Part shown: one piece after another, positions 1-64,000 of the stretch
How positions within the stretch are numbered: the first letter of the stretch is position 1
Layout of the letters: each line of letters begins with the position of its first letter
Assembly: GCA_003213095.1 (NCBI GenBank)
Contig: QCNV01000003.1
Location: 3,470 to 67,469, forward strand
Length of the DNA: 64,000 nt
From: SAR202 cluster bacterium AG-426-M11
Lineage (GTDB): Bacteria > Chloroflexota > Dehalococcoidia > Lucifugimonadales > UBA826
Reading direction: 5' to 3'
Program-made: the position numbers and the translations under genes
Notes under the pieces: generated by a model
What the model saw: the letters and a program-made list of their open reading frames with translations, nothing else
The model's database searches: none
What the model was told of the DNA's origin: nothing

Positions 1-1
1 A

Positions 2-793
2 AACCCAATTAAAAATTTTGGAATAAACCAAAATATTCCTGTAATTCAACCGGCAAATTTCAAGTCTGATAGAGATATTAAGAATTTAAAAAGTTGGGAT
101 GCAGAAGTGGCAGTTATTGCAGCATACGGAATCATACTTCCTAAAAATATTTTAGATTCCTTTAAATTCGGTTGCTTAAACTTACATCCTTCGGTTTTAC
201 CTAAATATAGAGGCCCTTCACCTGTCGCATCCGCCATTATGAATAATGATTCAGAAACTGGTGTATCTATCATGTTACTCGACGAAGGAATGGATAGTGG
301 CCCAATTCTCTCTCAAGAAAAAACTAAAATATTGCCAAATGAAACTACAGGAGAATTAACGAATCGTCTATTTATACAAGGATCAATTCTTATGTCAAAT
401 ACACTTAACAAGTGGATCAACGGAAAAATTACTCCTGAGAGTCAAATTCATCAAAATGCTTCATTTACAAAACTTTTTTCGAAAAAAGACGGAGAAATTA
501 ATTGGAATTTATCCGCTCAAACAATAGTTTCTAAAATTAGAGCTCTTGATCCTTGGCCAGGATCATATACATATCTAGATCAAAAATTATTAAAAATCAT
601 TTCAGTATCTTTTGAAAAACAATCAAATTTAGATATTGGAGAAATATATTTAGATCACAATATCAACATAGGTACAAAAACAGGCAAGATTATAGTTCAT
701 AAATTACAACTTGAAGGAAGAAAGCCATTAAACGCATCAGATTTTATCAGAGGTAACTCCTCTTTAAATGGAAAAATTTTAGGTGTAAGATAA
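2..793 (+). CDS. fmt: methionyl-tRNA formyltransferase, 5' end cut by window edge
   Basis: The frame is open from nt 2 (NPIKNFGINQNIPVIQP...), upstream of the track Met at 107. It carries AAYGIILP, HPSVLPKYRGPSPV and LDEGMDSGPIL formyltransferase motifs plus an Fmt-type C-terminal domain. Confidence 0.85.
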   Translation, partial: NPIKNFGINQNIPVIQPANFKSDRDIKNLKSWDAEVAVIAAYGIILPKNILDSFKFGCLNLHPSVLPKYRGPSPVASAIMNNDSETGVSIMLLDEGMDSGPILSQEKTKILPNETTGELTNRLFIQGSILMSNTLNKWINGKITPESQIHQNASFTKLFSKKDGEINWNLSAQTIVSKIRALDPWPGSYTYLDQKLLKIISVSFEKQSNLDIGEIYLDHNINIGTKTGKIIVHKLQLEGRKPLNASDFIRGNSSLNGKILGVR

Positions 794-833
794 CTGATAT
801 TGAATGTAGAAAATACTTTGTTAAATTTTCATT

Positions 834-1457
834 ATGACTAAAGCTATAGAACAAGTAACACATAAAGTCTCAGAAGAATCTTTAAAAGAGATGCCTTTAC
901 ATCTTCATCAACTACCTGAAAAAATTTCCGGATTTTCATTACTTCGTGAAAGCACTTTATCTAATAAAACCATGGCAACTCATGGTTTTCCTGGTAAATC
1001 AGAGGAGGACTATTACAATATAGGCAGAATTACAGGTTACTTAAGAGAATTTGCTTCCGCGTCAGCTATTCCTCAAAAAAAAGATGGCGCAGACATTGTG
1101 GCTGCCACTGTAGTTCACCTATTTAAAGATGAAAAAGCCACTGAAACTTGGATGAATGAGGTATTTATTAATCAGTTCTTGGATAATATCGGTCATGAAG
1201 TTGGAGAAAATCAAAAATTAGTCGCTGTTGAAAAATTAGAAATTGATGATTTCTACTATCAATCTGTGGGTGTTCGAGCTATTCAAGATAGTGAAGAGGG
1301 AGTTTTGTCTACCACTGTAATAGATTTCAGTATCGGACGCCTTTTAGGAGTTTCTTTCATTGTAACCGTAGGAGATCATGGTAGAACAGAATTAGTTACA
1401 AACTTAGGATTAGAACTCGAACGAAATATAGTTAGAGAACTGCTTACAACTATTTAA
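834..1457 (+). CDS. hypothetical protein (207 aa)
   Basis: Long ORF filling the gap after fmt. I recognise no motif and see no clear SD. Confidence 0.45.
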   Translation: MTKAIEQVTHKVSEESLKEMPLHLHQLPEKISGFSLLRESTLSNKTMATHGFPGKSEEDYYNIGRITGYLREFASASAIPQKKDGADIVAATVVHLFKDEKATETWMNEVFINQFLDNIGHEVGENQKLVAVEKLEIDDFYYQSVGVRAIQDSEEGVLSTTVIDFSIGRLLGVSFIVTVGDHGRTELVTNLGLELERNIVRELLTTI

Positions 1458-2397
1458 AAACTCTTGTAGATCTATAATACGACTCTCCACTAAATATTAT
1501 TGCGCCTATCACTATAAGTATTAATCCAACTATCAAACCCCTCCCAGGATTTTCTCCTAAAATCAACCAGGCAACGGTAACGCCCGATAATGGTTGAATG
1601 AAAGAAAAAAAAGTAATGGTTGAAGGTAAATACCTCTTCATTAACCAAGCATTGGCTAAAAAACCAAACCCAGCAATTACACTACCTTGATAAAAAATTG
1701 CGATCCAGTAATTTAATTCATAGGAGAATTGAGTAGTTTCAATCAATTGACTAGCAATCAAAAAAACTATAGTCCCCATAATTAATTGCCCTAGCATCAA
1801 TTTAACCTCAGACATGTTTTGAGCAAAATTTGAAGTCAATACTAATCTAAGCCCTAATAAGATTGCAGATGTAATACTCAATAAATCTCCAGACAATGAA
1901 ATTCCAGGTGTGACTAAGCCTGTATCCAAAAATACTATTGAAAGAACACCCAAATATGAAAGAATAATTGCCAATAATTTATATCTTGTCATTAAATCAT
2001 TTGGAACTAAAAAATGTGATAAACATGCAGCCCAAATAGGAAACGTTGCATTCAAAGCAGTAGCATGACCAGCAGTAGTTAAATACTGGCCATAATTCAT
2101 AAAAACTATTTGAACTGAAAATAATATCCCTATTAAAGTCAGAGGAAAAACTTCGGCACTTTTAATCACAAAGCTTTCTCGCTTGAAACACATGTAAATT
2201 ACAGTAACTAAACCTCCTGAAACGAATCTCATCCAACCAATTTGCAAAGGTGGTGAATAATCTAAAGCAACCTTAATGCTTGTATGATTACCTCCCCACA
2301 ACATCGATAATAAAATTTGAAAAATACTAGGATAAAAACCTGCTGGTTTCCTTTTTTCATGTTTAATAGTCATAATAAAACCTTCAATTAAGCGCAT
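1450..2397 (-). CDS. EamA/DMT-family transporter
   Basis: About 10 hydrophobic helices in two repeated halves, typical of the drug/metabolite transporter fold. The likely true start is Met at 2373 (MTIKHEK), preceded by GAAGG. Confidence 0.7.
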   Translation of the reverse strand: MRLIEGFIMTIKHEKRKPAGFYPSIFQILLSMLWGGNHTSIKVALDYSPPLQIGWMRFVSGGLVTVIYMCFKRESFVIKSAEVFPLTLIGILFSVQIVFMNYGQYLTTAGHATALNATFPIWAACLSHFLVPNDLMTRYKLLAIILSYLGVLSIVFLDTGLVTPGISLSGDLLSITSAILLGLRLVLTSNFAQNMSEVKLMLGQLIMGTIVFLIASQLIETTQFSYELNYWIAIFYQGSVIAGFGFLANAWLMKRYLPSTITFFSFIQPLSGVTVAWLILGENPGRGLIVGLILIVIGAIIFSGESYYRSTRVFK

Positions 2398-2447
2398 TCT
2401 AACTTAATTACCTTGTATCTTTTCAATCAATCACTTATAAATTACAT

Positions 2448-3506
2448 ATGACATGCAAAAAAGATATAAACCTTAGTGTGGTAGATCAGTCGCCTACTAG
2501 ACGAGACGGTTCCGCTGTAGAGGCATTAAACGAAACTGTTAGACTAGCTCAACATGCTGAAACCCTAGGATATACGAGATATTGGGTCTCTGAACACCAT
2601 AATTCCAATTCATTTTCAGGGACTAGTCCCGAAATTTTAATTGCCCAAATTGCAGCCAACACCAAAACTATCAGAGTTGGCAGTGGCGGAGTAATGTTAA
2701 GTCACTACTCAGCGTTAAAAGTAGCAGAACAATTTAGTATCTTAGATTCTTTTCACCCGAATAGAATCGACCTTGGAATTGGTAGGGCACCGGGTAGTGA
2801 TCGTAGAACTGCAGCTGCCCTTACTTTTCCTAGACCAACTATGGACGTTTTTAATGATTTTCCTCAAATGGTCAATGATCTGTTGGGTTTTCTTAAATCA
2901 ACAATTACTCCTGATAATCCCCTATATGGAATTCAAGCTCAACCCTCATCTAAAAATACTTTTCCTGAAATATGGTTATTAGGATCAAGTGACTTCAGTG
3001 CTAAACTAGCAGCTCAACTAGGTCTCCCATTTAGTTTTGCAGATTTTTTCGGCAACACATCAGACTACGGTCCTAAAATTACTCAAATTTATAGAGAACA
3101 ATTTCAACCATCAGAATATTTGTCAGAGCCTAAAGTTCACATCGGATTACAAGTATTTTGTGCAGATACTGAAGAACAAGCAAAATTTATTGGATCTTCT
3201 AGAAATATTAATAAAATTCTATCTTTGACAGGAAGAGCTCAGTCAGGATTAATACCCCCTGAAGAAGCTACCCAAATAAATCTTACCTTCCAAGAAAAAT
3301 TATATTTAGAACAATCAACTCAAAGTTTCATAGAAGGCGATCCATCACAAGTAGAAATTGGAATTTTGAAATCGTCTGAACGTTATGAAACAAATGAAAT
3401 TGGAATTGTGACAAATTGTTACTATTTTGAGGATAGATTGAAATCTTACGAATTAGTCAGCAAAATATTTAATCAAACATCTGTAGAAAACGTAAAAATC
3501 AATTAG
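2448..3506 (+). CDS. luciferase-like (LLM class) flavin-dependent oxidoreductase, YhbW-like group
   Basis: N-terminal LSVVDQSP...LGYTRYWVSEHHNS...GSGGVMLSHYSALKVAEQF...RIDLGIGRAPGSD matches the conserved LLM group-1 signature. Confidence 0.8.
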   Translation: MTCKKDINLSVVDQSPTRRDGSAVEALNETVRLAQHAETLGYTRYWVSEHHNSNSFSGTSPEILIAQIAANTKTIRVGSGGVMLSHYSALKVAEQFSILDSFHPNRIDLGIGRAPGSDRRTAAALTFPRPTMDVFNDFPQMVNDLLGFLKSTITPDNPLYGIQAQPSSKNTFPEIWLLGSSDFSAKLAAQLGLPFSFADFFGNTSDYGPKITQIYREQFQPSEYLSEPKVHIGLQVFCADTEEQAKFIGSSRNINKILSLTGRAQSGLIPPEEATQINLTFQEKLYLEQSTQSFIEGDPSQVEIGILKSSERYETNEIGIVTNCYYFEDRLKSYELVSKIFNQTSVENVKIN

Positions 3507-4785
3507 GCAAACTCGGTTTAGTAGAAAACAGAAAGCACAACCCTCCAATTGCACACAATACACCCAAAACGGCAAATGCAAAGGTGTAACTACCGGTCAC
3601 ATCCCTTAAAATTCCAGCAAATACTGGTCCTATAAGCAGAAGTACATTCATAGGTACTTGTGAAATTCCCAAAATTTTTCCAAAATTTTTCCTACCAAAA
3701 TATTCTCCCCTAATCGAGGCATTGATAGGATTTCTACCCCCAAAACCTATACCAAAAAATAAAGCAAATCCATATGCGCTTAGCAATCCTGGAGGAGCAA
3801 AAGTTAGAATCAAAACACCAAATGCCTGACTCATTGAAAAAATCATCAAAGCAATATTTTTGGGCATTCTATCTCCAACATATCCCCCAACCATTTGAAA
3901 AATCATAGATACTGCAGTGTATCCAGTCACAACAAATGATGCAGTTTGTAAACTGTAATTTAAATCTGTTAATAATGGGGCCAAATGTAGCATTAGAGCT
4001 AATAAAACCATTGAAGTAAAACCATGACCTAAACTAATTAACCAAAAAGATTTAGTTTTCAAAGCTTGTTTCACTGTAAAATCTATCTGATCTGAAACTA
4101 AATCACCTGATTCTGTATTTGGATCACTGTGATATTTAGTGGGAGAATCACCATCTGGTAACATTCCATATTCTTCAGGAGTATTTCTAATCAATCTAGT
4201 TAGAGGATACGCAGCTAGTATTATAAAAATCCCCAAAAATAAAGCTGTAGAACTCCAACCCGGTCTTGTTGGAAAATCTGGATCAACCATCCAGGCTAAA
4301 AGAGGGATAAGAAACAATGTACCTATTCTAGCTAGAGAATTTGAAACACCCATAGCAAAAGAACGTCTTTTAATAAACCAATTATTCAACATTGTATTTA
4401 AAGCCAACCAACTACCCAAACCTTGTCCCAATGCAATAATTAAATAAGAAAAATAAAACATCCAAATATTATTAATCAGACTAAACAACACCCACCCGAT
4501 TCCCATAATTAATAATCCAATTAACACCATTAATCGAGTACCAAATCTATCAACCAAATAACCTTCTACAGGACCTAGAATGCCACCTTCAATTCTAGTA
4601 AAAGATAATGCCAAAGATAATTTAGTTCGATTCCAACCAAATGCCCTTTCCATTGCGACAGCCCAAATTCCCATTGCATGAAATAAAGGAACAGTTGCTA
4701 GTAACATTACAGCACCAAAAACGGGCAATAAATACCAACCATAAAAAACAGATTTATAACGAATTTTCAATTTCAAACTAGACAT
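3499..4785 (-). CDS. MFS transporter
   Basis: 428 aa with about 12 predicted TM helices in two halves split by a hydrophilic loop. Contains a GYLVDRFGTR (MFS motif A-like) loop. Confidence 0.8.
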   Translation of the reverse strand: MSSLKLKIRYKSVFYGWYLLPVFGAVMLLATVPLFHAMGIWAVAMERAFGWNRTKLSLALSFTRIEGGILGPVEGYLVDRFGTRLMVLIGLLIMGIGWVLFSLINNIWMFYFSYLIIALGQGLGSWLALNTMLNNWFIKRRSFAMGVSNSLARIGTLFLIPLLAWMVDPDFPTRPGWSSTALFLGIFIILAAYPLTRLIRNTPEEYGMLPDGDSPTKYHSDPNTESGDLVSDQIDFTVKQALKTKSFWLISLGHGFTSMVLLALMLHLAPLLTDLNYSLQTASFVVTGYTAVSMIFQMVGGYVGDRMPKNIALMIFSMSQAFGVLILTFAPPGLLSAYGFALFFGIGFGGRNPINASIRGEYFGRKNFGKILGISQVPMNVLLLIGPVFAGILRDVTGSYTFAFAVLGVLCAIGGLCFLFSTKPSLPN

Positions 4786-4850
4786 TCATGCAAAAAAAAT
4801 CAAGAATAATATTTCAGGATTCTACTCCATAAATCAAAAAAGGGCGAATT

Positions 4851-6119
4851 TTAAATTTCATTTTTGAGACTTCTAATTTTTTCAGACCCGAAAAATAATA
4901 ATGAAATAAATATTCCTACAGAACCCATCAAAAGTAATGTAGTAGAAACACTAAAACGTGTAGCTAGCCAACCAACTGCAATAACAAAAAACACAACCGA
5001 TCCATTGGAAATACGATATAAACTATTTGCTCTAACTCTAAACTCGTCTTTTACTAATGTTTGAGTAATTAGCCCATTAGTGGTTCTATAAATTGTCTGA
5101 GTAATTCCATGTGATGCTAAAACTATGAAAGCAAATATCAAACCAAAATTAAAACTGAGTGTAAATGTTAAAACAGATCCTCCAATAGCAGCTATTAAGC
5201 AGAGGAATCCTTTTCTTGAAGGAAATCCAAATGCAGACAACATCAAAACCATCAAAAACCCTCCCACACCATTCATTGCCATTAAATAACCTCCAAAATC
5301 TGGACCTTCAAGCAAAACATTGGCGGTATACATTGGAAGAAGAAACAATACTGGATGTAAAATACCGTTAGGAACTACTGCCAAAAAATAAAGGAGGGGA
5401 ATAACTCTTTGTTTAAACCATAGGTATTTTAACCCTTCAATCACATCACCAAATAGTGTTTTAAAAAATGAAAACTCAGAAGAATTAACACTGATATTAG
5501 TTTTTTCAGTATAAGGAGTTTTCATTCCCCAAAAAGATAATACAACCCCTAAATACAATAACCCTTCTAACATAAAATTCCAGAAAAACCCTGTAGAATT
5601 TAATAATATACCCCCTACAAAAGGACCTAACATTCTTGTACCAGGAATTGTTAACACACTTGTAGCAAAGGCATTACTTAAGTGCGATCTTGGAACAGTA
5701 TTTGCAATTAATGCTTGCCTAACAGGAAATGTAATTGCCTCCCTAGTCCCTGCTAAAAATGCATAACAGTAAACGTGCCATACTTGTATCAAATCTGTAG
5801 TAGTTAGAAATCCAAAACCTACTGCAATCATGAACATTAGAATTTCAACAAAAATCACCAATTTTCTTCTATCTAATTTATCTCCCAATACTGCAGCAAA
5901 GGGGCCAATAATAAGACCGGGTAAAGCTATCATGCCTCCAATACCTACCACAAACAATGCAGAAGTATCATGAGAGTCAGTTAAATACTTAACTAACCAA
6001 CCTAGTGTGAGTAATTGAAGCCAAATTGAAGTATTTGCACAAAAATTGCCCATCCACAAATGCCTGTAATTTTTATGTGCAATTAATGAATCAAAAGTTT
6101 GAATTCTTGGTATTTTCAT
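4851..6119 (-). CDS. MFS transporter (MFS_3/EntS-like architecture)
   Basis: N-terminal YRHLWMGNFCANTSIWLQLLTLGWLV and LGDKLDRRKL loop, with 12 hydrophobic segments. Confidence 0.8.
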   Translation of the reverse strand: MKIPRIQTFDSLIAHKNYRHLWMGNFCANTSIWLQLLTLGWLVKYLTDSHDTSALFVVGIGGMIALPGLIIGPFAAVLGDKLDRRKLVIFVEILMFMIAVGFGFLTTTDLIQVWHVYCYAFLAGTREAITFPVRQALIANTVPRSHLSNAFATSVLTIPGTRMLGPFVGGILLNSTGFFWNFMLEGLLYLGVVLSFWGMKTPYTEKTNISVNSSEFSFFKTLFGDVIEGLKYLWFKQRVIPLLYFLAVVPNGILHPVLFLLPMYTANVLLEGPDFGGYLMAMNGVGGFLMVLMLSAFGFPSRKGFLCLIAAIGGSVLTFTLSFNFGLIFAFIVLASHGITQTIYRTTNGLITQTLVKDEFRVRANSLYRISNGSVVFFVIAVGWLATRFSVSTTLLLMGSVGIFISLLFFGSEKIRSLKNEI

Positions 6120-6147
6120 ATTAAAAATTTAAAGACGTGAAACAAAA

Positions 6148-7248
6148 TTATTCAAGTTTACCTTTAAATCCTTTATGTAATAATTCCCAATCTATGTCAT
6201 AACCCAATCCTGGTTTTGTGGGGGCATGAACATATCCTGAATCAAATTGAATATCTTCTACTAAACCAAACATATTTGCTCCAGTACATGGAAAATACTC
6301 AAAAAATTCACAATTTGGCACGGCCATAGTTACATGTAAATTTGCAACATTATTTAGAGAATTTCCCCCATGATGAATTTCACATTTCATGTTAAAACCT
6401 TCAGCCAAATGACTAAGTCTAATCATCGGGGTTATTCCTCCTGTAACGGCAACATCACCTCTCAAAATATCTGTGGCAAATTGAGTGATCCATTGAGTCA
6501 TTCCATAATATCTACCAGGAGCATATTCTGTAGACATTATGGGAATATCTAATTTGTCATGAAGTTTAATATAGTTATAAATATCTTCCTCAACTAGTGG
6601 ATCTTCATACCAGTAAAAGTTTAAATCTTCTATTGCTCTTCCTACTCTCATTGCATCTTCATATTGATATGCCCACATAGAATCAAGCATTAGCTTCATG
6701 TCGTCTCCAACGGCTTCTCTCACTGCCTTAGAAATTTCTATGTCATATTTGGGATTACCATGTGGATGAATTTTATGAGCGGTCCATCCCATTTCTTTAA
6801 ATTTGATAGCTTCTTCAGCATACTCTTCTTTTGTAGAATGGTATGCAGTGCTTGAATATACAGGGACAGTTTCTTTACATGTTCCCAATAACCTGTGAAT
6901 CGGTTGGTTTGCAATTTTGCCATTAATGTCCCATAGACAAATATCTATAGCACCAATTACATAAGTTGAAACAGAACGATTCATTTTCCATAAATCCCAC
7001 CAAATTGCACCAATATCTTGAGGGTTTCTTCCCATAATTATAGGCTTAATAAACTCAATCAAACCTAGAGCAAAGTGATCAGCACCAATTCGAGAAGATC
7101 CTAAAAATGAATTTCCACTGATCCCTTCATCAGTTTCCACAGTTACTACCCCAAGTTGAGAAGTACCTCCAAACTGAGTCCAATCAGTAGTTTTCCAAGG
7201 CTCTGTAGCCCAATCAAATAATTCTATTTTTACATTTGTAATCTTCAT
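6148..7248 (-). CDS. enolase-superfamily enzyme (mandelate racemase/muconate lactonizing enzyme family)
   Basis: MKITNVK... capping domain, then a barrel with metal-ligand-like KLMLDSMWAY / YWYEDP / TEYA segments. The length and layout are typical of MR/MLE dehydratases. Confidence 0.8.
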   Translation of the reverse strand: MKITNVKIELFDWATEPWKTTDWTQFGGTSQLGVVTVETDEGISGNSFLGSSRIGADHFALGLIEFIKPIIMGRNPQDIGAIWWDLWKMNRSVSTYVIGAIDICLWDINGKIANQPIHRLLGTCKETVPVYSSTAYHSTKEEYAEEAIKFKEMGWTAHKIHPHGNPKYDIEISKAVREAVGDDMKLMLDSMWAYQYEDAMRVGRAIEDLNFYWYEDPLVEEDIYNYIKLHDKLDIPIMSTEYAPGRYYGMTQWITQFATDILRGDVAVTGGITPMIRLSHLAEGFNMKCEIHHGGNSLNNVANLHVTMAVPNCEFFEYFPCTGANMFGLVEDIQFDSGYVHAPTKPGLGYDIDWELLHKGFKGKLE

Positions 7249-7260
7249 AAAACCCCCTAT

Positions 7261-8679
7261 TTATTTTGCTATATCTGGAATTTTCTTCCAAACTTCAGTC
7301 ATGTCTTCAAATGCCTTCGCAAATTGCAAAATTCCAAATTCATCTCTGTATCTTCCAACTATTTGAATACCCACAGGTAAGCCATCTTTAGTAAATCCGC
7401 AAGGAACTGAAATTGATGGATGAGCTGTAGCAGTAATGAAATAACACGATTTCATCCACTCAAGAAAATCATTCATTTGAACCCCATTAATTTCAGTAAT
7501 CCATCTTTGTTTAACATCAAATGGAGGAACTTGACTTACGGGACATATGAAAAACTCATACTCATTCATAAAGGAATTCATTTTTTGGAATAAACTCATT
7601 CGTTTCTTCTCAGCCAACCCTACCTGAGGTCCAGTCAAATTAACACCTTGTTCGATATCCCAAACCATTGTCTCTTTTAAAGATTCTCTATGATTTTTTA
7701 ATAATTCACCTTGATTAAGTTCTCGACCCCATCCTCGCCATATTCTAAAACTTTCATCAGCCTCTGAAAAATCAGGACAATCATCCACTATTTCACAACC
7801 TAAAGAAGAAAACACATTTTTCTGAGATTCAATTACATTTATGGTTCTAGAATCAACAGGCAAGCCCCCTAGATCACTACTCCATGCGATTTTTGTACCT
7901 TTAAAGCTTCTTGCCAATGATTTCAAAAATGTATCCCCCGGCTCAGTGATTGAAATAGGAACTCTGTTGTCAGGTCCGGAAATAGCTGCTAATAATAAAG
8001 CGCAATCCTCTATGTTTCTAGCCATAGGACCTTGAACTGAAGTTGGACTCCAACCAGCATTTGAAGGAAAAACTGGAACTCGACCGGGAGAAGTACGAAA
8101 ACCAACCACATTACAGTAGTTAGCGGGATTTCTTAAAGAACCACCAGTATCAGATCCATCAGCAATCGGCAACATTCTAGAGGCTAATGAAACAGCGGCT
8201 CCTCCGCTACTGCCTCCACAAGTCTTAGTCAAATCATAAGGATTTAATGTTTCTCCAAAAACCTCATTATAAGTTTGAGATCCGGCTCCAAATTCAGGGG
8301 TATTAGTTTTTCCTATAGTAATAGCCCCAGCAGATTGCATTCTCTCAACAATTAGAGAACTAAAGTCAGGAACATAGTCCTTATAGAGTGGAGACCCAAA
8401 AGTTGTACGCATCCCCTTAGTAGGAACTAAATCTTTGTGTGCAGTTGGTAAACCTTGTAAAATTCCGACCTGGTGATTTTCGCTAAGTAATTTGTCAGAT
8501 TTTTTTGCTTGATTCATAGCTAAATCTCCATCAAGTGTCACAATAGCATTCACATGAGGATTGACATCATTAATCTGACTCAAATGCGCTTCCATTAATT
8601 CCACAGAGGAAATTTGTTTGTCAGAAATTAATTGCCGCATTTTAGTGGCAGTAAAATTTACTATCTCTTTATATGACAT
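7261..8679 (-). CDS. amidase (amidase-signature family)
   Basis: Gly/Ser-rich AS signature GGSSGGAAVSLA...ADGSDTGGSLRNPA, and KDL with the catalytic Lys context. Confidence 0.85.
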   Translation of the reverse strand: MSYKEIVNFTATKMRQLISDKQISSVELMEAHLSQINDVNPHVNAIVTLDGDLAMNQAKKSDKLLSENHQVGILQGLPTAHKDLVPTKGMRTTFGSPLYKDYVPDFSSLIVERMQSAGAITIGKTNTPEFGAGSQTYNEVFGETLNPYDLTKTCGGSSGGAAVSLASRMLPIADGSDTGGSLRNPANYCNVVGFRTSPGRVPVFPSNAGWSPTSVQGPMARNIEDCALLLAAISGPDNRVPISITEPGDTFLKSLARSFKGTKIAWSSDLGGLPVDSRTINVIESQKNVFSSLGCEIVDDCPDFSEADESFRIWRGWGRELNQGELLKNHRESLKETMVWDIEQGVNLTGPQVGLAEKKRMSLFQKMNSFMNEYEFFICPVSQVPPFDVKQRWITEINGVQMNDFLEWMKSCYFITATAHPSISVPCGFTKDGLPVGIQIVGRYRDEFGILQFAKAFEDMTEVWKKIPDIAK

Positions 8680-8701
8680 TTTCTTTCCTTTTTTAATTGA
8701 T

Positions 8702-10111
8702 TTAAGTGTTGGATTCTATATAAGCTTTTTCTGCACTTTTCCATTCAGGAATTAACAATCGTGACGTATTTTCTAAGAGCACTATACTAAGTGCCCCACC
8801 AAAACTAGCTACAACACTTATAGCCAAAGCCCAATTATATGAACCCAAAATGTCATAAATAGGACCACCAATCCATCCGCCAAGGGCCATTCCAATACCT
8901 GCACCCAACATCTGAAATCCATGAGCTCTGCCCATAGGAGCATGGCCAAAATATTTTCTGTTTAATATTGGGAAGCCACCAGTTTCACCACCATAACCAA
9001 TTCCAAAAGTAACAGCAAACAAAATAAAAACAAATGGGATATCAGTAAAAAATAAAATCAATACAGGTGCTCCCTGTAAAATATAAAATATAGTCATCAC
9101 TAACTTAACACCCAATTTTTCACATAACATGGGTGTTGCTAATCGTGTACTAACACTTACCATAGCCATTAAGCTAGAAATTAAAGATGCTTCGAGTACG
9201 GTCAATCCTTTTGTGGTAGCAAAAGGAATTATCCAAATCAAAATTACAGCGTGCCCAACGCAACCTAAAAAATGTATAGAACTCATATTCCAATATGCTG
9301 CTGTTTTTTTCATATGTTTATGAAATTCAGTTAAAAGAACTACAGGGGGCAAAGATGTAGATATGGGTTCATCTCCAGGCCGGCTCCCGTATTCTAAAAG
9401 TCCTATATCAGAGGGCCTATCTCTAAAATAAAAAATCATAAGTATCATCAGAGCACTAGATCCAAAACCTATAGATAAAAATGCATTTCTCCATCCCATA
9501 GATTCAACCAAAATTGCAACAAGTGGTGTTGCAATGGCAGGACCTACTCCCCATGAAGTCATTATTAATCCCATAGCTAAACCTAAATGTCTTCTAAACC
9601 AAATCATTGCAGCAGGAATCAAAGGCACCAAAAATATTGACTGTGCCACACCTAAAATTACTCCATATGAAATCCAAAAATGTAGTAATCCCAATGAAAT
9701 TTGGATGTTAAACACATGAAATTCCCACGAAAACCAATTTCTAATAAATGCAGTCAAAATCATTCCCATTAAAAAAAGAATGACTCCTAAATACATAGTT
9801 TTTTTTGCACCCAAGCGATCTCCAAGATTTCCTGCCCAAGGAGATGAAATAGCAGTAACAATCATGCCAATAGCGTATGCAATCCCAATATTTGACTGAC
9901 TCCAAGCAAATCGTTGCTCTAATGGATCAACAAAAACCCCAAATGCCATTCTGATTGATGAACCTACAATTTGCATTCCAAATATTATAAAAACTATTAC
10001 CCAAGCATAATGCCAATAAAATGTTTTTTCTGAATATTTAACAGTCATATTAATGTAGGGGACAAGCCCACAATGCAGCTTTTTCCCATGCATATGTGGT
10101 TTGTGAATCAT
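8702..10111 (-). CDS. MFS transporter
   Basis: Multi-TM protein with a GNLGDRLGAKK motif-A loop. The start is probably Met at 10048 (MTVKYSEK...), not the track start. Confidence 0.75.
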   Translation of the reverse strand: MIHKPHMHGKKLHCGLVPYINMTVKYSEKTFYWHYAWVIVFIIFGMQIVGSSIRMAFGVFVDPLEQRFAWSQSNIGIAYAIGMIVTAISSPWAGNLGDRLGAKKTMYLGVILFLMGMILTAFIRNWFSWEFHVFNIQISLGLLHFWISYGVILGVAQSIFLVPLIPAAMIWFRRHLGLAMGLIMTSWGVGPAIATPLVAILVESMGWRNAFLSIGFGSSALMILMIFYFRDRPSDIGLLEYGSRPGDEPISTSLPPVVLLTEFHKHMKKTAAYWNMSSIHFLGCVGHAVILIWIIPFATTKGLTVLEASLISSLMAMVSVSTRLATPMLCEKLGVKLVMTIFYILQGAPVLILFFTDIPFVFILFAVTFGIGYGGETGGFPILNRKYFGHAPMGRAHGFQMLGAGIGMALGGWIGGPIYDILGSYNWALAISVVASFGGALSIVLLENTSRLLIPEWKSAEKAYIESNT

Positions 10112-10405
10112 TTGATTTAACTAAAGTATCTGATCGTGCTTCAATCCTAGAGTCAGCTATTGCAGCAATCAAATAAATAAATATCATAAAACTAATTAAT
10201 GCTACTAAAAAAAATTGAATTGGAACTCCAAAAACCCATGTTTTATTAATTTCATCACCCTTTAAGATTGTGTAGCAGAATTATAAACTTATAAAAAAAA
10301 TACACAACACAAATAAATTACAAAACTAATATGTGATTTCTCACTAAGATTTCTGTTAATCTAGCAACGCTTTACAAAAAATGAATAAATGTGAGGGAGA
10401 ATCTA

Positions 10406-11194
10406 ATGCGTGAGAATATTATAAGACAAAAATTGGAAGCAGGAGAACCTACATTAAGCACTCATATTCATAGTGTTTGGCCTGCTGAAATTGAGGCAAT
10501 AGGTTATACAGGCCTATATGATTATGTTGAGTTTGTAGCAGAATATGGCCCGTCCGATTTACATGATTTAGACAACATGTGTAGAACTTCTGAACTATTC
10601 AACATGGGAAGTATGCTAAAAATTGATCAAAGCCTTATGCCATATTTAGCTCAAAGGGGAATAGGGGCAGGATACCAAAGCATCCTGTTTACTGACGTAA
10701 GAACTATAGAAGAAGTGAACGAGTGCATTAAATCCGCTAGACCTGATCACCCAGACCATAGAGGGTTATACGGAGTAGCTACTAGAAGAAATTCATATAT
10801 GGGCTATGGTGGAAGCCAAGAATATGTAGATAACATAGCTGATGTAGTTCTAGCATTCATGATTGAAAAAAAAGGTGCAGTAGATAATCTAGAAGAGATT
10901 CTCGAAAACCCTGCAGTTGAAATGGTTCAATGGGGAGGAGCTGATTTCTCAATGAATATTGGTAAACCAAGACAGATGAATGATCCGGAAGTTGTAGAAG
11001 CTCAAATGAAAACATTCAAAATGGCTTTAGAAAAAGGTGTTCATCCCAGAGCAGAAATTAATTCTTCTGACGAAACAAAAAAATACTTAGATATGGGAGT
11101 AAGACACTTTTCTGTGGGGACAGATATCACAATCCTTTATTCTTTTTGGAAAAATGAAGGAGAAAAAATAATCAGAGCTCTACAAGGTGAATAA
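10406..11194 (+). CDS. HpcH/HpaI-family aldolase
   Basis: Family layout: L..G.P....H..WP...E..G..G.DYV.F..EYGP, MIEKKGAVDNLEEIL and WGGADFSMNIG. GAGGGAG SD precedes ATG 10406 (track start 10391 is GTG inside the SD). Confidence 0.75.
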   Translation: MRENIIRQKLEAGEPTLSTHIHSVWPAEIEAIGYTGLYDYVEFVAEYGPSDLHDLDNMCRTSELFNMGSMLKIDQSLMPYLAQRGIGAGYQSILFTDVRTIEEVNECIKSARPDHPDHRGLYGVATRRNSYMGYGGSQEYVDNIADVVLAFMIEKKGAVDNLEEILENPAVEMVQWGGADFSMNIGKPRQMNDPEVVEAQMKTFKMALEKGVHPRAEINSSDETKKYLDMGVRHFSVGTDITILYSFWKNEGEKIIRALQGE

Positions 11195-11196
11195 AT

Positions 11197-11991
11197 ATGG
11201 AATTAAATCTAAATAATAAAAAAGCAATTATTACTGGTGCTAGTAGAGGTATTGGAAAAGCAATAGCTGTTTCGTTAGCAAAAGAAGGCGTGAATTTATC
11301 AATTTGCTCAAGAAATCTAGAGTCTATCAAAAATACAGCACAAGAAATTAGTTCAGTTTTTGGCGTACAAGTAAATTATTCTGCCACAGATACATTAAAT
11401 ACCGAAGAAGTTAAAAATTTCATCAATAACTCTGCAGACTTTTTAGGTGGGATCGAGATAGTCGTAAATAATGCAGCAGCACCAGGAGGGTTAGTAATGG
11501 GCCCTTTAGAAACTGCAAGTGAATCTGATCTGATTCAAGATATAGATACAAAAGTTGTTGGATATCTGAGAGTGTCTAAATATTCTGCTCCATATTTAAT
11601 TAAAAATGGTTGGGGAAGAATCATTAATATAGGAGGATTAGCAGCTAGAAGTGGAGGAGCATTAAGTGGAATGAGGAATCTAGCGTTAACCCATATGACA
11701 AAAACTTTATCATCAGAGTTAGGACCTAAGGGCATCAATGTAAATATCATTCATCCTGGAATTACTGTAACTGAAGCCACTGAACCAAAACTCACACAAC
11801 AAGCAAAAGATGAAGGTGTAACCTTACAAGAAATTGAAACTCGAGCCTCTCAAGGATTAGACACTAGAAAAGTCCCTACTGCCGATGACATAGCAGTAGT
11901 AGCAACATTTTTAGCTTCTCCTCTTTCATCATCTATCGCAGGTGAAGCCATAGCAGCTGGGGGTGGGGTTGGTTCAGCAGTATTTATGTAA
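11197..11991 (+). CDS. short-chain dehydrogenase/reductase (SDR)
   Basis: TGASRGIGKAIA cofactor motif, NNAA, and a classical SDR length of 264 aa. Confidence 0.85.
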   Translation: MELNLNNKKAIITGASRGIGKAIAVSLAKEGVNLSICSRNLESIKNTAQEISSVFGVQVNYSATDTLNTEEVKNFINNSADFLGGIEIVVNNAAAPGGLVMGPLETASESDLIQDIDTKVVGYLRVSKYSAPYLIKNGWGRIINIGGLAARSGGALSGMRNLALTHMTKTLSSELGPKGINVNIIHPGITVTEATEPKLTQQAKDEGVTLQEIETRASQGLDTRKVPTADDIAVVATFLASPLSSSIAGEAIAAGGGVGSAVFM

Positions 11992-12008
11992 ATAAACTAG
12001 GAGAAATT

Positions 12009-12764
12009 ATGTACACTACCGATCAATTTGAAGGAATGATAGCTAACACAACAACTATCAAAGGCTATAACGGTGATGAAATCAATGCATACTATGCTAG
12101 ACCTGAAGGACCAGGGCCTTTCCCAGCAATAGTAGTAATTCATCATTTACCGGGTTGGGATGAACTTTATAGAGAATTTACAAGAAAATTTGCTCACCAT
12201 GGGTATCTAGCTATTAGCCCAGATCTATATTCAAGAGAAGGAAAAGGAACTCCAGAAGATGTGGCTGCAGCTGTTAGGGCTGAAGGAGGCGTTTCTGATG
12301 ACCAATGTATGGGGGATCTTCAAGCTAGTGCCGAATTTGTTTTGTCTTTACCTAATTCAAACGGAAAAGTAGGAACATTTGGAACTTGCTCAGGTGGGAG
12401 ACATGCGTTTTTGGCTGGCTGTAGATTAGATATATTTGACGCAATAGTGGAATGCTGGGGAGGCAATGTCATCATGAATCCCGATCAATTGACTGAAAAG
12501 CAACCAAAATCACCAAATGAGTACACTTCTCAGCTTTCGGCACCATTATTAGGATTATTTGGAGATTTAGACCAAAGTCCAACTCCAGCACAAGTTAACC
12601 AACATGAACAAGAACTCAAATCTGCAGGAAAAACATTTGAATTTTACAGATACCCTGATGCCGGACATGGATTCATGTATTATGACCGACCCATTTACCA
12701 CCAGAGCTCTTCTGTAGACGCCTGGCAAAAAGTTTTCTCTTTTTTACAAAAAAATCTTTCTTAG
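12009..12764 (+). CDS. dienelactone hydrolase-family protein
   Basis: GPFPAIVVIHHLPGWD, GTCSGGRHAF (Cys nucleophile elbow) and YPDAGHGF (catalytic His) match the DLH fold. Confidence 0.8.
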   Translation: MYTTDQFEGMIANTTTIKGYNGDEINAYYARPEGPGPFPAIVVIHHLPGWDELYREFTRKFAHHGYLAISPDLYSREGKGTPEDVAAAVRAEGGVSDDQCMGDLQASAEFVLSLPNSNGKVGTFGTCSGGRHAFLAGCRLDIFDAIVECWGGNVIMNPDQLTEKQPKSPNEYTSQLSAPLLGLFGDLDQSPTPAQVNQHEQELKSAGKTFEFYRYPDAGHGFMYYDRPIYHQSSSVDAWQKVFSFLQKNLS

Positions 12765-12771
12765 GTGATAT

Positions 12772-13053
12772 ATGTGTACTATGATTTGTGAACAAGCAAA
12801 TTTGGAAGGAAGCGCAAAAGGTGTTGAAGGATGGTTCCCTCTTCAACAAGCAAATGTCTTTTATGACCATCCATTTCATGCCCCGTGGGAGTATGGAGTG
12901 AATATAGATTTTGTTAATAAATCTATTGGCGTAGGATCTCGAGTTTCTGTTGAACTTAGCCCTCAATCTGCAAAATTACTAGCTGAAACAATTATCAAAG
13001 CTTTAGAAAAGGGAGAAAAAGATCCTCAAATTAAAATATCAGTCTTGGACTAA
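12772..13053 (+). CDS. small conserved-looking hypothetical protein (93 aa)
   Basis: AGGTGA SD 6 nt upstream and operonic with the DLH gene. No family assigned with confidence. Confidence 0.5.
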   Translation: MCTMICEQANLEGSAKGVEGWFPLQQANVFYDHPFHAPWEYGVNIDFVNKSIGVGSRVSVELSPQSAKLLAETIIKALEKGEKDPQIKISVLD

Positions 13054-13445
13054 TATTTGGTAGGTCTTGAAGCAATAAACCAAGTACCTATTGAAGCTAA
13101 CGTTAGCAACATAATTAACAAAATATAGAAATACTCATATTTTCCTAAATAAATAGAAACTGTAGATATTGAAGAAGCAATCCAAATACATGAAATTGCT
13201 ATGTATTTTATTTTTTTAGGTATGGCACCTGTGTCTAAATAATTTTTAACTAATGCCCCAAACAACTTATGTTCAGTAACCCATTTATACATCCTATCGC
13301 TAGAGCGAATAAAACATGAAGCTGAAATAATTAAAAACACTGTGCCTGGCAACACGGGTAAATAATAACCGGCTATACCAATTCCTAAAAATAAAAACCC
13401 AGCAAGATAATAAATATATTTTCTAATTGGATCTATTTGCTTCAT
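13050..13445 (-). CDS. DUF454/YbaN-like inner-membrane protein
   Basis: GIGIAGYYLPVLPGTVFLIISASCFIRSSDRMYKWV resembles the YbaN signature. Start taken at MKQIDP (13445) behind GGAGAG; the track start is 13481. Confidence 0.6.
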   Translation of the reverse strand: MKQIDPIRKYIYYLAGFLFLGIGIAGYYLPVLPGTVFLIISASCFIRSSDRMYKWVTEHKLFGALVKNYLDTGAIPKKIKYIAISCIWIASSISTVSIYLGKYEYFYILLIMLLTLASIGTWFIASRPTKY

Positions 13446-13535
13446 GAACTCTCCATTATAAATTATTAGGATAACACGCAAAATAATGAATTTGTGATAA
13501 ATTAAAATATTAAATTCATTAAAATCGTGTAACTT

Positions 13536-14807
13536 TTGTCAAATCATTTCCAAAAGACTAACAATATAAAGGCTTGGTCTGCTTTCTCTTTTAGAGATTT
13601 CAGACTTCTTTGGATTTCTGGGTTATGTGCATCAGTAACTATGCAAACTAGAATTCTTACATTTGGAGTGTGGTTATACCAGGAAACGGGCTCTGGATTA
13701 CAACTAGGTCTACTAGGCTTAGTTCAATTAGCTGTTCAAATGCCTTCAAACCTATTTGGAGGAGCATTCGCTGACCAATTAGACAGAAGAAGACTAATTG
13801 CATTTACTCAATCATTCAGTTTTTTCTTGATAGGTTTGTCTTCAATTTTATTCATAACTGATAATTTAAAACCTTGGCATATATACTCTATGGTTGGAAT
13901 TTTAGGGTTAACTAGCACTTTGGGCGCTCCAGCTAGATCTGCTTTAACCGCAAACGTTATTCCTTCATCTCATATGATGCATGCAGTAACTTCAAATACA
14001 GCAACTTTTCAAATAAGCATGATACTTACCCCATTACTTTTTTCTTCGACTATAGAATTGATAGGACTAGAAGGCGCATTTTTAACTGCTGTAATTTTTT
14101 CTATACCTGCAACAATATTCCCATTATTCGTTAACCTCAAATACAACATTGACACTAATGAAAATACCCAAAATATATCAATGATTAAAAGAATTTATGA
14201 AGGTTTTAAATTTGTAAAAAATCACCCAATATTACCAGGGCTTTATGCTCTAGACATAGGAGTTACTGTAGTAAGTTTTTACAGAGAAATCATGCCTTTA
14301 ATTGTAGATAAATTATTTAGACAAGGCCCTTGGGCTATAGGTCCATTGTCAGCAGCGAACTCATTAGGAGGAGTTGCAGGTAGTTTCTTAGTATTATCTC
14401 TTGCAAATTACAGATCAAAAGGAATGTTAGTGCTATATGCTACAGGCACATATGCATTATTGTTGTTTGCATTCGGGTCCATACAATATATAGAACTCAA
14501 TACAATTTTTATCCTCACTGTCGGATCAGTCATAATAGCAGGGCTTGGAGCTACTGATGCTATAGGTATGACGACTAGACAAACTACAGTACAACTTACT
14601 ACTCCTGACAACATGAGAGGAAGAGCTGTAAGTTTTCATTCTTTTTGCGCGATGGGAGCAAATAACATAGGAACTTTTCATGTGGGATTCATGTCTTCAC
14701 GAATAGGAGCTGGAAACACAATGATACTAGGCGGAATAGTCTCAATTTGTGTAGTTTTAGCAATTTTTAAATTTGTTTCAGGATTAAGAAATTACAGATA
14801 CCCTTAG
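13536..14807 (+). CDS. MFS transporter (paralogue of 4851..6119)
   Basis: FRDFRLLWISGLCASVTMQ and GGAFADQLDRRRL motifs parallel the 4851..6119 product. 12 hydrophobic segments, TTG start. Confidence 0.8.
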   Translation: MSNHFQKTNNIKAWSAFSFRDFRLLWISGLCASVTMQTRILTFGVWLYQETGSGLQLGLLGLVQLAVQMPSNLFGGAFADQLDRRRLIAFTQSFSFFLIGLSSILFITDNLKPWHIYSMVGILGLTSTLGAPARSALTANVIPSSHMMHAVTSNTATFQISMILTPLLFSSTIELIGLEGAFLTAVIFSIPATIFPLFVNLKYNIDTNENTQNISMIKRIYEGFKFVKNHPILPGLYALDIGVTVVSFYREIMPLIVDKLFRQGPWAIGPLSAANSLGGVAGSFLVLSLANYRSKGMLVLYATGTYALLLFAFGSIQYIELNTIFILTVGSVIIAGLGATDAIGMTTRQTTVQLTTPDNMRGRAVSFHSFCAMGANNIGTFHVGFMSSRIGAGNTMILGGIVSICVVLAIFKFVSGLRNYRYP

Positions 14808-14808
14808 A

Positions 14809-15678
14809 TTAGATGGATATAGCTAATTTTGGTTCAGGTCTAGATAGAGTTAATCGATCTGAAATTGAATTTTGATCCATATTGGAAAGCTGATGAAATC
14901 TGGAAGCTGAATCTAAAACTTTCTGGAGTAAACTATATTCACCACAAGTGGGAGCAGTGTGAATTTCTTGAGAAAGCTGCCACCAAAGAGCCTCATCAAT
15001 ATCTAACTGAGTTCTGAACGGGTCATACCAAGTTCCACATTCTTTCTTCGAATCACCCCAACCACCTCTTGCGATCATTTTAATACATTGAATTCCAACA
15101 TCCTTTCTATGACATTCTTTTATCAATTTTTCTGCATTATTTTTGTATTCTTGGCCCTTATACATCGCAACATTTACAGGAAACATCACGGTATCAAAAT
15201 CAAATCTATTTAAAGCCTCTAAATGAGTTTGTGCAACAGTAGGCCCATGGCCAGTAATTCCTAAAAATTGAGTTATTCCTTGATCCCTCATCTCTATTAG
15301 AGTTTCTATGGCACCGTTTGGACCCATTACAACATCCAAAGTATCCATATCAATTACTGAATGTAATTGAAATAAATCAAATGAATCAACATTCATGCGC
15401 TTCATAATATCTTCAACATTTCTCCAAGCTTCATCACGAGTTCTCATTGGAGTTTTACACCCCAAAAACATTTCAGATCGCAATTTGGGCATCCAAGAAG
15501 CCACCCTCTCCATAGAATCAGCATATCCTGGTGCTATATCTATATGATTCACTCCATAATCCAAACACATCTGAATAGCTAGATCGGCTTCATTTTGTGA
15601 AACTTTACCAATTGAATAGGCTCCAAAAGTTACAATAGTGCTTTTATGTTCTGTTTTTCCAAGTCTTCTTGTTTCCAT
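14809..15678 (-). CDS. aldo/keto reductase
   Basis: RRLGKT....FGA..IG, NHIDIAPGYADS and LFQLHS segments typical of AKR barrels. Confidence 0.8.
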   Translation of the reverse strand: METRRLGKTEHKSTIVTFGAYSIGKVSQNEADLAIQMCLDYGVNHIDIAPGYADSMERVASWMPKLRSEMFLGCKTPMRTRDEAWRNVEDIMKRMNVDSFDLFQLHSVIDMDTLDVVMGPNGAIETLIEMRDQGITQFLGITGHGPTVAQTHLEALNRFDFDTVMFPVNVAMYKGQEYKNNAEKLIKECHRKDVGIQCIKMIARGGWGDSKKECGTWYDPFRTQLDIDEALWWQLSQEIHTAPTCGEYSLLQKVLDSASRFHQLSNMDQNSISDRLTLSRPEPKLAISI

Positions 15679-15763
15679 GTCTATTCTTCCTACAAAATGT
15701 TATATTCTCACTATTGATAAAATAATTGATTTTTACTTTAATGGTCAATATAAGGAGTTACAT

Positions 15764-16730
15764 TTGCCTAAATTCGTTTTCATGCCCCCTCAAGATGATT
15801 TAAAGAAAGAATTCGCAGCTAGACTATCTGACACACTTCCAGATTATGAAGTTCATTCACCTGAAACCGATGAAATTGCCGCAGAACTTATAGTCGATGC
15901 AGATGCAGCAATGGGATGGATTCCACCTGAAACATTAAAACAAGCACGAAAAATTAAATGGTTGCATAATCCTGATGCTGGACCTTTTTTTGGATACTAT
16001 TACGAAGACTTGTGTAAACATGAATTAACTATCACTAATCCCAGAGGGATTTATTGGGATCATATTTCACATCACATCATGATGTTTTTGTTAGGTCTCT
16101 CTAGAGGCTTACCATGGTATTCAAAATCAAAATCAGACAAAAGATGGGATAGAAACGCTAGAAAAACTCCATATGTTTTTTTTGGGCGATTCAACAGTTT
16201 TGATTAATGGAGTAGGTGGCATAGGACATGAAACTGCAAGATTATGCAAAGAATTTGGAATGAAAGTCATTGGTATTGACCCTCGCCCAGAATATCAAAT
16301 TGACGGCGTAGAAATGCATTTACCTACAGATATAGACAAGTATTTACCTGAAGCAGACTTTGTAATTTCTACTGTGCCTCATACACCTGAAACTGAATTT
16401 ATGTTCAACTCAAAAAGATTCAAGATAATGAAAAATTCAGCCTATTTTATCAATGTTGGAAGAGGGATGGTATGTAAATTGGATGATTTAGTTCATGCTA
16501 TAGAATCCAATGAAATTTCGGGGTGCGGGTTAGATGTGTATGAAATTGAACCTTTACCAGACAATCATAAATTATGGTCATTAGACAATGTAATGTTAAC
16601 TCCACACATAGCTGTAGCCGAAGCTGCAAATCTCAACAATAGGCGATATGAGATATTGGAGAACAATGCAAAATTATTTTTAAAAAACCAAGATTTAATC
16701 AATGTTGTAGACAAGGAAAAGTGGTTTTAA
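15764..16730 (+). pseudogene. D-isomer-specific 2-hydroxyacid dehydrogenase interrupted by a +1 frameshift in a T8 run (16176..16183)
   Basis: The two track ORFs (15638..16207, 16173..16730) are the N- and C-terminal halves of one enzyme. Removing one T gives ...KTPYVFLGDSTVLINGVGGIGHE..., the NAD-binding GxGxxG context. AAGGAG SD sits 6 nt before TTG 15764. Confidence 0.7.
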
Positions 16731-16736
16731 AATTTC

Positions 16737-17486
16737 ATGAGAGAATTAAGAGTAAATTTAACAAAACAAAAATTACATAACCATGAAATTGTTAAAGTGC
16801 CATTGGGGCCTTTTTCAAGTGATCTAATCGAACATTTTGCAACATTAAACATAGATGGAATTTGGTTGGAAGGTGAACATGGACCAGTTGATTTTAGCAA
16901 CATACCAGATCTCTCTAGAGCATGTGATTTATCCAATCTAACACCTATTGTCAGGGTACACCAAAACGACCCAGGAGTCATATATCGTACATTAGATTTA
17001 GGAGCACAAGGAATTGTTGTACCTCATGTGAATAGTAGAGAAGAAGCTTTAGCAGTTGTCGATGCAAGTAAATTCCATCCGATTGGACATAGAGGTTCGT
17101 TCACAAGCAGACAAGGAATTGGAGTAGAAAACTATTTTTCAAAAGCTAATGATCAAACACTAGTAATTGTTTTGATAGAAGATATTTTAGCTGTTAACAA
17201 TATTGATGAAATATTAGAAGTAGATAACATCGACGTGTTTTTTGTTGCACCGGGTGATTTAGCTCAAACTATGGGTTTTCTTGGTGGCGCAAATAATCCT
17301 GAAGTCAAACAAGTTGTCAAAAGTACTATCAAAAAAATAGTATCAAAAAACAAAATTGCCGGGACTTTATCCCCATTGAACGAAGTCAATGATTTTGTTG
17401 ATCTAGGAGTTACTTTTATTGCATTTAGTTGGATTTCTTGGATTCAAACAGGTGCTAAAAGCTTAAATGAAAATCTAAAAAAGTAG
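16737..17486 (+). CDS. HpcH/HpaI-family aldolase
   Basis: IDGIWLEGEHGPVD, VRV...DLGAQGIVVPHVNSREEA, HPIGHRG, LIEDILAVNNIDEIL and FFVAPGDLAQTMG match the family pattern. Confidence 0.8.
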   Translation: MRELRVNLTKQKLHNHEIVKVPLGPFSSDLIEHFATLNIDGIWLEGEHGPVDFSNIPDLSRACDLSNLTPIVRVHQNDPGVIYRTLDLGAQGIVVPHVNSREEALAVVDASKFHPIGHRGSFTSRQGIGVENYFSKANDQTLVIVLIEDILAVNNIDEILEVDNIDVFFVAPGDLAQTMGFLGGANNPEVKQVVKSTIKKIVSKNKIAGTLSPLNEVNDFVDLGVTFIAFSWISWIQTGAKSLNENLKK

Positions 17487-17493
17487 GTAAAAA

Positions 17494-17814
17494 ATGTATA
17501 GAATTCGACGAGTATACAAAACACAACCCGGAGTTGCTTCTGACGTAGCAAAACTAGTATACGAACAAGCAAAAATTTACAGAGATGCTGGACATAGAGG
17601 TGATTTTACAGTTTCATATAATGGTTACACTCTTCCCGGCGAACAAAATATAGTAATACTGGAATGGCAAGATGAATCCATCCAATCCCCTAGTCGAGCA
17701 GGAAATAAAGTTCCACCCGAAGCAATTGAAGTCGCTAAAAAATATAGACCATTATTGGAAAGCCAGCATATAGAATTTTATGAAATGGTAGATCCCAAAA
17801 CTATGGGTGACTGA
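17494..17814 (+). CDS. small hypothetical protein (106 aa)
   Basis: Operonic, with its stop overlapping the next start (ATGA). No motif recognised. Confidence 0.5.
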   Translation: MYRIRRVYKTQPGVASDVAKLVYEQAKIYRDAGHRGDFTVSYNGYTLPGEQNIVILEWQDESIQSPSRAGNKVPPEAIEVAKKYRPLLESQHIEFYEMVDPKTMGD

Positions 17815-19187
17815 TGAAAAATAATCTGTCTATTATAAATGGTCAAATCATTGATCCAGAAACAGAATTCATTGCATTTAAAAATGTTGGGATTACCAAT
17901 GGGATAATTACTGAAATATCCGATGGTCACATTGATTCTGAAAAAATCATCGATGCGAAAAACGAAATCATCTCCCCTGGTTTTATTGATCTACACTCAC
18001 ACCCTCAGGATAATCAAATATTTGAACTACAAGCATTTGATGGAGTAACTACTACTCTAGAATTAGAAGTGGGAACTGCCGACATTAAAAGCTTTTATAA
18101 AAAATGGGAAGGACAATCTAGGATCAATTTTGGCGCAAGTATAGGACATATACCTGTAAGGATGAAAGTGATGGATGATCCAGGAGATTTTGTTCCAGCA
18201 GGAGATGCAGGAAACCGAGAAGCCTCTAATAATGAAATTTTAAAAATGAAAGATTTAATTAGTGAAGGATTAGAACAAGGTGCTTTAGCTGTAGGATTTG
18301 GCTTAGATTACACTAGAGCATGTACCAAATTAGAAGTGATTGAACTTTTTAAAATCGCTGCTAAATATAATGTATCTTGTCATGTTCACTTAAGAGGAAA
18401 AGGCCATAGGGAACCTAACAACTCTATAGAGGCATTAGAGGAAGTAATAGCAGCATCTGCCGTTACTGGAGCTGCATTACATGTGGTGCATATCAATAGC
18501 ACAGGAATGAAAGCTGTCCCAATACTTTTAGATATGATCCAAGGAGCAAAAAATTCCGGATTAGATGTTTCAACAGAATGTTACCCATACACTGCTGGAA
18601 TGACTAAAATTGAATCTAAGCTATTCGAAGAAGGATGGCAATCACAATATGGAATTTCCTATGACAAACTGATGCGACCAGACACGGGAGAATATTTAAC
18701 AGAAACCACATTCCATACTTACAGAGAAACAGGAGGATGGGTTATTGCATTTTCTACCCCTCAAAATGATTTAGATTATGCAGTTAAACATCCTCTCACA
18801 ATGATTGCTACAGATAGCATTATTGAAAATGGAAAAGGTCATCCTAGAACTGCAGGAACTTTCTCAAAAGTTCTAGGTGAATATGTTAGAGAAAAAAAAC
18901 AAATAACTCTTATAGATGCTCTCAAAAAAATGACTATCATGCCTGCTCAAAGATTAGAAAAAAGAGCTCCAATTTTCAAAAAAAAGGGAAGACTTCAAGT
19001 AGGAACTCATGCAGATATTGTGACATTTAATCCTAATACAATTATTGATACTTCGTCATACACCAATCCCACTTCACCTCCTAATGGAATTTCGAACGTA
19101 ATAGTAGGAGGGCATCATCTAGTTCACAACAAAACAATGATTACAAATCAATATCCAGGAACAGGAATTCTAGCAAGTTCAAAATAA
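17814..19187 (+). CDS. amidohydrolase, N-acyl-D-amino-acid deacylase (D-aminoacylase)-like
   Basis: N-terminal beta-sandwich (IINGQIIDPE...DAKNEIISPGFIDLHSH) and later HV.H/D metal-ligand segments, with a length of 457 aa. Confidence 0.7.
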   Translation: MKNNLSIINGQIIDPETEFIAFKNVGITNGIITEISDGHIDSEKIIDAKNEIISPGFIDLHSHPQDNQIFELQAFDGVTTTLELEVGTADIKSFYKKWEGQSRINFGASIGHIPVRMKVMDDPGDFVPAGDAGNREASNNEILKMKDLISEGLEQGALAVGFGLDYTRACTKLEVIELFKIAAKYNVSCHVHLRGKGHREPNNSIEALEEVIAASAVTGAALHVVHINSTGMKAVPILLDMIQGAKNSGLDVSTECYPYTAGMTKIESKLFEEGWQSQYGISYDKLMRPDTGEYLTETTFHTYRETGGWVIAFSTPQNDLDYAVKHPLTMIATDSIIENGKGHPRTAGTFSKVLGEYVREKKQITLIDALKKMTIMPAQRLEKRAPIFKKKGRLQVGTHADIVTFNPNTIIDTSSYTNPTSPPNGISNVIVGGHHLVHNKTMITNQYPGTGILASSK

Positions 19188-19196
19188 GGAGATTTA

Positions 19197-19493
19197 ATGT
19201 CAGTTTATTCAATTACAAGTATTAATGTAAAAGATTGGGATGCATATAACGAATATATGAGATTAGTTCCACCGATCATTAAAAAATTTGGAGGACGATA
19301 TATCGTCAGGGGTGGAGAAATTCACTCAGACACAACAACATGGAAACCAAACAGAGTCGTGATTTTAGAATTCCCCACTATAGAACAAATGAAAGAGTTT
19401 CGCGAATCAGAAGAGTACAAACCAGTTGCAGCTATTCGTCAAGGAGCTTCAACTAGTGAAAGTTTTGTTGTAGAAGGATTTGATCAGAATTAA
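19197..19493 (+). CDS. DUF1330-family protein
   Basis: The pattern ...YNEYMRLVPPIIKKFGGRYIVRGGE...WKPNRVVILEFPTIEQMKEFRESEEY resembles DUF1330 (dimeric alpha/beta barrel). Confidence 0.65.
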   Translation: MSVYSITSINVKDWDAYNEYMRLVPPIIKKFGGRYIVRGGEIHSDTTTWKPNRVVILEFPTIEQMKEFRESEEYKPVAAIRQGASTSESFVVEGFDQN

Positions 19494-20467
19494 CTCATCA
19501 GTTCTGGGTTCAAACATGCTAGCATTTTTCCTTCCGTAAAGAAGTGGATAATATTATCTGCTGCCATGATTCCCATATTTCGTAAAGTAGCTGCACTAGC
19601 GCTAGAAATATGCGGAGTAATAATCACATTTTCCATTGAAACTAAAGGATCATCATGTGCAATAGGTTCAGGATCAGTAACATCTAAAGCAGCTCCTGAA
19701 ATTTGATGGGTTTTTAGTGCATTTGTTAAAGCAACTTGATCAATAGTTCCACCTCTAGAAGTGTTAATCAAAAATGAATCTGATCTCATCAAATCTAGTT
19801 CACGTTTACCAATAATTTTTTTTGTATCATCATTCAGAGGCACATGAATTGAAACATAATCAGATTCTTGCAACATCTCATCCAAACTTGATTTCCAAAT
19901 TAATCCTAGTTGATTTTCAAGATCAATCTTACGGGAACGAGAATGATAAATGATTTTCATATTGAACCCGCTTGCTCTTTTCGCAACTGCACTACCTATC
20001 ATACCCACACCCAAAAGACCTAAAGTTTTTCCATGTACATCAGTTCCTAAATATGGAGTTTGATCAAAAACTTTCCAATTACCTTTTAACACGTTGTGAT
20101 GAGAATATGAGATTCTTCTCCCTAAAGTCAAAATCAGCCCCATAGCAAAATCTGCACAAGATTCATGTAAAATTCCAGGGGTATTTCCAATCAAAATCCC
20201 CTTTTCTGTAGCAGATGATAAATCTATATTGTCATATCCTACAGCTCTAGTAGATACAATTTTTAATTTTTTGGCAGCGTTGATCACATCAAAATCTATG
20301 GGATCATTTGCTTCAATCATAAAAGCATCACATTCAACAGATTTTTCTATAAGCACTGATTTAGGTGGAGGCGTAGTTTCATTCCAAACCTCAACTTGAA
20401 AAAAACTTTTAAGCTTATCTATAGCATCAGGAACTATTGGCCTACTGACAAAAACTTTTTTATTCAA
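19490..20467 (-). CDS. D-2-hydroxyacid dehydrogenase (glyoxylate/hydroxypyruvate reductase-like)
   Basis: GKTLGLLGVGMIGSAVAKR NAD motif, plus SRGG..D and ITPHISS catalytic segments. Confidence 0.85.
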   Translation of the reverse strand: MNKKVFVSRPIVPDAIDKLKSFFQVEVWNETTPPPKSVLIEKSVECDAFMIEANDPIDFDVINAAKKLKIVSTRAVGYDNIDLSSATEKGILIGNTPGILHESCADFAMGLILTLGRRISYSHHNVLKGNWKVFDQTPYLGTDVHGKTLGLLGVGMIGSAVAKRASGFNMKIIYHSRSRKIDLENQLGLIWKSSLDEMLQESDYVSIHVPLNDDTKKIIGKRELDLMRSDSFLINTSRGGTIDQVALTNALKTHQISGAALDVTDPEPIAHDDPLVSMENVIITPHISSASAATLRNMGIMAADNIIHFFTEGKMLACLNPELMS

Positions 20468-20478
20468 ATTAATTACAC

Positions 20479-20961
20479 CTACTCTCTAAATTTTTCATAA
20501 ACTTCTTCTTTTGTTGGAACACTATGCTTGATAAAAATATCTTTGCCATTTTTGTCAAAAAACACAAATGTTGGAATCATTTTAGTAGATATTAAGTCAC
20601 TAATATGATTCCCCACAACAGAGTGAACATCAACTCTATATAACTTGTATTCATTTCTCAATTCAGACTCTAACCTATTCACGATAGGATTCAACGTTAA
20701 GCACCCCACTCAATAATCAGAATACATATAAAGAAGATAAGGTGAACCTGAAGAGCGAATATTTTCAAAACTTTGTACAGTTGACATGTTTTCATTCGAA
20801 TTTTTTTGAATTGACTGGAATAAAACCATAACAATTAAACTTGCAAGAACAAAAACAAGTATGTATTTTGATGAAAAAAATCTTAACCCTATTAACGAAA
20901 AGACAATTAACAAAAATGCAGTTGCAAAAATTAAAGAATACTGATTAATAAGGTTATACAA
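20479..20961 (-). CDS. membrane-anchored thioredoxin-fold protein with in-frame TGA (20710..20712) at the first CxxC position; candidate selenoprotein (U-V-G-C)
   Basis: Track ORFs 20710..20961 and 20479..20709 are contiguous in one frame, separated only by TGA: ...LLYMYSDY-TGA-VGCLTLNPIV...MIPTFVFFDKNG. This aligns with Trx WCGPC and the cis-Pro PT motif. Two N-terminal TM helices. Confidence 0.6.
20674..20688 (-). other. short hairpin downstream of the in-frame UGA (possible bacterial SECIS core)
   Basis: CCUAU-CGUGA-AUAGG is a 5-bp stem whose loop starts 27 nt after the UGA and contains G/U. It is weak on its own. Confidence 0.3.
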
Positions 20962-21096
20962 ACTACTCTCATTGGTTATAACTACAATTTTAGTCTATAT
21001 TTCAGAAAATTTTGTGTCAATCAACCCATCTGTTAACATACCAAATCTCAGAACATCTCTGAGAATCAATTAATTAAATTATAGAAGGATTTAACC

Positions 21097-22011
21097 ATGT
21101 CTGATAAAGCATTAAGAGTAAGTTATGGAGAATATACCTACGAAAGTGTTCCGGAATGGGCTCCTTTACCTAAAGGATGGGAATGGAATCATGTAGTTGG
21201 CGTTGCTGTAGATAATGAAGATAGAATTTTTGCATATAACAGAAGTGAACATCCCATAATAGTTTTAGATAAATCTGGAAAAATTCTTGATTCTTGGGGT
21301 GAAGGTCAATTCACAAGGGCTCATCATATAGAAATTGGCCCAGATGGTTCAATTTGGACAACAGATGTAGGAGACCATACAGTCAGAAAATGGACTATAG
21401 ACGGTAAACAATTAATGATTCTAGGAACTCCAAATGAACCATCCGTAGAGCAAAGTGGAGAACCTTTTAATCAACCTACAGATATTGCTTTTGGATTAGA
21501 CGGATCTATATATATTTCAGATGGATATGGCAATTCCAGAGTCCATCATTACTCACCTCAAGGAAAATTAATCAGATCATGGGGAGAAAGAGGTACAGGA
21601 CCTGGTCAATTTATGCTCCCTCATGGAGTAGCCGTAGACCCAACTGGACTTGTGTACGTGTGTGATAGAGAAAACAATAGAATTCAAATTTTCACACCTG
21701 AAGGGCAATATGTTTCCCACTGGAAAGGCGTACATAGACCTAACCAAATTGTTTTAGGTAATGATGGAGCAGCATTTGTTTCAGAATTGGGACATCGCCA
21801 AGGTACTAAAGTTACTCCAAACTTAGTTTCTCCAAATTCAGGAGTAAAAATCTTAACCAAAACAGGACAATGGCTAGGTGGTTGGGGACAAAGTACAAGA
21901 GAACATGGAGATATTATGGCCGCTCATGCTTTGGGAATTGATTCTGAAGGAAGCCTATATGTAGGGGAAACATTAGAAGGCGCAAGAATGCAAAAGTTCA
22001 TTAGAGTATAA
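21097..22011 (+). CDS. NHL-repeat beta-propeller protein (peptidyl-alpha-hydroxyglycine lyase-like)
   Basis: Repeated blades (V..D.......D....R...F...G.....WG), e.g. PTDIAFGLDGSIYISDGYGNSRVHHY and PHGVAVDPTGLVYVCDRENNRIQIF. Confidence 0.6.
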   Translation: MSDKALRVSYGEYTYESVPEWAPLPKGWEWNHVVGVAVDNEDRIFAYNRSEHPIIVLDKSGKILDSWGEGQFTRAHHIEIGPDGSIWTTDVGDHTVRKWTIDGKQLMILGTPNEPSVEQSGEPFNQPTDIAFGLDGSIYISDGYGNSRVHHYSPQGKLIRSWGERGTGPGQFMLPHGVAVDPTGLVYVCDRENNRIQIFTPEGQYVSHWKGVHRPNQIVLGNDGAAFVSELGHRQGTKVTPNLVSPNSGVKILTKTGQWLGGWGQSTREHGDIMAAHALGIDSEGSLYVGETLEGARMQKFIRV

Positions 22012-22046
22012 AAAAGAGCCCATATAATGGACTCTTTTTATTTTTT
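22011..22046. terminator. bidirectional intrinsic terminator between convergent genes
   Basis: AAAAAGAGCCCAT-ATA-ATGGACTCTTTTTATTTTTT is a 9-bp stem with one mismatch, flanked by an A-run and a T-run. Confidence 0.6.
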
Positions 22047-25000
22047 GCGAAACACCTTAGGTAAAGTGGAATGCATAAACTCGTAAGCTATGGGCACGAT
22101 TAGTAAGGTCAAAAAGGTAGAACTTGCCAATCCACCAATTACAACAGTAGCCAAATCTTCACCTATAATTCCGCCACCCTCATTGCCGACAAATGCCGCC
22201 AAAGGAAGTAAGGCCAAACCAGTAGTAAAGGCTGTCATCAATATAGGCCTTAATCTCACCAATCCTCCTTCAACAAGAGCTTCTCTTACTGAAAAATTAT
22301 CGTCACGTAACTGTTGAACAAATGCAATCAAAACAATCGCATTTGTTACAACTAAACCAATAAGTAACAACAATCCCATCATTGCCGGTAAACCTAAAGA
22401 TCGGCCTGTGATAGCTAAGCCAACAAATGCACCAATACTAGCTAAAGGCAAACTAAGTAAAATCACTAAAGAATCCCTCAAAGATCCCAAACTACCTGAA
22501 ACTACCAAAAACACCAGAACTATACTTATGGCCATTGCCAAAAATATATCTTGAAACCCTTCAGCAATATCTGAAAAAATTCCACCCGTTTTAATTTCTA
22601 TTCCATTAGGTAATTCAATAGCATCTATTTCTGCATCTATCGCCATTTGAACAGAACGTGAATCCTCATTGGTGATTTTTCCCGTAATAGTAGCTGAACG
22701 ATTTGTGTCTGTTCTAGCAATAGTAATAGGAGATTCCACTCTGTTCATAGTAACTAACTCACCTATTGTTGCAGATCCTAAAGGACCGTTAATAGATAAA
22801 TTATTGAAACCCTGAAAAGGATCTTGAGCACCATACATAGAAGAAGTAATTAATTTTAATTTCAAATTCACTTCTTCATTATTTAACATTAAATCCCCTA
22901 AATCTTGTCCTTTCATAGGGGCACTGATTGCTATAGCTACCTCTTGAGGTGTCATACCAATAGTTGAAGCAATTGCTGAATTTACAACCAAATTCATCTC
23001 TGGTCTTGTTCCAGTTAAATCTGATTCAATATTATCAACTCCATCTAAGCTTCTTAGAGCTACCAATAATTCATTGTTCACTCTAGATAAGTCCTCTAAA
23101 TCATTACCTACTATTTTTACTTCTACTCCAGGTTGAGGAGGACCAGCTGCATTTAATTCTTCAAATTCATATTGAGTTCCATAACTCTCTGAAGGGAATT
23201 GGTTAGTTAGTATTTCTGCTACATCATCAGGAGCTTCAGAAGTAAGCCTAACGAATATACTAGCAAAACCTCCTACCTCATCAGGATTAGAAAAAACGCC
23301 TGAACCACCTATTGTGGTAACAAAGTTTTCTATCTCACCTCTATCAAGTCTAGATTTCAATTCTTTCTCTAAATCTAAAACTTTAGATAGTTTTTGTTCT
23401 TCGGTAAGTATCGGTGGAACTGAAATATCTACTGCCAAAATCCTTGCTGGACCTGTAGGAAAAAGAGTGACAGGAATCAACCCTAATGCAGGCAAAGAAA
23501 CGCTACCTGCAGTGAGTATCAAAGCTATAAAAATAGTAATAATTTTATGTTGTAAAGACCAAATGAGTGCGGGTTTATAAATCCTTTGTAGAAAAGATAA
23601 ACTATTACCAGTTTTCTCAGTATCTTGAACCATATCCCCAGGTCTCAAAATAGCTGCACCTACTACCGGAACAAAAGTAATCGAAACAATTAAAGAAGCA
23701 AACAATGCTGAAGAAACAGCTATACAAAAAGGTAAAAAGAAGGAGCCTACTAAACCTTGAATGAATGCAAGAGGAGCAAAAACAACTATTGTAGCTAGTG
23801 TTGAAGATGTAATAGCAGCTGCTACTTCTTTTGTAGCAGATAAAGCGGCATCAAATTTTGATTCACCCATTTGCATATGCCGATAAACATTTTCTAAAAC
23901 AACAATACTATCGTCAACAACTCGTCCAACAGCTAAAGCTAAACCGCCTAACGTCATCACATTAAGAGTTAGATCTGTAAAGCCCATAATCAATACACCA
24001 CCTAAAATACTTACAGGAATGGTTAAAGCAATAACTAAGGTGGGTCTCAATGATAATGCTAAACCTTTCATCAAACCTGGTTTAATATTTAACAAAAATA
24101 TAAATACTCCACCAACAGCAAACAAGAATCCATAAATTCCTTCACTGAATAAAGTTTGTAATTGACTTTCTATGTCAGGACCTGCGTTATAAATAACTAC
24201 AGTATCTAACCCTGATTTTTCAGCCTGAGAATTGGCAGAATTTAAAACTGCTTGAGTCACATCCACAGTATTAGCTTCTGGATCCTTAAATACACTGACT
24301 CCTACACTAGGGTTACCATTTGTCCTTGAAATAGAATTTGATGAAGATGGAATTCTGGAAATTGTAGCAACATCTTTTAACAAAACAGGGTTTCCATCCC
24401 TAGATCCAATAGCTATATTCTGTAAATCTTCTAAAGTAGATACAGAATGAGATGTTCTTAGTGAAACCACACCTGTTCCGTCGAAAATAAATCCTGAAGA
24501 CATTGAAAAATTCATTTCGTCAAAAATTTCAGAAATTTTATCTAAACTAATATCATTTTGATAAAGGGATTCTGTATCTGCATTTACATTTACATCAAAT
24601 TTCTGAATTCCACTTATAACAACGTCACTCACTCCATCAATTGATGAAATAGATGGTTCAATTTCTTTAGAAACTATCTCTTGTAATGAATTAATATCAC
24701 CTTCAGTAATAAAACTAAATTCTAGAACTGCTTGTGCACCAGGGTCTAATTTATTTACAGTTGGAGTTTCAACGTTGCTCGGTAAATCCATAGAAACCAA
24801 CCGAGATTCAACTTCTTTTTTCGCAATGTCCATATCAATACCATAGTCATAAAACATCAATAGCAATGTGGAGCCCTCAAAAGTAATCGATTGTACAGAA
24901 TTTAATCCTTCAAGACCTGAAACTTGATTCTCCAATGGTTCAGTTACGTATTGAACTACGTCTTCAGAACCAGCATTTGGGTACGCAGCACTTACTGTTA

Positions 25001-25148
25001 ATAACGGAAATTGAACTCTAGGCAAAACTTCTACAGGTAACTGACTAAATGTAAAAATCCCATAACCTAGCACTAACAAAAATGCCAAAATAGTTACCGA
25101 CGCTCTTTTTAATGCCAAATCAGTAAAGTAAGTCATTGAACTCCTCAA
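22038..25148 (-). CDS. RND efflux transporter permease (AcrB/HAE family)
   Basis: 1036 aa with the 12-TM/2-large-loop RND layout. N-terminus F..LALKRASVTILAFLL..GYG; conserved GLALAVGRVVDDSIVVLENV segment. Confidence 0.9.
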   Translation of the reverse strand: MRSSMTYFTDLALKRASVTILAFLLVLGYGIFTFSQLPVEVLPRVQFPLLTVSAAYPNAGSEDVVQYVTEPLENQVSGLEGLNSVQSITFEGSTLLLMFYDYGIDMDIAKKEVESRLVSMDLPSNVETPTVNKLDPGAQAVLEFSFITEGDINSLQEIVSKEIEPSISSIDGVSDVVISGIQKFDVNVNADTESLYQNDISLDKISEIFDEMNFSMSSGFIFDGTGVVSLRTSHSVSTLEDLQNIAIGSRDGNPVLLKDVATISRIPSSSNSISRTNGNPSVGVSVFKDPEANTVDVTQAVLNSANSQAEKSGLDTVVIYNAGPDIESQLQTLFSEGIYGFLFAVGGVFIFLLNIKPGLMKGLALSLRPTLVIALTIPVSILGGVLIMGFTDLTLNVMTLGGLALAVGRVVDDSIVVLENVYRHMQMGESKFDAALSATKEVAAAITSSTLATIVVFAPLAFIQGLVGSFFLPFCIAVSSALFASLIVSITFVPVVGAAILRPGDMVQDTEKTGNSLSFLQRIYKPALIWSLQHKIITIFIALILTAGSVSLPALGLIPVTLFPTGPARILAVDISVPPILTEEQKLSKVLDLEKELKSRLDRGEIENFVTTIGGSGVFSNPDEVGGFASIFVRLTSEAPDDVAEILTNQFPSESYGTQYEFEELNAAGPPQPGVEVKIVGNDLEDLSRVNNELLVALRSLDGVDNIESDLTGTRPEMNLVVNSAIASTIGMTPQEVAIAISAPMKGQDLGDLMLNNEEVNLKLKLITSSMYGAQDPFQGFNNLSINGPLGSATIGELVTMNRVESPITIARTDTNRSATITGKITNEDSRSVQMAIDAEIDAIELPNGIEIKTGGIFSDIAEGFQDIFLAMAISIVLVFLVVSGSLGSLRDSLVILLSLPLASIGAFVGLAITGRSLGLPAMMGLLLLIGLVVTNAIVLIAFVQQLRDDNFSVREALVEGGLVRLRPILMTAFTTGLALLPLAAFVGNEGGGIIGEDLATVVIGGLASSTFLTLLIVPIAYEFMHSTLPKVFRKK

Positions 25149-25194
25149 TAAAAAATATTTTTAGGAACATTATGGTGTTATAAATTATATGTGA

Positions 25195-25695
25195 TCATGA
25201 ATGAAAATTATAAGACTTTAAATGCGTCAAAAAATAATTCAATGCTTTTTCAGTAAAAATAAACATATTTTGTTCTCTGTTTGAAATTCCTGATTCTAAA
25301 GTCATAGATTCGGTAATAGGGCCTACAATCCCGAAACATGAATGCCCAGCAGAATCTCCATAACTATTTCCAGTAGGGCCAGCCGCACCTGTTTCACTTA
25401 AAGCCCAATGAGAATTTAATTTTTCTTTAATTTTTCTTGCATAAAGCAACGCACATTCTTCAGTAGATGATCTGATTCCAATTCGGTCATCATCAGTTAT
25501 ACCTAACAAAGAGTTCTGAGAACTTTTTGTATAAACTACTGCTCCGCCTAGGAAATAAGCCGAGGATCCTGGAATAGCTAATAAAGAAGAAGAAATTAAC
25601 CCTGCTGAAGATGATTCAGCAACTGATATTGTTTGTTGATTATCTTTCAATATTTGACCAATGTCTGAAGATATTTTAAGAATTTCTGAATTCAT
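25195..25695 (-). CDS. CinA C-terminal-type nicotinamide-nucleotide amidohydrolase (PncC-like)
   Basis: ISVAESSSAGLISSSLLAIPGSSAYFLGGAVVYT and SETGAAGP motifs of the CinA/PncC domain. Confidence 0.8.
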   Translation of the reverse strand: MNSEILKISSDIGQILKDNQQTISVAESSSAGLISSSLLAIPGSSAYFLGGAVVYTKSSQNSLLGITDDDRIGIRSSTEECALLYARKIKEKLNSHWALSETGAAGPTGNSYGDSAGHSCFGIVGPITESMTLESGISNREQNMFIFTEKALNYFLTHLKSYNFHS

Positions 25696-25715
25696 TTTTC
25701 CTCCTAATGTGGATA

Positions 25716-26081
25716 TTATTTTACCCGGATTACTTGAAAATCAACTTTTCCATTCTGAACTAAATTTCTGATTTTACGTTGTTTCGTAGTTAAATCACTA
25801 TTTCCTGATTTAAATTCTATTAATATAATTTGATCTTCCTCAAATTGAATACCATCAATTGGAGTTCCCAAAAACCTAAATTGCTTAGAATCCCATGGAA
25901 AAACAGAGTGCAAAGGAATAAATTGTTCTGAAATTTGACCAAATTTCACTGATTGGCTTCTAAGTTTTCTCTTGTAAGAAATAATTATTTTAGAAAAAAA
26001 GTACAAGAAAACCAAACTAACTGAAAGTACGCTTATAAAAATAATCAATAATAATTCTACCAAGGAAAGATGAATCTCCAT
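25716..26081 (-). CDS. membrane-anchored endonuclease related to archaeal Holliday-junction resolvase (COG4741-like)
   Basis: N-terminal TM helix, then GQISEQFIPLH..FPWD...FRFLGTPIDGIQFEE..IILIEFKSG.S.LT.KQ..IR. This follows the E..D..E.K nuclease-fold pattern as I recall the family. Confidence 0.45.
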   Translation of the reverse strand: MEIHLSLVELLLIIFISVLSVSLVFLYFFSKIIISYKRKLRSQSVKFGQISEQFIPLHSVFPWDSKQFRFLGTPIDGIQFEEDQIILIEFKSGNSDLTTKQRKIRNLVQNGKVDFQVIRVK

Positions 26082-26102
26082 ATCACCTCCGGATCAGAGA
26101 GA

Positions 26103-27284
26103 TTAGAAATTTAATACATTTTGAGAAATGGAATCTCCAAATTCTTTAATTTGCCATTTTCGAACTTCTGGTTGTTCAAATTCTTGTTCAAATAATTCAG
26201 GGGATCGTGACAATCTTGACAAACTTGATGTAGGCCAAAGAAGACTGGGGTCTAATTTTAATTCTTGACCTAAACTTTTTCTCCAGTCCTTTAATTGCTT
26301 AAGCCTAATATTGGCCTGTTCTCTTTGTTTGTTTGAAAACCCTTTCTGTCTTTGTTTATTTTTTTGAGGTCTAAATTGTGGATCCATTTTTCGGCCATTT
26401 TCAATCACTTCCTTCAGGCGTTGTATATTCGGCTTACTTGCCCAATACCCTATTCCTGAAATTTCGGAAAAATTCTGATTAGGGTCTCTAGCAATTTCCA
26501 CTAATACTGAATCGGAAAGAATTTTAAAAGGCGGTCTGTCTTTACTTATAGCCTCATCTTCACGAAACTCAAATAAACATTTCAATATAGCCAAACTTCT
26601 AGGGTTTAAATCAATACTCCCTTTTACATCAAAAAAAGCGTTAGATTCATTTTTGGCCTGAAATTTGATATTAGACAATCTAACGCACTCTTCTTTCACC
26701 CATTCTAATCTTGATAATTCTGATAATTTATTTTCCATAACTTTTCTAGTTTTATTAAGGTATAAAACATCATCCGCAGCGTATTCTATAGATTCATCAG
26801 GAAGGGGCCTAATTGTCCAATCACTTCTTTGAAATTTCTTATCTTTTTTAATCTCAATTTGAACATACTCATTCAATATCGAATCTAAACCTAATTTTTC
26901 AGAACCTAAAAAAGCAGCACCAATACTAGTGTCAAAAACATTTTTGAAAATAAAAGAATAATCTCTGTTCAAACTACGAATATCATAATCCCCAGCATGA
27001 AAAATTTTAGTTATTCTAGAATTCTCAAAAATCCTACTCAATTCCATTAGATCATCAATTTCTAATGGATCTATGATATGAGCCTGGTCATCAAAAGAAA
27101 CTTGGATCAAACATACTCTCTCTGGATATCTAAAAAATCCATTACCTTCAATATCAATACTCAAATGTTTTTTAGATAGTGCGTTTGATACCAGCTTATT
27201 CAAAGCTTCTTTAGTAGCAATCGTATTAATAGATTGATTTGGTTTAATTGTTTTTTCGGTAATCAAGTTAGAAAAAGTATACAT
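26103..27284 (-). CDS. rnd: ribonuclease D
   Basis: DEDD 3'-5' exonuclease motifs (SIDIEGNGF, HAGDYDIRSL, YAADDVLYL) followed by an HRDC-like region. Confidence 0.8.
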   Translation of the reverse strand: MYTFSNLITEKTIKPNQSINTIATKEALNKLVSNALSKKHLSIDIEGNGFFRYPERVCLIQVSFDDQAHIIDPLEIDDLMELSRIFENSRITKIFHAGDYDIRSLNRDYSFIFKNVFDTSIGAAFLGSEKLGLDSILNEYVQIEIKKDKKFQRSDWTIRPLPDESIEYAADDVLYLNKTRKVMENKLSELSRLEWVKEECVRLSNIKFQAKNESNAFFDVKGSIDLNPRSLAILKCLFEFREDEAISKDRPPFKILSDSVLVEIARDPNQNFSEISGIGYWASKPNIQRLKEVIENGRKMDPQFRPQKNKQRQKGFSNKQREQANIRLKQLKDWRKSLGQELKLDPSLLWPTSSLSRLSRSPELFEQEFEQPEVRKWQIKEFGDSISQNVLNF

Positions 27285-27382
27285 GAAGAGTGTTAATTTA
27301 TTTGCAGAAATTATCTAAATTAGGTAACTTTCTTTAAATTCATCATTAGCAGATACTTTCACATGAAATACAAGGAAAAACC

Positions 27383-28507
27383 ATGAAAATAAAAAATATC
27401 AAAGTTAATAGAATCAAAAGCCCTCAGGAAAATAATGCTAGACCTTTTGTAGGTAGGCCAGGAAAATTACTTTTGCAAATAGAAACCGAGGATGGGGTCA
27501 CTGGAATTGCAGAAGCTGGAAGAAACTTAAAAATTATTCAAGCATACTTAGATGAGCTAATTAATCCTTTACTTAAAGGGTTAGATGCAACAAGGCCTAG
27601 GCAAATTTGGGAAATGTTAACTTTTGGACATGGTCAATATGCCACAAAATTCCCTTCACAAATCGTTGGTGCAATAGATATTGCACTTTGGGATATTTCC
27701 GGAAAATCTGCAAATTTACCTATCTATCAATTGTTAGGAGGGGCATCTAGAACCGAAATCCCATTATATTGGAGTAGAGGAAATGGATGGAGCAAAACAC
27801 CTGAAGAAATGCTAGAAGAAGTACAAGAAGGCTATAACAAAGGATACAGAGCATTTAAAGTCAGAATGGACTGGCGAAGTTATAGACAAGACTCAAATCC
27901 AGAAAAAGATTTTGCAATTTTCAAAAAATGTCGTGAATGGCTACCTGATGATTGTCCATTAAGCTTTGATGCAAATTGTGGATACTCTGTCCCTACAGCT
28001 ATAGAACAGGGAAGAAAATTTGAAGAAATAGGAATAGCACATTTTGAGGAACCTCTTCCTGAATATGATTACCCAGGATTAAAACAGGTAGTAGATGCTC
28101 TAGATTGTGCTGTATCCACAGGTGAACAAGAAACCTCTCCCTGGAAATTCAGAGATTTAATTAATCTAGGAAACCCAGACATACTACAACCAGACATTTT
28201 AAATATTGGTGGACTATCTGGAATGATGCGCGTATACGAATTAGCAGTTTTGCACAATAAAATTCTTATGCCACATGCTCCTTATTCAGGTGCAAACTCA
28301 ACTGCTAGCTTACACCTGTATTCAACTATTTCAAATGCCGTACGACCTCACGAAATGTCTGAAGAATTTACGGGTCCAGTAGAACAAGTTGCAAGTCTTT
28401 TTCAAGAACCAATACTCCCGGAAAACGGAAAAATTAGCCTTCCAAACAGACCCGGATTAGGACTAGAAATTGATGATAAAGAATTTCAAAAAATGCTAGA
28501 TGAATAA
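27383..28507 (+). CDS. enolase-superfamily enzyme (MR/MLE family), paralogue of 6148..7248
   Basis: AIDIALWDISGK, KVRMD, SFDANCGY, HFEEPLP and STGEQE metal/catalytic segments. Confidence 0.8.
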   Translation: MKIKNIKVNRIKSPQENNARPFVGRPGKLLLQIETEDGVTGIAEAGRNLKIIQAYLDELINPLLKGLDATRPRQIWEMLTFGHGQYATKFPSQIVGAIDIALWDISGKSANLPIYQLLGGASRTEIPLYWSRGNGWSKTPEEMLEEVQEGYNKGYRAFKVRMDWRSYRQDSNPEKDFAIFKKCREWLPDDCPLSFDANCGYSVPTAIEQGRKFEEIGIAHFEEPLPEYDYPGLKQVVDALDCAVSTGEQETSPWKFRDLINLGNPDILQPDILNIGGLSGMMRVYELAVLHNKILMPHAPYSGANSTASLHLYSTISNAVRPHEMSEEFTGPVEQVASLFQEPILPENGKISLPNRPGLGLEIDDKEFQKMLDE

Positions 28508-28527
28508 TACAAATAAGGTGTTAAACA

Positions 28528-30093
28528 ATGAAATACGACACAATTATTATTGGGGCTGGATCTGCGGGATCAATTTTAGCGACTAGATTAAGTGAAGATC
28601 TCAATAAATCCATACTATTACTAGAAGCTGGACCAGACTATCCTGATATAGATTCTTTACCTGACGAAGTAAAATTTGGGTACGCAACTGGAACTGAAAT
28701 TTCTACTAGTGACCATAATTGGCAATATATTGCTAGAGCAACAGATGACGCTGAAATAGATGTTCCACGAGGAAAAGTTACAGGTGGCTCAAGTGCTATC
28801 AACGGCCAAATATTTCTCAGAGGTATTCCGGAAGACTATGATAATTGGGCTGAAATGGGAAACAATTTATGGGACTATCAACAAATCCTTCCCTATTTAA
28901 ACAAAATTGAAACAGATACTACATTTCAAGATAATCCCGGAGATTTTCATGGTAATTCTGGTCCAATAATTTGTCATAGATTTCCTAGAAGTACTTGGCT
29001 ACCAGGATCCAATGCATTTGAAAAAGCATGCCTAGATGCAGGGCATCCTTATTGTGAAGATGCTAACGCACCAGGGAGTACTGGTGTAGGGCCCTTGCCT
29101 TTAAACAATCCAAATGGAATCAGATGGTCAACTGCCATTGGATATTTAGGGCTATCTAGACATAGATTAAATTTAACAATTAAGCCAAATGTTGATGTAA
29201 AAAAAATTATATTTGATACAAATGGAAAATGCCCAAAAGCAATTGGCGTTGAAGTAGTTTCTCAGGGAGAAACTTTTTTCATCGAAGGAGAAAACATAAT
29301 TCTCAGTGCAGGTGCAGTAGTCTCACCTCAAATTCTCATGCTATCTGGTATCGGCCCTAAAACTCATTTGTCTGAACATAATATAGACACAATAAAAGAC
29401 CTTCCAGGAGTAGGGCAAAATTTAGCAGACCACCCAATGCTTTATGTGACTTGGGAAACCAAACCAGAAATAGATTTAGACCCCTTAGGGCCGAGAATTC
29501 AATTAACTTTAAGATATACTGCTGAAAATTCTGAACTTGAAAACGACATGATTGTATACATGATGGCTGTAGCAAGCGATAGGCCAGAAAGAGGGGGATT
29601 GAGATCTAATCCAATAGGTATGCAAGCAAACTTATGTATCAATCTTGCCAAAGGAAAAGGAGAAGTTAAGCTCAATTCTTCTAATTACCAAGATCAACCC
29701 TACTTAGATTACAACTACCTTGAAGAAACAGACGACATAGAACGTTTCAAACATGGAATCAAAATGCTTGTAGATCTAGAAAAACACCCGGAAATGGAAA
29801 AAATGATTAAAAAAAGAATTACACCAACAAATCAAGATTTAGAATCAGATGAGACGCTAATCTCTTGGATGAAAAAGGATATAACTACAGGTCATCATAT
29901 TTCATGCACTAACAAAATGGGGCCGAAATCAGACCAAATGTCTGTAGTAGATCAATTTGGTAAAGTACATGGAGTAGATAATCTGAGAGTAGTAGACGCC
30001 TCTATCATGCCTGAATGTGTCAGAGCAAACATAAATGTAACAGTTATGGCTATCGCCGAACGAATAGCAGATTTTATAAAAACAGATCAATAA
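28528..30093 (+). CDS. GMC-family FAD oxidoreductase (choline dehydrogenase-like)
   Basis: YDTIIIGAGSAGSILATRLSED Rossmann motif, GGSSAINGQIF GMC signature 1, and C-terminal HH.SCTNKMG / VVDASIMP. Confidence 0.85.
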   Translation: MKYDTIIIGAGSAGSILATRLSEDLNKSILLLEAGPDYPDIDSLPDEVKFGYATGTEISTSDHNWQYIARATDDAEIDVPRGKVTGGSSAINGQIFLRGIPEDYDNWAEMGNNLWDYQQILPYLNKIETDTTFQDNPGDFHGNSGPIICHRFPRSTWLPGSNAFEKACLDAGHPYCEDANAPGSTGVGPLPLNNPNGIRWSTAIGYLGLSRHRLNLTIKPNVDVKKIIFDTNGKCPKAIGVEVVSQGETFFIEGENIILSAGAVVSPQILMLSGIGPKTHLSEHNIDTIKDLPGVGQNLADHPMLYVTWETKPEIDLDPLGPRIQLTLRYTAENSELENDMIVYMMAVASDRPERGGLRSNPIGMQANLCINLAKGKGEVKLNSSNYQDQPYLDYNYLEETDDIERFKHGIKMLVDLEKHPEMEKMIKKRITPTNQDLESDETLISWMKKDITTGHHISCTNKMGPKSDQMSVVDQFGKVHGVDNLRVVDASIMPECVRANINVTVMAIAERIADFIKTDQ

Positions 30094-30105
30094 CAAGGAG
30101 TGCAA

Positions 30106-30483
30106 ATGTCTGAACAATTTGACCGCGGATTTGAAATGAGGAAAAAAGTTCTAGGAGATGACTATGTCAATCAATCATTTGCCAATGCTTCTGAATTTGA
30201 TAAACCTTTTCAAGAATTTGTAACAGAATCTGCATGGGGAGAAGTGTGGACTAGGGATGAATTGGATAATAAAACAAAAAGTATAATTACAATGTCAGTA
30301 TTACTTGCTCTAAGAGCAGAAAATGAAATAGCACTTCATACAAGAGGTGCAATAAATAATGGGGTTTCAGCTGAAGAATTGAGAGCAATTGCCATCCATG
30401 CTTCAGTATATGCTGGAGTTCCTTCTGCAATCTCTGGAATGAAAATAATCAAAAAAGTATTACAAGAAATGGGTAAAATTTAA
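30106..30483 (+). CDS. carboxymuconolactone decarboxylase-family protein
   Basis: FQEFVTESAWGEVWTRDELDNKTKSIITMSVLLAL...EIALHTRGAINNGVS.EELRAIAIHASVYAGVP matches the CMD/PcaC-like pattern. AAGGAG SD before ATG 30106. Confidence 0.75.
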   Translation: MSEQFDRGFEMRKKVLGDDYVNQSFANASEFDKPFQEFVTESAWGEVWTRDELDNKTKSIITMSVLLALRAENEIALHTRGAINNGVSAEELRAIAIHASVYAGVPSAISGMKIIKKVLQEMGKI

Positions 30484-30725
30484 TGGATAAAATCAAATTC
30501 TACGGAACCATGTGGTGCAGTGATTGCCACAGATCAAAAGAATTTCTGGATTCTCACAAAATAGACTATGAATACACTGATGTAGATGAAAATCCTGAAT
30601 TTGCAAAATTGATAACTCAAATAAACAATGGTTTGCAAAGAGTACCTACAATCATATTTCCAGACGGATCTATTTTGGTTGAACCTACCAATAAAGAACT
30701 TTCAGAAAAATTAGGCATTTCCTAA
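30483..30725 (+). CDS. glutaredoxin/NrdH-like small redoxin (CSDC)
   Basis: KFYGTMWCSDCHRSKEFLD...VPTIIFPDG shows a Grx fold with CxxC and cis-Pro. Confidence 0.75.
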   Translation: MDKIKFYGTMWCSDCHRSKEFLDSHKIDYEYTDVDENPEFAKLITQINNGLQRVPTIIFPDGSILVEPTNKELSEKLGIS

Positions 30726-30994
30726 TTTACCAAATCTACATCCATATCAACCATAGGAAATATTTGAAAATTAGCAGGCATAATTTCTGATTGTTGATTT
30801 AAATATATATGTAACATTTGATTATCTTCGACATCCCACACAGCTGCCATTCCTCTACCAGGTCTTCCATAAAATGATCTAGCGTGTCCCAAATCTAAAA
30901 TTTTTTGAGCCCACGGCCACATTTTTCTTCTTTGTACAACTACATCAGATGGCCTAGCAGGCTGAGGAGTAGCAATCACTAGAAATAGCATCAA
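30722..30994 (-). CDS. muconolactone isomerase-like small protein (copy 2)
   Basis: 90 aa: MLFLV..., WPWAQK, GRG..A.WDVEDN..LH..L.....MP..F.IFP. Ferredoxin-like MIase pattern, and a tandem paralogue of the next gene. Confidence 0.5.
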   Translation of the reverse strand: MMLFLVIATPQPARPSDVVVQRRKMWPWAQKILDLGHARSFYGRPGRGMAAVWDVEDNQMLHIYLNQQSEIMPANFQIFPMVDMDVDLVN

Positions 30995-31275
30995 TCATTA
31001 CTACCTAAAAAAGCTGTAATCTGTGTAGTATCCAACAAAGGAAAAATTTCAAATGTGGCAGGCATAATCTCTGACCATTCATTTAACAGACGATGAAGAG
31101 TTTCGTTGCTATCGACATCAAAAATTCCCACACCGCCTCTTCCAGTTCGAGCATAAAATTCTTTAGCAAATCCAGAATCTTTTTGTTTTTGTGCCCATGG
31201 CCAAAACTTTCTTCTTTGTTCAACAACTTCAGATGGCCTATGTAAAGCTGGAGAACTAACAACTAAAAATATCAT
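30991..31275 (-). CDS. muconolactone isomerase-like small protein (copy 1)
   Basis: 94 aa: MIFLVVSSP...GRGGVGIFDVDSNETLHRLLNEWSEIMPATFEIFPL. Shares a 4-nt ATGA overlap with copy 2. Confidence 0.5.
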   Translation of the reverse strand: MIFLVVSSPALHRPSEVVEQRRKFWPWAQKQKDSGFAKEFYARTGRGGVGIFDVDSNETLHRLLNEWSEIMPATFEIFPLLDTTQITAFLGSND

Positions 31276-31317
31276 CTTATATCCTTGTAATTTTTCGACA
31301 TAATATTGGATTTAAAA

Positions 31318-32067
31318 CTAAATAGAAATAGTTAGTCCCTGCTCCCCAATAATTATTTCACCGGAAAACTCACTGGATGCTTCCTGTCTACACAATTCTC
31401 TATCACTTGTTGCCCAAAAATGAGTTAATACCAGTTTTTTGACATTACTAGACTCAGCTAGTTCACCTGCCTCAGAAGAAAATAAATGATTAATGGGCTT
31501 ATGGATTGGGGCACCTCCTCCTAAAGCATTTTCAGATAGAAAAACATCAACATTGTGCAAATTATGCCTCAGAGAATCACATATCTTGGTATCAGAACTA
31601 TAAACAAGTGTCTTATTGTCATGACTAACTTTCATCCCATGGGATAAAACTGAATGTTCAACACGAAATGGTTGGATTGAAATATCTCCAAAACTATATT
31701 GTCTTTGATCGTATTCTTGTAAATTGAATGATTGTTCAAAAAAAGGCTTTGTATCAGATAAAGATGATGACAATTGATGTAAATATCTGATAGCTGATTT
31801 TGGTACATAAACATTCAATCTATCTTTAAATTCACTATATCTCATAGCATATCGCATAGCTATCAAATCAATAAAATGATCAGGATGCATATGACTAATA
31901 AAAACAGCATCCAAATTATTGAAATCTACAATTTTTTGTAAATAGGAAAAAACTCCACTTCCACAATCTATCAGAATATTTGTATGTTTTGACTGTACTA
32001 AATACCCAGAACAAGCATCACCTTGAGTAGGATATGCTCCTGAAGTGCCTAATAAAGTGAGATCCAA
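31318..32067 (-). CDS. MBL-fold metallo-hydrolase
   Basis: ILIDCGSG ... FISHMHPDH (HxHxDH) ... LTHF. Confidence 0.75.
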   Translation of the reverse strand: MDLTLLGTSGAYPTQGDACSGYLVQSKHTNILIDCGSGVFSYLQKIVDFNNLDAVFISHMHPDHFIDLIAMRYAMRYSEFKDRLNVYVPKSAIRYLHQLSSSLSDTKPFFEQSFNLQEYDQRQYSFGDISIQPFRVEHSVLSHGMKVSHDNKTLVYSSDTKICDSLRHNLHNVDVFLSENALGGGAPIHKPINHLFSSEAGELAESSNVKKLVLTHFWATSDRELCRQEASSEFSGEIIIGEQGLTISI

Positions 32068-32073
32068 CGATGA

Positions 32074-33210
32074 TTACCACTGAACAAACATAGGCATGAC
32101 TACATGAGTGTATCCGGGTTTACTAATAGACCTTAAAACACCAGGACTAGAAGCACCAGTCATTTCAAAAACAACTTCACCATCACCCAAAACATCTAAA
32201 ACATCGGCTAAATATTTATTGTTGAACGCAATTCTAGATTCCTCATCTATCTCTCCTTCAACCCTAGCATCAATTTCACCCTTATTTTCTCCAAGTTCTT
32301 CAGCTCTAGAAGAAATAGATAATCCAGCAGACTCTCCATTACCAACGATTTGAATCCTAACAATTCCACTTCCATCTCTTGCAAAAATAGATGCAGTTTT
32401 AACAGCATTAGTAAAATCTGAGAGGTCAGCCAATACTTGATTTTTATAATTTTCAGGGATTAATGATCTGTAGTTAGGAAAGGATCCAGGCATTAATTGA
32501 GATACAATTTCCACATTACCAATATTGAATAACGCATGAGTACCCGCTGGTGTTACAGTAAATTCCACTGGAGAAGAATCTGTTCCTATTAGCCTACCAA
32601 TTTCTTGCATCGATCTAGCAGGAATAATGAATTCAAAGTTGTCCTCTATAGAGTCTGATAATTTTCCTTGGTAAACGGCTAATCTAAATCCATCCGCCGC
32701 TGCAAAAGTAAAATCATCATTATTTACTTCAATTTTAATTCCAGTCAGTACAGGTCTAGAATCTTCAGTTGCGGCTGCAAAAGCAACATAATCAACTGTT
32801 TCTTTCAAAATTTGAGGATCAATTTTAATAGTCGAACCCTCATCTACTGTTGGAATTGGAGGGAATTCTGAAGGATCAGTGCCATTTATGTTAGCCTCAA
32901 ATCTTAAACATTTTAAAGTTACACTCATCAAGTCTGCGGAAGATTCTATATCTATTCGGTCATCAGGAAGAGTATTAACAAAGTCTGTAAGTAATCTAGC
33001 AGGGATTGTAATTTCACCCTCTTCTTCAATTTGAGCACCAATCTTTGTAGTGATTGCAATATCTAAATTAGTTCCTGTCAAAACTAACATATCATTTTGA
33101 GTTGAAATTTTAACATTCTGGAGTACAGGTAAATTACTCCTAGTAGCAACAGCTCGTCCTACTATTGCTAATCCTCTACTTAAGTTCTGTTGAAGGCAAG
33201 ATATCTTCAT
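32074..33210 (-). CDS. dnaN: DNA polymerase III beta sliding clamp
   Basis: MKISCLQQNLSRGLAIVGRAV..RSNLPVLQNV..., three-domain length (378 aa), and PVL.GI / ATDG-like (AADGFRLAV) segments. Confidence 0.9.
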   Translation of the reverse strand: MKISCLQQNLSRGLAIVGRAVATRSNLPVLQNVKISTQNDMLVLTGTNLDIAITTKIGAQIEEEGEITIPARLLTDFVNTLPDDRIDIESSADLMSVTLKCLRFEANINGTDPSEFPPIPTVDEGSTIKIDPQILKETVDYVAFAAATEDSRPVLTGIKIEVNNDDFTFAAADGFRLAVYQGKLSDSIEDNFEFIIPARSMQEIGRLIGTDSSPVEFTVTPAGTHALFNIGNVEIVSQLMPGSFPNYRSLIPENYKNQVLADLSDFTNAVKTASIFARDGSGIVRIQIVGNGESAGLSISSRAEELGENKGEIDARVEGEIDEESRIAFNNKYLADVLDVLGDGEVVFEMTGASSPGVLRSISKPGYTHVVMPMFVQW

Positions 33211-33234
33211 ATTAACCTCGAAAATATTGAAACT

Positions 33235-33263
33235 AGTATATTGATCGAAATATGCATCGTCAA
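33235..33263 (-). promoter_or_regulatory. candidate sigma70-type promoter of dnaN
   Basis: On the minus strand: TTGACG (33263..33258), a 17-nt spacer, then TATACT (33240..33235), about 25 nt upstream of the dnaN ATG. Confidence 0.4.
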
Positions 33264-33319
33264 CGATTACACAACATATGTTTTAAGATTTTATTAAAAC
33301 ACTAGAAGAAGCATGTTAA

Positions 33320-34087
33320 CTAATTAAGAGAAGCAATAAACTCAATTTCTAAAGTAATTTCATCTTCTAAAGAAAGAATAAAAGGAAATGTGGGTTTTGT
33401 TAAATTAAAGTCATCCCAGGTGATCACAGTTGATGCTAAACCAGAAACTTCTGAACCATCAAAATTCAAATCTGTAGTCCATTTAGTATTTTTTGAAACG
33501 CCTGAAATAATTAAATCACCTATGATTCCAATATTATAATTACCTTGATTAGGAACAGGATTTGGTAAACCAACAATGTCTTGAACCTCTAGTAATACTT
33601 CCTTACCAATTCCTGAGTTTCTTAATACCCATCTGTCTCTTCTATCTTCGTCACTTTTCAAGGCAGTCACATCTACTAAGATTTTTGAATCATCTACAAC
33701 ATTCCCCATTTCATCAATACTAATAGTTCCAGATACTAATCCAGTTTCACCTGTAGCTACTATTGGCAAAGGCAACCTAACAAGTTCTTCACCAATTTTG
33801 TACCTAGCTTTTGATAATGGGTTAACAACAATTTGGATTGATTGTTGTTTTGAGTCGTCAAAAATAATTTGAGGTGTACTTTGTGGCTGATTTTGATCTA
33901 AATTCTGTATTGTAGGCGTAGGAAGCAATTTCCCTACAGTTGGAGTGGGAAGTACAGTTTTTTGAACCGTAGTATTTTCAATACTAGAAACAACTTCTGT
34001 GACAGTATTGGTATCAGAACAAGAAATAAATACCGAAATTAATAAAAATGGTACTAAAAATAAATTCCCAATATTTTTAATTTTCAA
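33320..34087 (-). CDS. YceI-like lipoprotein
   Basis: Signal peptide with Cys (LLISVFISCSD). The C-terminal half fits the YceI pattern (G.VSGTISID..., DVTALKSDEDRRDRWV, GDLIISGVSKNT.W). TTG 34087 follows the upstream stop and an AGGA SD; the track ATG 34150 would overlap the upstream gene. Confidence 0.55.
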   Translation of the reverse strand: MKIKNIGNLFLVPFLLISVFISCSDTNTVTEVVSSIENTTVQKTVLPTPTVGKLLPTPTIQNLDQNQPQSTPQIIFDDSKQQSIQIVVNPLSKARYKIGEELVRLPLPIVATGETGLVSGTISIDEMGNVVDDSKILVDVTALKSDEDRRDRWVLRNSGIGKEVLLEVQDIVGLPNPVPNQGNYNIGIIGDLIISGVSKNTKWTTDLNFDGSEVSGLASTVITWDDFNLTKPTFPFILSLEDEITLEIEFIASLN

Positions 34088-34098
34088 TTGAATCCTGT

Positions 34099-34587
34099 TT
34101 ATTGAACTGTAATTGTACCTACCATTCCTAATGTCTCGTGAGGAACACATATCAATGTATAAACACCAGGCTTATCAAAAGTGAAAGTTAAAGTGTCAGT
34201 CTCACCGCCTTCAACTTCTACTTCTATTCCTAAATCATCGACCACAAAAGAATGAAATTCATTTTCAGACGATAAATTAAATTGAACTGTTTCACCAGTT
34301 GTAAATGTTAAATCGCCAGGTTCAAACACATAATTACCTCCAGCATCATTCATTGCAACATCAATCACCTTATCTGCAGTGGCTGTAGTTGATGAGCTTG
34401 AGGAAGACGAGGAAGAAGCAGGAGCTGATACAGGAGCTGGAGGAGCTGTCATCACTGAAGCAGAAGAAGCACTTGTTTGAGGAACAGGTGCGGGATCTAC
34501 AGCATCATGGTCTTCATTTTGAGGAACACATGCCGCAAAAATCATTAAAATAGACATCAATGAAATTACACTAACCAACTTTGTCAT
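34099..34587 (-). CDS. cupredoxin (plastocyanin/amicyanin-like blue copper) lipoprotein
   Basis: Signal peptide + Cys (MIFAACV), then a Pro/Ala/Ser-rich linker with a poly-Ser run. Type-1 Cu ligands are present: H in NEFHSFVV and C-x2-H-x4-M in LICVPHETLGM. Confidence 0.75.
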   Translation of the reverse strand: MTKLVSVISLMSILMIFAACVPQNEDHDAVDPAPVPQTSASSASVMTAPPAPVSAPASSSSSSSSSTTATADKVIDVAMNDAGGNYVFEPGDLTFTTGETVQFNLSSENEFHSFVVDDLGIEVEVEGGETDTLTFTFDKPGVYTLICVPHETLGMVGTITVQ

Positions 34588-34696
34588 TAACTACTCCTTA
34601 GTAATAAGTGTCATATAAATAGCGTAGCATCAAAGTTTTTAAGTGGTCAACGAAGAAAATTATGATATTAATTATCATAGATGTTGCATAAATGCC

Positions 34697-34743
34697 TTGA
34701 ATAAGTACTTATGTTCTGATAATATGTTCGGAACATAAGTACT
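34697..34743 (+). promoter_or_regulatory. lexA promoter with two inverted LexA (SOS) boxes
   Basis: TTGAAT (34697..34702), 17 nt, then TAATAT (34720..34725). Box 1 AGTACTTATGTTCT (34704..34717) lies in the spacer. Box 2 GGAACATAAGTACT (34730..34743) lies at or after the predicted start site. Together they form a perfect 13-nt inverted repeat. Confidence 0.65.
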
Positions 34744-34766
34744 GAATTAAACCGTATTTGGAGAAA

Positions 34767-35414
34767 ATGATGAAAAGACCATTATCTAAAAGGCAGCAAG
34801 AAATGCTGGCTTACATTAAAAACTTTATGCAAACTAATAACTACCCTCCTACTGTTAGGGATATACAAAATGGCTGTCAAATCAGTTCCACATCAGTGGT
34901 CGACTACAATCTCCAAATCCTACAAAGAGAGGGGCACCTAGCAAGAAAAAGAGATGTATCAAGAGGACTAGAGTTATTAGGCGAAGCAGCCAGTCATTCA
35001 TTGAGAAATTTAGTCAATGTTCCCATTCTAGGAAACATTGCTGCAGGAGAACCATTGGCTTTACAGGGAACGGGGCCATGGAATAATGAAGATTTTGATA
35101 ATGTAGATATTCCTCCTTTTTTAACCAAAAATAAAGAAAATGTATTTGGACTTCGTGTAAAAGGTGAATCCATGATTGATGCTCTAGTCGGAGACGGAGA
35201 TCTCGTCTTGCTAGAACCAATTACTAAACCTAATAACGGAGACATGGTCGCTGCTTGGCTAGAAGATAGAGAGGAAGCTACATTAAAACATTTCTATTTA
35301 GAAGGAAACAAAGTTAGGCTTGTGCCTGCAAATTCTATGATGCAACCAATTACAGTTTCAGCTTCTAATGTAGCTGTAAAAGGTAGAGTTGTAGGTGTAA
35401 TGAGGACCATGTGA
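34767..35414 (+). CDS. lexA: LexA repressor
   Basis: N-terminal winged-helix (LSKRQQEMLAYIKNF...GYPPTVRDI) and a C-terminal S24 peptidase with GESM (Ser) and VKGRVVGV (Lys). ATG 34767/34770 follows GGAG. Confidence 0.9.
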   Translation: MMKRPLSKRQQEMLAYIKNFMQTNNYPPTVRDIQNGCQISSTSVVDYNLQILQREGHLARKRDVSRGLELLGEAASHSLRNLVNVPILGNIAAGEPLALQGTGPWNNEDFDNVDIPPFLTKNKENVFGLRVKGESMIDALVGDGDLVLLEPITKPNNGDMVAAWLEDREEATLKHFYLEGNKVRLVPANSMMQPITVSASNVAVKGRVVGVMRTM

Positions 35415-35475
35415 CCCCTCATCACTTCAGCACAACTGTTTTTTATAATAACTTCTTTTATAATAAACGCCTTAT

Positions 35476-35561
35476 GCCGAAGTGGCGGAATGGTAGACGC
35501 GCCGGTCTCAAAAACCGGTGAGGTAACACTCGTGTGAGTTCGAGTCTCACCTTCGGCACCA
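35476..35561 (+). tRNA. tRNA-Leu (anticodon CAA), encoded CCA end
   Basis: Acceptor GCCGAAG/CTTCGGC, anticodon stem CCGGT/ACCGG with loop CTCAAAA, long variable arm, T-arm GTGAG-TTCGAGT-CTCAC, discriminator A, CCA. Confidence 0.9.
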
Positions 35562-35586
35562 AAAAATTAAATGCTGGAGGAAATAA

Positions 35587-36342
35587 ATGAACTCAATTAA
35601 AGAACTTATAAAATCAGGGAAAACAGCTGTAGGTACTAGCGGAACTCCTAATGCAGACAACGCAGCAATGCTTGCCGATTCAGGATTAGATTTTATTCTT
35701 TTCGATACTCAACACTCACCAGTATCAGACCCCAAACAGTATGCTGCAGCCATTCAAGCCATGTCAGGTAAAAAAGCAGCGCCAATTGTGAGGGTTAGTA
35801 CTAATCAACCAAATCAGATTTGCTTCGCTCTAGACATAGGAGCCAGAGGAATAATTGTTCCTATGGTGAATACTAAAGAACAAATGGTAGCTATGATGAG
35901 GGCATGTAAATATGCTCCGCTTGGAGACAGAAGTAATGCAGGTGTAAGAGGTGAATGGGGAAAAACTTCAAATTATAGAGAATACTTAGACAGAGTGAAC
36001 GAAGAACTTCTAATAGTTCCTATGATTGAAACTCAACAAGCAATCGATAATATTGATGAAATTTTAAGTGTCCCTGGTATTGATGTATTACTTATAGGGC
36101 CTTCAGATTTATCTATTGAACTAGGCGTTCCATTAGAGTACGAAAGTGACACATATCAAGCTGGTTTAGATAAAATTGCTGCAGCATGTAAGGCACATAA
36201 CGTAGTTCCCGGAATGTATTTCATTCCTCCTGAAATGGATCCTAACTTTTTTGTAGAAAAAGGATTTAAATTCTTTACTATGCCTTGGGCCACATGGGCT
36301 TCTCAAGGAATTCAAAATGGAATTAATTCAATAAACAGATAG
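35587..36342 (+). CDS. HpcH/HpaI-family aldolase
   Basis: GLDFILFDTQHSP, VRV...DIGARGIIVPMVNTKEQ, YAPLGDRS, MIETQQAIDNIDEIL and LLIGPSDLSIELG. Confidence 0.8.
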   Translation: MNSIKELIKSGKTAVGTSGTPNADNAAMLADSGLDFILFDTQHSPVSDPKQYAAAIQAMSGKKAAPIVRVSTNQPNQICFALDIGARGIIVPMVNTKEQMVAMMRACKYAPLGDRSNAGVRGEWGKTSNYREYLDRVNEELLIVPMIETQQAIDNIDEILSVPGIDVLLIGPSDLSIELGVPLEYESDTYQAGLDKIAAACKAHNVVPGMYFIPPEMDPNFFVEKGFKFFTMPWATWASQGIQNGINSINR

Positions 36343-36350
36343 ATTTCTTT

Positions 36351-36393
36351 CAACAGCGGATTAATTTAAAAATCCGCTGTTGATTTACTTTTC
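36351..36393 (+). terminator. intrinsic terminator after the aldolase gene
   Basis: CAACAGCGGAT (36351..36361) pairs perfectly with ATCCGCTGTTG (36372..36382), an 11-bp stem, followed by a T-rich tail. Confidence 0.7.
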
Positions 36394-36508
36394 TTATACT
36401 CAAAAATCTAAAAAATCCGTTTATAAACTCATTTGATTTCATATTTCATTATTGTATTGTTTCAATAATGTTTCATATATTTATCTAATTTTTAAAAGGA
36501 GATTAATT

Positions 36509-37063
36509 TTGAGTACTAAAATGGCTAATGGTTTATTATTTATCATTGCAGGGCTTGCACCTCTCACCATTTACCTGGTGTTGGGGTATGATGGAGCTCT
36601 TGGAATCCTAGACAGTGTTTATACAGAAAGAATTGCTACATGGTTCACATTGGCTTTAGCTATAGCTTTGATGATGAAAAAAGATACTATGCAAGGCGGA
36701 AATGGCTACCATATAGCTAACGCAGGATTTCTTATCGTCATAATTGCAAGCGCTGGAGGAATCATAGTAGATGCATTTAATGGTGCTGGGAACACATCTG
36801 TAGTTGACATATTGGGTCCTAATGTCTGGTCTACTTTCATGATGGGCATGTTTGTCACATCTCTTGGTTATTTTTTGCAAAAGAATTTCCCTATTTGGGT
36901 ACCTGCTTTAGGAATGATAGCGACTGCATTTGGTTTTGTAGTGATGGCTTTTGGACTGATTGATCCTAATTCAGATGACATACTATTACTCCCAATATGG
37001 ATAGGATTTGTTCTTACTACAGTCTTATACGGAGTATTCACAATCCGAGAACAATCAAACTAA
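36509..37063 (+). CDS. integral membrane protein, unknown function
   Basis: Five to six hydrophobic helices. AGGAGA SD, then TTG 36509 (or ATG 36521). The track start 36452 lacks an SD. Confidence 0.55.
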   Translation: MSTKMANGLLFIIAGLAPLTIYLVLGYDGALGILDSVYTERIATWFTLALAIALMMKKDTMQGGNGYHIANAGFLIVIIASAGGIIVDAFNGAGNTSVVDILGPNVWSTFMMGMFVTSLGYFLQKNFPIWVPALGMIATAFGFVVMAFGLIDPNSDDILLLPIWIGFVLTTVLYGVFTIREQSN

Positions 37064-37103
37064 ACTTAGTTCGTGTACTTTTTAGTACTACTTATATCAA
37101 ATT

Positions 37104-37137
37104 AAAACCCTCTAGGTTTCCCTAGAGGGTTTTTTTA
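37104..37137 (+). terminator. intrinsic terminator
   Basis: AAAACCCTCTAGG-TTTC-CCTAGAGGGTTTT followed by a T7 run. Confidence 0.75.
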
Positions 37138-37197
37138 TTAGATGAACAATAAAAAATGTGATAGAGTCCGCACAAGATAAAGAAAGCTGAGGTGAAT

Positions 37198-37605
37198 ATG
37201 TCAAAACAAGGCGTGAACCCTGACGAACTAAGTCAACCATTTTGGGATGGTGCTAACGATAACAAATTAATGATTCAAAATTGCATCACATGTAATAAAC
37301 TCCAACACCCTCCTGAAGCAGAATGCCGAGACTGTGAAAATGGTGAATTAGAGTGGAAAGAAATGAGCGGTAAAGGCAAAATATACAATTATGTAGTTGT
37401 GTACGATTGTCCTGTAAGAACTCTACAAGAAGACCAACCCTTCAATGTTGCTGTAGTCATGTTAGACGAAGATCCAGGAATTCAAATGTATTCGCATTTA
37501 CCTGGGGTACCAGCAGACGAGGTTCCAGTTGGAGCAGACGTTGAAGTGATTTTCGAAAAATTACCTAATGGTCAACACGTACCGGAGTGGAAACTAACTA
37601 ATTAA
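37198..37605 (+). CDS. DUF35 Zn-ribbon/OB-fold protein
   Basis: CITCNK...PPEAECRDCENGELEW.EMSGKGKIYNYVVV is the rubredoxin-like 4-Cys knuckle plus OB fold typical of DUF35 partners of thiolase-like proteins. Confidence 0.8.
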   Translation: MSKQGVNPDELSQPFWDGANDNKLMIQNCITCNKLQHPPEAECRDCENGELEWKEMSGKGKIYNYVVVYDCPVRTLQEDQPFNVAVVMLDEDPGIQMYSHLPGVPADEVPVGADVEVIFEKLPNGQHVPEWKLTN

Positions 37606-37628
37606 TTTATTCTAAAAGGAGTGATTGT

Positions 37629-38951
37629 ATGGCTACTCAAAATGCACCACAATCAATGTATCGATCTGAAGAAGGTTTGGGAATTTGGGAACATAGAGGC
37701 AAAGTCGCGGCTGTGGGAATTGGCCACTCACCTACTGAACGAAGGTGGGATGGACATAGAGATACCTCAGTTGGAGCCTTAAGTATTCTTGCCTTAAGAA
37801 AAGCAATGGAAGACGCTGGAGTAACACCTGATCAAGTAGACGGATTAGTTATCACACCAGTTACAACAACTGGTGCATTCTGGCCCGAGGAAGATCCTTT
37901 ACCTTGGGATGTAATCAAATCATACAACCAAACTGATGACCCTTTAGACGGGATTGCCAAATTAAGTGCAGAATGGTTATTAAAAAACATGCCAGAACTC
38001 ACAAATGTTAAATACACTCAGTATGGTCCTACATGTATGTCTAACGCATTAAATGTAGCCTCTCAAGCAGTAGGTGATGGCCTTACCAACGTTTGTCTAG
38101 TTTTGAAAGCTTGGCACAACCTCCCCGGTAGATATTACCAAAGTGGACCTAATGCTCACGACACAATACAAGGTACACCTGCTATAAGAACATTATGGGG
38201 TGCCCCTGCATGCTCAGGCACTGCACTACAATTTGCTGAATATTGCAGAAAATATGGCAAAACTCACGATATGATGGCCCCATTTATGATCAATTCAAGA
38301 AGAAATGGACTTATGATGCCTGAAGGATATTGGTATCAACATAGACCTGAAGAATTGACTGCAGAAGATTATGAATATGCTAGATGGATTGCTAAACCAG
38401 CTAACCTTTTTGATAATGATATTCCTATTATGATGGCAGGAGCATACCTGTTTACTACAGCAGAAAGAGCCAAAGATATGAAACAAAAACCTGTATATAT
38501 CTTGAATCATGCATCTAGTGAAGCTATCCCAAGAAGCCTCACTCCCACACTAGACGAAGTCGAAGCTGAAACAGCTAGTACAGCAAGAAAAATTTATGAG
38601 GGTGCGGGAATTACAGCAGCAGATTTATCTTTCGAAAACATGTACGACGGATTTCCACAATTTCATCAATTCCATATTGAAGGTCTTGGATACAGAGGTA
38701 TCAAATTTGGTGAAGCTTTGGATTTTTACCAAACAGACATTAGCATAGAAGGACCCAACCCGGTATCTCCCAGTGGAGGAAACATTGGTGCAGGCAGAAG
38801 CAGAGTTTGGCTACACACTGATAGTATCCAACAAATCCAAGGAAGAGCCGGAGCAAGAGCTGTCACTGGAGTAAAACCTGAAATCGCAGTATCTGGAGGC
38901 CCCATGCCTCTTGGTGGCAACTATACTGTTTGGAGTGCGACACCAGACTAA
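37629..38951 (+). CDS. thiolase-like protein (SCP-x/nonspecific lipid-transfer-type)
   Basis: 440 aa thiolase-fold layout (GIGHSP..., YGPTCMS region, C-terminal SGGNIGAGRS...). Adjacent and co-oriented with DUF35. Confidence 0.7.
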   Translation: MATQNAPQSMYRSEEGLGIWEHRGKVAAVGIGHSPTERRWDGHRDTSVGALSILALRKAMEDAGVTPDQVDGLVITPVTTTGAFWPEEDPLPWDVIKSYNQTDDPLDGIAKLSAEWLLKNMPELTNVKYTQYGPTCMSNALNVASQAVGDGLTNVCLVLKAWHNLPGRYYQSGPNAHDTIQGTPAIRTLWGAPACSGTALQFAEYCRKYGKTHDMMAPFMINSRRNGLMMPEGYWYQHRPEELTAEDYEYARWIAKPANLFDNDIPIMMAGAYLFTTAERAKDMKQKPVYILNHASSEAIPRSLTPTLDEVEAETASTARKIYEGAGITAADLSFENMYDGFPQFHQFHIEGLGYRGIKFGEALDFYQTDISIEGPNPVSPSGGNIGAGRSRVWLHTDSIQQIQGRAGARAVTGVKPEIAVSGGPMPLGGNYTVWSATPD

Positions 38952-38954
38952 ATA

Positions 38955-39308
38955 ATGACAAAAAGAATTCTAATCAGCTTAGATATAGACGGTACTTTAG
39001 AGGTCGGAGATCCTCCTGGTGATTTGACAATGGAAATGGTAAGGATCGCAAAAAGTAAAGGTTTCATAATTGGAACTTGCTCAGACCGACCTTTAAGTAC
39101 TCAGAGAAAAATACTTACTCAACATGATATTGAAATTGAGTTCGCTGTATCAAAACATATGTTGCCAGACGTCAAAGAACAATTTGAAGCTGATGTATAT
39201 TGCCATATAGGAGATAGAGATGATCTAGATAGGCAATACGCTATTAAAGCCGATTTCGATTTCATGTGGCCTGATGAAGCAGCTGCCCATCATTGGTTTC
39301 ATAAATAA
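38955..39308 (+). CDS. small HAD-like hydrolase
   Basis: Motif I SLDIDGTL, motif II-like GTCSDR, motif IV-like GDRDDLD. Confidence 0.5.
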   Translation: MTKRILISLDIDGTLEVGDPPGDLTMEMVRIAKSKGFIIGTCSDRPLSTQRKILTQHDIEIEFAVSKHMLPDVKEQFEADVYCHIGDRDDLDRQYAIKADFDFMWPDEAAAHHWFHK

Positions 39309-39309
39309 A

Positions 39310-40104
39310 CTAATGCTTTGCAAAAATTGAATATCTCTCAATAATTTGGGAAGGCAATATAAAAGGTTCAGGTGAAGTTGATAAAAGCCAATTGAGAACT
39401 GACAAACCATAACCTTTGGGATAAGTTCTTACTCCATCAGAATTATCAACTACTTCTATTCCCCATCCAGAATTCATAAAATCAACAGGAATAATTAAAC
39501 CTTCACTGATCTTAGAAATGTAAGAATTCATGTTAGCTTGTGAAATCCACGGCTTGTACATCAACCACATATCTAAATCAGTTCTGAAAATTTGAGTATT
39601 ATTGATGATTGAAAATAAGTCTCTCACAAAAAATTGATCGCCAATGATTTGCCTATCAGTTGGATTAACAATTGAATCAGAAAAATATTCATTAACATAT
39701 GCCCACCATTTTAAACTTCTGTAAGTAGGTGAAACAGGATCAACACCTACTTCCATACACATTTTTTGAATAAATTCATTCATTTGAAATAATTGTTTAA
39801 ATTGAGATTGAGGAATCCCAAATTTATTTAATATTTCAAAATCACCCCAATCAACAATCAAATGTTCAGGGCCAGAAATTTGATTTGAGTAATTTTTTAG
39901 TCGCCTTTTATATGCAGACAAAGTTCTAGGGGGTAATGATATTTTATACCTGGATTGGAGAAAATTATGTCCAAAAGAATTTTTCCAATTATTTTGTTCC
40001 CAAGCTAATAGTAATCCAATTTGTTGGCAATCATTTAGTGCAGATTGAAAACCTTTTTTCCCATCCTTCCAATTACTAACGCCTTTAGGATTTATTGTTG
40101 CCAT
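39310..40104 (-). CDS. hypothetical protein (264 aa), no recognisable family
   Basis: Uninterrupted ORF with codon usage like its neighbours. No SD upstream. Confidence 0.5.
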   Translation of the reverse strand: MATINPKGVSNWKDGKKGFQSALNDCQQIGLLLAWEQNNWKNSFGHNFLQSRYKISLPPRTLSAYKRRLKNYSNQISGPEHLIVDWGDFEILNKFGIPQSQFKQLFQMNEFIQKMCMEVGVDPVSPTYRSLKWWAYVNEYFSDSIVNPTDRQIIGDQFFVRDLFSIINNTQIFRTDLDMWLMYKPWISQANMNSYISKISEGLIIPVDFMNSGWGIEVVDNSDGVRTYPKGYGLSVLNWLLSTSPEPFILPSQIIERYSIFAKH

Positions 40105-40186
40105 AATAATTTAGAGTGTTGCTGATTTATTGTATTTTTTTATATATTATAACTTTAATGTTGCATAAACCCAATAATAAGATGTA

Positions 40187-41854
40187 CTAATAATCTCTAA
40201 ATGCATCACCCGGCTTAGAAGGCATTGCATATCCTCCACTCAAACCAGATGGAGATCCATCAGCTCTATGACATGCAGCGCCAATCATTAATTCATTGTC
40301 AAACATGATCGCGTTTAATCCACCTGCAACTCTATTCACACTAGATACTTGATGTCCTAAAGAGGCTAATGAAGTTTTTACGTTTTCATCAAATTCATAT
40401 TCCAACTCCAACACCCCCCCGTCTGTCCAAATTCTTGGAGCTTCGGCAGAAGCTTGTAATGATAAACCGTTATTAGTAAGAGCTAATAATGCTTGAGCTA
40501 CTGCTCCAAATATTTTCCGTCCACCCGGAGTTCCTAAAACCAAATAGGGCTTAGTACCCTTTGTAATAATTGTAGGAGTCATAGAAGACAAACATCTCTT
40601 GTAGGGATGGATTGAATTTGCCATACCCGGATTAGGGTCAAATAATTCCATGCAATTATTTAACAACATTCCAGTACCTTTCAAAGCTACTTTACTTCCA
40701 AAAGCATTATTGATAGTTTGAGTCATAGAAACTATATTTCCTTCAGAATCAGCAACATTAAAATGAGTAGTATTTTCACTATCGTTCAATTTGAAGTTGT
40801 GAGTAAACTCATAAGATTGAGCTCTATGCAAATTAATTTCTTTTGAGCGCTCTAAAGCATATTTTTTAGAAATCAGCCCCTCTACTGGGATTTTGACATA
40901 TTCAGGGTCACCAATATATTCATACCTATCCGCAAACACAATCTTGAATACCTCGGAAAGAATATGAATCCTTTGGGGATCTGTAATTGAATATTTTTGA
41001 AGATCAAAATTTTCCAAAATATTCAACATTTGAATTAAACAAATACCTCCACTACTTACAGGACCTACTGAATGAATTTGAAAATCTTTATAAGTGCCTA
41101 TCACTGGATTTCTGTAAAAAAACTTTTGCCTTCTCAGGTCATCTAGTGAGAGTAATCCTCCATTATCAAGCATTTCGTCTTCCACATGCTGCCCGAGTTC
41201 ACCTTCATATAAATATGCAGAACCATTATTAGCAATACCTTCTAATACAAGAGCAAAATTAGGATTTTTAATTATGTCGCCTTTTTGTGGAATATCTCCA
41301 TTAGGTAAATAAATTGAAGAACTTTCTGAATGTTTTGAAAGCTCTGTAAAATTATCACGAATATTATTTGACAGATAATCAGAAACTTGAAATCCGTTTC
41401 TAGCAATTTGTATAGCCGGCGAAATCACATCCTTTAGAGAAAATTTGCCGAATTTTTCTACTAAATGAGACCACACCTGTAAATTTCCAGGTGTAGCAAC
41501 TGCAAGATACCCATTTTGATTAAGTTTATCTTCAACTTCAAAAAGTCCTGAAGGTCCATCCTCAAATTCAACAGGATTAAACATTGTTTCAGATGACTTA
41601 CCAGGAGCAGAAGCATATCCATCTATAGTAAAAAATCCTTGATTGGGTATATAAAAATTTGTAAACCCACCCCCAAAAGGGCCCACCATCATTGGCTCCA
41701 CTACTGATAAAGCAAAAGCTGTTCCCGATGCTGCGTCAAATGCATTTCCCCCTGCAGCTAATATAGACAAGCCTACAGAAGAAGCTAGAGGATGATTTGA
41801 AGTCACCATAGCCTGAGAAGATGTTAAGGATTGTTTTCTAGTTTCGTATTTCAT
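40187..41854 (-). CDS. ggt: gamma-glutamyltranspeptidase
   Basis: Autoprocessing/nucleophile site NTTHFNVAD, LNN.M..F and GTPGG motifs, 555 aa. Confidence 0.9.
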   Translation of the reverse strand: MKYETRKQSLTSSQAMVTSNHPLASSVGLSILAAGGNAFDAASGTAFALSVVEPMMVGPFGGGFTNFYIPNQGFFTIDGYASAPGKSSETMFNPVEFEDGPSGLFEVEDKLNQNGYLAVATPGNLQVWSHLVEKFGKFSLKDVISPAIQIARNGFQVSDYLSNNIRDNFTELSKHSESSSIYLPNGDIPQKGDIIKNPNFALVLEGIANNGSAYLYEGELGQHVEDEMLDNGGLLSLDDLRRQKFFYRNPVIGTYKDFQIHSVGPVSSGGICLIQMLNILENFDLQKYSITDPQRIHILSEVFKIVFADRYEYIGDPEYVKIPVEGLISKKYALERSKEINLHRAQSYEFTHNFKLNDSENTTHFNVADSEGNIVSMTQTINNAFGSKVALKGTGMLLNNCMELFDPNPGMANSIHPYKRCLSSMTPTIITKGTKPYLVLGTPGGRKIFGAVAQALLALTNNGLSLQASAEAPRIWTDGGVLELEYEFDENVKTSLASLGHQVSSVNRVAGGLNAIMFDNELMIGAACHRADGSPSGLSGGYAMPSKPGDAFRDY

Positions 41855-41906
41855 TAAATAACCTCATTTAAGGTCATTTAAGCAGATTAAAGATAAATAA
41901 TAAACA

Positions 41907-41938
41907 ATAAGGGCTACTTTGTGTTAAGTAGCCCTTAT
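41907..41938 (-). terminator. intrinsic terminator after the coiled-coil gene pair
   Basis: Perfect 13-bp stem ATAAGGGCTACTT/AAGTAGCCCTTAT with a 6-nt loop, 23 nt past the stop, followed on the minus strand by a U-rich tract (UGUUUAUUAUUUAU). Confidence 0.65.
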
Positions 41939-41960
41939 TTCAATACTTATAGCTTAAAAT

Positions 41961-44936
41961 TTAATTTCCAGAACCTGATAGTTGTGTAGCAATATCTAAT
42001 ACTGAAGACAAATCAGTTACCGCAACGGGTGCATTTTCAATTTGTTCAACATTCTGAATAGCACCATTAATGACACTCAATAATCCATATTCAGCTTGTC
42101 TATCCAAATCTTTGACTCTAGCTTGAATATCTGTCAATTGCTGTTTCAGTTCATCTTGTTCAGAGTATAAATTTTCCAACTCATCCCATTTAACAGAAAT
42201 CTGGCCCTGAATATCATCTGCTACAGATTGAAGAGGCATAATATGTTCAGCAATTCTAGCTTGTTTTTCTTCTTCTAATTTTTCTATTTGGGCATTAATT
42301 TCATCTTCAAAAGCTTTCTCAGCTTCTTGTTTTTTGGCTTCAAGATACTCATATTCATTTTGAATTTCCCTATCTAAGTTCCTGAACATCTCTTGTTCTT
42401 GATCAGCGTAATTATCCCAGGCGTCGTCCATAGCGTCATGAATGATTTTTTCTTGCTCATATCTCCAATCATCAAGTTCACTCCACAACCTATCATTGAA
42501 AACATGTCTTTCTTGGTCTCTTTGTTCTTTCATTTCATTCAAACCTATGCGCTGTTTATCTAGCATTTGGTATTCTCTTTCAAGAGCTTTAAACTGCTTG
42601 TGGATAGGTTTCATTAATTTTTCGACTTCTCTCCACTCATCATGAATACTATCTAATTCTTTATGAACTTCTCTCAATTCTTTTTCTATTATTTCTCTGC
42701 CTTTCTTATCATCTTTATGAGAATTTTCTCTTTCCTCGTTGAGCTGTCTAATTGATTCTTCAACTGCTGCAATCTGATTTTGTAATGTTTCCTCTATAGC
42801 ATTATTAGCATTACTAGCCCCGTAATACTTTTCATCAATTATAGCTATCTGACTTATGCGAGTATTCTCTGCTTCTATTTTTTGTTGCTGTAGTTGTTGT
42901 TCTAAAGCATTAACATCTACTGATGTTTGATTAGATCCCATTAGTTTTACTTCTAAAACATCACCTTCCCAGAAGTTTTCCCAAGGAGTTGTGCCTAAAG
43001 TGTAAGAATGCGCTAACCATTGTCCAGCTACAGGAGTAACAGGCTGTAATACCCAAAGTCCTTCTTTATGTGAATAAATGTAACAAAACTCATACTGTGA
43101 ACCTTGTGCTCCACAATCTTTTTTAACCCACATTGGGTGTCCATTAAATTCACCTTGTTCAACATAGTCCCCAGCATAATGAGTAGCACCACCTTCAAAA
43201 ATAGCTCTAATCCATTTTCCATTTGTAGATGAATTTTTCTGATGATTAATTAATTCAATTTTATTTTGAAGTTCTTCATTCAGCTGATTAATTATGTTTT
43301 GGTATTCTTCAAGTCTTGCATATGCCGCAGTAACTTCTGGACCAGACACATTAGCAGCACCACCAATATCAGCAGCAGACTGTTGTAATTCTTGCAATTT
43401 AGAATCTAATGGCTGAATTTCTTGAGTCAGCATATTGATTTGATTTAATAAGGCTAAATGCTGCGGGTTTTCAGTAGTAACTTCGGAACCAGCAACAAAT
43501 TGCGGTACCTGAGTCAATTGAGCTTCTAAATCAGATATACCAAGAGTAATCTCAGGAATATTTGGATTGTCTATCATATCATTTCTTCCATCACCGTCTG
43601 TATCAGTAGTACTTTCTATTTGTTGAGGTAGAAGAGACAAGATAGCTTTCTTATCTTCAATCTGTGTCATCAAATCAGTGTACGCTGGATTAGGTTGAGG
43701 GTCAGTAGTGTATGTAGCTGGAATTGTCTCTAAGTTTTGATTAAGCAAATTTATTTCAGCATATCGATTATCAATTTCAGCAATTAATTGGCTTATTTCC
43801 ACATTAATATTAGCGTTAGCTTGAGTTTGAGACTGTACATTCGTTTCTAATTGTTGAATGAAATTCATTTCATTCTCTTTCTTCATTTCTAAGTCTGCAA
43901 TTTGGTTTGCTGTTGAGACTTTAAGTGCCTCTATTTGCGCCAAATTTGATGAGGAATCAGCAGCAGCCGAATTAGTTTCATAAGCTGTATTTCTCTGTGA
44001 TTCTATTTGTTGAATCGTAGAGTGAAAATTATCCCAAACAGCCTCAACTTCTTGGTCATACATACTCCAATCCACTTGTGTTACATTAGTCGCAGCTGTA
44101 GTGGATGTGTCAGCAGATGACCAGACTACTTCTAATTGATGATACAAATCATCTAATTCTTTTTGTTTTTCTTCAAATAGATCATCATAGTAATCCATTG
44201 ATTTTGCATCAGAATTTTTTCGCCAATCTTGCTCGTCTAATTGGTCTCTTAATGCTCTTTCTTTGTCTTCCCAAATTTCGCGCCTATCGTCAAGTTCCAT
44301 CATTTGATCATCAAATGCCATATTTTGTTCATCCAATGAAATTCTAATTTGATCTAATTTAAAATAAGCTTCTTTAATAGCATTTTTCTGTAAACGATAT
44401 TCGTTATTATTTTCCCATTCTTCCATGGCAATATGATTTTGTTTCTCTCTTTGACGAAGCTCACCTTCAAATGCTTCCCACATTAGATGATTTTGCTCAT
44501 CTAATTGATCTCGTATTTGCTCCAATTCCTCATCTAGAGCGTCATAACGAGCTTCAATTGAATCCTCAAAAGCTTCAAATTCTTCATTTACCATCTCATC
44601 AAATCTTTCTCTAGCTTCATCTTCATTCAAGAATAGGGTTTGATGTTCAGTAGACATGTCATTTTCAAATTCTTGTCCAATTAATTCAGCTTGCTGATTA
44701 ATAATGTCAAGTTCCTCTTCTAAAGATTCTATTTCTTGTTCGATAGGTTGAATCCGTGAATCTAAATCAGAAATTTGCTGAACCAATGGATCTACTTCAT
44801 TTGTTTGTATTTCTAAAATTTGTGACCTCAAATCCAGAACAGATTGAGCAGCTTCCGCATCTACAACGCCACATGCAATCATAGAGAAACAAATAGATAA
44901 AATACCAATAATTCTCAAACCGATTTTGTTTAACAT
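41961..44936 (-). CDS. giant acidic coiled-coil lipoprotein, paralogue A (991 aa)
   Basis: Signal peptide ending in SMIAC-G, then a long D/E/Q-rich heptad-like sequence. The N-terminal ~300 aa and C-terminal ~250 aa are collinear with paralogue B. AGGAG SD. Confidence 0.7.
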   Translation of the reverse strand: MLNKIGLRIIGILSICFSMIACGVVDAEAAQSVLDLRSQILEIQTNEVDPLVQQISDLDSRIQPIEQEIESLEEELDIINQQAELIGQEFENDMSTEHQTLFLNEDEARERFDEMVNEEFEAFEDSIEARYDALDEELEQIRDQLDEQNHLMWEAFEGELRQREKQNHIAMEEWENNNEYRLQKNAIKEAYFKLDQIRISLDEQNMAFDDQMMELDDRREIWEDKERALRDQLDEQDWRKNSDAKSMDYYDDLFEEKQKELDDLYHQLEVVWSSADTSTTAATNVTQVDWSMYDQEVEAVWDNFHSTIQQIESQRNTAYETNSAAADSSSNLAQIEALKVSTANQIADLEMKKENEMNFIQQLETNVQSQTQANANINVEISQLIAEIDNRYAEINLLNQNLETIPATYTTDPQPNPAYTDLMTQIEDKKAILSLLPQQIESTTDTDGDGRNDMIDNPNIPEITLGISDLEAQLTQVPQFVAGSEVTTENPQHLALLNQINMLTQEIQPLDSKLQELQQSAADIGGAANVSGPEVTAAYARLEEYQNIINQLNEELQNKIELINHQKNSSTNGKWIRAIFEGGATHYAGDYVEQGEFNGHPMWVKKDCGAQGSQYEFCYIYSHKEGLWVLQPVTPVAGQWLAHSYTLGTTPWENFWEGDVLEVKLMGSNQTSVDVNALEQQLQQQKIEAENTRISQIAIIDEKYYGASNANNAIEETLQNQIAAVEESIRQLNEERENSHKDDKKGREIIEKELREVHKELDSIHDEWREVEKLMKPIHKQFKALEREYQMLDKQRIGLNEMKEQRDQERHVFNDRLWSELDDWRYEQEKIIHDAMDDAWDNYADQEQEMFRNLDREIQNEYEYLEAKKQEAEKAFEDEINAQIEKLEEEKQARIAEHIMPLQSVADDIQGQISVKWDELENLYSEQDELKQQLTDIQARVKDLDRQAEYGLLSVINGAIQNVEQIENAPVAVTDLSSVLDIATQLSGSGN

Positions 44937-44960
44937 AACCTGCTCCTATCCTATTTATTA

Positions 44961-47390
44961 CTAATCATTGTTAGTTGGTAAATCCAATATTGAATCAAAT
45001 CCTATAGCTCTTCCTGTTCCACCTGCTTCGATTTGATCCACATTCTGAATAGCATCATTTATGACACTAAGAAGTCCAAATTCTGCTTGTCTGTCCAATT
45101 CTTGGACTCTAGCCTGCAAAGATTCCAACTGTGATTTATATTGTTCTTGAGTTTGATACAAAGAATCCAATTGTGCGAATTTTGCATCAATCTGAGATTC
45201 TAGATCTCTTGCCTGTGCTTCCAAAGGCCCAATTGTATCTTCATAAATTCTTTCTTTTTCATTTTCTATCTCAAGCCTTGAAGTTCTTTCTTGATCCTTA
45301 AATGCTTTTTCACTATCTTTCCTCTTTTGATCTAAAGCATCTCGCTCGTCTTCCATATTTTGTTCTAATTCTTTTCTCATCACTTTCATTTCATCTTCTA
45401 GATCATCCCATCTCTGGTCAGTCAAATCTCGAATTTCTTTCTCGCGAACCTTCATCCATTTTTCAAATTCACCCCAAGTTTGTTCACGAATCCTTTGATC
45501 ATCTTCATCACCTGACTGTTGTTGCTGCATTTCTAACATCATGCTTTCTTTATCTAGAGCCATTTGTTGTTTTCTAATGGGGCGTTCTCGTCGCTCCAAT
45601 TCTTTCTGTTGATCCCTAAGAGGATCAATTTGAGATTCTAAATTTCGTATTCTAGTTTGCATTTCTTTAGCACGTTGTTCACGATTCTTATGGAATTTAT
45701 GCATTTTGTCTTCCATTAACTCAATTTCATCTTCCAATGCTTTAATTTGTGACTTCAAGCCAGCAGCAGCGGCGGGCTCATTCGCATTATTCGTTCCATA
45801 ATATGAATTATCTATAGCAGCAATAGCATTTTCTCTCTTTGATAGTGCATTAGATTCAAGTATAGCTAACTCATTTTCTAACGCTGTCAAATCAACAGTA
45901 CTTTGATTTGAAAAATCAGTAGGCTGTGTAGCAGCTTCATCTTTTTTACTTTGAAGTTCTGTGTTTAGCTCATTTATCACTGCATTCAATTCGTCTCGCT
46001 TAGAAACAAGAGCTGTCAATTCAGGGTTAGAATCTGAAGAATTAGTATTAAGTTGATCTAATTCAGCATTTTTGGCTTCAATTTGAGAGTCTTTAAAGTT
46101 GATATCTTGTTCTATACCTTCTATAGAAGATTCATTCTGTGCAATTTGTTGTATCAATGCAGCATAATCAGGATTATCTACACCATCAATCTGCTGAGGA
46201 GTATTAGATAAAGAATCTTGAGCAGCGGTTTTTGTATTTCTCAATTCATCTAAGTTAGTGCGTGCATTTTCTATCTCAAATTTCAAAGCCTCAATTTCAG
46301 AAATTAGTGCGCTTTTTGCGCTTGAAGTAGAATTGCCAGATGCTGACAAACTATCTATTTCATTTTGTATTTGATTCACTTGATCTTTATAGTCTGAAAT
46401 TTTGGAAACATACTCTTGTTCTATAACTGAAATATCCTTCACAGCAGCAGCAGCATCAGCTTGGTTCTGAGCAGCATAAGCTTGTGACCTACGATCTTGA
46501 ATATTCTGAATCTCATTATGATATTCATTCCAGGCATTATCTATTTCAGAATCATAATTACTCCAATCTTTAGCAGGAGCAAAACTTGTACTTGATTGAT
46601 TAAAAGAATCCCAAGCTAACTGTAATTGATCGTGCAAACTATCTAAAAGTTTCCTTCTGTTCCTAATGTCTTCATCCATACCCTCAAAACTACGATCATC
46701 CCAAATATCACTATTTTGCCTATGAAGATTCTCTATTTGATCATACAAAGGCTGTAGTTGCTCGTCGAGAATCATTCGCTGTTCTTGAATTTCCATGCTT
46801 TGAAAATTCAATTCCATCCTTACAGCATCAATCTTCTTTCTTGCCACATTAAAAGGACTATTATTTCTTAATTCATTTTCTAATTTTCTAGTCTCATCTT
46901 CCTTGTCTCTTCTTTCATCATCCCATGCATCCCAGATCTTTTTATTCTCATCATCAACTTCTTCTCTTCTTTCATCCATCTCATCGTCAAGATCATTCCA
47001 TTGAGACTTATGGTCATCGTCCATTTGTCGCCATTGTTCATCTAAATCTTCGTAGAATTTTTCTCTGGCTTCATCTTGACCCAAAAACATAAATTCAAAT
47101 TTTTCGCGCATTTCATCTTCAAAGGATCGACCAATTTCTTCGCCTTGTCGAAACAAATCTTCTCGTTGATTCTCTAATTCTTCAATTTCTGATTCAATTG
47201 GATCTATTTGAGTTTGAAGTTCTTCTAACTGAGCCATTAAAGGATCAACTTCGTTAGTTTGTATATCCAAAATTTGTGATCGAATATCAACAACATCTTG
47301 AGCAGCTTCGGAGTCAACAATTCCACATGCCATAAAAGCAGTAGCAATCATCAAGGAGCCAACTATTTTCAAAACTGTGTTTTTCAACAT
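44961..47390 (-). CDS. giant acidic coiled-coil lipoprotein, paralogue B (809 aa)
   Basis: Signal peptide ending in FMAC-G. Shared blocks with A include AAQ.V.D.RSQIL.IQTNEVDPL and RQAE.GLLSVIN.AIQNV.QIE. Confidence 0.7.
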   Translation of the reverse strand: MLKNTVLKIVGSLMIATAFMACGIVDSEAAQDVVDIRSQILDIQTNEVDPLMAQLEELQTQIDPIESEIEELENQREDLFRQGEEIGRSFEDEMREKFEFMFLGQDEAREKFYEDLDEQWRQMDDDHKSQWNDLDDEMDERREEVDDENKKIWDAWDDERRDKEDETRKLENELRNNSPFNVARKKIDAVRMELNFQSMEIQEQRMILDEQLQPLYDQIENLHRQNSDIWDDRSFEGMDEDIRNRRKLLDSLHDQLQLAWDSFNQSSTSFAPAKDWSNYDSEIDNAWNEYHNEIQNIQDRRSQAYAAQNQADAAAAVKDISVIEQEYVSKISDYKDQVNQIQNEIDSLSASGNSTSSAKSALISEIEALKFEIENARTNLDELRNTKTAAQDSLSNTPQQIDGVDNPDYAALIQQIAQNESSIEGIEQDINFKDSQIEAKNAELDQLNTNSSDSNPELTALVSKRDELNAVINELNTELQSKKDEAATQPTDFSNQSTVDLTALENELAILESNALSKRENAIAAIDNSYYGTNNANEPAAAAGLKSQIKALEDEIELMEDKMHKFHKNREQRAKEMQTRIRNLESQIDPLRDQQKELERRERPIRKQQMALDKESMMLEMQQQQSGDEDDQRIREQTWGEFEKWMKVREKEIRDLTDQRWDDLEDEMKVMRKELEQNMEDERDALDQKRKDSEKAFKDQERTSRLEIENEKERIYEDTIGPLEAQARDLESQIDAKFAQLDSLYQTQEQYKSQLESLQARVQELDRQAEFGLLSVINDAIQNVDQIEAGGTGRAIGFDSILDLPTNND

Positions 47391-47599
47391 GAAAAATCCT
47401 TTATTTTATTTCAATAAATTATCTAGGACAATTCTACTACCTAACTTGCCATCATTCTAGACACTACACAATTATTGCACTAATCATTTTTTTTGTGACG
47501 AGTATGAATACTCAAAAAAAACAAGTAAAACCACCTGTACGTAGATTTGTTGATAATCAACAGCCTTTAAACTATAGTTTTTTCATAATTCATCATTGA

Positions 47600-48046
47600 T
47601 TGGGTAATAATTTGACTGAATACAGCGAAAAATTTAAATACACAGTTAGGGTAAGATGGAGCGAATGTGACGTTCAGGGTGTTGTTTACTACGGAACTTA
47701 CCTAGACTACATTCACGTAGTGATGGATGAGTATTTCCGAGATATGGGCTTTCTGTTAATGATGGAGGAGGAAAGAAAAATACTTGATTTAGCTGCAGTA
47801 AAAGTTTCTCTAGAGTACAAACATTCTGCACGAATTGACGATTTAGTCGATCTTAGATTCGCAATTACTAAAATAGGAAATACCAGTGTTACCACATCAA
47901 TAAATTTTTATCGCACTTCTGACCAAAAACTTTTAACCACAGGTGAAGTTATATATGTTAACTTTGACTCTGAATCAGGAGAAGCAAAACCTGTTCCTCA
48001 AAAAATTAGACAAATAGTTAATGAATACGAAGGAACAAATTTCTAA
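47600..48046 (+). CDS. hotdog-fold acyl-CoA thioesterase (YbgC/4HBT family)
   Basis: VRVRWSECDVQGVVYYGTYLDY matches the V.VR.EDTD..G.V....Y signature. TTG start. Confidence 0.8.
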   Translation: MGNNLTEYSEKFKYTVRVRWSECDVQGVVYYGTYLDYIHVVMDEYFRDMGFLLMMEEERKILDLAAVKVSLEYKHSARIDDLVDLRFAITKIGNTSVTTSINFYRTSDQKLLTTGEVIYVNFDSESGEAKPVPQKIRQIVNEYEGTNF

Positions 48047-48058
48047 ACAGGAGTACAA

Positions 48059-48586
48059 ATGTCTGAAAAACAATACAGTCAAGCACCAAAAATGGAAATA
48101 GATCCAACAAAAAAATATCAAGCAATTATTGAACTTGAAAAAGGGGGAACAATTACTATTGATCTTTTGGCTGCTGAAGCACCAAAAACAGTAAATAATT
48201 TCATTTTCTTGTCTCGTGACGGATATTACAACGGAGTTACCTTTCACAGAGTAATTCCTGGATTCATGGCCCAAGGCGGAGACCCCACAGGAACTGGAAT
48301 GGGAGGGCCTGGATATACATTTGACGATGAATTTCACCCCAATGCTAGGCATGATTCTCCTGGCATATTGTCAATGGCAAATGCAGGAACAAGAAACGGA
48401 ATGGGAACAAATGGAAGTCAATTTTTTATTACTTTTGTACCTACTCCACATCTAGATAACGCTCACTCAGTTTTTGGTAAAGTGGTAGATGGAATGGATA
48501 TAGTTTTGGGGATTTCCGAAAGAGACCCAGGGTCTTCTAAAACACCTGGAGATGCAATTAAGTCAATATCTATTTCTGAATCTTAA
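48059..48586 (+). CDS. cyclophilin-type peptidyl-prolyl isomerase
   Basis: [37 protein letters not shown] and FGKVVDGMD. Confidence 0.9.
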
Positions 48587-49399
48587 TCACTCAAATTCAG
48601 TCCCAGAAAAATTCACCCCATTAGTATCTGCAGCTAAAAACAGAGTTCCTTTAAGTTTGGAATTTGTAAAATCTGCAAACGTTAAATCAGCACCTTCAAA
48701 ATCTGAAAAGTCTAAAATTGATTCAGTAAAATCAGACATTTGAAAACTGGAAGATTTAAAGACACATCTTTTTAAATCTGATCTTTGGAAATTTACATGA
48801 TCAAATCTACAGTTTATAAATTCAACTCCTTCAGAATTGATATCTGATAACTCAGATCTCGAAAAATCACATTGATTCATGTGTGAACCTGTAAGAACAC
48901 ATGAATTCATCTTAACTTGATTAAAAGTAGTTTGATTCAGATTTACATTTCTAATTCTAGCAAGAGTAAAATCAGATTTAGAAAAATCAGACATACTTAA
49001 ATCTGCACCTCTTAAATTCACATTAACTAATGAAGAATCAAGAATTGATGCTCCACCCGATATAAACGATCCACTCAAATTAGAGTTAGTCAAATCAACT
49101 TTAAAAAATTCTGCCCCATACATCACTGCATCCATCAAATAACATGAGCTCAAGTCTGAAAAAGAAATCCTTGATTGGCGTAAATTAATCTGAGCCCAAT
49201 TAGATTCTGAAGCTTTTATATTATTTAATTTGGCTCCACTTAAATTTGCACCACGGAAATTAGTGCCTCTTAGATCAGAATTTGACAAATCAGCACCAGT
49301 TAAAACAATTCTACTCAAATTTAACCCACTTAAATCTATAGAATCTAGAGGGATACCCTCTTTATACATTTCTAAAACTTCTTGTTTATTTAATACCAT
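48587..49399 (-). CDS. pentapeptide-repeat protein
   Basis: Continuous A(D/N)LSx pentads over about 250 aa (e.g. GADLSNSDLRGTNFRGANLSGAKL). Confidence 0.85.
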   Translation of the reverse strand: MVLNKQEVLEMYKEGIPLDSIDLSGLNLSRIVLTGADLSNSDLRGTNFRGANLSGAKLNNIKASESNWAQINLRQSRISFSDLSSCYLMDAVMYGAEFFKVDLTNSNLSGSFISGGASILDSSLVNVNLRGADLSMSDFSKSDFTLARIRNVNLNQTTFNQVKMNSCVLTGSHMNQCDFSRSELSDINSEGVEFINCRFDHVNFQRSDLKRCVFKSSSFQMSDFTESILDFSDFEGADLTFADFTNSKLKGTLFLAADTNGVNFSGTEFE

Positions 49400-49503
49400 A
49401 AAAAATATCTTACAAAATAGGTGAGTACGAATTAAAATATCATGATGCGATTAATTTTTACTACCCATTTTTTTTTAAAAAACCTCATATTACAAAGTTT
49501 TAA

Positions 49504-50889
49504 ATGATCAAAACTTTAATTTACAACCTATGGTCCAGAAAAAATGGGTACAAAGATTTATTGTGGATAGCTTATCCACTGATTCTTAGTACAAGTGCTT
49601 TCACCATTCAGGTTTTCGTAGATAGAATGTTTCTGTCTTGGTACTCTCCTCAAGCTTTAGCTGCAGCACTTCCTACTGGTGTTTTGAGCTTCAACATTGT
49701 GAGTTTTTTCATGGGAACTTCTCAATATGTAGGAACATTTGTTGCTCAATACGTTGGGGCAAAATCTCCTGAAAAAATAGGGAATATTCTTTGGCAAGGC
49801 ATATACTTTTCAGCTATAGGAGGATTGATCTTAATAACTCTTTCTTTTTTTTCGGAAACAATTTTCAATTTCATCGGACATGATCCGTTAGTCAGAGAAG
49901 AACAATTTAAGTATTGGAGATTCTTAACAATAGCTGGAATTTTTCAAATTCAACTCGGAGCATTAACTTCCTTTTTTAGCGGACGAAATAAAACATATCC
50001 GATCATGTGGGCAAGCTTTGCAGCAACATTTGTAAACATTGGTCTAAATTATTGCTTAATATTTGGTAATTTTGGATTCCCAGAAATGGGAATTTCAGGA
50101 GCGGGATTATCTACTATAGTTGCAACAATAACAAATGTAACAATTCTGTCTTATTTAATATTTAAACCAAAAAACAATACTAAATATCAAGTAATTTCAT
50201 CGTTTCATTTCAACCGCAAAAGTTTTTATCGATTGATAAAATTTGGAATGCCAAATGGATTCACATTCTTTTTAAATATGACAGTTTTCAGCATATTTGT
50301 GTTACTAATAGGCAGAATCGGAATTATCGAATTAGCAGCAACTAACATAGCTATGAATGTCGCGATGCTAGCATTTATGCCCATGGTTGGACTAGGAATA
50401 GCTGTGATGGTATCTGTTGGACAAGCTATTGGAGCAAAAACTCCGGATTTAGCTAAAAGAGCTACTTATTCCGGACTTCAAATCTCATGGATTTATTTAA
50501 GTTTTTTATCCATATTTTATATATTTTTCCCACAAGTTTTGGTCTTCCCATTTGAATCAAATGCTTCTTCTGAAAATTTCAACGAAATTGCTGATTTAAC
50601 TAAAAATATTCTTAAACTAGTTGCACTATGGTCATTTTTTGATGCTTTAGGCATCATGATTTCTTCAGGTTTAAAAGGGGCTGGTGATACGAAATTTATT
50701 ATGTTGTCCGTAGGAGTAATCGGAACTTTTGTTGCGGCAATACCAGTTTATATAGTGCTAGAAATATTTTCTATGGGTATATACGCAGCATTCATAAATG
50801 GGACAATTTTTCTTGCAGTATTAGGTATCACATACTTAATAAGATTCAGAAATGGAAAATGGGAAAATATGAGAGTGATAGAAAACTAA
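49504..50889 (+). CDS. MATE-family efflux transporter
   Basis: 461 aa with 12 TM helices and the two-lobe MATE pattern (AYPLILSTSAF...VDRMFLS; second-half LIKFGMPNGF). Confidence 0.85.
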   Translation: MIKTLIYNLWSRKNGYKDLLWIAYPLILSTSAFTIQVFVDRMFLSWYSPQALAAALPTGVLSFNIVSFFMGTSQYVGTFVAQYVGAKSPEKIGNILWQGIYFSAIGGLILITLSFFSETIFNFIGHDPLVREEQFKYWRFLTIAGIFQIQLGALTSFFSGRNKTYPIMWASFAATFVNIGLNYCLIFGNFGFPEMGISGAGLSTIVATITNVTILSYLIFKPKNNTKYQVISSFHFNRKSFYRLIKFGMPNGFTFFLNMTVFSIFVLLIGRIGIIELAATNIAMNVAMLAFMPMVGLGIAVMVSVGQAIGAKTPDLAKRATYSGLQISWIYLSFLSIFYIFFPQVLVFPFESNASSENFNEIADLTKNILKLVALWSFFDALGIMISSGLKGAGDTKFIMLSVGVIGTFVAAIPVYIVLEIFSMGIYAAFINGTIFLAVLGITYLIRFRNGKWENMRVIEN

Positions 50890-50923
50890 AGTAATTAATA
50901 AATTGAGTTCAATATAAAAAAGC

Positions 50924-51328
50924 TTACAAATTTTCTCTCTTAAGATTCAAAGAAGCAGAATTAATGCAATACCTCAAACCTGTTGGAGGAGGCCCATCTG
51001 GAAAAACATGTCCCAAATGCGCACCACAGTTCTTGCAAGTCACCTCAGTTCTAATCATGCCATACGAAGTATCGGTTTCTTCAACTATATTTTTTAAATC
51101 AAGTGCGTCAAAAAAACTAGGCCATCCACACATAGAATCGAATTTAGTATCAGAAGAAAACAACTCAATTCCACAACATATACATTTATAAACACCAGAA
51201 TCAGTTACATTCCAATATTCTCCGGTAAAAGCACGCTCAGTTGCCTTATTTCTTGTAACTTCATATTGAATTGGAGTAAGAATACTTTTGTAGTCTTCGT
51301 CTGATAATGGATGTTGCTTCCCTGACAT
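50924..51328 (-). CDS. msrB: methionine-(R)-sulfoxide reductase B
   Basis: Two CxxC Zn knuckles (CICCG, CKNCG), GWPSF, and [10 protein letters not shown]...RYCINS with the catalytic Cys. Confidence 0.9.
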
Positions 51329-51351
51329 TTAAAGTTCACACCTCATACTCT

Positions 51352-52434
51352 TCATTTATCATATTTATACACTTTTTCTCTTAACATTGGAATTAAATCT
51401 TTCCCCCAATATTTTGCATCATCAATTGGATCAAATCCTCTGATTAATAATGTAGATGCTCCTAATTTATAATATTCAAGTAATGCGTCCGAGACTTGGT
51501 CAGCTGTTCCTACCAATGCTGTTGAATTCCCAGTTCCTCCTGTCGCTGCAGCAATTGGCATAAATAACCTCTGGTCAAGTACTTCACCACGTTTTGCAAA
51601 ATCAACTAATCTCTGTGAACCTGTAGCAGAAACTGCAGAAATATTAGAGTTAGTTTTAGGATCAACAGATTCCAAAACAGAATACGCTCGATCCCATGCC
51701 TCAGCTTCTGTATCAGCAACAATAGGACGAGTGGAAACTGAAAATCTTATTTCATCAGGGTTTCTGCCTGATTTTTTTGCTCTTAATCTAAAATCATCAA
51801 TCTTTTTTTCTACCTCTGCTAAGGGTTCTCCAAAAGTAGCATAAACATCACATTCTCTAGACCCAACATTTAATGCCGCTTCTGAAGATCCTCCAAAATA
51901 AATGGGAATTCTAGGTTGTTGGTAACATTTAATTGAACTTACAGCATTTCTGAACTGATAATGAATCCCATTGAAGTCAAAGGGTGAGTCTTCTGTCCAA
52001 ATTCTTTTTAAAATGTACATAAACTCACCAGATCTATCATATCTTGAAGATTTATCTAAATAATCTCCATCCATCATTTGCTGATCATCTGATCCACCTG
52101 AAATAATATGTATAGCAATTCTTCCGTTTGTTAACTGATCAAATGTAGCTGCCTTTCTAGCTAGAACAGTAGGACTAACAAAACCAGGACGATGTGCGAT
52201 CAAAAATCCTACCTTTTTTGTATGAGCAGCTGCATGCATTGCTACTATAAAACCATCGGCTGAATTTGAAGAATAACCGACTAAAACTTTGTCAAAACCA
52301 CTATCATCGTGTGCTTTAGCAAAATTTATTACGTGATCTCCGTCAATACCAGAACCAATTACACTGACCTGACTTTTGGATGATACGTTTTTCTCAGGCG
52401 CCGCACCAATCATTCCTATAATTTCTAAACTCAT
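51352..52434 (-). CDS. LLM-class flavin-dependent monooxygenase, SsuD/SfnG-like
   Basis: Luciferase-like barrel pattern (GFLIAHRPGFVSPTVLARKAATFDQLTNGRIAIHIISGG; YDRSGEF..ILK.IWTE; PIYFGGSSEAA). GGGGAGG SD. msrB follows 23 nt downstream. Confidence 0.8.
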   Translation of the reverse strand: MSLEIIGMIGAAPEKNVSSKSQVSVIGSGIDGDHVINFAKAHDDSGFDKVLVGYSSNSADGFIVAMHAAAHTKKVGFLIAHRPGFVSPTVLARKAATFDQLTNGRIAIHIISGGSDDQQMMDGDYLDKSSRYDRSGEFMYILKRIWTEDSPFDFNGIHYQFRNAVSSIKCYQQPRIPIYFGGSSEAALNVGSRECDVYATFGEPLAEVEKKIDDFRLRAKKSGRNPDEIRFSVSTRPIVADTEAEAWDRAYSVLESVDPKTNSNISAVSATGSQRLVDFAKRGEVLDQRLFMPIAAATGGTGNSTALVGTADQVSDALLEYYKLGASTLLIRGFDPIDDAKYWGKDLIPMLREKVYKYDK

Positions 52435-52446
52435 TTTTACCTCCCC

Positions 52447-52482
52447 AAAAAAAAAGGCCCCACCCTTTAAAAGAGTGGGGCC
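52447..52482 (-). terminator. strong intrinsic terminator inside the 5' leader of the LLM-msrB operon (attenuator)
   Basis: Minus strand GGCCCCACUCUU-UUA-AAGGGUGGGGCC forms 10-12 bp followed by U9, ending 5 nt before the GGGGAGG SD. Confidence 0.65.
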
Positions 52483-52499
52483 ATTAATTAACTAACTAG

Positions 52500-52580
52500 C
52501 TAATATTCCCACCTGTTTTGATGACAACAACAGCTACAAATAAATTGCTGAGGACATTCAATTGTGAGAATTTTTAACAT
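52500..52580 (-). CDS. polycysteine leader peptide (26 aa: MLKILTIECPQQFICSCCCHQNRWEY)
   Basis: ATG 52580 to TAG 52500. Five TGT codons, including TGT-AGC-TGT-TGT-TGT (52538..52524). No SD, and the ATG sits 7 nt after a -10 box, so it may be leaderless. Confidence 0.55.
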   Translation of the reverse strand: MLKILTIECPQQFICSCCCHQNRWEY

Positions 52581-52586
52581 GATGGG

Positions 52587-52614
52587 ATAATATACAAATC
52601 TTCACGATTGTCAA
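52587..52614 (-). promoter_or_regulatory. candidate promoter driving the leader peptide/LLM operon
   Basis: Minus strand TTGACA (52614..52609), a 16-nt spacer, then TATTAT (52592..52587). The predicted +1 coincides with the A of the uORF ATG. Confidence 0.5.
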
Positions 52615-52635
52615 ATTTTTTCAGGAGCATTTAAT

Positions 52636-53151
52636 ATGAAAAAAGTCTCTACACTTATTCTTGCTAGCCCATTTCCACAATCATCTTCAGAAAAAATTGC
52701 ACGTCAATTAGAAGCATCATTGAGTACGGATTGGACTTTTGAAGAAATTGATTTATCCACCCTACCTGCAGATGATTTACTCTTAAGAACCAAAACTCCT
52801 AGTGAAAAATTTAATCATTCAATTAAAAAAATTATAAATTCAGATCTGATAATTATTGCTACACCAACTTATAGAGCTACTTATACAGGATTACTAAAGG
52901 TTTTTTTTGATCTATTACCTCAAGATTGCCTAAAGGGAAAAACCAGTATGCTTATTCAAACTGGCGGTAGCCCAGATCATTTTCTATCTATCGAAATGGG
53001 TTTAGTACCATTAGTAAGAAGCTTGGGATCAAATATAATTTCTCAAACTATTTATGCATCGCCTTTAGATTGGGACAAAAGCGGGGAAATTAGCATTGAA
53101 TTATCTTCAAAAATTTCTTCAGCCTCTATCGAAATCCAAAAACAAATTTGA
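52636..53151 (+). CDS. NAD(P)H-dependent FMN reductase (SsuE/MsuE-like)
   Basis: Flavodoxin-like pattern (LIIIATPTYRATYTGLLKVFFDLLP). Divergent from the LLM monooxygenase. AGGAG SD. Confidence 0.7.
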   Translation: MKKVSTLILASPFPQSSSEKIARQLEASLSTDWTFEEIDLSTLPADDLLLRTKTPSEKFNHSIKKIINSDLIIIATPTYRATYTGLLKVFFDLLPQDCLKGKTSMLIQTGGSPDHFLSIEMGLVPLVRSLGSNIISQTIYASPLDWDKSGEISIELSSKISSASIEIQKQI

Positions 53152-54048
53152 TCAAATAATCCCTAATTTTTTACACATTTCCAACATTTCTATCGCGGTT
53201 TTTTCATGAGCAATATCAACCATTCCTCCCTGAAAATTCACCGCAGCTCCACCCTCTGATCTAACTTGATCCATAGCAGAAACTAAATATTGCCACTCCT
53301 CTATCTCTTGTCTCGATGGAGTAAAAACGTCATTAACTATAGGAACATGAGATGGATGAATCACCGTCATGCCTGTATAACCAATATTACGAGATTGTAT
53401 TGCAAAATTTCTTAATCCATCATAATCATTAATATCTTGCCATAAACCTGTGACTGGATATTGAATTCCAGCAGCTTTCGAATCTAATAAAACCTTAGAT
53501 CTCAAATATAAAGTTTCTTGTCCGCCTGGAGTCCATCTGTACCCTACGGCTCTAGCAATATCACCTCCTCTACCTCCAGCGGCACCCATATGAGCAATCC
53601 TTTTAGATGAAACTGCTATTTCATATGCAAACCTAAGAGCAAAAGCAGTCTCTAATCCAGGATCAATAAATATAGACCCTTGAGATAGCCCCTTTTTTTC
53701 TTCTTCAAGACTCAACATTTCATCTAATTGTTTTACATCATCTAAACTTTTCACCATGGGTAAAGTGATTCCATATAATCCTTTCTGAACTACATAACTA
53801 ACATCATCTTGAGTAAGGCCACTACCAATTTCATTCACTCGCACAAATACGGATACTCCAGTAAGAGAAATTTCTTCAATTAAATTGGAAGCAATTTTTC
53901 TAGCTTTACTTTTTTCATCTAAAGGAACTGAATCTTCAATATCTAAAATCAAAGCATCAGAGCCATACTTAGGTGCTTTTCTAATCCAGTCTTCTTTATT
54001 AGCAGGAACATACATTAGTGTTCTAAGCGGTTTTGGAAGATTTTGCAT
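53152..54048 (-). CDS. CitE/HpcH-family acyl-CoA lyase (citryl-/malyl-CoA lyase-like)
   Basis: LMYVPANKEDWIRKAPKYGSDALILDIEDSVP, plus later IDPGLET and IHPSHV segments typical of CitE-like lyases. Confidence 0.8.
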   Translation of the reverse strand: MQNLPKPLRTLMYVPANKEDWIRKAPKYGSDALILDIEDSVPLDEKSKARKIASNLIEEISLTGVSVFVRVNEIGSGLTQDDVSYVVQKGLYGITLPMVKSLDDVKQLDEMLSLEEEKKGLSQGSIFIDPGLETAFALRFAYEIAVSSKRIAHMGAAGGRGGDIARAVGYRWTPGGQETLYLRSKVLLDSKAAGIQYPVTGLWQDINDYDGLRNFAIQSRNIGYTGMTVIHPSHVPIVNDVFTPSRQEIEEWQYLVSAMDQVRSEGGAAVNFQGGMVDIAHEKTAIEMLEMCKKLGII

Positions 54049-54050
54049 AT

Positions 54051-55286
54051 TTAAATTACTCCATCATTTTTTAATTGATTTATAGTTTCTAAATCTAGAT
54101 TGAGCAATTTCCGAAAGATTTCTTCATTATGCATTCCTAAAGTTGGAGCTCCATCTGAATCGGGAAGTTCTACGCCTGAAAATTTTACTGGAAAACCTGT
54201 AGAAATCCCCGGAACAGAATCTTTAAAAGCAGCATTTTTCATATTTCTTAGTGTTCCCCTATCCCAATAATGTTGATCTTTAATAACTTCTTCTACTGAT
54301 CTTACTGGCCCACAGGGAATACCACCATTTTCTAATCGCTCTAAAGCTTCAGATCTAGTGAATTTTGATAGAATTTGCTGAATTGAAGCTACAGCTTTAT
54401 TTATATTTTTGTTTCTGGCAAAAAAAGTAGAAAATTCAGGATTTTCTACTAATTCAGGAGCATTTAGAGCTTTAGATAAATTTGCCCATTGATCATCACT
54501 AGCTGCAGTAATAGTTATTTCTCCATCTTTAGTTGTAAAGTTACCAGAAGGACTTCCTCTAAGAATATTTCCCATTCTTACCGGCTCTCCATTCATAAGG
54601 TCTTCTTCCAAAGTGTCCATCATGATTAAAGAAGTCAAAGTATCCATCATTGAAACATCTAAATATTGACCTTGGCCTGTTTTTTCCTTCTGTCTTAAGG
54701 CAGCTAATATCGAATAACAAGCAAATAATGGAGTTACTAAATCTCCAATTAAAAAACCAACTTTTGTAGGAGGACCATCAGTAAATCCATTAATGTCCAT
54801 CAAACCACTCATTCCTTGAATCTGTGGATCTTGAGCTCTTTTTTTAGAATAAGGTCCAGTTTGACCATATCCAGAAATGGATGCGTAAATTATTTCTGGA
54901 TTTTCTTTTACAACATCTTCATAACCCAAGCCTAATCTCTTCATAGCGCCGGGAGCTAAATTTTCTACCAAAACATCGCTTTCTTTTGCTAACTCCAAAA
55001 ACATTTGCTTACCTTTTGGATTTTTCAAATTTAATGTAATGCTTTTTAAACCTTCAGATCTTTTAATAAATCTAGTAGATAAATGATTATCAGATTCTTG
55101 ATTTTCAAAATAACCATCCGGAGTTACAAAAGGACCATTTTGTCTAGTTGGGTCTCCAAATTCAGGAACTTCTACTTTAATAGATTCTGCCCCTAATCTT
55201 GCTAAATTAAGAAGAGTGTAAGGCCCAGCCAAAAAAACGGTAACACCCAAAACTCTTATATCTCCTAGCAAAGAATCTTTGTTCAA
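54051..55286 (-). CDS. class III (CaiB/BaiF/Frc-family) CoA-transferase
   Basis: LGDIRVLGVTVFLAGPYTLLNLARLGAESIKVE, VLVENLAPGAMKRLGLGYE, and an interlocked-dimer family length of 411 aa. Confidence 0.85.
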   Translation of the reverse strand: MNKDSLLGDIRVLGVTVFLAGPYTLLNLARLGAESIKVEVPEFGDPTRQNGPFVTPDGYFENQESDNHLSTRFIKRSEGLKSITLNLKNPKGKQMFLELAKESDVLVENLAPGAMKRLGLGYEDVVKENPEIIYASISGYGQTGPYSKKRAQDPQIQGMSGLMDINGFTDGPPTKVGFLIGDLVTPLFACYSILAALRQKEKTGQGQYLDVSMMDTLTSLIMMDTLEEDLMNGEPVRMGNILRGSPSGNFTTKDGEITITAASDDQWANLSKALNAPELVENPEFSTFFARNKNINKAVASIQQILSKFTRSEALERLENGGIPCGPVRSVEEVIKDQHYWDRGTLRNMKNAAFKDSVPGISTGFPVKFSGVELPDSDGAPTLGMHNEEIFRKLLNLDLETINQLKNDGVI

Positions 55287-55386
55287 AATTTTCTCCCGTA
55301 TGATTTTTAATTATTTTATGTATGATATTGCAAAATTGTAGAATTTAATCAACTTTTTCTATCTATTACAAATTCAGGGGCATGCA

Positions 55387-56304
55387 ATGAAAATAGTTTT
55401 AATAGGTCAAGCTGCATTTGCAAAAGATACTTTATCAGCTTTGATAGAGCACAATGAAAATATTGTAGGTGTTTTTTGTCCCCCAGATAAAGATCCTACT
55501 AAACCTGATCCACTCAAATCTTTTTCTTTAGAACACTCAATTGAAGTTTTTCAATACAACAGAATGAGATCAGCAGAAGCAATCAATGCATTCAAAAAAC
55601 TGCAACCAGATTTATGTGTCATGGCGTTTGTAACTGACATTATTCCAAACGAAATTCTGGAGTACCCAAACTTTGGAACTATTCAATACCATCCATCTCT
55701 ACTCCCAAAACATCGAGGCCCCAGCTCTATTAACTGGCCCATTATCAAAGGAGAGAACTTCACAGGATTAAGCATATTTTGGCCCGATGAAGGATTAGAC
55801 ACTGGACCAATTTTGCTACAAAAACAAGTTGAAATTGAAAAAAATGATACTTTAGGTACTTTATACTTCACCAAATTATACCCTCTAGGAATCGAAGCGA
55901 TAATAGAATCTGTCGATTTAGTTAGATCAGGTAAAGCACCTAAAACTCCCCAAAACCATGAATTAGCTACTTACGAAGGTTGGTGTAAATCTGAAAATGG
56001 AAAAATTGACTGGAATGCAGATAAAAATGCTATTTTTAATCTCATCAGAGGTTGTGATCCAAGCCCAGGAGCAAATACAAATTTTGGAAGTCACATAGTA
56101 TCTTTATTTGATGCAACCATTCAAGATTACAATCCTGGCTTAAAACCAGGAACTATAAATCAAATTAAAAGCGATCAATTTTCTATAGCTGTCAACAATG
56201 GAAATATTAACATTTCAAGGGTAAAGGTTGACTCAGGTAAAAAAATTAATAGTGGTGATTTTATTAAAAACATGAATATTTCAGAAGGAAATACCTTTAA
56301 CTAA
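55387..56304 (+). CDS. formyltransferase-family protein (Fmt paralogue)
   Basis: MKIVLIGQAAFA, MAFVTDIIPNEIL, YHPSLLPKHRGPSSINWPII, PDEGLDTGPILLQ, plus an Fmt-like C-terminal domain. Confidence 0.75.
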   Translation: MKIVLIGQAAFAKDTLSALIEHNENIVGVFCPPDKDPTKPDPLKSFSLEHSIEVFQYNRMRSAEAINAFKKLQPDLCVMAFVTDIIPNEILEYPNFGTIQYHPSLLPKHRGPSSINWPIIKGENFTGLSIFWPDEGLDTGPILLQKQVEIEKNDTLGTLYFTKLYPLGIEAIIESVDLVRSGKAPKTPQNHELATYEGWCKSENGKIDWNADKNAIFNLIRGCDPSPGANTNFGSHIVSLFDATIQDYNPGLKPGTINQIKSDQFSIAVNNGNINISRVKVDSGKKINSGDFIKNMNISEGNTFN

Positions 56305-56305
56305 T

Positions 56306-57223
56306 CTATTCAGGATCATTTTCAAACTTTTCACCCATCTGATTCAAAAAGTCTTCAACATCAGCCGATAAGTTTACTTCGGAAGTTTCAGAGTCTTCTT
56401 TTTCATCAGAGGCTGTCTTTGATAAAACTCTGTCGTAGTAAGTTTCTAATTGCTTAATTAAGGTACCTACTTCTCCTGTATAATCGATAGACTTATCTAT
56501 ATCCTTATATTGTTGTACTCCAAAATCTTTATTGATAATTTCTTCAGAAAATCCATATACAGCACACAAAACTTCTAACAACCTTGCAGCACCCAAATGA
56601 TCTCTATCTAACTGAACGTATTGTGGAAGATGAGCCATTAAAGTTGAATTAGGGATATTATTTTCAGAAAAATGTTGGTTAACCAAATTTAAAATTGATG
56701 TGGGCCCCTGATAAGTACTTTTTCTAGCTTTCAAAACACCAGAAGCTGCTAATTCTTGTTCAGGTTTCATAGAACCTGTAACTAAAATAGGCCTAGTATG
56801 TGGAACAGAATCATACATACCACCAATTCGAACAAATTCTGAAACGTTTGCAAATTTAAATAATTGTAAAATTGAATCAACATACTCTTCAGCATTTTGA
56901 TGAGGTTCACGCATATGAATAAAAATCAAATTCTTCTTCAAATTATTGTCAAATGCGTGATATACATAGGTATTAGGAACATTTAAAACCCTTTGACCAT
57001 TTTTAACCTGAGCCCTAGGCCTATATCTAGTGAAGTCAAAATACTTACCTGGCTTTAAAAATTTGCCTATTTCTTTAGCTCCTAAATTGTCTTGCAATTT
57101 ATTTAATGCAACGGTCCCAACACGACCAACATCAATCCATGGCCTAAGCATAGCAAACGCGATTGTTTCAGAATCTGAAAAATCTGGCACTGGATCTATT
57201 AGTTCGAAATCACCTACATTCAT
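56306..57223 (-). CDS. PAC2-family (proteasome assembly chaperone-like) protein
   Basis: PWIDVGRVGTVALNKL...FDFTRYRPR...IHMREPH...IGGMYDSVPHTRP resembles the PAC2 pattern as I recall it. Acidic C-terminal tail. Confidence 0.45.
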   Translation of the reverse strand: MNVGDFELIDPVPDFSDSETIAFAMLRPWIDVGRVGTVALNKLQDNLGAKEIGKFLKPGKYFDFTRYRPRAQVKNGQRVLNVPNTYVYHAFDNNLKKNLIFIHMREPHQNAEEYVDSILQLFKFANVSEFVRIGGMYDSVPHTRPILVTGSMKPEQELAASGVLKARKSTYQGPTSILNLVNQHFSENNIPNSTLMAHLPQYVQLDRDHLGAARLLEVLCAVYGFSEEIINKDFGVQQYKDIDKSIDYTGEVGTLIKQLETYYDRVLSKTASDEKEDSETSEVNLSADVEDFLNQMGEKFENDPE

Positions 57224-57356
57224 ACTGAAATTTTCCTAAAATTTTAGCGATTATACAACAGCATAATTTTCTCAAAAACTTACTATTGCATATATTTTCA
57301 AGTTTCCTTGTATAATCCGAATATTGTATGACAGATAAAAAGTGAAGGAAGCTACT

Positions 57357-58601
57357 ATGGTTAAACTACCTTTGGACAAACAAGCTTTATCAGGACTGAG
57401 AGTAATAGATTTTTCATGGATTGTTGCTGGCCCTCAAAACACTAGAATACTAGCTGATTTTGGTGCTGAAGTAATAAAAATTGAAAATGAAGCTAGCTTA
57501 GATTACGCTCGTCATATTGCCTCACCCTTTGCAAATGGATCTCCAAATAAAAGTCCACTACACTCAACTTTAAATAGAAATAAAAAAAGCATCACCTTAA
57601 ATGTCATGCACCCAGAAGGAATGGAATATCTCAAGGAACTTATCTCAATTTCCGATGTAATTGTTGAAAATTTTAGCGCTAAAGTTCTTGAAAAATGGGG
57701 ACTAGGTTATGAAGAACAGAAAAAAATTAGACCTGACATTATCTATTGCAGCATGTCTGGTTTCGGCCATAGCGGCAGAGACAAAGGATATGTAACATGG
57801 GGCCCTACAGCACAGGCAATTTCAGGTCTTACTTACATGTCTGGATTACCTCAAGAAGAATCTGCTGGATGGGGATTTTCATACATGGATCATACTGGAG
57901 GATTCTATGGTTGTTTGGCAATATTAATGGCGATAATTCACAGAAATAAAACAGGAGAAGGTCAACATTTAGATTTATCTCAAGTTGAAGCAGGAATAGG
58001 ATTAACAGGAACTGCAATTCTCGATTACACGGTAAACAATAGACCATTTCGTCGTCCTGATATGCCTCCGGGAAATAGGGCTCCCGAAAGAAGAATTGCT
58101 CCTCACAACTCTTATGAATGCAAAGGTGATGATCGATGGTGTGTAATTTCTGTAACTAATGATATTGAGTGGGATTTACTCGTTGAATCAATGGGAAGCC
58201 CAACCTGGGCAAAAGACTCAAAATTTACATCTATGGAATCACGTGTAACCAATCAAGATGAACTTGATAACAATATTAACCAATGGACTCAACAATTCAC
58301 TCCACAAGAAATAATGAAATTTCTTCAAGAAAAAGGAGTACCATGTGGCGCAGTTCAAACACCAAGTGAAAGAGTAGAACAAGACCAACAACTCAAACAC
58401 AGAAATTTCATCGCTACGGCTCCACATGCTGAATTAGAGACTACTCGGGTGGAGTCTATACCTATGAATATGTCTGAAACTCCATGGCAAATGAAAACAT
58501 CTGCTCCACTATTAGGTGAACATTCAGCAGATATCTACCTAGATCTTTTAGGTGTGCCAGGAGAAGAGCTTGGAAGACTTTACGAGGAGGGAATCGCATA
58601 A
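57357..58601 (+). CDS. class III CoA-transferase (first of a translationally coupled pair)
   Basis: LSGLRVIDFSWIVAGPQNTRILADFGAEVIKIE and VIVENFSAKVLEKWGLGYE. GAAGGAAG SD before ATG 57357. Its stop overlaps the next start (TAATG). Confidence 0.85.
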   Translation: MVKLPLDKQALSGLRVIDFSWIVAGPQNTRILADFGAEVIKIENEASLDYARHIASPFANGSPNKSPLHSTLNRNKKSITLNVMHPEGMEYLKELISISDVIVENFSAKVLEKWGLGYEEQKKIRPDIIYCSMSGFGHSGRDKGYVTWGPTAQAISGLTYMSGLPQEESAGWGFSYMDHTGGFYGCLAILMAIIHRNKTGEGQHLDLSQVEAGIGLTGTAILDYTVNNRPFRRPDMPPGNRAPERRIAPHNSYECKGDDRWCVISVTNDIEWDLLVESMGSPTWAKDSKFTSMESRVTNQDELDNNINQWTQQFTPQEIMKFLQEKGVPCGAVQTPSERVEQDQQLKHRNFIATAPHAELETTRVESIPMNMSETPWQMKTSAPLLGEHSADIYLDLLGVPGEELGRLYEEGIA

Positions 58602-59863
58602 TGACAAGTGCATTAGACGGAATTACAGTTTTAGAGCTTTGTGGAGAAAGAGGCCAATTGATGGGAAAACTGATGGGTGATATGGGAGCTCGAGTAATTA
58701 AAGTTGAACCCATAGGTGGATCTGACACAAGATCCATAGGACCATTTAAAGATGATCAAATCAACAAAAATCAAAGCTTATATTTTTGGGCTAATAACAC
58801 TTCTAAAGAAAGCATAGAAGTGGACATCACTTCACAAGAAGGAATAGAAATTATCAAATCATTATCCAAAATTTGTGATGTAGTTTTTGAAGATTATGAC
58901 CCAGGGTATTTAGAATCACTTGGATTAGGGTATGGCGAGTTGTCAAAAAATCATCCTGAATTAATTATGACATCATTAACAGCATTTGGTCAGGATGGTC
59001 CCTATAGAGATTTCAAGTCTACAGACTTAGTTGCTTTAGCTATGGGTGGACAAATGCACTCATGCGGATATGACGATCTACCGGGAGCACCACCTATAAG
59101 ACCTTATGGAGATCATGGAAACTACATAGCATCTCACTATGGCTTAATGGGAACTCTATCTGCATTAATATACAGAGATTTTTCTGGAAAAGGTCAATAT
59201 ATTGATGCTTCAGCTCATGAGGCTTGCTCTTCAACAACAGAAGTAGCATTACCAGCATATTTATACCCTCCAAATAAAGAGGTTTTTAGACAAACAGGCA
59301 GACATGCCGGGACTTTTCCCACTGCAAAAACTTTATGTAAAACAGTTGACAATAAATATCTAATTGTTTTTAGAATTTTTATGGATTTAAGTTCATGGAT
59401 AGCTTTAGTCAAATGGATGGATCTTCATGGAATGGCAGAGGATTTAGCAGATCAAAAATTTAAGGACATGGCTGCTAATAGAACTGCCGGTACAGAAGAT
59501 GGAGATTATGCTATGGAGGTTTTAAGAAAATTTATTGCAACTCGACCAGCAGAAGAAGTGTACAGAAAATCTCAAGAACTCCGATTTCCTTGGGGTGTTG
59601 TAAGGTCTCCGGAAGAAAACCTTGACGATCCGCATTTTTATGAAGATAGGGGAATGTTTACAAAAATTGATCACCCTGAACTAGGAAATGACGTTTCATA
59701 CACATATGTAGGTAGGCCATATAATTTTAAAGGCACTCCTTGGAGTGCTTCAAGGGCTCCATTACTGGCAGAAAATACTAAAAAAATCTTAATAGAAGAC
59801 TTAGATTACTCTAACGAAAAAATATCCAACTTAGCTTCCTCAGGTGTCATTGGAGTCAATTGA
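58601..59863 (+). CDS. class III CoA-transferase (second of the pair)
   Basis: LDGITVLELCGERGQLMGKLMGDMGARVIKVEP and VVFEDYDPGYLESLGLGY. Confidence 0.85.
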   Translation: MTSALDGITVLELCGERGQLMGKLMGDMGARVIKVEPIGGSDTRSIGPFKDDQINKNQSLYFWANNTSKESIEVDITSQEGIEIIKSLSKICDVVFEDYDPGYLESLGLGYGELSKNHPELIMTSLTAFGQDGPYRDFKSTDLVALAMGGQMHSCGYDDLPGAPPIRPYGDHGNYIASHYGLMGTLSALIYRDFSGKGQYIDASAHEACSSTTEVALPAYLYPPNKEVFRQTGRHAGTFPTAKTLCKTVDNKYLIVFRIFMDLSSWIALVKWMDLHGMAEDLADQKFKDMAANRTAGTEDGDYAMEVLRKFIATRPAEEVYRKSQELRFPWGVVRSPEENLDDPHFYEDRGMFTKIDHPELGNDVSYTYVGRPYNFKGTPWSASRAPLLAENTKKILIEDLDYSNEKISNLASSGVIGVN

Positions 59864-60285
59864 CCATGACTGATGCAGAGAAACAAGCTATAGAAGCTGC
59901 TCTTTTTTGGAATGAAGAAGGATTTAATAAAAGAGATAGAAATATTTCGGTAGATTTAATGCATTTTCCTCATGTCAGGTTATGGAATAACCAATTTTCT
60001 ATATTTAACTCTGCTGAAGAATTTTTAACCGGATTTGATTTACAAACTAAAAAACTGAAGCAAGAGGGATGGACCCACACTGTTACTATAGATATTAAAG
60101 CAGTTCAATCTGATGACACTAAAGTTCATTTATTGCTTCTACAATCTAGGCGAAACAAACATGATGTTGAGATTGAAAATTTTCAAACATTATGGATTAT
60201 GACAAAAATTGATGGTAAATGGGGAATCAAATTTAGATCATCATTTGTATCCGGAGCATCTCAAATTTCTGAAACGACTATTTAA
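59860..60285 (+). CDS. NTF2/SnoaL-like small protein
   Basis: 141 aa with 4-nt start/stop overlap to the upstream gene. The alpha+beta cone-like pattern (...WNEEGFNKRD..., ...WIMTKIDGKWGI) gives only a weak assignment. Confidence 0.4.
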   Translation: MTMTDAEKQAIEAALFWNEEGFNKRDRNISVDLMHFPHVRLWNNQFSIFNSAEEFLTGFDLQTKKLKQEGWTHTVTIDIKAVQSDDTKVHLLLLQSRRNKHDVEIENFQTLWIMTKIDGKWGIKFRSSFVSGASQISETTI

Positions 60286-60367
60286 AAAATCTTATTAAAA
60301 CTAGTACCTTTTCATATCAAATTTATGGATAATGTAACAAAATTACTATAAAGATCGGTTTAAAAAT

Positions 60368-61408
60368 ATGCGTATAGAAACAGACATAAAATTAGATTAC
60401 CAAGATGTATTACTTAAGCCTAAAAGGTCAAAATTATCTTCTAGAAAAGAAGTGTTGATGGAACGTGAATTTAAATTCCTACATTCTGGCTTAAATTTTA
60501 CAGGGATACCTATAGTTGCTTCTAACATGGATGGAGTCGGGACTTTTTCTATGGCGAAAGTTTTACAAAACAGAAAGATGCTTACTGTTATTAGAAAACA
60601 TTACTCTATAAAAGAATGGGAAAATGCTTTCGATAATGATTTAAACCCTGAATATATTTCTGTTTGCACCGGCATCAACCAAATGTGGGAAGAGGACGCT
60701 ATTGATTTTAATACACTCAAAAATGTTCTTAACGAATTTCCCCAAATTCCATTTATTACCATTGATGTAGCAAACGGATATCATCAAAATTTTGTCGATT
60801 TTATCAAGCAAGTAAGAGATTCATTTCCTGATAAAACGATCATAGCTGGAAATGTCATTACAGCTGAAATGACAGAAGAATTGATTTTAAACGGTGCAGA
60901 CATTGTGAAATGTGGAATTGGTCCAGGATCAGTTTGTACAACTAGACTCATGACTGGAGTTGGAATCCCTCAATTGTCAGGAATGATTGAATGTGCTGAC
61001 GCTGCTCATGGTGTGGGGGGATTAGTTATAGCTGATGGAGGTTGCGTTTACCCCGGAGATGTTGCTAAAGCATTTGGTGCCGGATCCGACTTTGTCATGC
61101 TGGGAGGAATGTTAGCAGGACATGACGAATCTGAAGGAGAAGTAAAAAATGGGCAAATCGAATTTTATGGAATGAGCTCAGATACAGCAATGTCTATTCA
61201 TGGATCTGGAAAAGAAGGATACAGAGGCTCTGAAGGAAAACTTGTGACACTTAAACATAGGGGTCCCGTAGAAGAAACATTAATAGAAATAGTAGGTGGA
61301 GTAAGATCTGCATGCACTTATATAGGGGCCAAAAGAATTAAAGATATGCCAAAATGCTCTACATTTGTACGAGTAAATCAACAGGTCAATACTGTTTTTG
61401 ATAATTAA
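60368..61408 (+). CDS. guaC: GMP reductase
   Basis: Near-collinear with enterobacterial GuaC: MRIE.D.KL...DVL..PKRS, ANMD.VGTFSMA, IDVANGY, GIGPGSVCTTR, DGGC..PGDVAKAFG.G.DFVMLGGMLAGH. Confidence 0.9.
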   Translation: MRIETDIKLDYQDVLLKPKRSKLSSRKEVLMEREFKFLHSGLNFTGIPIVASNMDGVGTFSMAKVLQNRKMLTVIRKHYSIKEWENAFDNDLNPEYISVCTGINQMWEEDAIDFNTLKNVLNEFPQIPFITIDVANGYHQNFVDFIKQVRDSFPDKTIIAGNVITAEMTEELILNGADIVKCGIGPGSVCTTRLMTGVGIPQLSGMIECADAAHGVGGLVIADGGCVYPGDVAKAFGAGSDFVMLGGMLAGHDESEGEVKNGQIEFYGMSSDTAMSIHGSGKEGYRGSEGKLVTLKHRGPVEETLIEIVGGVRSACTYIGAKRIKDMPKCSTFVRVNQQVNTVFDN

Positions 61409-61595
61409 TTTATGAAAATAAAATTTTCGAGCATTTCATTCAATCTTGGATATTTTGGTTGTCTCATACCACTAATAATATTATTTCTTGTTTTATTTGG
61501 TTTTTGCAGAGCTGGAAACGTTTTATAAAAAGTTTTTTAAAAAAAGCTATATAATGCCCACACTCTGAAAGAAAAATCAAAAAATAGGAGTGAAT

Positions 61596-62630
61596 ATGAA
61601 AGCTGCTTTTTATGTTGGACCAAATCAAATGGAAATCCATGATTATGAAACTCCTTCTCCAGAACCTGATGAAGTCTTAGTTCGTATCAAATCTACGGGT
61701 ATTTGTGGTTCAGATCTAAATATGAATTTAGCTAAAACTGGCCCAGACATAGCTCCTTCAGGTCATGAAATTGCTGGAGAAATAGTAGACGTAGGTCAAC
61801 GAGTTAATCCTGAAAATATAGGTAAAAAAGTAGCTGTAGATGGAATAGGTACTGGAAAGGCTTGTTTTAATTGTTGGTATTGCCGTCAAGGTCAATATAT
61901 CCATTGCCCAAACAAAAACTCAAGAAGCAGTGGGGGATTTGCAGAATTTGTTTGCAAGGATTTAAGAGGATGTTTTGAACTTACTGAATCTATGACTTGG
62001 GAAGAAGGTGCATTAGTAGAACCCCTAGCAGTTTCTGTTCATGGAGCTAGGATAGGTAATTTAAAAGGTGGAGAAACTGTTGCTATAGTAGGTTCTGGTA
62101 ACATTGGACTAACTACTATCACTGCTGCTAAGGAATTAGGAGCAGGACAAATATTCGTTTCTGCTCGCCATCAACAACAAGCTGATATGGCTTTAAAACT
62201 TGGGGCAACAGAAGTCGCAAGCTCAGAAGGAGATGATCTTGAACAATTAATTCTCGATCACACTTCAGGAAGAGGAGCTGATATTACTTTTGAGACTGTT
62301 GGAGGCAGTACTTCTGCTACATTATCACAATCCATGAAAGTTACTAGAAGACAGGGCAGAGTAGTAATACTTGGTGTGTTCTACGGTGACCAAGCAATAG
62401 ACTGGAATGGCCCTGTATTAAAAGAATTAACTGTTCAAGGTTCTAGTTGTTATGGGTTAATTGACGGCATACATGATTATGAAGCCTCAGTAGAAATTTT
62501 ATCTAGGAAACATGTCAATCTAAGTGAAATCGTAACACACAAGTTTGGACTTGAAGAAATTCAAAAAGGATTTGAAACAGCTTATGATAAAAAAACCGGG
62601 TCAATTAAAGTACAAATTATGCAGAATTAG
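61596..62630 (+). CDS. zinc-dependent medium-chain dehydrogenase (sorbitol/threonine dehydrogenase-like)
   Basis: GICGSDL, GHE.AGE, structural-Zn Cys cluster CFNCWYCRQGQYIHC, and GSGNIG NAD motif. Confidence 0.85.
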   Translation: MKAAFYVGPNQMEIHDYETPSPEPDEVLVRIKSTGICGSDLNMNLAKTGPDIAPSGHEIAGEIVDVGQRVNPENIGKKVAVDGIGTGKACFNCWYCRQGQYIHCPNKNSRSSGGFAEFVCKDLRGCFELTESMTWEEGALVEPLAVSVHGARIGNLKGGETVAIVGSGNIGLTTITAAKELGAGQIFVSARHQQQADMALKLGATEVASSEGDDLEQLILDHTSGRGADITFETVGGSTSATLSQSMKVTRRQGRVVILGVFYGDQAIDWNGPVLKELTVQGSSCYGLIDGIHDYEASVEILSRKHVNLSEIVTHKFGLEEIQKGFETAYDKKTGSIKVQIMQN

Positions 62631-62640
62631 GAATCAATAA

Positions 62641-64000
62641 ATGGAATATGATTTTGTTGTCATAGGATCTGGATCAGGTGGTTCAATAATTGCTTCGAGA
62701 TTATCTGAAAACCCAAACAATTCGGTTTTATTGTTAGAAGGTGGACCAGATTATCAAAATTTTGATGAAATACCTGAAGATATCAAATTAGGGTATGCAA
62801 CTGGAACTCATCTTGCAATTTACGAACATCATGATTGGGGTCATACAGGATTAGTAGGTGATTATGCAGAAGCTAAAGATAGAGAAATCAGATTACCTAG
62901 AGGAAAAATCACAGGTGGCAGTAGCTCAATCAACGGTCAAATTTTCCTTAGAGGCCTAACTCATGATTTCGAATTATGGAATCAAAAAGGACTTAATCAA
63001 TGGAAATATGAAGATGTACTTCCTTATTTCAATAAACTAGAAAACGATTTGGATTTTTCAGATGATTTCCACGGCTCTGACGGACCAATTCTTGCTCAGC
63101 GTTTCCCTGAAAGTGAATGGACTGAACCTCAAAAACTATTTTATGACGCTTGTATTAAAGAGGGGTACCCTGTTGCAAAAGATTTAAATTTGCCCGATGC
63201 AACAGGAGTAGGGGCATTTCCTTGCAATAACTATCAGGGAATTAGAATGAGCACTGCTATAGGATATCTATCAGATGCACGACATAGATTAAATTTAACC
63301 ATTAGATCAAATTGCTATGTAACAAAATTATTAGTTAACAATCAACAAATTCAAGGTGTAGATGTAGAAAGCAATGGAGAGCAATTTAGAGTTTATGGCA
63401 ATAAAGTAATCTTATCTGCAGGAACCATTTCTAGCCCACATATTTTACTTTTATCTGGAATCGGACCAGAAGATGAATTAAAAAAACACGACATACAACA
63501 AACCGTTAACCTGCCTGGCGTGGGTAAAAATTTAAGAGACCACCCAATGAATTATGTCAAAATGGGTGTAAAAGATATAACAAAATTAGACACATCCAAA
63601 CCAATGCTACAAGTTGGCTTAAGATATTCTTCTTCAGCTGCACCAGAAATGCCTGACGATATGATTTTATATATGAATTCTTATGCTTCTGAAGGAGACT
63701 ACAGGGATATTCTTTTTGACAGAGACAAAAACCATAATTCAGAATTAACTGGTATCCAAATCGCAGTTTTACTATATCTTGCTACTAGTCAAGGATCTGT
63801 ATCATTAAAATCTAGTGATCCTCACGATAAGCCAAATATCACTCTGAACCTACTTAAAAGTGAAATAGATGTAAAGAGAATGGCAGAAGGTATCAGAAAA
63901 GCAGACGAAATCATGCACAGTTCAGAATTATCAAATTTTGTTACACAAAGACAAAGCCCATCAGATGAAATTTTAAGTGATGAGAAAAAATTTCACTCTT
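62641..64000 (+). CDS. GMC-family FAD oxidoreductase, 3' end cut by window edge (paralogue of 28528..30093)
   Basis: Not in the ORF track because it runs off the window. MEYDFVVIGSGSGGSIIASRLSENPNNSVLLLEGGPDY and GGSSSINGQIFLRG. Open to nt 64000. Confidence 0.85.
   Translation, partial: MEYDFVVIGSGSGGSIIASRLSENPNNSVLLLEGGPDYQNFDEIPEDIKLGYATGTHLAIYEHHDWGHTGLVGDYAEAKDREIRLPRGKITGGSSSINGQIFLRGLTHDFELWNQKGLNQWKYEDVLPYFNKLENDLDFSDDFHGSDGPILAQRFPESEWTEPQKLFYDACIKEGYPVAKDLNLPDATGVGAFPCNNYQGIRMSTAIGYLSDARHRLNLTIRSNCYVTKLLVNNQQIQGVDVESNGEQFRVYGNKVILSAGTISSPHILLLSGIGPEDELKKHDIQQTVNLPGVGKNLRDHPMNYVKMGVKDITKLDTSKPMLQVGLRYSSSAAPEMPDDMILYMNSYASEGDYRDILFDRDKNHNSELTGIQIAVLLYLATSQGSVSLKSSDPHDKPNITLNLLKSEIDVKRMAEGIRKADEIMHSSELSNFVTQRQSPSDEILSDEKKFHS

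Follow-up and report, generated by a model that had tools for sequence, protein, structure and literature searches.

Very probable selenocysteine codon at a conserved in-frame TGA: a membrane-anchored protein of the thioredoxin-like type in SAR202 and other Chloroflexota

The window (the whole 64-kb stretch of DNA analyzed here, with a G+C content of 35%) comes from the SAR202 clade of Dehalococcoidia, a class within Chloroflexota. On its minus strand, two open reading frames (ORFs), 20961..20710 (83 aa, with a TTG start) and 20709..20479 (76 aa), lie in the same frame. Together they make up one frame of 160 codons (20961..20479), and its sole interruption is a TGA at 20712..20710. The original prediction had described two same-frame ORFs parted only by this TGA, and the sequence matches that description. 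Read across the TGA, the joined translation is ...SPYLLYMYSDY-TGA-VGCLTLNPIV...KMIPTFVFFDKNG. Public gene calls split the locus into an 83-aa and a 76-aa "hypothetical protein". A gene for a 2-hydroxyacid dehydrogenase starts 11 nt past the stop codon of the 160-codon frame, and no terminator-like site was found between the two genes. A promoter-like sequence lies upstream, and the count of such sites in the region was no higher than in shuffled sequences. The features of the locus are listed in Table 1.

Table 1 Features of the putative selenoprotein gene and its surroundings in the window.
Feature	Position	Strand	Evidence and remarks
Complete gene of the putative selenoprotein	20479..20961	-	160 codons plus TAG stop; TTG start at 20961..20959; homologues of ~160 aa span both halves
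Promoter-like TTGACA-17-TAGACT	20992..21020	-	~30 nt upstream of the start codon; weak positional evidence only
Predicted transmembrane helix 1, residues 10–26	20884..20934	-	Conserved N-Q-Y-S motif N-terminal to the helix
Predicted transmembrane helix 2, residues 34–51	20809..20862	-	Preceded by the Lys/Arg-rich loop RFFSSKY
Proposed selenocysteine (Sec) codon TGA (U84), first position of the U-V-G-C redox motif	20710..20712	-	TGA kept in 63 genes from 61 genomes; Cys in 84 of 130 homologues
TGC codon, C87, the resolving Cys of UxxC	20701..20703	-	Column invariant in alignment A1
SECIS-like hairpin	20672..20690	-	Covariation, energies, loop consensus and Cys-form control
CCA codon, P130, the cis-Pro of the thioredoxin fold (IPT)	20572..20574	-	Invariant in A1; matches the cis-Pro in PDB alignments

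The 76-aa fragment, which begins with the codon after the TGA, was indexed in 173 collection blocks of the species' population. From these blocks 22 contigs were read and 10 syntenic loci were fetched, and the fragment was present in all 10. Inspection at the base level of two contigs (L001 and L012) revealed TGA in both. The window is 99.9% identical to one of the family-bearing contigs (L007), 99.8% identical to contig JBSXAB010000027.1 of GCA_054229165.1, and 91% identical to contig JAKUTY010000006.1 of SAR202 MAG ALOHA_A2.5_119 (L049). The locus also occurs in the bin that includes ERZ841439 NODE_12. A word-indexed protein search returned a single 90% cluster of 69 members, all from the species itself. 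These were either fragments of 67–77 aa or calls of 116–160 aa with W at the position of the TGA, some of them named "hypothetical protein [SAR202 cluster bacterium]", and the DNA behind one such W call (L001) reads TGA. A sequencing error, which the original prediction had named as an outcome that would speak against it, is excluded as the cause of the in-frame TGA: the codon is present in both contigs inspected, and the fragment recurs across the 173 blocks.

The interrupted frame could also be accounted for by a genome-wide reassignment of TGA (code 4 or 25) or, more broadly, by a sequencing or assembly error, and the public calls that translate the TGA as W do have the look of table 4. Of the 65 long ORFs in the window, TGA nevertheless terminates 11, among them 34758..35414 and 17494..17814. 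This confirms the two examples from which TGA had been taken as a true stop elsewhere, namely lexA (stop at 35412..35414) and the gene at 17494. Two scans of the 64-kb window for TGA-joined ORFs and read-through extensions yielded otherwise only antisense shadows and nonsense sequence. Among same-frame ORF pairs (≥30 aa) joined by one TGA, only 20961..20479 was not an antisense shadow, and no other selenoprotein gene, nor any other gene with an in-frame TGA, was found in these 64 kb. Moreover, about 24 of the 63 TGA-bearing family genes described below end in TGA, which argues that the code has not been reassigned, as originally proposed. In L012 an internal and a terminal TGA occur in the same gene. 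Within one mRNA the first UGA would be read through while the second terminates, and this points to context-dependent recoding rather than a changed code. Given these stops, and a TGA that is identical in every assembly inspected at the DNA level and a fragment found in 173 collection blocks, we consider the probability of reassignment or error to be negligible.

To place the protein among its relatives, 1.84 billion representative sequences were searched exhaustively with HMMER, which gave 157 matches. Most of them are ~160 aa long and share one plan: an N-terminal motif of the N-Q-Y-S type, two hydrophobic helices and a thioredoxin domain. The 130 matches of ≤260 aa were aligned using MAFFT. 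At the column of the TGA these diverged homologues have Cys (n = 84), W (n = 18), Ser (n = 5) or Tyr (n = 1), and a further 21 ORFs start 1–10 residues after it; Sec is found there in none of the 130 aligned representatives. Two of the 18 W homologues were checked at the DNA level, and both have TGA, translated under table 4. In a homologue 42% identical to the query (P0017), the DNA reads SNF-TGA-VAC and the same gene ends in a second TGA.

Species-representative genomes were also scanned at the DNA level with a degenerate pattern, Y-S-[DN]-[YF]-TGA-x-[GA]-C...P-x-V-[DN]-x-L, which has one match in the window and none in shuffled sequence. The scan detected 61 loci with 63 TGA-bearing genes, almost all in Chloroflexota: Dehalococcoidia (many of them SAR202), Anaerolineae, Chloroflexia, Ardenticatenaceae and Promineifilaceae, with three Myxococcota and one Terriglobia. 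The 63 genes have conserved sequence on both sides of the TGA. In the six usable pairs, including the window and its 91% identical relative (L049), dN/dS was 0.10–0.27 upstream and 0.06–0.22 downstream of the TGA, indicating purifying selection on both halves. The alignment suggested in the original prediction therefore turned out in its favor, with either Cys or TGA in the exact column, and the opposite outcome it had named, a lack of conservation after the TGA, is contradicted. The locus shares with known selenoprotein genes a UGA with conserved flanks and a Sec/Cys pair at the UGA column, which is also present in alignment A1.

These data bear directly on whether the locus is a pseudogene or a split gene, that is, whether a nonsense mutation struck the catalytic Cys codon (TGC/TGT to TGA) and left the two ORFs as decaying remnants. 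Such a mutation is a single-base change, public annotations do give two separate hypothetical proteins, and two family members (L029 and L055) appear degraded downstream of the TGA. The same TGA with intact flanks, however, recurs in 63 genes from 61 species, dN/dS is well below 1 on either side of it, and the TGA forms are accompanied by a covarying hairpin (see below). We therefore regard decay as exceedingly improbable.

With the stop translated as Cys, the full protein of 160 aa scored 33.9 bits against the Pfam Thioredoxin model PF00085 (cutoff 23.5) over residues 63–140, so the match runs across the TGA; neither half alone passes the cutoff. In alignments of the family profile to solved thioredoxins (PDB), the U position falls on the WCGPC motif at its first Cys, and P130 falls on the cis-Pro. 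The original proposal that the TGA takes the place of the N-terminal Cys in a thioredoxin CxxC motif, with the cis-Pro (PT) at the expected distance, is thus upheld. With a PF00085 match above the gathering threshold and with C87 and P130 invariant in A1, the protein belongs to the thioredoxin fold.

The fold also bears on an alternative in which the ribosome stops at the UGA and starts anew at the GTG next to it, giving an 83-residue membrane peptide and a 76-residue soluble fragment. The codon after the TGA in the window is indeed GTG, a possible start that gene callers have used. Across the family, by contrast, the next codon is most often CTG (n = 18) or ATT (n = 15), both poor starts, which argues that re-initiation is not conserved. 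In addition, the 76-residue piece would have neither the attacking residue nor strand 1 of the thioredoxin fold, and the Cys-form homologues are single proteins of ~160 aa. We thus judge re-initiation to be highly improbable.

A small hairpin near the UGA, spanning 20688..20674, had been pointed out in the original prediction, with the caveat that it is short. Its core consists of CCUAU (20688..20684) paired with AUAGG (20678..20674) around the loop CGUGA (20683..20679); a U.U mismatch separates this core from an outer A-U pair (20690/20672). The hairpin is located within the codons for N-P-I-V-N-R-L, and its loop begins at the 27th nt after the UGA (spacing 26 nt). In alignment A3 (64 sequences, gap-free from the TGA onward), both RNAalifold and a direct count of pairs indicated one helix, which joins columns 32–38 with columns 44–50 across a 5-nt loop and corresponds to 20690..20672. 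The CCUAU-CGUGA-AUAGG element is thus the conserved core of a seven-pair family stem.

Three pairs of this stem show clear covariation: pair 36–46 (U-A in 33 sequences, C-G in 21 and G-C in 8), pair 37–45 (G-C in 35 and A-U in 25) and pair 33–49 (G-C in 36, A-U in 15 and G-U in 10). Overall, 81% of the cells in A3 pair, compared with no more than 46% after the 3' partner has been shifted by 1–3 columns, and none of 500 shuffles reached the observed covariation score, in a control that ignores the relatedness of the sequences. The scan pattern had fixed the motif residues around the hairpin (P, V, D/N and L), not the covarying bases. The coupled positions are the third base of the Pro codon with the first base of the Arg/Gly codon, and the first base of the codon after Pro with the third base of the Asp codon. 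For example, one close Anaerolineae clade switches between CCC-AUC-GUG-GAU-GGG (P-I-V-D-G) and CCU-GUC-GUG-GAC-AGG (P-V-V-D-R), and in L012 a change from Pro to Ser (CCU to UCU) is offset by AGG to AGA. Stems with A-U and with G-C pairs are both found in genomes of low and of high GC content, so the pattern is not a matter of base composition.

The family loop follows NGUNG/A and is most often CGUGG. A published model of the bacterial SECIS element specifies an apical loop of 3–9 nt, an upper stem of 4–16 bp, 16–37 nt from the UGA to the loop, a G within the first two loop positions with G or U after it, and a free energy of ≤-7.5 kcal/mol (PMC13188914 Fig. 2). The window hairpin falls within this geometry, with a loop of 5 nt, a stem of 5 bp plus the outer pair, G-U at loop positions 2–3 and a spacing of 26 nt. 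Its own energy is -2.0 kcal/mol, the weakest in the family, whereas the model asks for ≤-7.5; this value and the 5-bp core stem agree with the caveat about its shortness. Across the family, the hairpin by itself has a median of -7.9 kcal/mol, and 35 of the 64 members reach -7.5.

Folding near 20640..20712 was a check suggested with the original prediction: the family helix covaries, but the single-sequence fold of 20640..20715 (76 nt) was no better than that of shuffled sequences (z = +1.21). The minimum free energy in the window was -7.2 kcal/mol for 60 nt and -8.0 kcal/mol for 76 nt, the latter with a different fold. The stem of that fold, GUGGGGU/AUCCUAU, was considered as an element and rejected, being not conserved in the family alignment. 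Rfam gave no match at the gathering threshold on the window, nor at E ≤ 10 on 20450..21000.

Sequences that have the same protein motif with Cys in place of the TGA (n = 7; L074–L078, L081 and L083) served as a control; one was obtained with a TGY version of the pattern on metagenome contigs and the other six by single look-up. At least six of the seven pairs form in 63 of the 64 TGA forms but in only two of the seven Cys forms (Fisher p = 9e-6, for sequences that are phylogenetically non-independent). The structure therefore goes with the TGA and not with the amino-acid motif. The small hairpin of the original prediction is, accordingly, a conserved covarying helix that is mostly absent from the Cys forms.

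Regarding the decoding machinery, ARAGORN detected no tRNA-Sec in the window and 60 loci, and tblastn with the E. coli proteins detected no SelA, SelB or SelD homologues in 714 kb of sequence, both as expected. One family carrier (L027) is a contig of Dehalococcoidia bacterium UBA1141, for which BSepDB, a resource of 111 families, records 49 selenoprotein genes and which is placed among the species with the Sec pathway (PMC13326102 Table 2). In Chloroflexi, a tRNA-Sec of the 8/4 type has been reported (PMC5389517), and an early survey assigned three selenoprotein families to the phylum (PMC1794560 Table 2). In our search of the literature, judged partly by title, we found no paper that treats SAR202 together with selenoproteins. 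From the gene and its hairpin, we infer that the SAR202 genome would insert Sec in a SelB-dependent manner.

The amino acid placed at the UGA is predicted from sequence, and an alternative is a recoding to something other than Sec: Cys could be inserted through the Sec pathway when selenium is scarce, or Trp or Cys by a near-cognate or suppressor tRNA stimulated by the hairpin. In favor of this reading, selenium is low in the open ocean, and tRNAs with unusual UCA-type anticodons are present in some bacteria (PMC5389517). On the other hand, the hairpin fits the SelB-type SECIS model in its loop G-U, spacing and size (PMC13188914 Fig. 2), a UGA at the nucleophilic Cys of CxxC is a classic Sec site, and the carrier UBA1141 is recorded with both the Sec pathway and 49 selenoproteins (PMC13326102). 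We thus assign a low probability to non-Sec recoding. The in-frame TGA is genuine, and very probably it specifies selenocysteine within a membrane-anchored protein of the thioredoxin-like type. The Sec/Cys column, the selection on both halves and the covarying hairpin together support the candidate UxxC selenoprotein that was originally put forward.

Two hydrophobic segments were found in the N-terminal part, in line with the two transmembrane helices claimed from the start. Among 53 sequences, the frequency of Lys plus Arg per residue is 0.31 in the loop between the two helices, 0.04 in the N-terminal tail and 0.09 after the second helix. By the positive-inside rule, the Lys/Arg-rich loop is likely to be cytoplasmic, and the N-terminus and the thioredoxin domain to be outside. 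The redox domain is therefore probably located outside the cytoplasm, and the extracytoplasmic or membrane-tethered redox role suggested in the original prediction gains backing for its outward placement. A tandem paralogue in two loci (L017 and L047) keeps the TGA and has a lipoprotein-type signal in place of the helices (...LMISILGCGEAS), which fits an extracytoplasmic role. The gene neighborhood is conserved only within clades and includes a PF01676-type metalloenzyme gene, an ORF that, from its sequence, we take to be possibly flavin-reductase-like, and the 2-hydroxyacid dehydrogenase gene. No conserved redox partner, CcdA/DsbD-type partner or cytochrome c maturation gene was found among the family neighbors.

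Given these observations, we consider it highly likely that 20961..20479 is one gene for a membrane selenoprotein of 160 residues, in which the UGA is read as Sec by means of the SECIS hairpin and the redox domain faces outward. The protein would consist of a short NQYS N-terminus, two transmembrane helices separated by a Lys/Arg-rich cytoplasmic loop, and a thioredoxin domain with the motif U84-V-G-C87. During translation the UGA would be read as selenocysteine, giving the predicted junction peptide SSGSPYLLYMYSDY-U-VGCLTLNPIVNR. The mRNA hairpin 26 nt past the UGA, with G-U at positions 2–3 of its 5-nt loop, would act as the bacterial SECIS element, lying within the codons of the conserved (K/N)-P-x-V-(D/N)-(R/G)-L, and would recruit SelB carrying Sec-tRNA(Sec). 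The mature protein would be membrane-bound, its thioredoxin domain exposed on the non-cytoplasmic side, and there it may function as a thiol/selenol-disulfide oxidoreductase in which Sec makes the nucleophilic attack.

Among bacterial selenoproteins, those with a UxxC thioredoxin fold are the commonest, and the mechanism proposed here is accordingly not new; the gene is well supported as a real selenoprotein gene of a familiar kind that is conserved and mis-annotated. Wherever examined it is mis-annotated, as two hypothetical proteins, as fragments of 67–77 aa, or as a protein with an active-site Trp (table 4). With no curated NCBIfam model for it, the family is effectively invisible in genomes of SAR202 and other Chloroflexota. 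The finding indicates Sec decoding by SAR202 lineages and suggests that they use Sec in a protein with an outward-facing redox domain. The SECIS pairs also force coupled synonymous and amino-acid changes, with Pro CCU, CCC or CCG going with Arg AGG, Gly GGG or Arg CGG, so that the family cleanly illustrates how an RNA structure can constrain a protein sequence, and it provides a specific hairpin for SelB testing. The finding is of value chiefly for correcting the annotation, for its connection to SAR202 and for the clarity of the SECIS covariation.

Among known systems, classical TrxA (TIGR01068) is the best sequence match in Pfam, NCBIfam and PDB, and its active-site and cis-Pro positions align with those of the family. 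The family protein nonetheless reaches only 33 bits against a cutoff of 96.8, which places it outside TrxA; it is without WCGPC (its motif being U-V-G-C), and it has two transmembrane helices and a domain that is probably outside the cell. That topology is the one of DsbD gamma, TlpA, ResA and DsbE/CcmG, in which a thioredoxin-fold domain lies at the external face of the membrane. The motif of DsbD gamma is of the C-V-A-C type, and the same type is found in many family members. The NCBIfam matches to the DsbD gamma-domain region, TlpA, DsbE and ResA are weak and all far below their cutoffs (for DsbD, for example, 17.8–35.6 bits compared with 330), and the anchors differ: a two-helix hairpin in the family, and a single helix or the DsbD core in the DsbD gamma/TlpA/ResA/DsbE group. 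No NCBIfam model reaches its cutoff on the family, and this holds for the curated selenoprotein models (among them SaoT, the HUIPC-motif protein, GOS_C and TsoB), of which only TsoB was listed at E ≤ 0.01, with 16–21 bits against a cutoff of 805.

The closest counterparts in kind are the thioredoxin-like selenoproteins of marine surveys, in which UxxC thioredoxin-fold proteins are the dominant class (PMC2398784). The GOS survey distinguished "Trx-like 1" (COG0526, 321 sequences), "Trx-like 2" (cd02953, DsbD-gamma type) and "Trx-like 3" (cd02950, TxlA type) (PMC2398784 Table 2), the Tara data contain "thioredoxin-like" and "distant homolog of thioredoxin-like" selenoprotein families (PMC9402790), and a Sec-containing thioredoxin has been listed under PF00085 (PMC13188914). 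The GOS groups and the PF00085 Sec thioredoxin have in common with the SAR202 family the thioredoxin fold, Sec as the first residue of UxxC, many Cys homologues, a SECIS directly downstream inside the coding sequence and a marine source. The family of the SAR202 gene may well fall into one of the GOS or Tara thioredoxin-like bins. We propose, with some hesitation and as a possibility that is somewhat against the odds, that it is a distinct and uncurated family of exported selenoproteins across Chloroflexota, in which an NQYS motif and a two-helix anchor precede an outward U-x-[GA]-C thioredoxin domain, with the SECIS lying in the K-P-x-V-D-(R/G)-L codons, and whose members are systematically mis-annotated, either as a pair of hypothetical proteins or with "Trp"; were this the case, selenocysteine chemistry in SAR202 would be located outside the cytoplasm. 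What sets the SAR202 family apart from the GOS Trx-like groups and the PF00085 Sec thioredoxin is its fixed plan of NQYS motif, two transmembrane helices and domain, its U-[VIL]-[GA]-C motif, and its near confinement to Chloroflexota.

In public gene calls of this thioredoxin-like family (proteins P0001, P0012, P0016-P0025 and others), 18 cluster representatives carry tryptophan at the active site, and in both of the two cases checked this residue was the TGA translated with table 4. A further 21 representatives had their start placed just after the TGA, and in NCBI the family is represented by 'hypothetical proteins' of 71-72 aa whose start is an internal Met codon.

Two TGA-bearing paralogues were found in tandem, with a spacing of ~600 bp, at L017, at L047 and on the contig that contributed both L061 and L032. 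The first paralogue has the two-helix anchor usual for the family. The second begins with a signal peptide of lipoprotein type (...LMISILGCGEAS), and its thioredoxin domain follows a long linker rich in Asn, Ser and Asp.

TGA forms with intact SECIS-like hairpins were detected in a few genomes outside Chloroflexota (L018, L039 and L040, Myxococcota; L052, Terriglobia), suggesting horizontal transfer between Sec-decoding lineages. In L029 and L055 the TGA and the hairpin are retained, but the sequence ceases to match the family a short way downstream or upstream; frameshifted pseudogenes and faulty assembly are both possible explanations. In L075, a Cys-form homologue (QSPYCLGC...KPAVDRL), 6 of the 7 hairpin pairs still form, and this locus may represent a recent Sec-to-Cys conversion from which the SECIS has not yet been lost.

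In 12 TGA-form loci, all Anaerolineae-type and L014 among them, the gene directly downstream is on the same strand, a median of 215 nt away, and resembles the PF01676 gene (Metalloenzyme, phosphopentomutase/alkaline-phosphatase-like) annotated beside two Cys forms. Another recurrent ORF, at most ~1.3 kb away in 17 loci, may encode a flavin-reductase-like protein.

Coordinates of family loci and of other genes inspected in the window and the compared contigs
Feature	Locus	Position	Strand
Tandem TGA-bearing paralogue pair	L017	227-902	(-)
Tandem TGA-bearing paralogue pair	L047	5434-6093	(+)
Tandem TGA-bearing paralogue pair (one contig, two stretches)	L061 + L032	7591-7643 + 195-247	
TGA and hairpin kept	L029	2258-2310	
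TGA and hairpin kept	L055	5100-5152	
Cys form, 6/7 hairpin pairs	L075	296-670	
TGA form, downstream gene	L014	1616-2758	
Cys form, annotated PF01676 neighbour	L076	1520-2437	
Cys form, annotated PF01676 neighbour	L083	1332-1773	
'tRNA-???'	L056	2741-2825	(-)
ACR_tran region	L008	5336-8698	
ACR_tran gene	L003	5575-8688	
ORF named lexA	window	34758..35414	
tRNA-Leu(CAA)	window	35476..35561	
CMD/AhpD-like and glutaredoxin genes	window (= L002 1-583)	about 30100..30720	

In L056, ARAGORN called a 'tRNA-???' of 85 nt whose anticodon has two bases. The call, probably spurious, overlaps the stretch of the family gene that encodes the N-terminus. The sole tRNA of the window is tRNA-Leu(CAA), and the adjacent ORF, named lexA in the original prediction, terminates in TGA, with a 40-codon read-through frame that enters the tRNA gene. 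The ~1037-aa RND transporter gene (ACR_tran) of L003 is uncalled in the population contig L008, with just two small ORFs annotated at that position, owing either to disruption of the gene or to poor assembly there.

A CMD/AhpD-like gene (PF02627) adjoins a glutaredoxin gene (PF00462) in the window, both without an in-frame TGA. Sec is frequent in the CMD/AhpD-like and glutaredoxin families of marine bacteria.

Follow-up and report, generated by a model that had tools for sequence, protein, structure and literature searches.

In the 64,000-nucleotide stretch of DNA analyzed here (the window), from a marine SAR202-cluster member of the Chloroflexota, two consecutive genes on the minus strand, designated A and B, encode proteins of 809 and 991 residues. 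Their shared orientation, their lengths, the 24-nt spacer between them and the AGGAG motif reported in the initial annotation match the computed ORF coordinates exactly; the epithet 'giant' given to the proteins overstates chains of this size. The features of the locus are as follows.

47391..47599, minus strand: upstream intergenic region, between gene A and a divergently transcribed thioesterase gene
44961..47390, minus strand: gene A, 809 aa; acidic lipoprotein-type protein, putative coiled-coil hairpin with a short tip and without the inserted module
47325..47390, minus strand: predicted signal peptide of A (aa 1-21) and lipobox Cys22, junction FMAC|G
46200..47324, minus strand: putative N arm of A (aa 23-397), from the periodicity scan and from length covariation and mirrored indels against the C arm
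46164..46202, minus strand: putative apex turn of A (aa 397-409, TPQQIDGVDNPDY), from midpoint and antiparallel register analysis
45033..46163, minus strand: putative C arm of A (aa 410-786), from alignment, periodicity and length covariation
45039..45098, minus strand: most conserved motif of the C arm of A, LDRQAEFGLLSVINDAIQNV (aa 765-784)
44937..44960, minus strand: 24-nt A-B spacer; its AGGAG ribosome-binding site lies 6 nt ahead of the gene B start codon (ATG)
41961..44936, minus strand: gene B, 991 aa; paralogue of A whose tip is longer and which contains the beta module
44871..44936, minus strand: predicted signal peptide of B (aa 1-21) and lipobox Cys22, junction MIAC|G
43563..43631, minus strand: putative apex region of B (aa 436-458, LPQQIESTTDTDGDGRNDMIDNP), from midpoint analysis, with a DxDxDGxxDxxD loop
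42933..43220, minus strand: inserted Cys/Trp-rich module of B, predicted all-beta (aa 573-668, 96 aa), from alignments and AF2
42033..42932, minus strand: putative C arm of B past the module (aa 669-968), including LDRQAEYGLLSVINGAIQNV (aa 944-963)
41906..41939, minus strand: intrinsic terminator hairpin of the A-B operon, with a 14-bp stem containing 5 GC pairs, a 6-nt loop and a T-rich tail

The terminator has a folding energy of -23.9 kcal/mol (z = -5.6 against shuffles), so that the initial annotation was right about its presence but one base pair short on its stem, given there as 13 bp. At the other end of the operon, the promoter scan found two sigma-70-like matches (47499..47471 and 47431..47403) at a frequency not above chance; we therefore infer the promoter, which presumably lies within 47391..47599. 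The genes surrounding A and B are metabolic, and no envelope or S-layer gene was found nearby.

A and B are paralogues with collinear N- and C-terminal blocks, as had been proposed. Residues 1-482 of A align with 1-559 of B at 30% identity (E=1e-62) and residues 494-806 of A align with 668-984 of B at 36% identity (E=2e-51), both far past chance. These N and C blocks are themselves an internal duplication, such that the two arms of each chain are homologous to one another.

Export signal, distribution and constraint

The acidic, D/E/Q/N-rich character noted for both proteins is borne out by their computed composition, charge and pI. Asp and Glu make up 23% of A and 21% of B, Gln and Asn 16%, and the net charges are -91 for A and -124 for B, with a mature pI of 4.3. 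The signal peptide at the start of each protein closes with a lipobox whose +1 Cys is invariant, as is diagnostic of bacterial lipoproteins, and the signal peptide proposed initially proved to be conserved across the family. The lipobox Cys is kept in 91 of 91 recovered family N-termini, all of which also share the junction CG[IVLM][IV]D; the residue at position -1 is small (A, G or S) in every member, and the family alignment shows no variation at C22, G23, D26 or E28. Lipoboxes also occur in further exported proteins of these contigs, namely an ABC substrate-binding protein (locus L001) and, in the window, a cupredoxin-like protein. The lgt and lspA genes were absent from the window and from the fetched loci, and no C-terminal hydrophobic segment was found in A or B. 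On the strength of the lipobox, A and B are predicted to be lipidated and oriented outward from the membrane.

An exhaustive HMMER census yielded 68 matches among 1.84 billion representatives, on SAR202-type contigs only, and a scan of marine metagenomes placed the family in 106 stretches. We relied on these two censuses given that word-indexed protein searches were saturated by coiled-coil candidates. The family-bearing loci span 34-59% GC across SAR202 lineages, so the genes are not restricted to a single genome; such a restriction would have counted against the initial annotation. Among the papers searched, none treats SAR202 and coiled coils together. The family is confined to SAR202 and undescribed, and because it occurs on SAR202-type contigs only, it cannot be a general envelope solution of wall-less Dehalococcoidia. 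The tandem arrangement is real at this locus but is not a general feature of the family: 17 of the 40 decidable loci of relatives hold a single copy, and the tandem duplication arose at least twice. The pair is therefore not intrinsic to function.

Both genes are under purifying selection, with a dN/dS of 0.137 for A and for B (A compared with its L009 orthologue). This value of about 0.14, together with retention over 34-59% GC, is a better argument for importance than the occupation of 5.4 kb in a compact genome, which had been put forward initially and is weak. Within gene B, constraint is lowest in the apex region (omega 0.44-0.74) and strongest in the beta module (omega ~0.01).

Searches of Pfam, NCBIfam, PADLOC and the PDB matched no characterized family, in line with the initial annotation, and homology to SMC proteins, M-proteins or S-layer anchors was not found. 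In the Pfam, NCBIfam and PADLOC scans, A and B gave sub-threshold coiled-coil noise only (SMC, Rad50, ASRP, JetC, LmuB, PspA, CLZ and others), including 11.2 bits for PspA/IM30/Vipp1 (PF04012) against a cut-off of 33.9. Among S-layer anchor models, SLH gave no match and the SlaB model NF040788 scored 8.5 bits against a cut-off of 700. The family profile matched PDB sequences weakly, to ApoA-I, a designed helical bundle and viral fusion-protein helices. ApoA-I, the best of these (E=7e-4, 21 bits, ~135 positions), aligns over the hendecad segment and has no accompanying Pfam apolipoprotein match; the match is best explained by a shared 11-residue periodicity.

Periodicity and antiparallel topology

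The heptad-like repeat described for these proteins is present but is only part of the pattern, since heptad stretches alternate with hendecad stretches (3.67-residue periodicity). The periodicity stands well above shuffled sequences, and its layout is alike in both arms. In the N arm of A, the periodicity scan places a heptad stretch at about residues 29-98, a Trp-rich hendecad stretch at about 71-168 and further helices beyond. The conserved Trp residues remarked on earlier are indeed a family feature and are spaced by 11 or 22 residues.

Length changes in one arm are compensated in the other. The lengths of the N-proximal and C-proximal segments correlate at r=0.978 (permutation p<=5e-6, in a test that ignores phylogenetic relatedness), and all other segment pairs at r<=0.37. 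A test on whole arms was blurred by three members without the apex motif and four long members with expanded tip repeats; limiting the test to the proximal segments resolved this. Individual members display the same behavior, with insertions of +7, +58 and +7 in the N arm of L034 mirrored by +7, +59 and +6 in its C arm, and +7, +21 and +7 in L037 mirrored by +7, +22 and +6. The signature of compensating indels is unusually clean, and it makes the hairpin topology readable from metagenomic sequences alone.

The position of the turn agrees with this symmetry. In 16 of 20 representatives, the midpoint between the lipobox Cys and the LDRQAEFG motif falls on the same turn motif, and the apex turn of A lies within about 5 residues of the Cys22-L765 midpoint. 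When the hydrophobic pattern of A is mirrored on itself, the antiparallel register that scores highest has its apex at residue 403-406 and beats 200 of 200 shuffles; the same scan of B was not significant. Thus both marks of an antiparallel hairpin, mirrored compensating length changes and a turn at the midpoint, are found, and they are compatible with pairing within a chain or between chains. Each protein appears, from these patterns, to be an antiparallel hairpin forming a helical rod of about 55-60 nm, and the length covariation fits an antiparallel two-chain dimer and an intramolecular hairpin equally well. An antiparallel hairpin would bring both termini to the membrane, and the 'diverged centre' would consequently be the distal tip.

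The AF2 model of full-length B is nearly all helix, with low global confidence (pLDDT 69.7, pTM 0.42), and residues 713-968 of the C arm are predicted as a single 256-residue helix. Foldseek matches of this model are to antiparallel arms (SMC/MukB, JetC and condensin) and to the PrgA stalk, with TM-scores of at most 0.15 and none of them global. AF2 monomer predictions tend to fold helices back on themselves regardless.

The variable tip and the inserted beta module

The centers of A and B have diverged, as first described, but that of B is not mere coil: it contains a 96-aa insert, predicted to be globular and all-beta, that is missing in A. The tip is the most variable region of the family, differing in length and repeat number. 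At the apex of B and in several orthologues lies a DxDxDGxxDxxD motif (aa 445-456 in B), which occurs in 0.25% of shuffled family sequences. By its motif this loop is a candidate Ca2+ site, and no EF-hand, dockerin or TSP3-type match was obtained at the domain level. The loop has been lost sporadically in the family, including in A of this window.

The beta module is modeled by AF2 with a pLDDT of 88.3 and a pTM of 0.82, and in B it carries two conserved Cys, as expected of an extracytoplasmic domain. A and most family members lack it; at least 25 other proteins have it. It is common to secreted MORN, LRR and transglutaminase-like proteins, and it also lies at the C-terminus of a coiled-coil protein (P0029) encoded on a phage contig, where the portal gene lies two genes upstream. 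Since a phage coiled-coil fiber terminates in it, the module of B probably binds a ligand.

Pfam, NCBIfam and PHROG gave no match to the module, and comparison with PDB sequences returned bromodomain noise only, at E of about 0.2. Foldseek searches reached a best E of 1.0 against the PDB and one marginal match in BFVD, to an uncultured-phage protein (E=0.086, TMq 0.52). A tblastn search of GenBank phages found nothing, nor did the module profile return anything from the word-indexed protein search. For the scan of viral contigs the alignment was too degenerate, and a single-sequence query was used instead. The module is thus an unnamed domain of secreted bacterial proteins and a marine phage fiber-like protein, and it may mark an interface of host-phage recognition.

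Probable role at the cell surface and comparison with known systems

In the dark ocean, SAR202 ranks among the most abundant groups of bacteria. Its envelope is essentially uncharacterized at the molecular level, and in this family there would be a first concrete candidate for a major structural component of the surface. These bacteria are reported to be monoderm, to lack peptidoglycan genes and to have an outer layer reminiscent of an S-layer (PMC10444878), and marine Dehalococcoidia lost peptidoglycan as they radiated (PMC10284905). Given a monoderm, peptidoglycan-less cell with an S-layer-like coat, the likeliest role is that of a strut or tether; taken more broadly, struts or surface fibrils with a variable distal tip are the most probable forms. 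We tentatively favor, as the best explanation, a lipid-anchored polyanionic hairpin strut or tether between the membrane and the surface coat of SAR202.

In such a mechanism, A and B would be exported via their lipoprotein signal peptides and anchored, through the N-terminal Cys, on the outer face of the cytoplasmic membrane. The chain would then fold back, the N arm (~375 residues in A, ~415 in B) pairing antiparallel with the C arm into a two-stranded coiled coil of about 55-60 nm if straight and shorter if kinked at the predicted breaks. The termini, which are the most conserved parts, would sit at the membrane, with the variable middle as the distal end. The resulting polyanionic rod would fill and set the space between membrane and coat, its tip touching the coat or the exterior. 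Duplication of the gene would have taken place in the low-GC clade, B acquiring a longer tip and the beta module, probably for ligand binding. Against this mechanism, a straight hairpin of 55-60 nm is longer than the periplasm of Tepidiforma, measured at about 40 nm.

A more specific and more speculative proposal, which we think unlikely in full, is that the family is the membrane-to-coat strut of SAR202, with arm length in units of 7 and 11 residues setting the width of a pseudo-periplasm, and with the module of B either docking the coat or serving as a phage recognition site via the phages' own copy of the module. The oligomeric state, binding partners and physiological role of A and B are ones that we infer, and the ruler or scaffold, S-layer anchor, cation matrix and adhesin suggested initially are all plausible. 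The family does offer handles, namely a predicted rod of 55-60 nm to seek in tomograms, a conserved membrane-proximal base and a variable tip.

The proteins could instead be exposed fibrils, an adhesin or a protective brush reaching through or past the coat, with the tip and the module of B binding particles, polymers, cells or phages (as receptor or decoy) rather than tethering structurally. A distal tip that evolves fastest and varies in length and repeat number would suit this, as would a module held in common with a phage fiber-like protein and secreted MORN, LRR and transglutaminase-like proteins, the enterococcal surface protein PrgA as the nearest solved architecture outside SMC arms, and a length above typical envelope spacing. 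However, most family members have no globular binding domain, and the tip is merely one to three short helix-turn units with no ligand indicated. We consider this reading somewhat doubtful, and it overlaps the strut explanation rather than excluding it. Two-chain antiparallel pairing, which gives the same length covariation, could also build a membrane-parallel exoskeleton, in which antiparallel dimers or flat chains anchored at both ends lie on the outer leaflet and shape the wall-less cell. There are disc-shaped peptidoglycan-less cells among SAR202 isolates, membrane binding is conceivable for the conserved, hydrophobic and amphipathic C-terminal motif FGLLSVINGAI, and the hendecads and the weak ApoA-I profile match recall lipid-surface helices. 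This arrangement nevertheless seems quite unlikely, in that the conserved Pro/Gly/Asp-rich turn motif, lying exactly midway along the chain, is more readily explained by an intramolecular hairpin, extremely acidic helices with a narrow hydrophobic stripe are poorly suited to anionic membrane surfaces, and the ApoA-I match amounts to just 21 bits.

The high negative charge, with 21-23% Asp and Glu, and the apical DxDxDGxxDxxD loop of several members would also be in keeping with a cation-buffering matrix, whose rods gather Mg2+, Ca2+ or trace metals and replace teichoic acids in a wall-less monoderm. Yet the strict register, mirrored 7/11-residue indels and conserved termini point to a defined architecture and not to bulk charge, the loop has been lost here and there, A of this window included, and acidity is common in marine surface proteins; we judge a matrix improbable. 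A cytoplasmic SMC-like protein or SMC-like defense protein (Wadjet JetC, Lamassu LmuB) is suggested by low-scoring matches to SMC, Rad50, JetC and LmuB arms, by the Foldseek matches to MukB, JetC and condensin, and by the JGI name of P0002, 'chromosome segregation ATPase'. These scores fall far under the cut-offs and cover the coiled-coil arms alone (TIGR02168, 47.8 bits against 567; Rad50 models, 16-35 bits against 700-1087; PADLOC JetC and LmuB, no more than 25 bits for A and no match for B), the TM-scores do not exceed 0.15, SMC_N of Pfam gave no match, and neither ATPase head nor hinge was found in A or B. With an export signal that is also invariant, the SMC-like reading is effectively refuted. 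Very improbable as well is a partner of a transporter resembling periplasmic adaptors (AcrA, EmrA or HlyD type), such as one for the RND pump of the window. AcrA-type adaptors are indeed lipoproteins with an antiparallel coiled-coil hairpin, and an AcrB-family gene lies at 22038-25148. That gene lies at a distance of 17 kb and shows no synteny with the family at other loci, the hairpin is about 10 times longer than those of known adaptors, and lipoyl, beta-barrel and membrane-proximal domains are lacking: no HlyD-family Pfam matched at E<=1, and AF2 shows no beta domains besides the insert of B.

Our preferred reading, the membrane-to-coat strut or tether, can be set against several known coiled-coil systems. 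The arms of SMC, MukB and Rad50, like those of A and B, are intramolecular antiparallel two-stranded coiled coils, interrupted and about 50 nm long, and SMC-type arms characteristically show compensating indels between the two arms. SMC proteins are, however, cytoplasmic ABC-type ATPases with a head and a hinge; A and B have neither and carry an export signal, and their two arms are homologous to each other, unlike those of SMC, MukB or Rad50. Apolipoprotein A-I and other 11-mer amphipathic repeat proteins share the 3.67-residue periodicity, and the likeness is one of periodicity and composition, whereas the polar faces of A and B are extremely acidic and their mirrored indels argue for helix-helix pairing, not lipid wrapping.

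Braun's lipoprotein Lpp is a short protein (58 aa) that forms parallel trimers and connects peptidoglycan with the outer membrane of diderms. It is a coiled coil lipidated at its N-terminus whose length sets envelope spacing (PMC7156740). A and B differ from it as hairpins of 800-1000 aa in a monoderm without peptidoglycan, and have no sequence relation to it. PrgA of Enterococcus faecalis pCF10 (PDB 6Z9L), the best Foldseek match outside SMC proteins (E=8.8e-3), is likewise surface-anchored in a monoderm and presents a globular domain on a long antiparallel coiled-coil stalk. It has a C-terminal LPXTG wall anchor in place of an N-terminal lipid, a CAP-type head domain and a role in conjugation surface exclusion. 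With no sequence similarity and a TM-score of 0.08-0.10, its likeness to A and B is one of architecture only.

Hendecad (11-residue) coiled coils, as in A and B, also occur in the archaeal protein tetrabrachion. Tetrabrachion of Staphylothermus and SlaB of Sulfolobus are coiled-coil stalks, anchored in the membrane, that keep a protein surface layer at a fixed distance in cells without peptidoglycan (PMC6911244). These stalks are parallel trimers or tetramers with a C-terminal transmembrane helix, whereas A and B would be antiparallel hairpins with an N-terminal lipobox. No partner lattice protein was identified for A and B. If the strut reading is true, the family would be a bacterial, lipid-anchored, antiparallel-hairpin counterpart of the archaeal S-layer stalks.

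Genes A and B and the family they represent

The tandem genes of the window, A and B, occupy exactly the positions assigned to them in the initial annotation and are followed by a hairpin of the terminator type (dG −23.9 kcal/mol, z = −5.6 against dinucleotide shuffles).

44961..47390, minus strand: gene A, ORF of 809 aa
Between A and B: spacer of 24 nt containing AGGAG
41961..44936, minus strand: gene B, ORF of 991 aa
41939..41906: terminator-type hairpin after the pair, 14-bp stem, 6-nt loop, T-rich tail

The paralogy of the two products, also proposed there, was borne out by BLASTP, with 30% identity over the N-terminal segment (E=1e-62) and 36% over the C-terminal segment (E=2e-51). Both proteins are extremely acidic, with D and E making up 23% of A and 21% of B, net charges of −91 and −124, and a mature pI of 4.3. 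Compared with the 81%-identical orthologues in a related locus (L009), dN/dS is 0.137 for each, which indicates that A and B are functional protein-coding genes. Their N-termini consist of a basic n-region, a hydrophobic core and a lipobox (FMAC-G in A, MIAC-G in B). Positions C22, G23, D26 and E28 are invariant in the family alignment, and CG[IVLM][IV]D lies immediately past the hydrophobic core in 91/91 recovered family N-termini. Both proteins are predicted to be lipid-anchored through the lipobox Cys. A classic lipobox is also found on other exported proteins, namely an ABC substrate-binding protein on a family-bearing contig (L001) and a small protein in the window that is presumably cupredoxin-like.

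HMMER, run exhaustively against 1.84 billion representative proteins, returned only 68 matches, of which ~10 are full-length family clusters and the remainder are fragments or matches to the insert of B alone. Scanning metagenomes brought up 106 relatives, all seemingly of marine origin; these yielded 116 family ORFs (74 complete), and family ORFs collapse to 18 representatives at ~70% identity, from loci of 34–59% GC. From these two censuses, the family is real, restricted to its lineage and widespread across marine SAR202. In a scan of GTDB species genomes, MAGs named ‘SAR202 cluster bacterium’ or ‘uncultured Chloroflexi’ contained the A–B pair, and NCBI lists its members of the clusters as Dehalococcoidia or Chloroflexota hypothetical proteins.

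First-gene (A-type) and second-gene (B-type) copies fall into distinct clades. Those clades span lineages only 34–41% identical, which makes this duplication an ancient one in which both paralogues were retained. A second clade (47–50% GC) has its own tandem pair with a spacer of about 220–240 nt. Among loci with enough flank, near-duplicates included, 17 carry a single copy and 23 a tandem pair; given the many single-copy loci, two subunits are not intrinsic to function. At L041:3971-6589 (plus strand) the second family gene of a tandem pair is broken into two ORFs of 469 and 403 aa, 4 nt apart, as a result of either pseudogenization by frameshift or misassembly. The high-GC member P0012 (L015:5445-8261) has, beyond the conserved C-terminal motif, a tail of GFDNPDGGDGQ repeats that occurs in no other family member.

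Several other genes of the window are of note.

47600..48586, plus strand: 4HBT-type thioesterase and cyclophilin PPIase, divergent from the family gene
39310..40104, minus strand: Trp-rich ORF of 264 aa, between a DUF7124-like gene and a gamma-glutamyltranspeptidase gene
33320..34150 and 34099..34587, minus strand: two adjacent small predicted lipoproteins

The thioesterase and cyclophilin are syntenic with the family also in L001, L005, L013 and L014, down to 31% protein identity and at 34–41% GC; both lack a signal peptide, and we read no functional link into this synteny. The Trp-rich ORF has no Pfam match and is not at the corresponding position in four syntenic loci (L001–L004), in which a YHYH-domain lipoprotein gene comes after the family pair instead. 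The small lipoprotein pair lies just upstream of dnaN (32074–33210) and adjoins an ORF (34758–35414) that we take, by eye, to be LexA-like. One of the pair, of 162 aa, has a Ser/Pro-rich linker and a C-terminal C-x-P-H-x4-M, the basis of our cupredoxin-like reading.

Predicted hairpin architecture

The N-proximal and C-proximal coiled-coil arms of each chain very probably run antiparallel to one another. In 16/20 representatives, one and the same turn motif (L-x-x-[TL]P-x-x-I-[ED]-G, then a D-rich stretch) lies at the midpoint between the lipid-Cys and the C-terminal LDRQAEFG, which are 739 to 1008 residues apart. When chains were cut at conserved landmarks, the membrane-proximal N segment (A 22–200) ranged from 161 to 251 residues across the family and the membrane-proximal C segment (A 590–765) from 155 to 247. 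The lengths of these two segments were correlated at r=0.978 (permutation p≤5e-6, in a test that ignores phylogenetic non-independence), compared to r≤0.37 for all remaining segment pairs. Moreover, insertions and deletions in the two arms mirror one another, indel by indel, with sizes mostly near multiples of 7 or 11.

Table. Mirrored indels in three loci carrying relatives. N-arm positions (@) are counted from the lipid-Cys; C-arm positions are counted backwards from LDRQAEFG.
Locus; N arm; C arm
L034; +7 @107, +58 @129, +7 @158; +7 @95, +59 @103-114, +6 @137
L037; +7, +21, +7; +7, +22, +6
L047; +14, -7, +16; +14, -4, +17

Gene conversion between duplicated blocks would keep the same indel order in both, whereas the order here is mirrored, which argues against it. 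A scan of mirrored hydrophobicity registers peaked at apex residue 403–406 in A, exceeding 200/200 shuffles, and was not significant in B.

The arms are also related by sequence. The N block matches the C block with an hhalign probability of 96.7% (E=3e-10), while the equally helical middle block, which served as a composition control, reached 5% or less against either, and ‘DPL-x13-P[IL]’ opens both related blocks. Hydrophobic periodicity in A and B alternates between heptad and hendecad, far above shuffles. The N part of A is heptad at about 29–98 and then hendecad (3.67) at about 71–168, its C block is heptad at 533–616, hendecad at 631–700 and heptad at 701–770, and the layout of B is the same. 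Conserved Trp residues are spaced 11 or 22 residues apart inside the hendecad stretches.

Evidence independent of AlphaFold was sought because a monomer prediction folds back on itself in any case. The AlphaFold2 model of B (pLDDT 69.7, pTM 0.42) is helical almost throughout, with several ~65–80-residue helices in the N half and one 256-residue helix (713–968) in the C arm. Foldseek searches with this model gave local likeness only, to the antiparallel arms of MukB, JetC, condensin and the cohesin elbow and to PrgA, an enterococcal surface stalk, with TM≤0.15 for all matches.

Two chains paired as an antiparallel dimer would produce a length covariation identical to that of an intramolecular hairpin; however, the conserved turn at the exact chain midpoint favors the hairpin. 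In such a hairpin the two ends of the chain, where conservation is highest, would meet at the membrane, and the variable center would form the distal tip. With arms of ~375 residues in A and ~415 in B, a straight rod would measure about 56–62 nm, which predicted breaks could shorten.

Between one and three helix-turn units with the pattern ‘[TL]PxxI ... NPxY’ build the putative tip, which is the region of least constraint (dN/dS, or omega, of 0.44–0.74 over B 391–480). Exactly at the apex, B (aa 436–458, window 43563–43631) and several orthologues carry DTDGDGRNDMID, a predicted site that fits the DxDxDGxxDxxD calcium-loop pattern (dockerin/TSP3-like), a pattern that 0.25% of shuffled family sequences also contain. 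The loop is found in both paralogue types in some genomes (the first genes of L005 and L009 have it), with sporadic losses across the family. It is deleted in A of the window and replaced in the L009 B copy, indicating rapid turnover at the tip.

The beta module of B

At aa 573–668, B carries a 96-aa insert found in B only, within the lineage of the window, L005 and L009. This module is self-contained and all-beta (AlphaFold2 pLDDT 88.3, pTM 0.82), has the motif Y-G-Y...NG-P-W...C...CYIY...WVLQP-PP...WLANAY...PW-G-W, and is under the strongest constraint within B (98% identity, omega about 0.01). It has no match in Pfam, NCBIfam, PHROG, PDB sequences or PDB folds. The module recurs, at one to three copies per protein, in MORN-repeat proteins with a signal peptide and, in other proteins, alongside LRR, transglutaminase-like, NAGPA or beta-propeller domains. 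Module-bearing proteins include P0021, P0028, P0037, P0052, P0053, P0060, P0067 and P0073, several of which start with a signal peptide; the propeller is lactonase-type, and another protein has a transglutaminase-like core.

The module is also the C-terminal end of several coiled-coil proteins, including P0029. This protein is encoded on a phage contig of 64.7 kb from IMG/VR (L016), two genes downstream of the one for the portal protein; the contig also encodes ribonucleotide reductase and exonuclease.

L016:4873-6318, plus strand: P0029, 481 aa (IMGVR_UViG_3300021791_000001)

P0029 starts with a hydrophobic segment, followed by a coiled coil with ‘YDDS/T’ repeats ahead of the module, and may be a phage fiber with a tip domain common to SAR202 protein B. 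The module looks like an undescribed, widespread extracellular domain family, and it probably binds a ligand.

A possible role in the envelope

SAR202 isolates are monoderm, lack peptidoglycan synthesis genes and have a layer outside the membrane that is reminiscent of an S-layer (PMC10444878). Peptidoglycan loss has been traced to the root of the marine Dehalococcoidia radiation (PMC10284905). For a rigid, polyanionic, lipid-anchored hairpin rod tens of nanometers long in an envelope of this kind, the reading we favor is a strut or tether from membrane to coat; it could alternatively be a fibril reaching through the coat. Distal contact would be made by the variable tip and, in B, also by the beta module. 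We put this role forward tentatively, in either form, ahead of rival readings of A and B as a brush or adhesin exposed at the surface, an exoskeleton parallel to the membrane or a matrix that buffers cations.

Two further alternatives fare worse. In Pfam, NCBIfam and PADLOC scans, A and B matched nothing beyond the coiled-coil arms of SMC, Rad50, JetC and LmuB, and these below threshold (TIGR02168 scored 48 bits, with its cut-off at 567, and PADLOC returned nothing for B). Signatures of an ATPase head or hinge, and of SLH, HlyD, Lpp, SlaB and PspA, were absent. One family cluster (P0002) is named ‘chromosome segregation ATPase’ by JGI; with sub-threshold arm matches and neither head nor hinge, this label is a coiled-coil artefact. 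An SMC-like cytoplasmic protein is effectively refuted. A transporter adaptor is unlikely, and the window does encode a candidate partner in this monoderm lineage:

22038..25148, minus strand: AcrB/AcrD/AcrF-family RND transporter, 1036 aa (Pfam E=1.4e-186)

Directly upstream of it, 25195–26081 holds small unrelated ORFs and no evident gene for an adaptor or outer-membrane factor.

Neither the family nor the module is named in any database searched, and our literature search found no paper that mentions SAR202 jointly with coiled coils. As a kind of object, the surface-anchored antiparallel coiled-coil stalk is already known, and archaeal S-layer stalks, Lpp and PrgA are analogues of the predicted A and B rods. 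The novelty here lies in anchoring by a lipobox, arms related by internal duplication, the alternation of heptads and hendecads, the host lineage and the module inserted in B.

Follow-up and report, generated by a model that had tools for sequence, protein, structure and literature searches.

The monooxygenase–msrB operon and its leader

The stretch of DNA analysed here, 64,000 nucleotides in length and referred to as the window throughout, stems from the genome of a marine member of the Chloroflexi that is related to SAR202 and has a GC content of 35%. On the minus strand, the window harbors a gene (51352..52434) for an LLM flavin monooxygenase of 360 aa belonging to the SsuD/MsuD/SfnG group (Pfam PF00296, E 7e-64), which is the first gene downstream of the leader investigated in this study. 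Its top NCBIfam matches are alkanesulfonate monooxygenase and SfnG, and the nearest solved structures are those of MsuD (7jv3), SsuD (1m41) and SfnG (8t0u). A preliminary description of this DNA had termed the protein an SsuD/SfnG-type monooxygenase, which holds for membership in the wider group but not for a narrower assignment, as the scores of the protein stay well under the SsuD and SfnG equivalog cut-offs (TIGR03565, 219.7 bits versus 518; TIGR04021, 151 versus 383). The closest characterised relatives of the monooxygenase are C-S-cleaving enzymes of sulfur scavenging. On the same strand and 23 nt downstream of the monooxygenase stop codon, msrB (50924..51328) codes for a peptide-methionine (R)-S-oxide reductase of 134 aa, which matches PF01641 and TIGR00357 above cut-off; msrB does not number among the genes of cysteine biosynthesis. 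An SsuE-like NADPH-dependent FMN reductase, assigned by profile matches, is encoded divergently on the plus strand (52636..53151) and likely supplies flavin to the monooxygenase. The gene order, the 23-nt gap and the divergent reductase at 52636 are all as previously described. A promoter-like site of the reductase gene, TTGTGA-18-GATAAT (52562..52591, plus strand), overlaps the -10 element of the leader promoter and the first codons of the short open reading frame (sORF) introduced below. Further genes in the neighbourhood are those for a CoA-transferase, an HpcH-type lyase and a MATE pump as well as fmt, and peptide-maturation genes are absent among these neighbours. The cysteine and methionine content of the monooxygenase and the FMN reductase is just slightly low, which we considered uninformative, and a sulfur-sparing composition of the regulated proteins was thus dismissed as a line of argument.

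Upstream of the monooxygenase gene, a sigma-70-type promoter is located at 52587..52614 of the minus strand. Its -35 element TTGACA (52614..52609) and -10 element TATTAT (52592..52587) are separated by a spacer of 16 nt and match the consensus at 11 of 12 positions, which bears out the near-consensus promoter proposed before. It is the top-scoring promoter-like site across 50500..54500 and the sole one that fits between the start of the FMN reductase gene (52636) and the sORF. The sORF itself (52500..52580, minus strand) comprises 26 codons and a TAG stop codon (52502..52500) and would encode MLKILTIECPQQFICSCCCHQNRWEY. The A of its ATG (52580..52578) is base 7 after the -10 element, and no SD-like sequence is seen upstream of this ATG. 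Five of the codons are cysteine codons, all of them TGT (codons 9, 15, 17, 18 and 19), four of which fall into the cluster TGT-AGC-TGT-TGT-TGT (C-S-C-C-C, 52524..52538), the proposed site of ribosome stalling. The polycysteine ORF without SD that had been put forward as leaderless is hence present, and its translation is what we infer.

Cysteine makes up 19% of the sORF codons versus 0.96% in the 59 long ORFs of the window, in which TGT is the major cysteine codon (TGT 120, TGC 43). Clusters of three cysteines within five codons occur 27 times per ~128,000 codon positions in all six frames, corresponding to ~0.6% per ORF of the length of the sORF. The position of the promoter is likewise unusual. 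Of the 2551 ATGs in the window, only 12 are preceded at 5–8 nt by a promoter with at least 9 of 12 consensus matches, and a match of 11 of 12 is found solely at the sORF ATG. None of the 59 long ORFs in the window displays such a leaderless promoter-to-ATG geometry, and starts of the leaderless kind seem infrequent in this genome. Among 12 Chloroflexi genomes, leaderless genes were detected in four, in which they account for ~4.7% (PMC3160421).

An intrinsic terminator (52447..52482, minus strand) begins 17 nt past the sORF stop codon. Its stem GGCCCCACUCUU / AAGGGUGGGGCC (52482..52456) consists of 12 bp, of which 8 are GC pairs, encloses a loop of 3 nt and is followed by U9 (T9 in the DNA, 52455..52447); the folding energy amounts to about -21.6 kcal/mol for a 40-nt fold. 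The GC-rich hairpin with its U tract was thus found between the sORF and the monooxygenase gene just as reported. The Shine-Dalgarno sequence GGGGAGG of the monooxygenase gene (52440..52446) lies 5 nt ahead of the ATG at 52434, and the gap between terminator and gene is too short for a second promoter. Since the terminator is positioned between the sole available promoter and the gene, with no space for another promoter, expression of the operon needs read-through of the terminator.

Searches with Rfam, covering the whole window at gathering score and 52300..52750 in a permissive scan, returned no family match for the leader, and every hit below threshold, among them PyrG leader, PyrR and Spot 42, falls over the terminator. 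Covariance models of the S-box/SAM riboswitch and of cysteine or methionine T-boxes did not reach the gathering score anywhere in the window, and a T-box would need more room than the ~134 nt that the leader spans up to the end of the U run.

Conservation of the leader in two lineages

We compared the leader of the window with those of close haplotypes including L001 and L169-L174, which are assigned to clade A together with the window and whose monooxygenase genes diverge by 9–17% at third codon positions. Frame, length and stop of the sORF are retained in L001 and L169-L174 despite ~10 substitutions, and the promoter is unchanged in four close haplotypes. The CCC run is kept in all clade A haplotypes while adjacent codons vary (I/S, C/F, H/L/Q, Q/K, N/Y), as is seen in three close haplotypes. 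The terminator stem is conserved as well, the sole change being that of the outermost pair from G-C to G-U in L001, which still pairs, and a single loop base is variable (T/C/A).

A second lineage, clade B, possesses a syntenic orthologue with 76% identity in the monooxygenase, the pairing of the monooxygenase gene with msrB and the divergent FMN reductase, and a leader that is unalignable with that of the window. The architecture of this leader is nonetheless alike: a promoter at the equivalent place (TTGACA-18-TACAGT) is followed by an ATG at the seventh base past the -10 element, again without SD, an ORF with a cysteine cluster, a stop codon, a terminator and an SD. The clade B sORF has 30 codons (MINDNKSISRYWGYLVAKCSCCRNSGGCLL) and contains CSCC, so that two consecutive cysteine codons are found where clade A has three consecutive TGT codons; the fourth clade B cysteine is lost in L083. 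Its terminator is of unrelated sequence (GCCCUACCGAU / AUCGGUAGGGC and a U run), and in both clades the sORF stop codon is placed 15–21 nt ahead of the hairpin. Conservation of the cysteine run in orthologous leaders had been set in advance as a test of the proposed regulation, and the run was indeed observed in both lineages (CSCC in clade B and CCC in clade A). What can be read directly from the DNA are the elements of the leader, the geometry in which they are arranged, and the fact that two lineages whose leaders do not align have both kept them. Metagenome and genome scans contained at least one further clade B contig among the matches listed, and among these matches the leader is carried by two independent lineages.

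More distant SAR202 relatives retain the gene set without the leader. L002-L004, L089-L091 and L175 have kept msrB, the LLM monooxygenase and the FMN reductase in a different order, and their msrB/LLM2 intergenic region contains no cysteine sORF or terminator. Homologues with 71–72% identity (L087 and L088) sit within other operons, and the long upstream regions searched in L177 and L178 revealed no cysteine ORFs. A rearrangement appears to have placed the SsuD-like monooxygenase gene and msrB in a new operon opposite the FMN reductase gene. As the leader is restricted to the lineages with the rearranged gene block, it would be a dated example of how a newly formed operon junction can give rise to a regulatory sORF with its terminator.

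To judge how often a cysteine-cluster ORF precedes a terminator, we inspected the ~190 terminator-like sites in all sequence examined. Apart from the orthologous leaders, four of them have such an ORF ending at most 150 nt upstream, which gives a background rate of about 2%. L008, which was inspected as a case of a cysteine-cluster ORF with a terminator, was dismissed, and no further convincing case of such an ORF ending ahead of a terminator was found in all sequence examined. Poly-cysteine ORFs upstream of LLM homologues in Nostoc, Scytonema and Amazonocrinis were first taken for a uORF shared across phyla; they turned out to be the 3' end of a binding-protein gene located upstream, read off-frame (...VDVAAAVCP...).

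Proposed attenuation mechanism and alternative explanations

The arrangement of the leader suggests a ribosome-mediated transcription attenuator of the trp/his type that would sense cysteine via the charging of Cys-tRNA, and we regard this interpretation as probable. The claim that a cysteine-sensing attenuator controls the monooxygenase–msrB operon gains support from the conservation in clades A and B and from RNA folding, and is a prediction made at the level of sequence. The start of transcription, the translation of the sORF, the stalling and the switch itself are deduced rather than observed. The first transcribed base would be the A of the sORF ATG or a neighbour of it, and the leader peptide would hence be translated without a 5' UTR. 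With Cys-tRNA in plentiful supply, the ribosome would pass the C-S-C-C-C cluster and reach the stop codon, where it would cover a G tract and an AU-rich hairpin; the two arms of the terminator, of which the 5' one is C-rich, could then pair with each other, and RNA polymerase would halt at U9, yielding a transcript of ~134 nt. When Cys-tRNA is scarce, the ribosome would stall on the TGT cluster with its leading edge just short of GGUGGG. The freed GGUGGG together with the AU hairpin may then capture CCCACU before the 3' arm of the terminator is made, and with this antiterminator formed the polymerase would read through into the SsuD-like monooxygenase gene and msrB.

The predicted 5' strand of the antiterminator, the G tract GGUGGG (52508..52513, minus strand), is situated in codons 23–25 of the sORF. 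The last cysteine codon begins 13 nt before the start of this tract, whose end lies 5 nt ahead of the stop codon. The folding program finds it (52513..52508) paired with CCCACU (52479..52474), and the loop of this pairing is predicted to be closed by an AU-rich inner hairpin, AUUAGCU / AGUUAAU (52487..52504, minus strand), that extends over the stop codon. A TAG/TAA polymorphism of this stop codon preserves the respective pair of the hairpin as G-U or A-U. In clade B, the G tract GGAGGGU is located 12–14 nt after the last clustered cysteine codon and is predicted to pair with the 5' arm of its own terminator, and an analogous AU hairpin is predicted. When a ribosome was placed on the cysteine codons in folds of the nascent RNA, a two-tier antiterminator of -11 to -13 kcal/mol was predicted in clades A and B, and with the ribosome at the stop codon the antiterminator was lost (0.0 kcal/mol).

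The 6-bp antiterminator postulated earlier is hence recovered by folding and strengthened by the AU hairpin, but statistically it is indistinguishable from chance: between 66 and 272 per 1000 dinucleotide shuffles match it, which is not significant, and the comparison with random genomic segments is marginal (p about 0.065–0.09 per clade). G-rich tracts pair with any C-rich arm, and for this reason no discriminating covariation is available for the antiterminator. The ribosome-free fold varies between clade A haplotypes. In the window, a compensatory change from AGC/UAG to AGU/UAA at first seemed to speak for a 1:2 hairpin between the cysteine codons and the G tract. The change equally fits the hairpin at the stop codon, and the 1:2 hairpin is missing from the folds of other haplotypes, so that it was not counted as evidence. 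An alternative pairing of the CCCC tract with the GGGG of the SD, which had been suggested as well, is not conserved between the two lineages.

A terminator between promoter and gene is compatible with other modes of control, and this part of the leader is solid. The terminator might be a real attenuator governed by an RNA-binding protein, a small RNA, a metabolite or constitutive leakage, with the cysteine ORF being incidental or only weakly contributory. The statistical weakness of the antiterminator and the seeming scarcity of leaderless translation in the window speak for such control; against it, Rfam gave no match even at permissive thresholds, and the leaders of the two clades have no alignable stretch in common that might act as an aptamer or be bound by a protein. 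Moreover, both clades combine an ATG at the predicted +1 with an open frame, a cysteine cluster and a stop 15–21 nt before the hairpin, and a cysteine-cluster ORF would precede a terminator by chance in just ~2% of cases. We therefore hold control independent of the ribosome to be unlikely. The short transcript might instead be a product in its own right, either as a small RNA running from promoter to terminator or as the message of a cysteine-rich micropeptide. Examples of such a peptide would be a metal- or redox-active one or the precursor of a modified peptide on which the monooxygenase acts, and the ratio to the downstream enzymes would depend on leaky read-through. Strong promoter, short ORF and strong terminator indeed form a self-contained unit, the conserved feature is the cysteine cluster, and terminators are common after precursor-peptide genes in peptide natural-product clusters. 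Yet conservation of the peptide between the clades does not extend beyond this cluster, non-synonymous changes have accumulated within clade A, the peptide length differs (26 versus 30 codons), the fourth clade B cysteine has been lost in L083, the sORF has no SD and the neighbouring genes, from the CoA-transferase to fmt, include none for peptide maturation. A product of its own thus seems slightly less likely still. Such a product would be compatible with attenuation, as attenuated leaders can have second functions.

Control could finally be exerted on translation, as at mycobacterial Ms5788A, where stalling on cysteine codons opens a duplex; here, the duplex would hide the SD of the monooxygenase gene and the hairpin would be mainly structural. 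The mycobacterial precedent works in this way (10.1101/834739), and the full-length fold of the window leader pairs UCCUCA in sORF codons 9–11 with UGGGGA in the SD region. This pairing is lost in L001, where ACUC and a shortened SD occur uncompensated, and the clade B SD is unpaired within a hairpin loop; SD sequestration by the sORF is accordingly not conserved and was rejected. As the hairpin additionally has all that characterises an intrinsic terminator, down to the U9, we judge translational control to be very improbable. Attenuation of transcription by a ribosome that senses cysteine remains our preferred explanation, and the broader statement that such a leaderless leader-peptide attenuator exists in the Chloroflexi and arose de novo after a local rearrangement appears to us somewhat better than an even guess.

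Significance and comparison with known leader-peptide systems

If confirmed, the leader would extend amino-acid sensing by leader peptides, and specifically the sensing of cysteine, to the Chloroflexi, and ribosome-based amino-acid sensing would have emerged independently outside Actinobacteria and Proteobacteria. The two unalignable leaders have only their functional architecture in common. SAR202 genomes are rich in flavin monooxygenase paralogues whose roles are uncertain. Landry et al. 2017 left open whether an alkanesulfonate-type enzyme provides sulfite for energy or serves the sulfur requirement of the cell (PMC5395668). A cysteine-responsive switch before the paralogue described here would favour sulfur acquisition and tie MsrB to the same response, so that the module of monooxygenase, FMN reductase and MsrB would serve sulfur acquisition or thiol homeostasis and not carbon oxidation. 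Regulatory clues of this kind are among the few functional hints for these organisms because they are unculturable. A limited literature search did not find an earlier report of such an attenuator in Chloroflexi.

The leader resembles the classical trp, his, leu, thr, pheA and ilv leaders of E. coli and Salmonella in its promoter-proximal ORF with a run of the sensed codon, in the intrinsic terminator ahead of the first structural gene and in a partner of the terminator 5' arm that, as predicted here, a ribosome at the stop codon would cover and a stalled one would leave free. Some 80 nt separate the regulatory codons from the last base of the U tract, a spacing similar to that in trpL. It differs from these leaders in the sensed amino acid, cysteine, in the missing SD and probable start at +1, and in its occurrence in the Chloroflexi; it also has no conserved 1:2 pause hairpin and a short antiterminator of 6 bp with a helper hairpin. 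Moreover, the classical leaders serve biosynthetic operons, whereas a sulfonate-type monooxygenase gene and msrB are concerned here.

Polycysteine leaderless sORFs that act as attenuators have been described in mycobacteria as the 'Cys ribulon' (Canestrari et al. 2020, 10.1101/834739), after Seliverstov et al. 2005 had predicted mycobacterial cysteine leaders and found no terminators there (PMC1262725). Common to both systems are a leaderless sORF (here predicted) with consecutive cysteines that heads an operon connected with the metabolism of sulfur or cysteine, a peptide poorly conserved beyond the cysteine tract and a lineage-specific origin. The mycobacterial precedent cited in the preliminary description exists, but the characterised case acts on translation by SD sequestration and without an intrinsic terminator, whereas the leader studied here has a terminator with U9. 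Besides, sequence homology is absent, and phylum and target genes are others.

The uORFC-8-2 motif of the Rhodobacterales, a Cys-Cys uORF with a terminator before cysS that was read as attenuation sensing Cys-tRNA (PMC8632094), shares with our leader the tandem cysteine codons of the uORF and the subsequent intrinsic terminator stem with U run. That motif is confined to alphaproteobacterial cysS, with its cysteine codons usually at positions 14–15, mostly UGC and contained in the first of two stems. The leader described here, in contrast, has three to four clustered TGT codons, a monooxygenase–msrB operon as its target, a probable leaderless start and a host from the Chloroflexi, and no conserved first stem over the cysteine codons was seen across the haplotypes. 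Leaderless leader peptides with Rho-independent terminators are also known from trpL1, ilvL and leuL2 of Streptomyces lividans (PMC8079986), which resemble our leader in the leader peptide of a leaderless transcript (here predicted) and in the hairpin with U stretch before the regulated gene. These leaders sense Trp, Leu or branched-chain amino acids instead of cysteine and belong to Actinobacteria, which are rich in leaderless mRNAs; the genome studied here seems to have few leaderless starts. Attenuators with cysteine leaders are thus on record already, as are leader peptides that combine a leaderless start with a terminator, and it is the phylum and the target genes that would be new.

Elements of the LLM-msrB leader

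The preliminary description had proposed a leaderless polycysteine upstream ORF and a terminator as a cysteine-sensing attenuator of the operon formed by a luciferase-like monooxygenase gene (LLM) and msrB, and every element that it listed is present on the minus strand. The promoter (-35 TTGACA, 52614..52609; 16-nt spacer; -10 TATTAT, 52592..52587) has 11 of 12 matches, the best of 4 kb, and is followed after 6 nt by the ATG (52580) of a short ORF (sORF) of 26 codons (MLKILTIECPQQFICSCCCHQNRWEY; stop TAG, 52502..52500), which contains the Cys cluster TGT-AGC-TGT-TGT-TGT at 52538..52524. Seventeen nt after the TAG lies a terminator with a 12-bp stem containing 8 GC pairs (52482..52456) and a T9 tract (52455..52447), which is succeeded by the Shine-Dalgarno sequence (SD) GGGGAGG and the LLM ATG at 52434; msrB lies 23 nt past the LLM stop. 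A gene for an SsuE-like FMN reductase, assigned by family matches, runs divergently from 52636 on the plus strand, only 21 nt separating the -35 from its start codon. Since the terminator sits between the sole promoter that fits the intergenic region and the LLM SD, expression of the operon would require read-through.

Of the 2551 ATGs that the window has on its two strands, only 12 are preceded at 5–8 nt by a promoter with at least 9 of 12 matches, and the sORF ATG alone has one with 11 of 12; none of the 59 long window ORFs shows such a promoter-ATG geometry. Cys accounts for 0.96% of the codons in these 59 ORFs vs 19% in the sORF, and the six frames together contain 27 clusters of three Cys in a stretch of five codons, which corresponds to about 0.6% per ORF of the size of the sORF. 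A scan of 206 terminator-like sites across the window and the collected comparison sequences yielded only four Cys-cluster ORFs ending at most 150 nt upstream of such a site outside the orthologous leaders.

Orthologous leaders and their distribution

The LLM gene of the window (GC content 35%) has a 99% identical counterpart on a contig of an uncultured marine Chloroflexi MAG from a Tara Oceans sample, and the next relatives among the matches listed are SAR202-cluster and Dehalococcoidia MAGs. The LLM search gave two near-identical clusters (98–99%) and one at 76% (P0003); all relatives found below 76% identity are non-syntenic or rearranged. We refer to the three close haplotypes (the window; L001; L169–L174) as clade A and to the syntenic orthologue at 76% (L081–L086 and L092) as clade B, which has the same neighbourhood of CoA-transferase, HpcH-type lyase, divergent FMN reductase, LLM, msrB and a convergent MATE pump.

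The clade B leader of 238 nt cannot be aligned to that of the window, yet both have the same order of parts: a promoter (TTGACA, 18 nt, TACAGT), after 6 nt an ATG without SD, an sORF of 30 codons (MINDNKSISRYWGYLVAKCSCCRNSGGCLL) with its stop, a strong terminator unrelated in sequence (AAAAAAGCCCUACCGAU-AUUAG-AUCGGUAGGGCUUUUUU), and the SD AAGGAG before the LLM ATG. The Cys cluster is the only feature common to the peptides of both clades (CSCCC in the window vs CSCC in clade B). Within clade A, LLM third positions diverge by 9–17%, and the peptide reads MLKILTIEC(P/T)QQF(I/S)(C/F)SCCC(H/L/Q)(Q/K)(N/Y)RWEY, with zero indels and either TAG or TAA as stop. The terminator stem is likewise preserved, its single change (outermost G-C to G-U in L001) retaining pairing, and one loop base occurs in three states. 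Absence of the Cys run from orthologous leaders had been named beforehand as an observation that would refute attenuation; it was not seen, since the run alone survives between the clades. Judged by these sequences, the cysteine-attenuator interpretation is supported, having passed a comparative test that could have failed.

In both clades the A of the ATG is the seventh base after the -10, without an SD. Leaderless genes amount to about 4.7% in the 4 of 12 Chloroflexi genomes in which any were detected (PMC3160421). In clade B, the ATG of the FMN reductase gene lacks an SD and follows 7 nt behind a perfect extended -10 (TGATATAAT; L081 2760..2778, minus strand); the gene is probably leaderless or nearly so, which suggests that these organisms use such starts. 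Unlike this copy, the FMN reductase gene of the window has an AGGAG SD. Its promoter-like site (TTGTGA-18-GATAAT with TG before the -10; plus strand, 52562..52591) overlaps the opposite-strand sORF -10 by 5 of 6 bases, and its -35 falls in sORF codons 5–7. The invariance of the first third of the sORF within clade A may be due to this arrangement, and the two promoters could compete for polymerase.

SAR202 relatives at 61–65% identity have msrB, LLM and the FMN reductase beside the same HpcH lyase, CoA-transferase and fmt, in the order msrB (opposite strand), second LLM, LLM, FMN reductase. As read from these gene orders, the second LLM was lost, and LLM and msrB were inverted, in the lineage of the window. 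Neither a Cys ORF nor a terminator was found in the msrB/LLM2 intergenic region of these relatives; the leader is therefore confined to lineages in which a new operon arose by inversion of LLM and msrB, and looks like a lineage-specific innovation. The wider block of fmt, CoA-transferase, HpcH-type lyase, FMN reductase, LLM and msrB is common to the window (50924..56304), L175 (1..9116), L002–L004 and L089–L091, and L175 has a sulfatase and a further LLM upstream. Seemingly conserved poly-Cys ORFs 5′ of LLM homologues from Nostoc, Scytonema and Amazonocrinis (L032, L048, L056, L058, L072) were rejected as off-frame readings of the upstream gene: they lie about 100–200 nt 5′ of the LLM match and overlap the 3′ end of a binding-protein gene (...RVDVAAAVCP...), a trap for automated searches for Cys-rich uORFs.

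Predicted switching

Rfam gave no family match in the window scan or in a permissive scan of the leader, and the fact that the leaders of the two clades cannot be aligned speaks against a conserved aptamer or protein site. For ribosome-mediated attenuation, the nascent RNA as far as the terminator loop was folded for a ribosome with its A site at each Cys codon, the 12 nt downstream being treated as protected. Both clades are then predicted to adopt the same two-tier structure (total −11 to −13 kcal/mol): its outer helix is formed by the G tract of the last sORF codons with the C-rich terminator 5′ arm, and its loop is closed by an AU-rich inner hairpin across the stop codon. For the window, this recovered the pairing of GGUGGG (52513..52508) with CCCACU (52479..52474) suggested earlier; in clade B, GGAGGGU would pair with GCCCU.CC. 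The G tract begins 13 nt (clade A) or 12–14 nt (clade B) downstream of the first base of the final Cys codon, just past the leading edge of the stalled ribosome. When the A site is placed at the stop codon, the 5′ arm has no pairing partner (0.0 kcal/mol), so that the terminator is free to form. Hence, a ribosome stalled on the Cys codons would let the G tract capture the 5′ arm as antiterminator, and one at the stop codon would bar the antiterminator and let the terminator form.

The weakness of the modelled antiterminator is statistical. Shuffling the upstream segment gave equal or better energy in 66–137 and equal or better arm pairing in 157–272 of 1000 cases, and random genomic segments equalled it in about 6.5–9% of trials per clade. 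Since G-rich tracts pair with the C-rich arm of either clade, there is no discriminating covariation. Two further elements of the window fold were discarded, a hairpin between Cys codons and G tract, absent from the folds of the other haplotypes, and a pairing of the SD, which is not conserved. The switching helix is a prediction; we consider it moderately likely from the sequences that the LLM-msrB leader is a cysteine-sensing attenuator.

Putatively regulated genes and comparison with known leaders

The best family matches of LLM are alkanesulfonate monooxygenase and SfnG, both far below equivalog cut-offs, and the solved structures closest to it are those of MsuD, SsuD and SfnG. Together with the adjoining SsuE-like reductase it fits a two-component, C-S-cleaving system for sulfur scavenging, whose induction on cysteine shortage would make sense. 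MsrB fits this logic less directly; salvage of oxidised methionine or a response to thiol oxidation are possible links. The FMN reductase gene (plus strand, ending at 53151) and the HpcH-type lyase gene (minus strand, ending at 53152) converge with 0 nt and no terminator between their stops. Nearby lies a gene for a pentapeptide-repeat protein of 270 aa (48587..49399, minus strand) with HetL/Alr5209-like matches below cut-offs, and the window yielded no RNA gene other than a tRNA-Leu (CAA; 35476..35561, plus strand). For marine microbiology, the leader offers a testable functional clue on one SAR202-type monooxygenase module (PMC5395668); for regulation specialists, it would be an expected mechanism in an unexpected lineage.

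A G tract exposed by stalling and an antiterminator masked at the stop codon follow the same logic as the trp and his leaders. Cys-rich leader peptides without terminators have been predicted upstream of actinobacterial cys operons (PMC1262725), and leaderless polycysteine sORFs of mycobacteria were shown to be cysteine-responsive attenuators acting via SD sequestration (10.1101/834739). For cysS of Rhodobacterales, the predicted leader consists of a Cys-Cys uORF and an intrinsic terminator (PMC8632094), and Streptomyces has documented cases of leaderless leader peptides with a Rho-independent terminator behind them (PMC8079986). The LLM-msrB leader is homologous to none of these and would work alike; it apparently unites a Cys cluster and an intrinsic terminator with a leaderless start, in a phylum and upstream of target genes that are new for such leaders.
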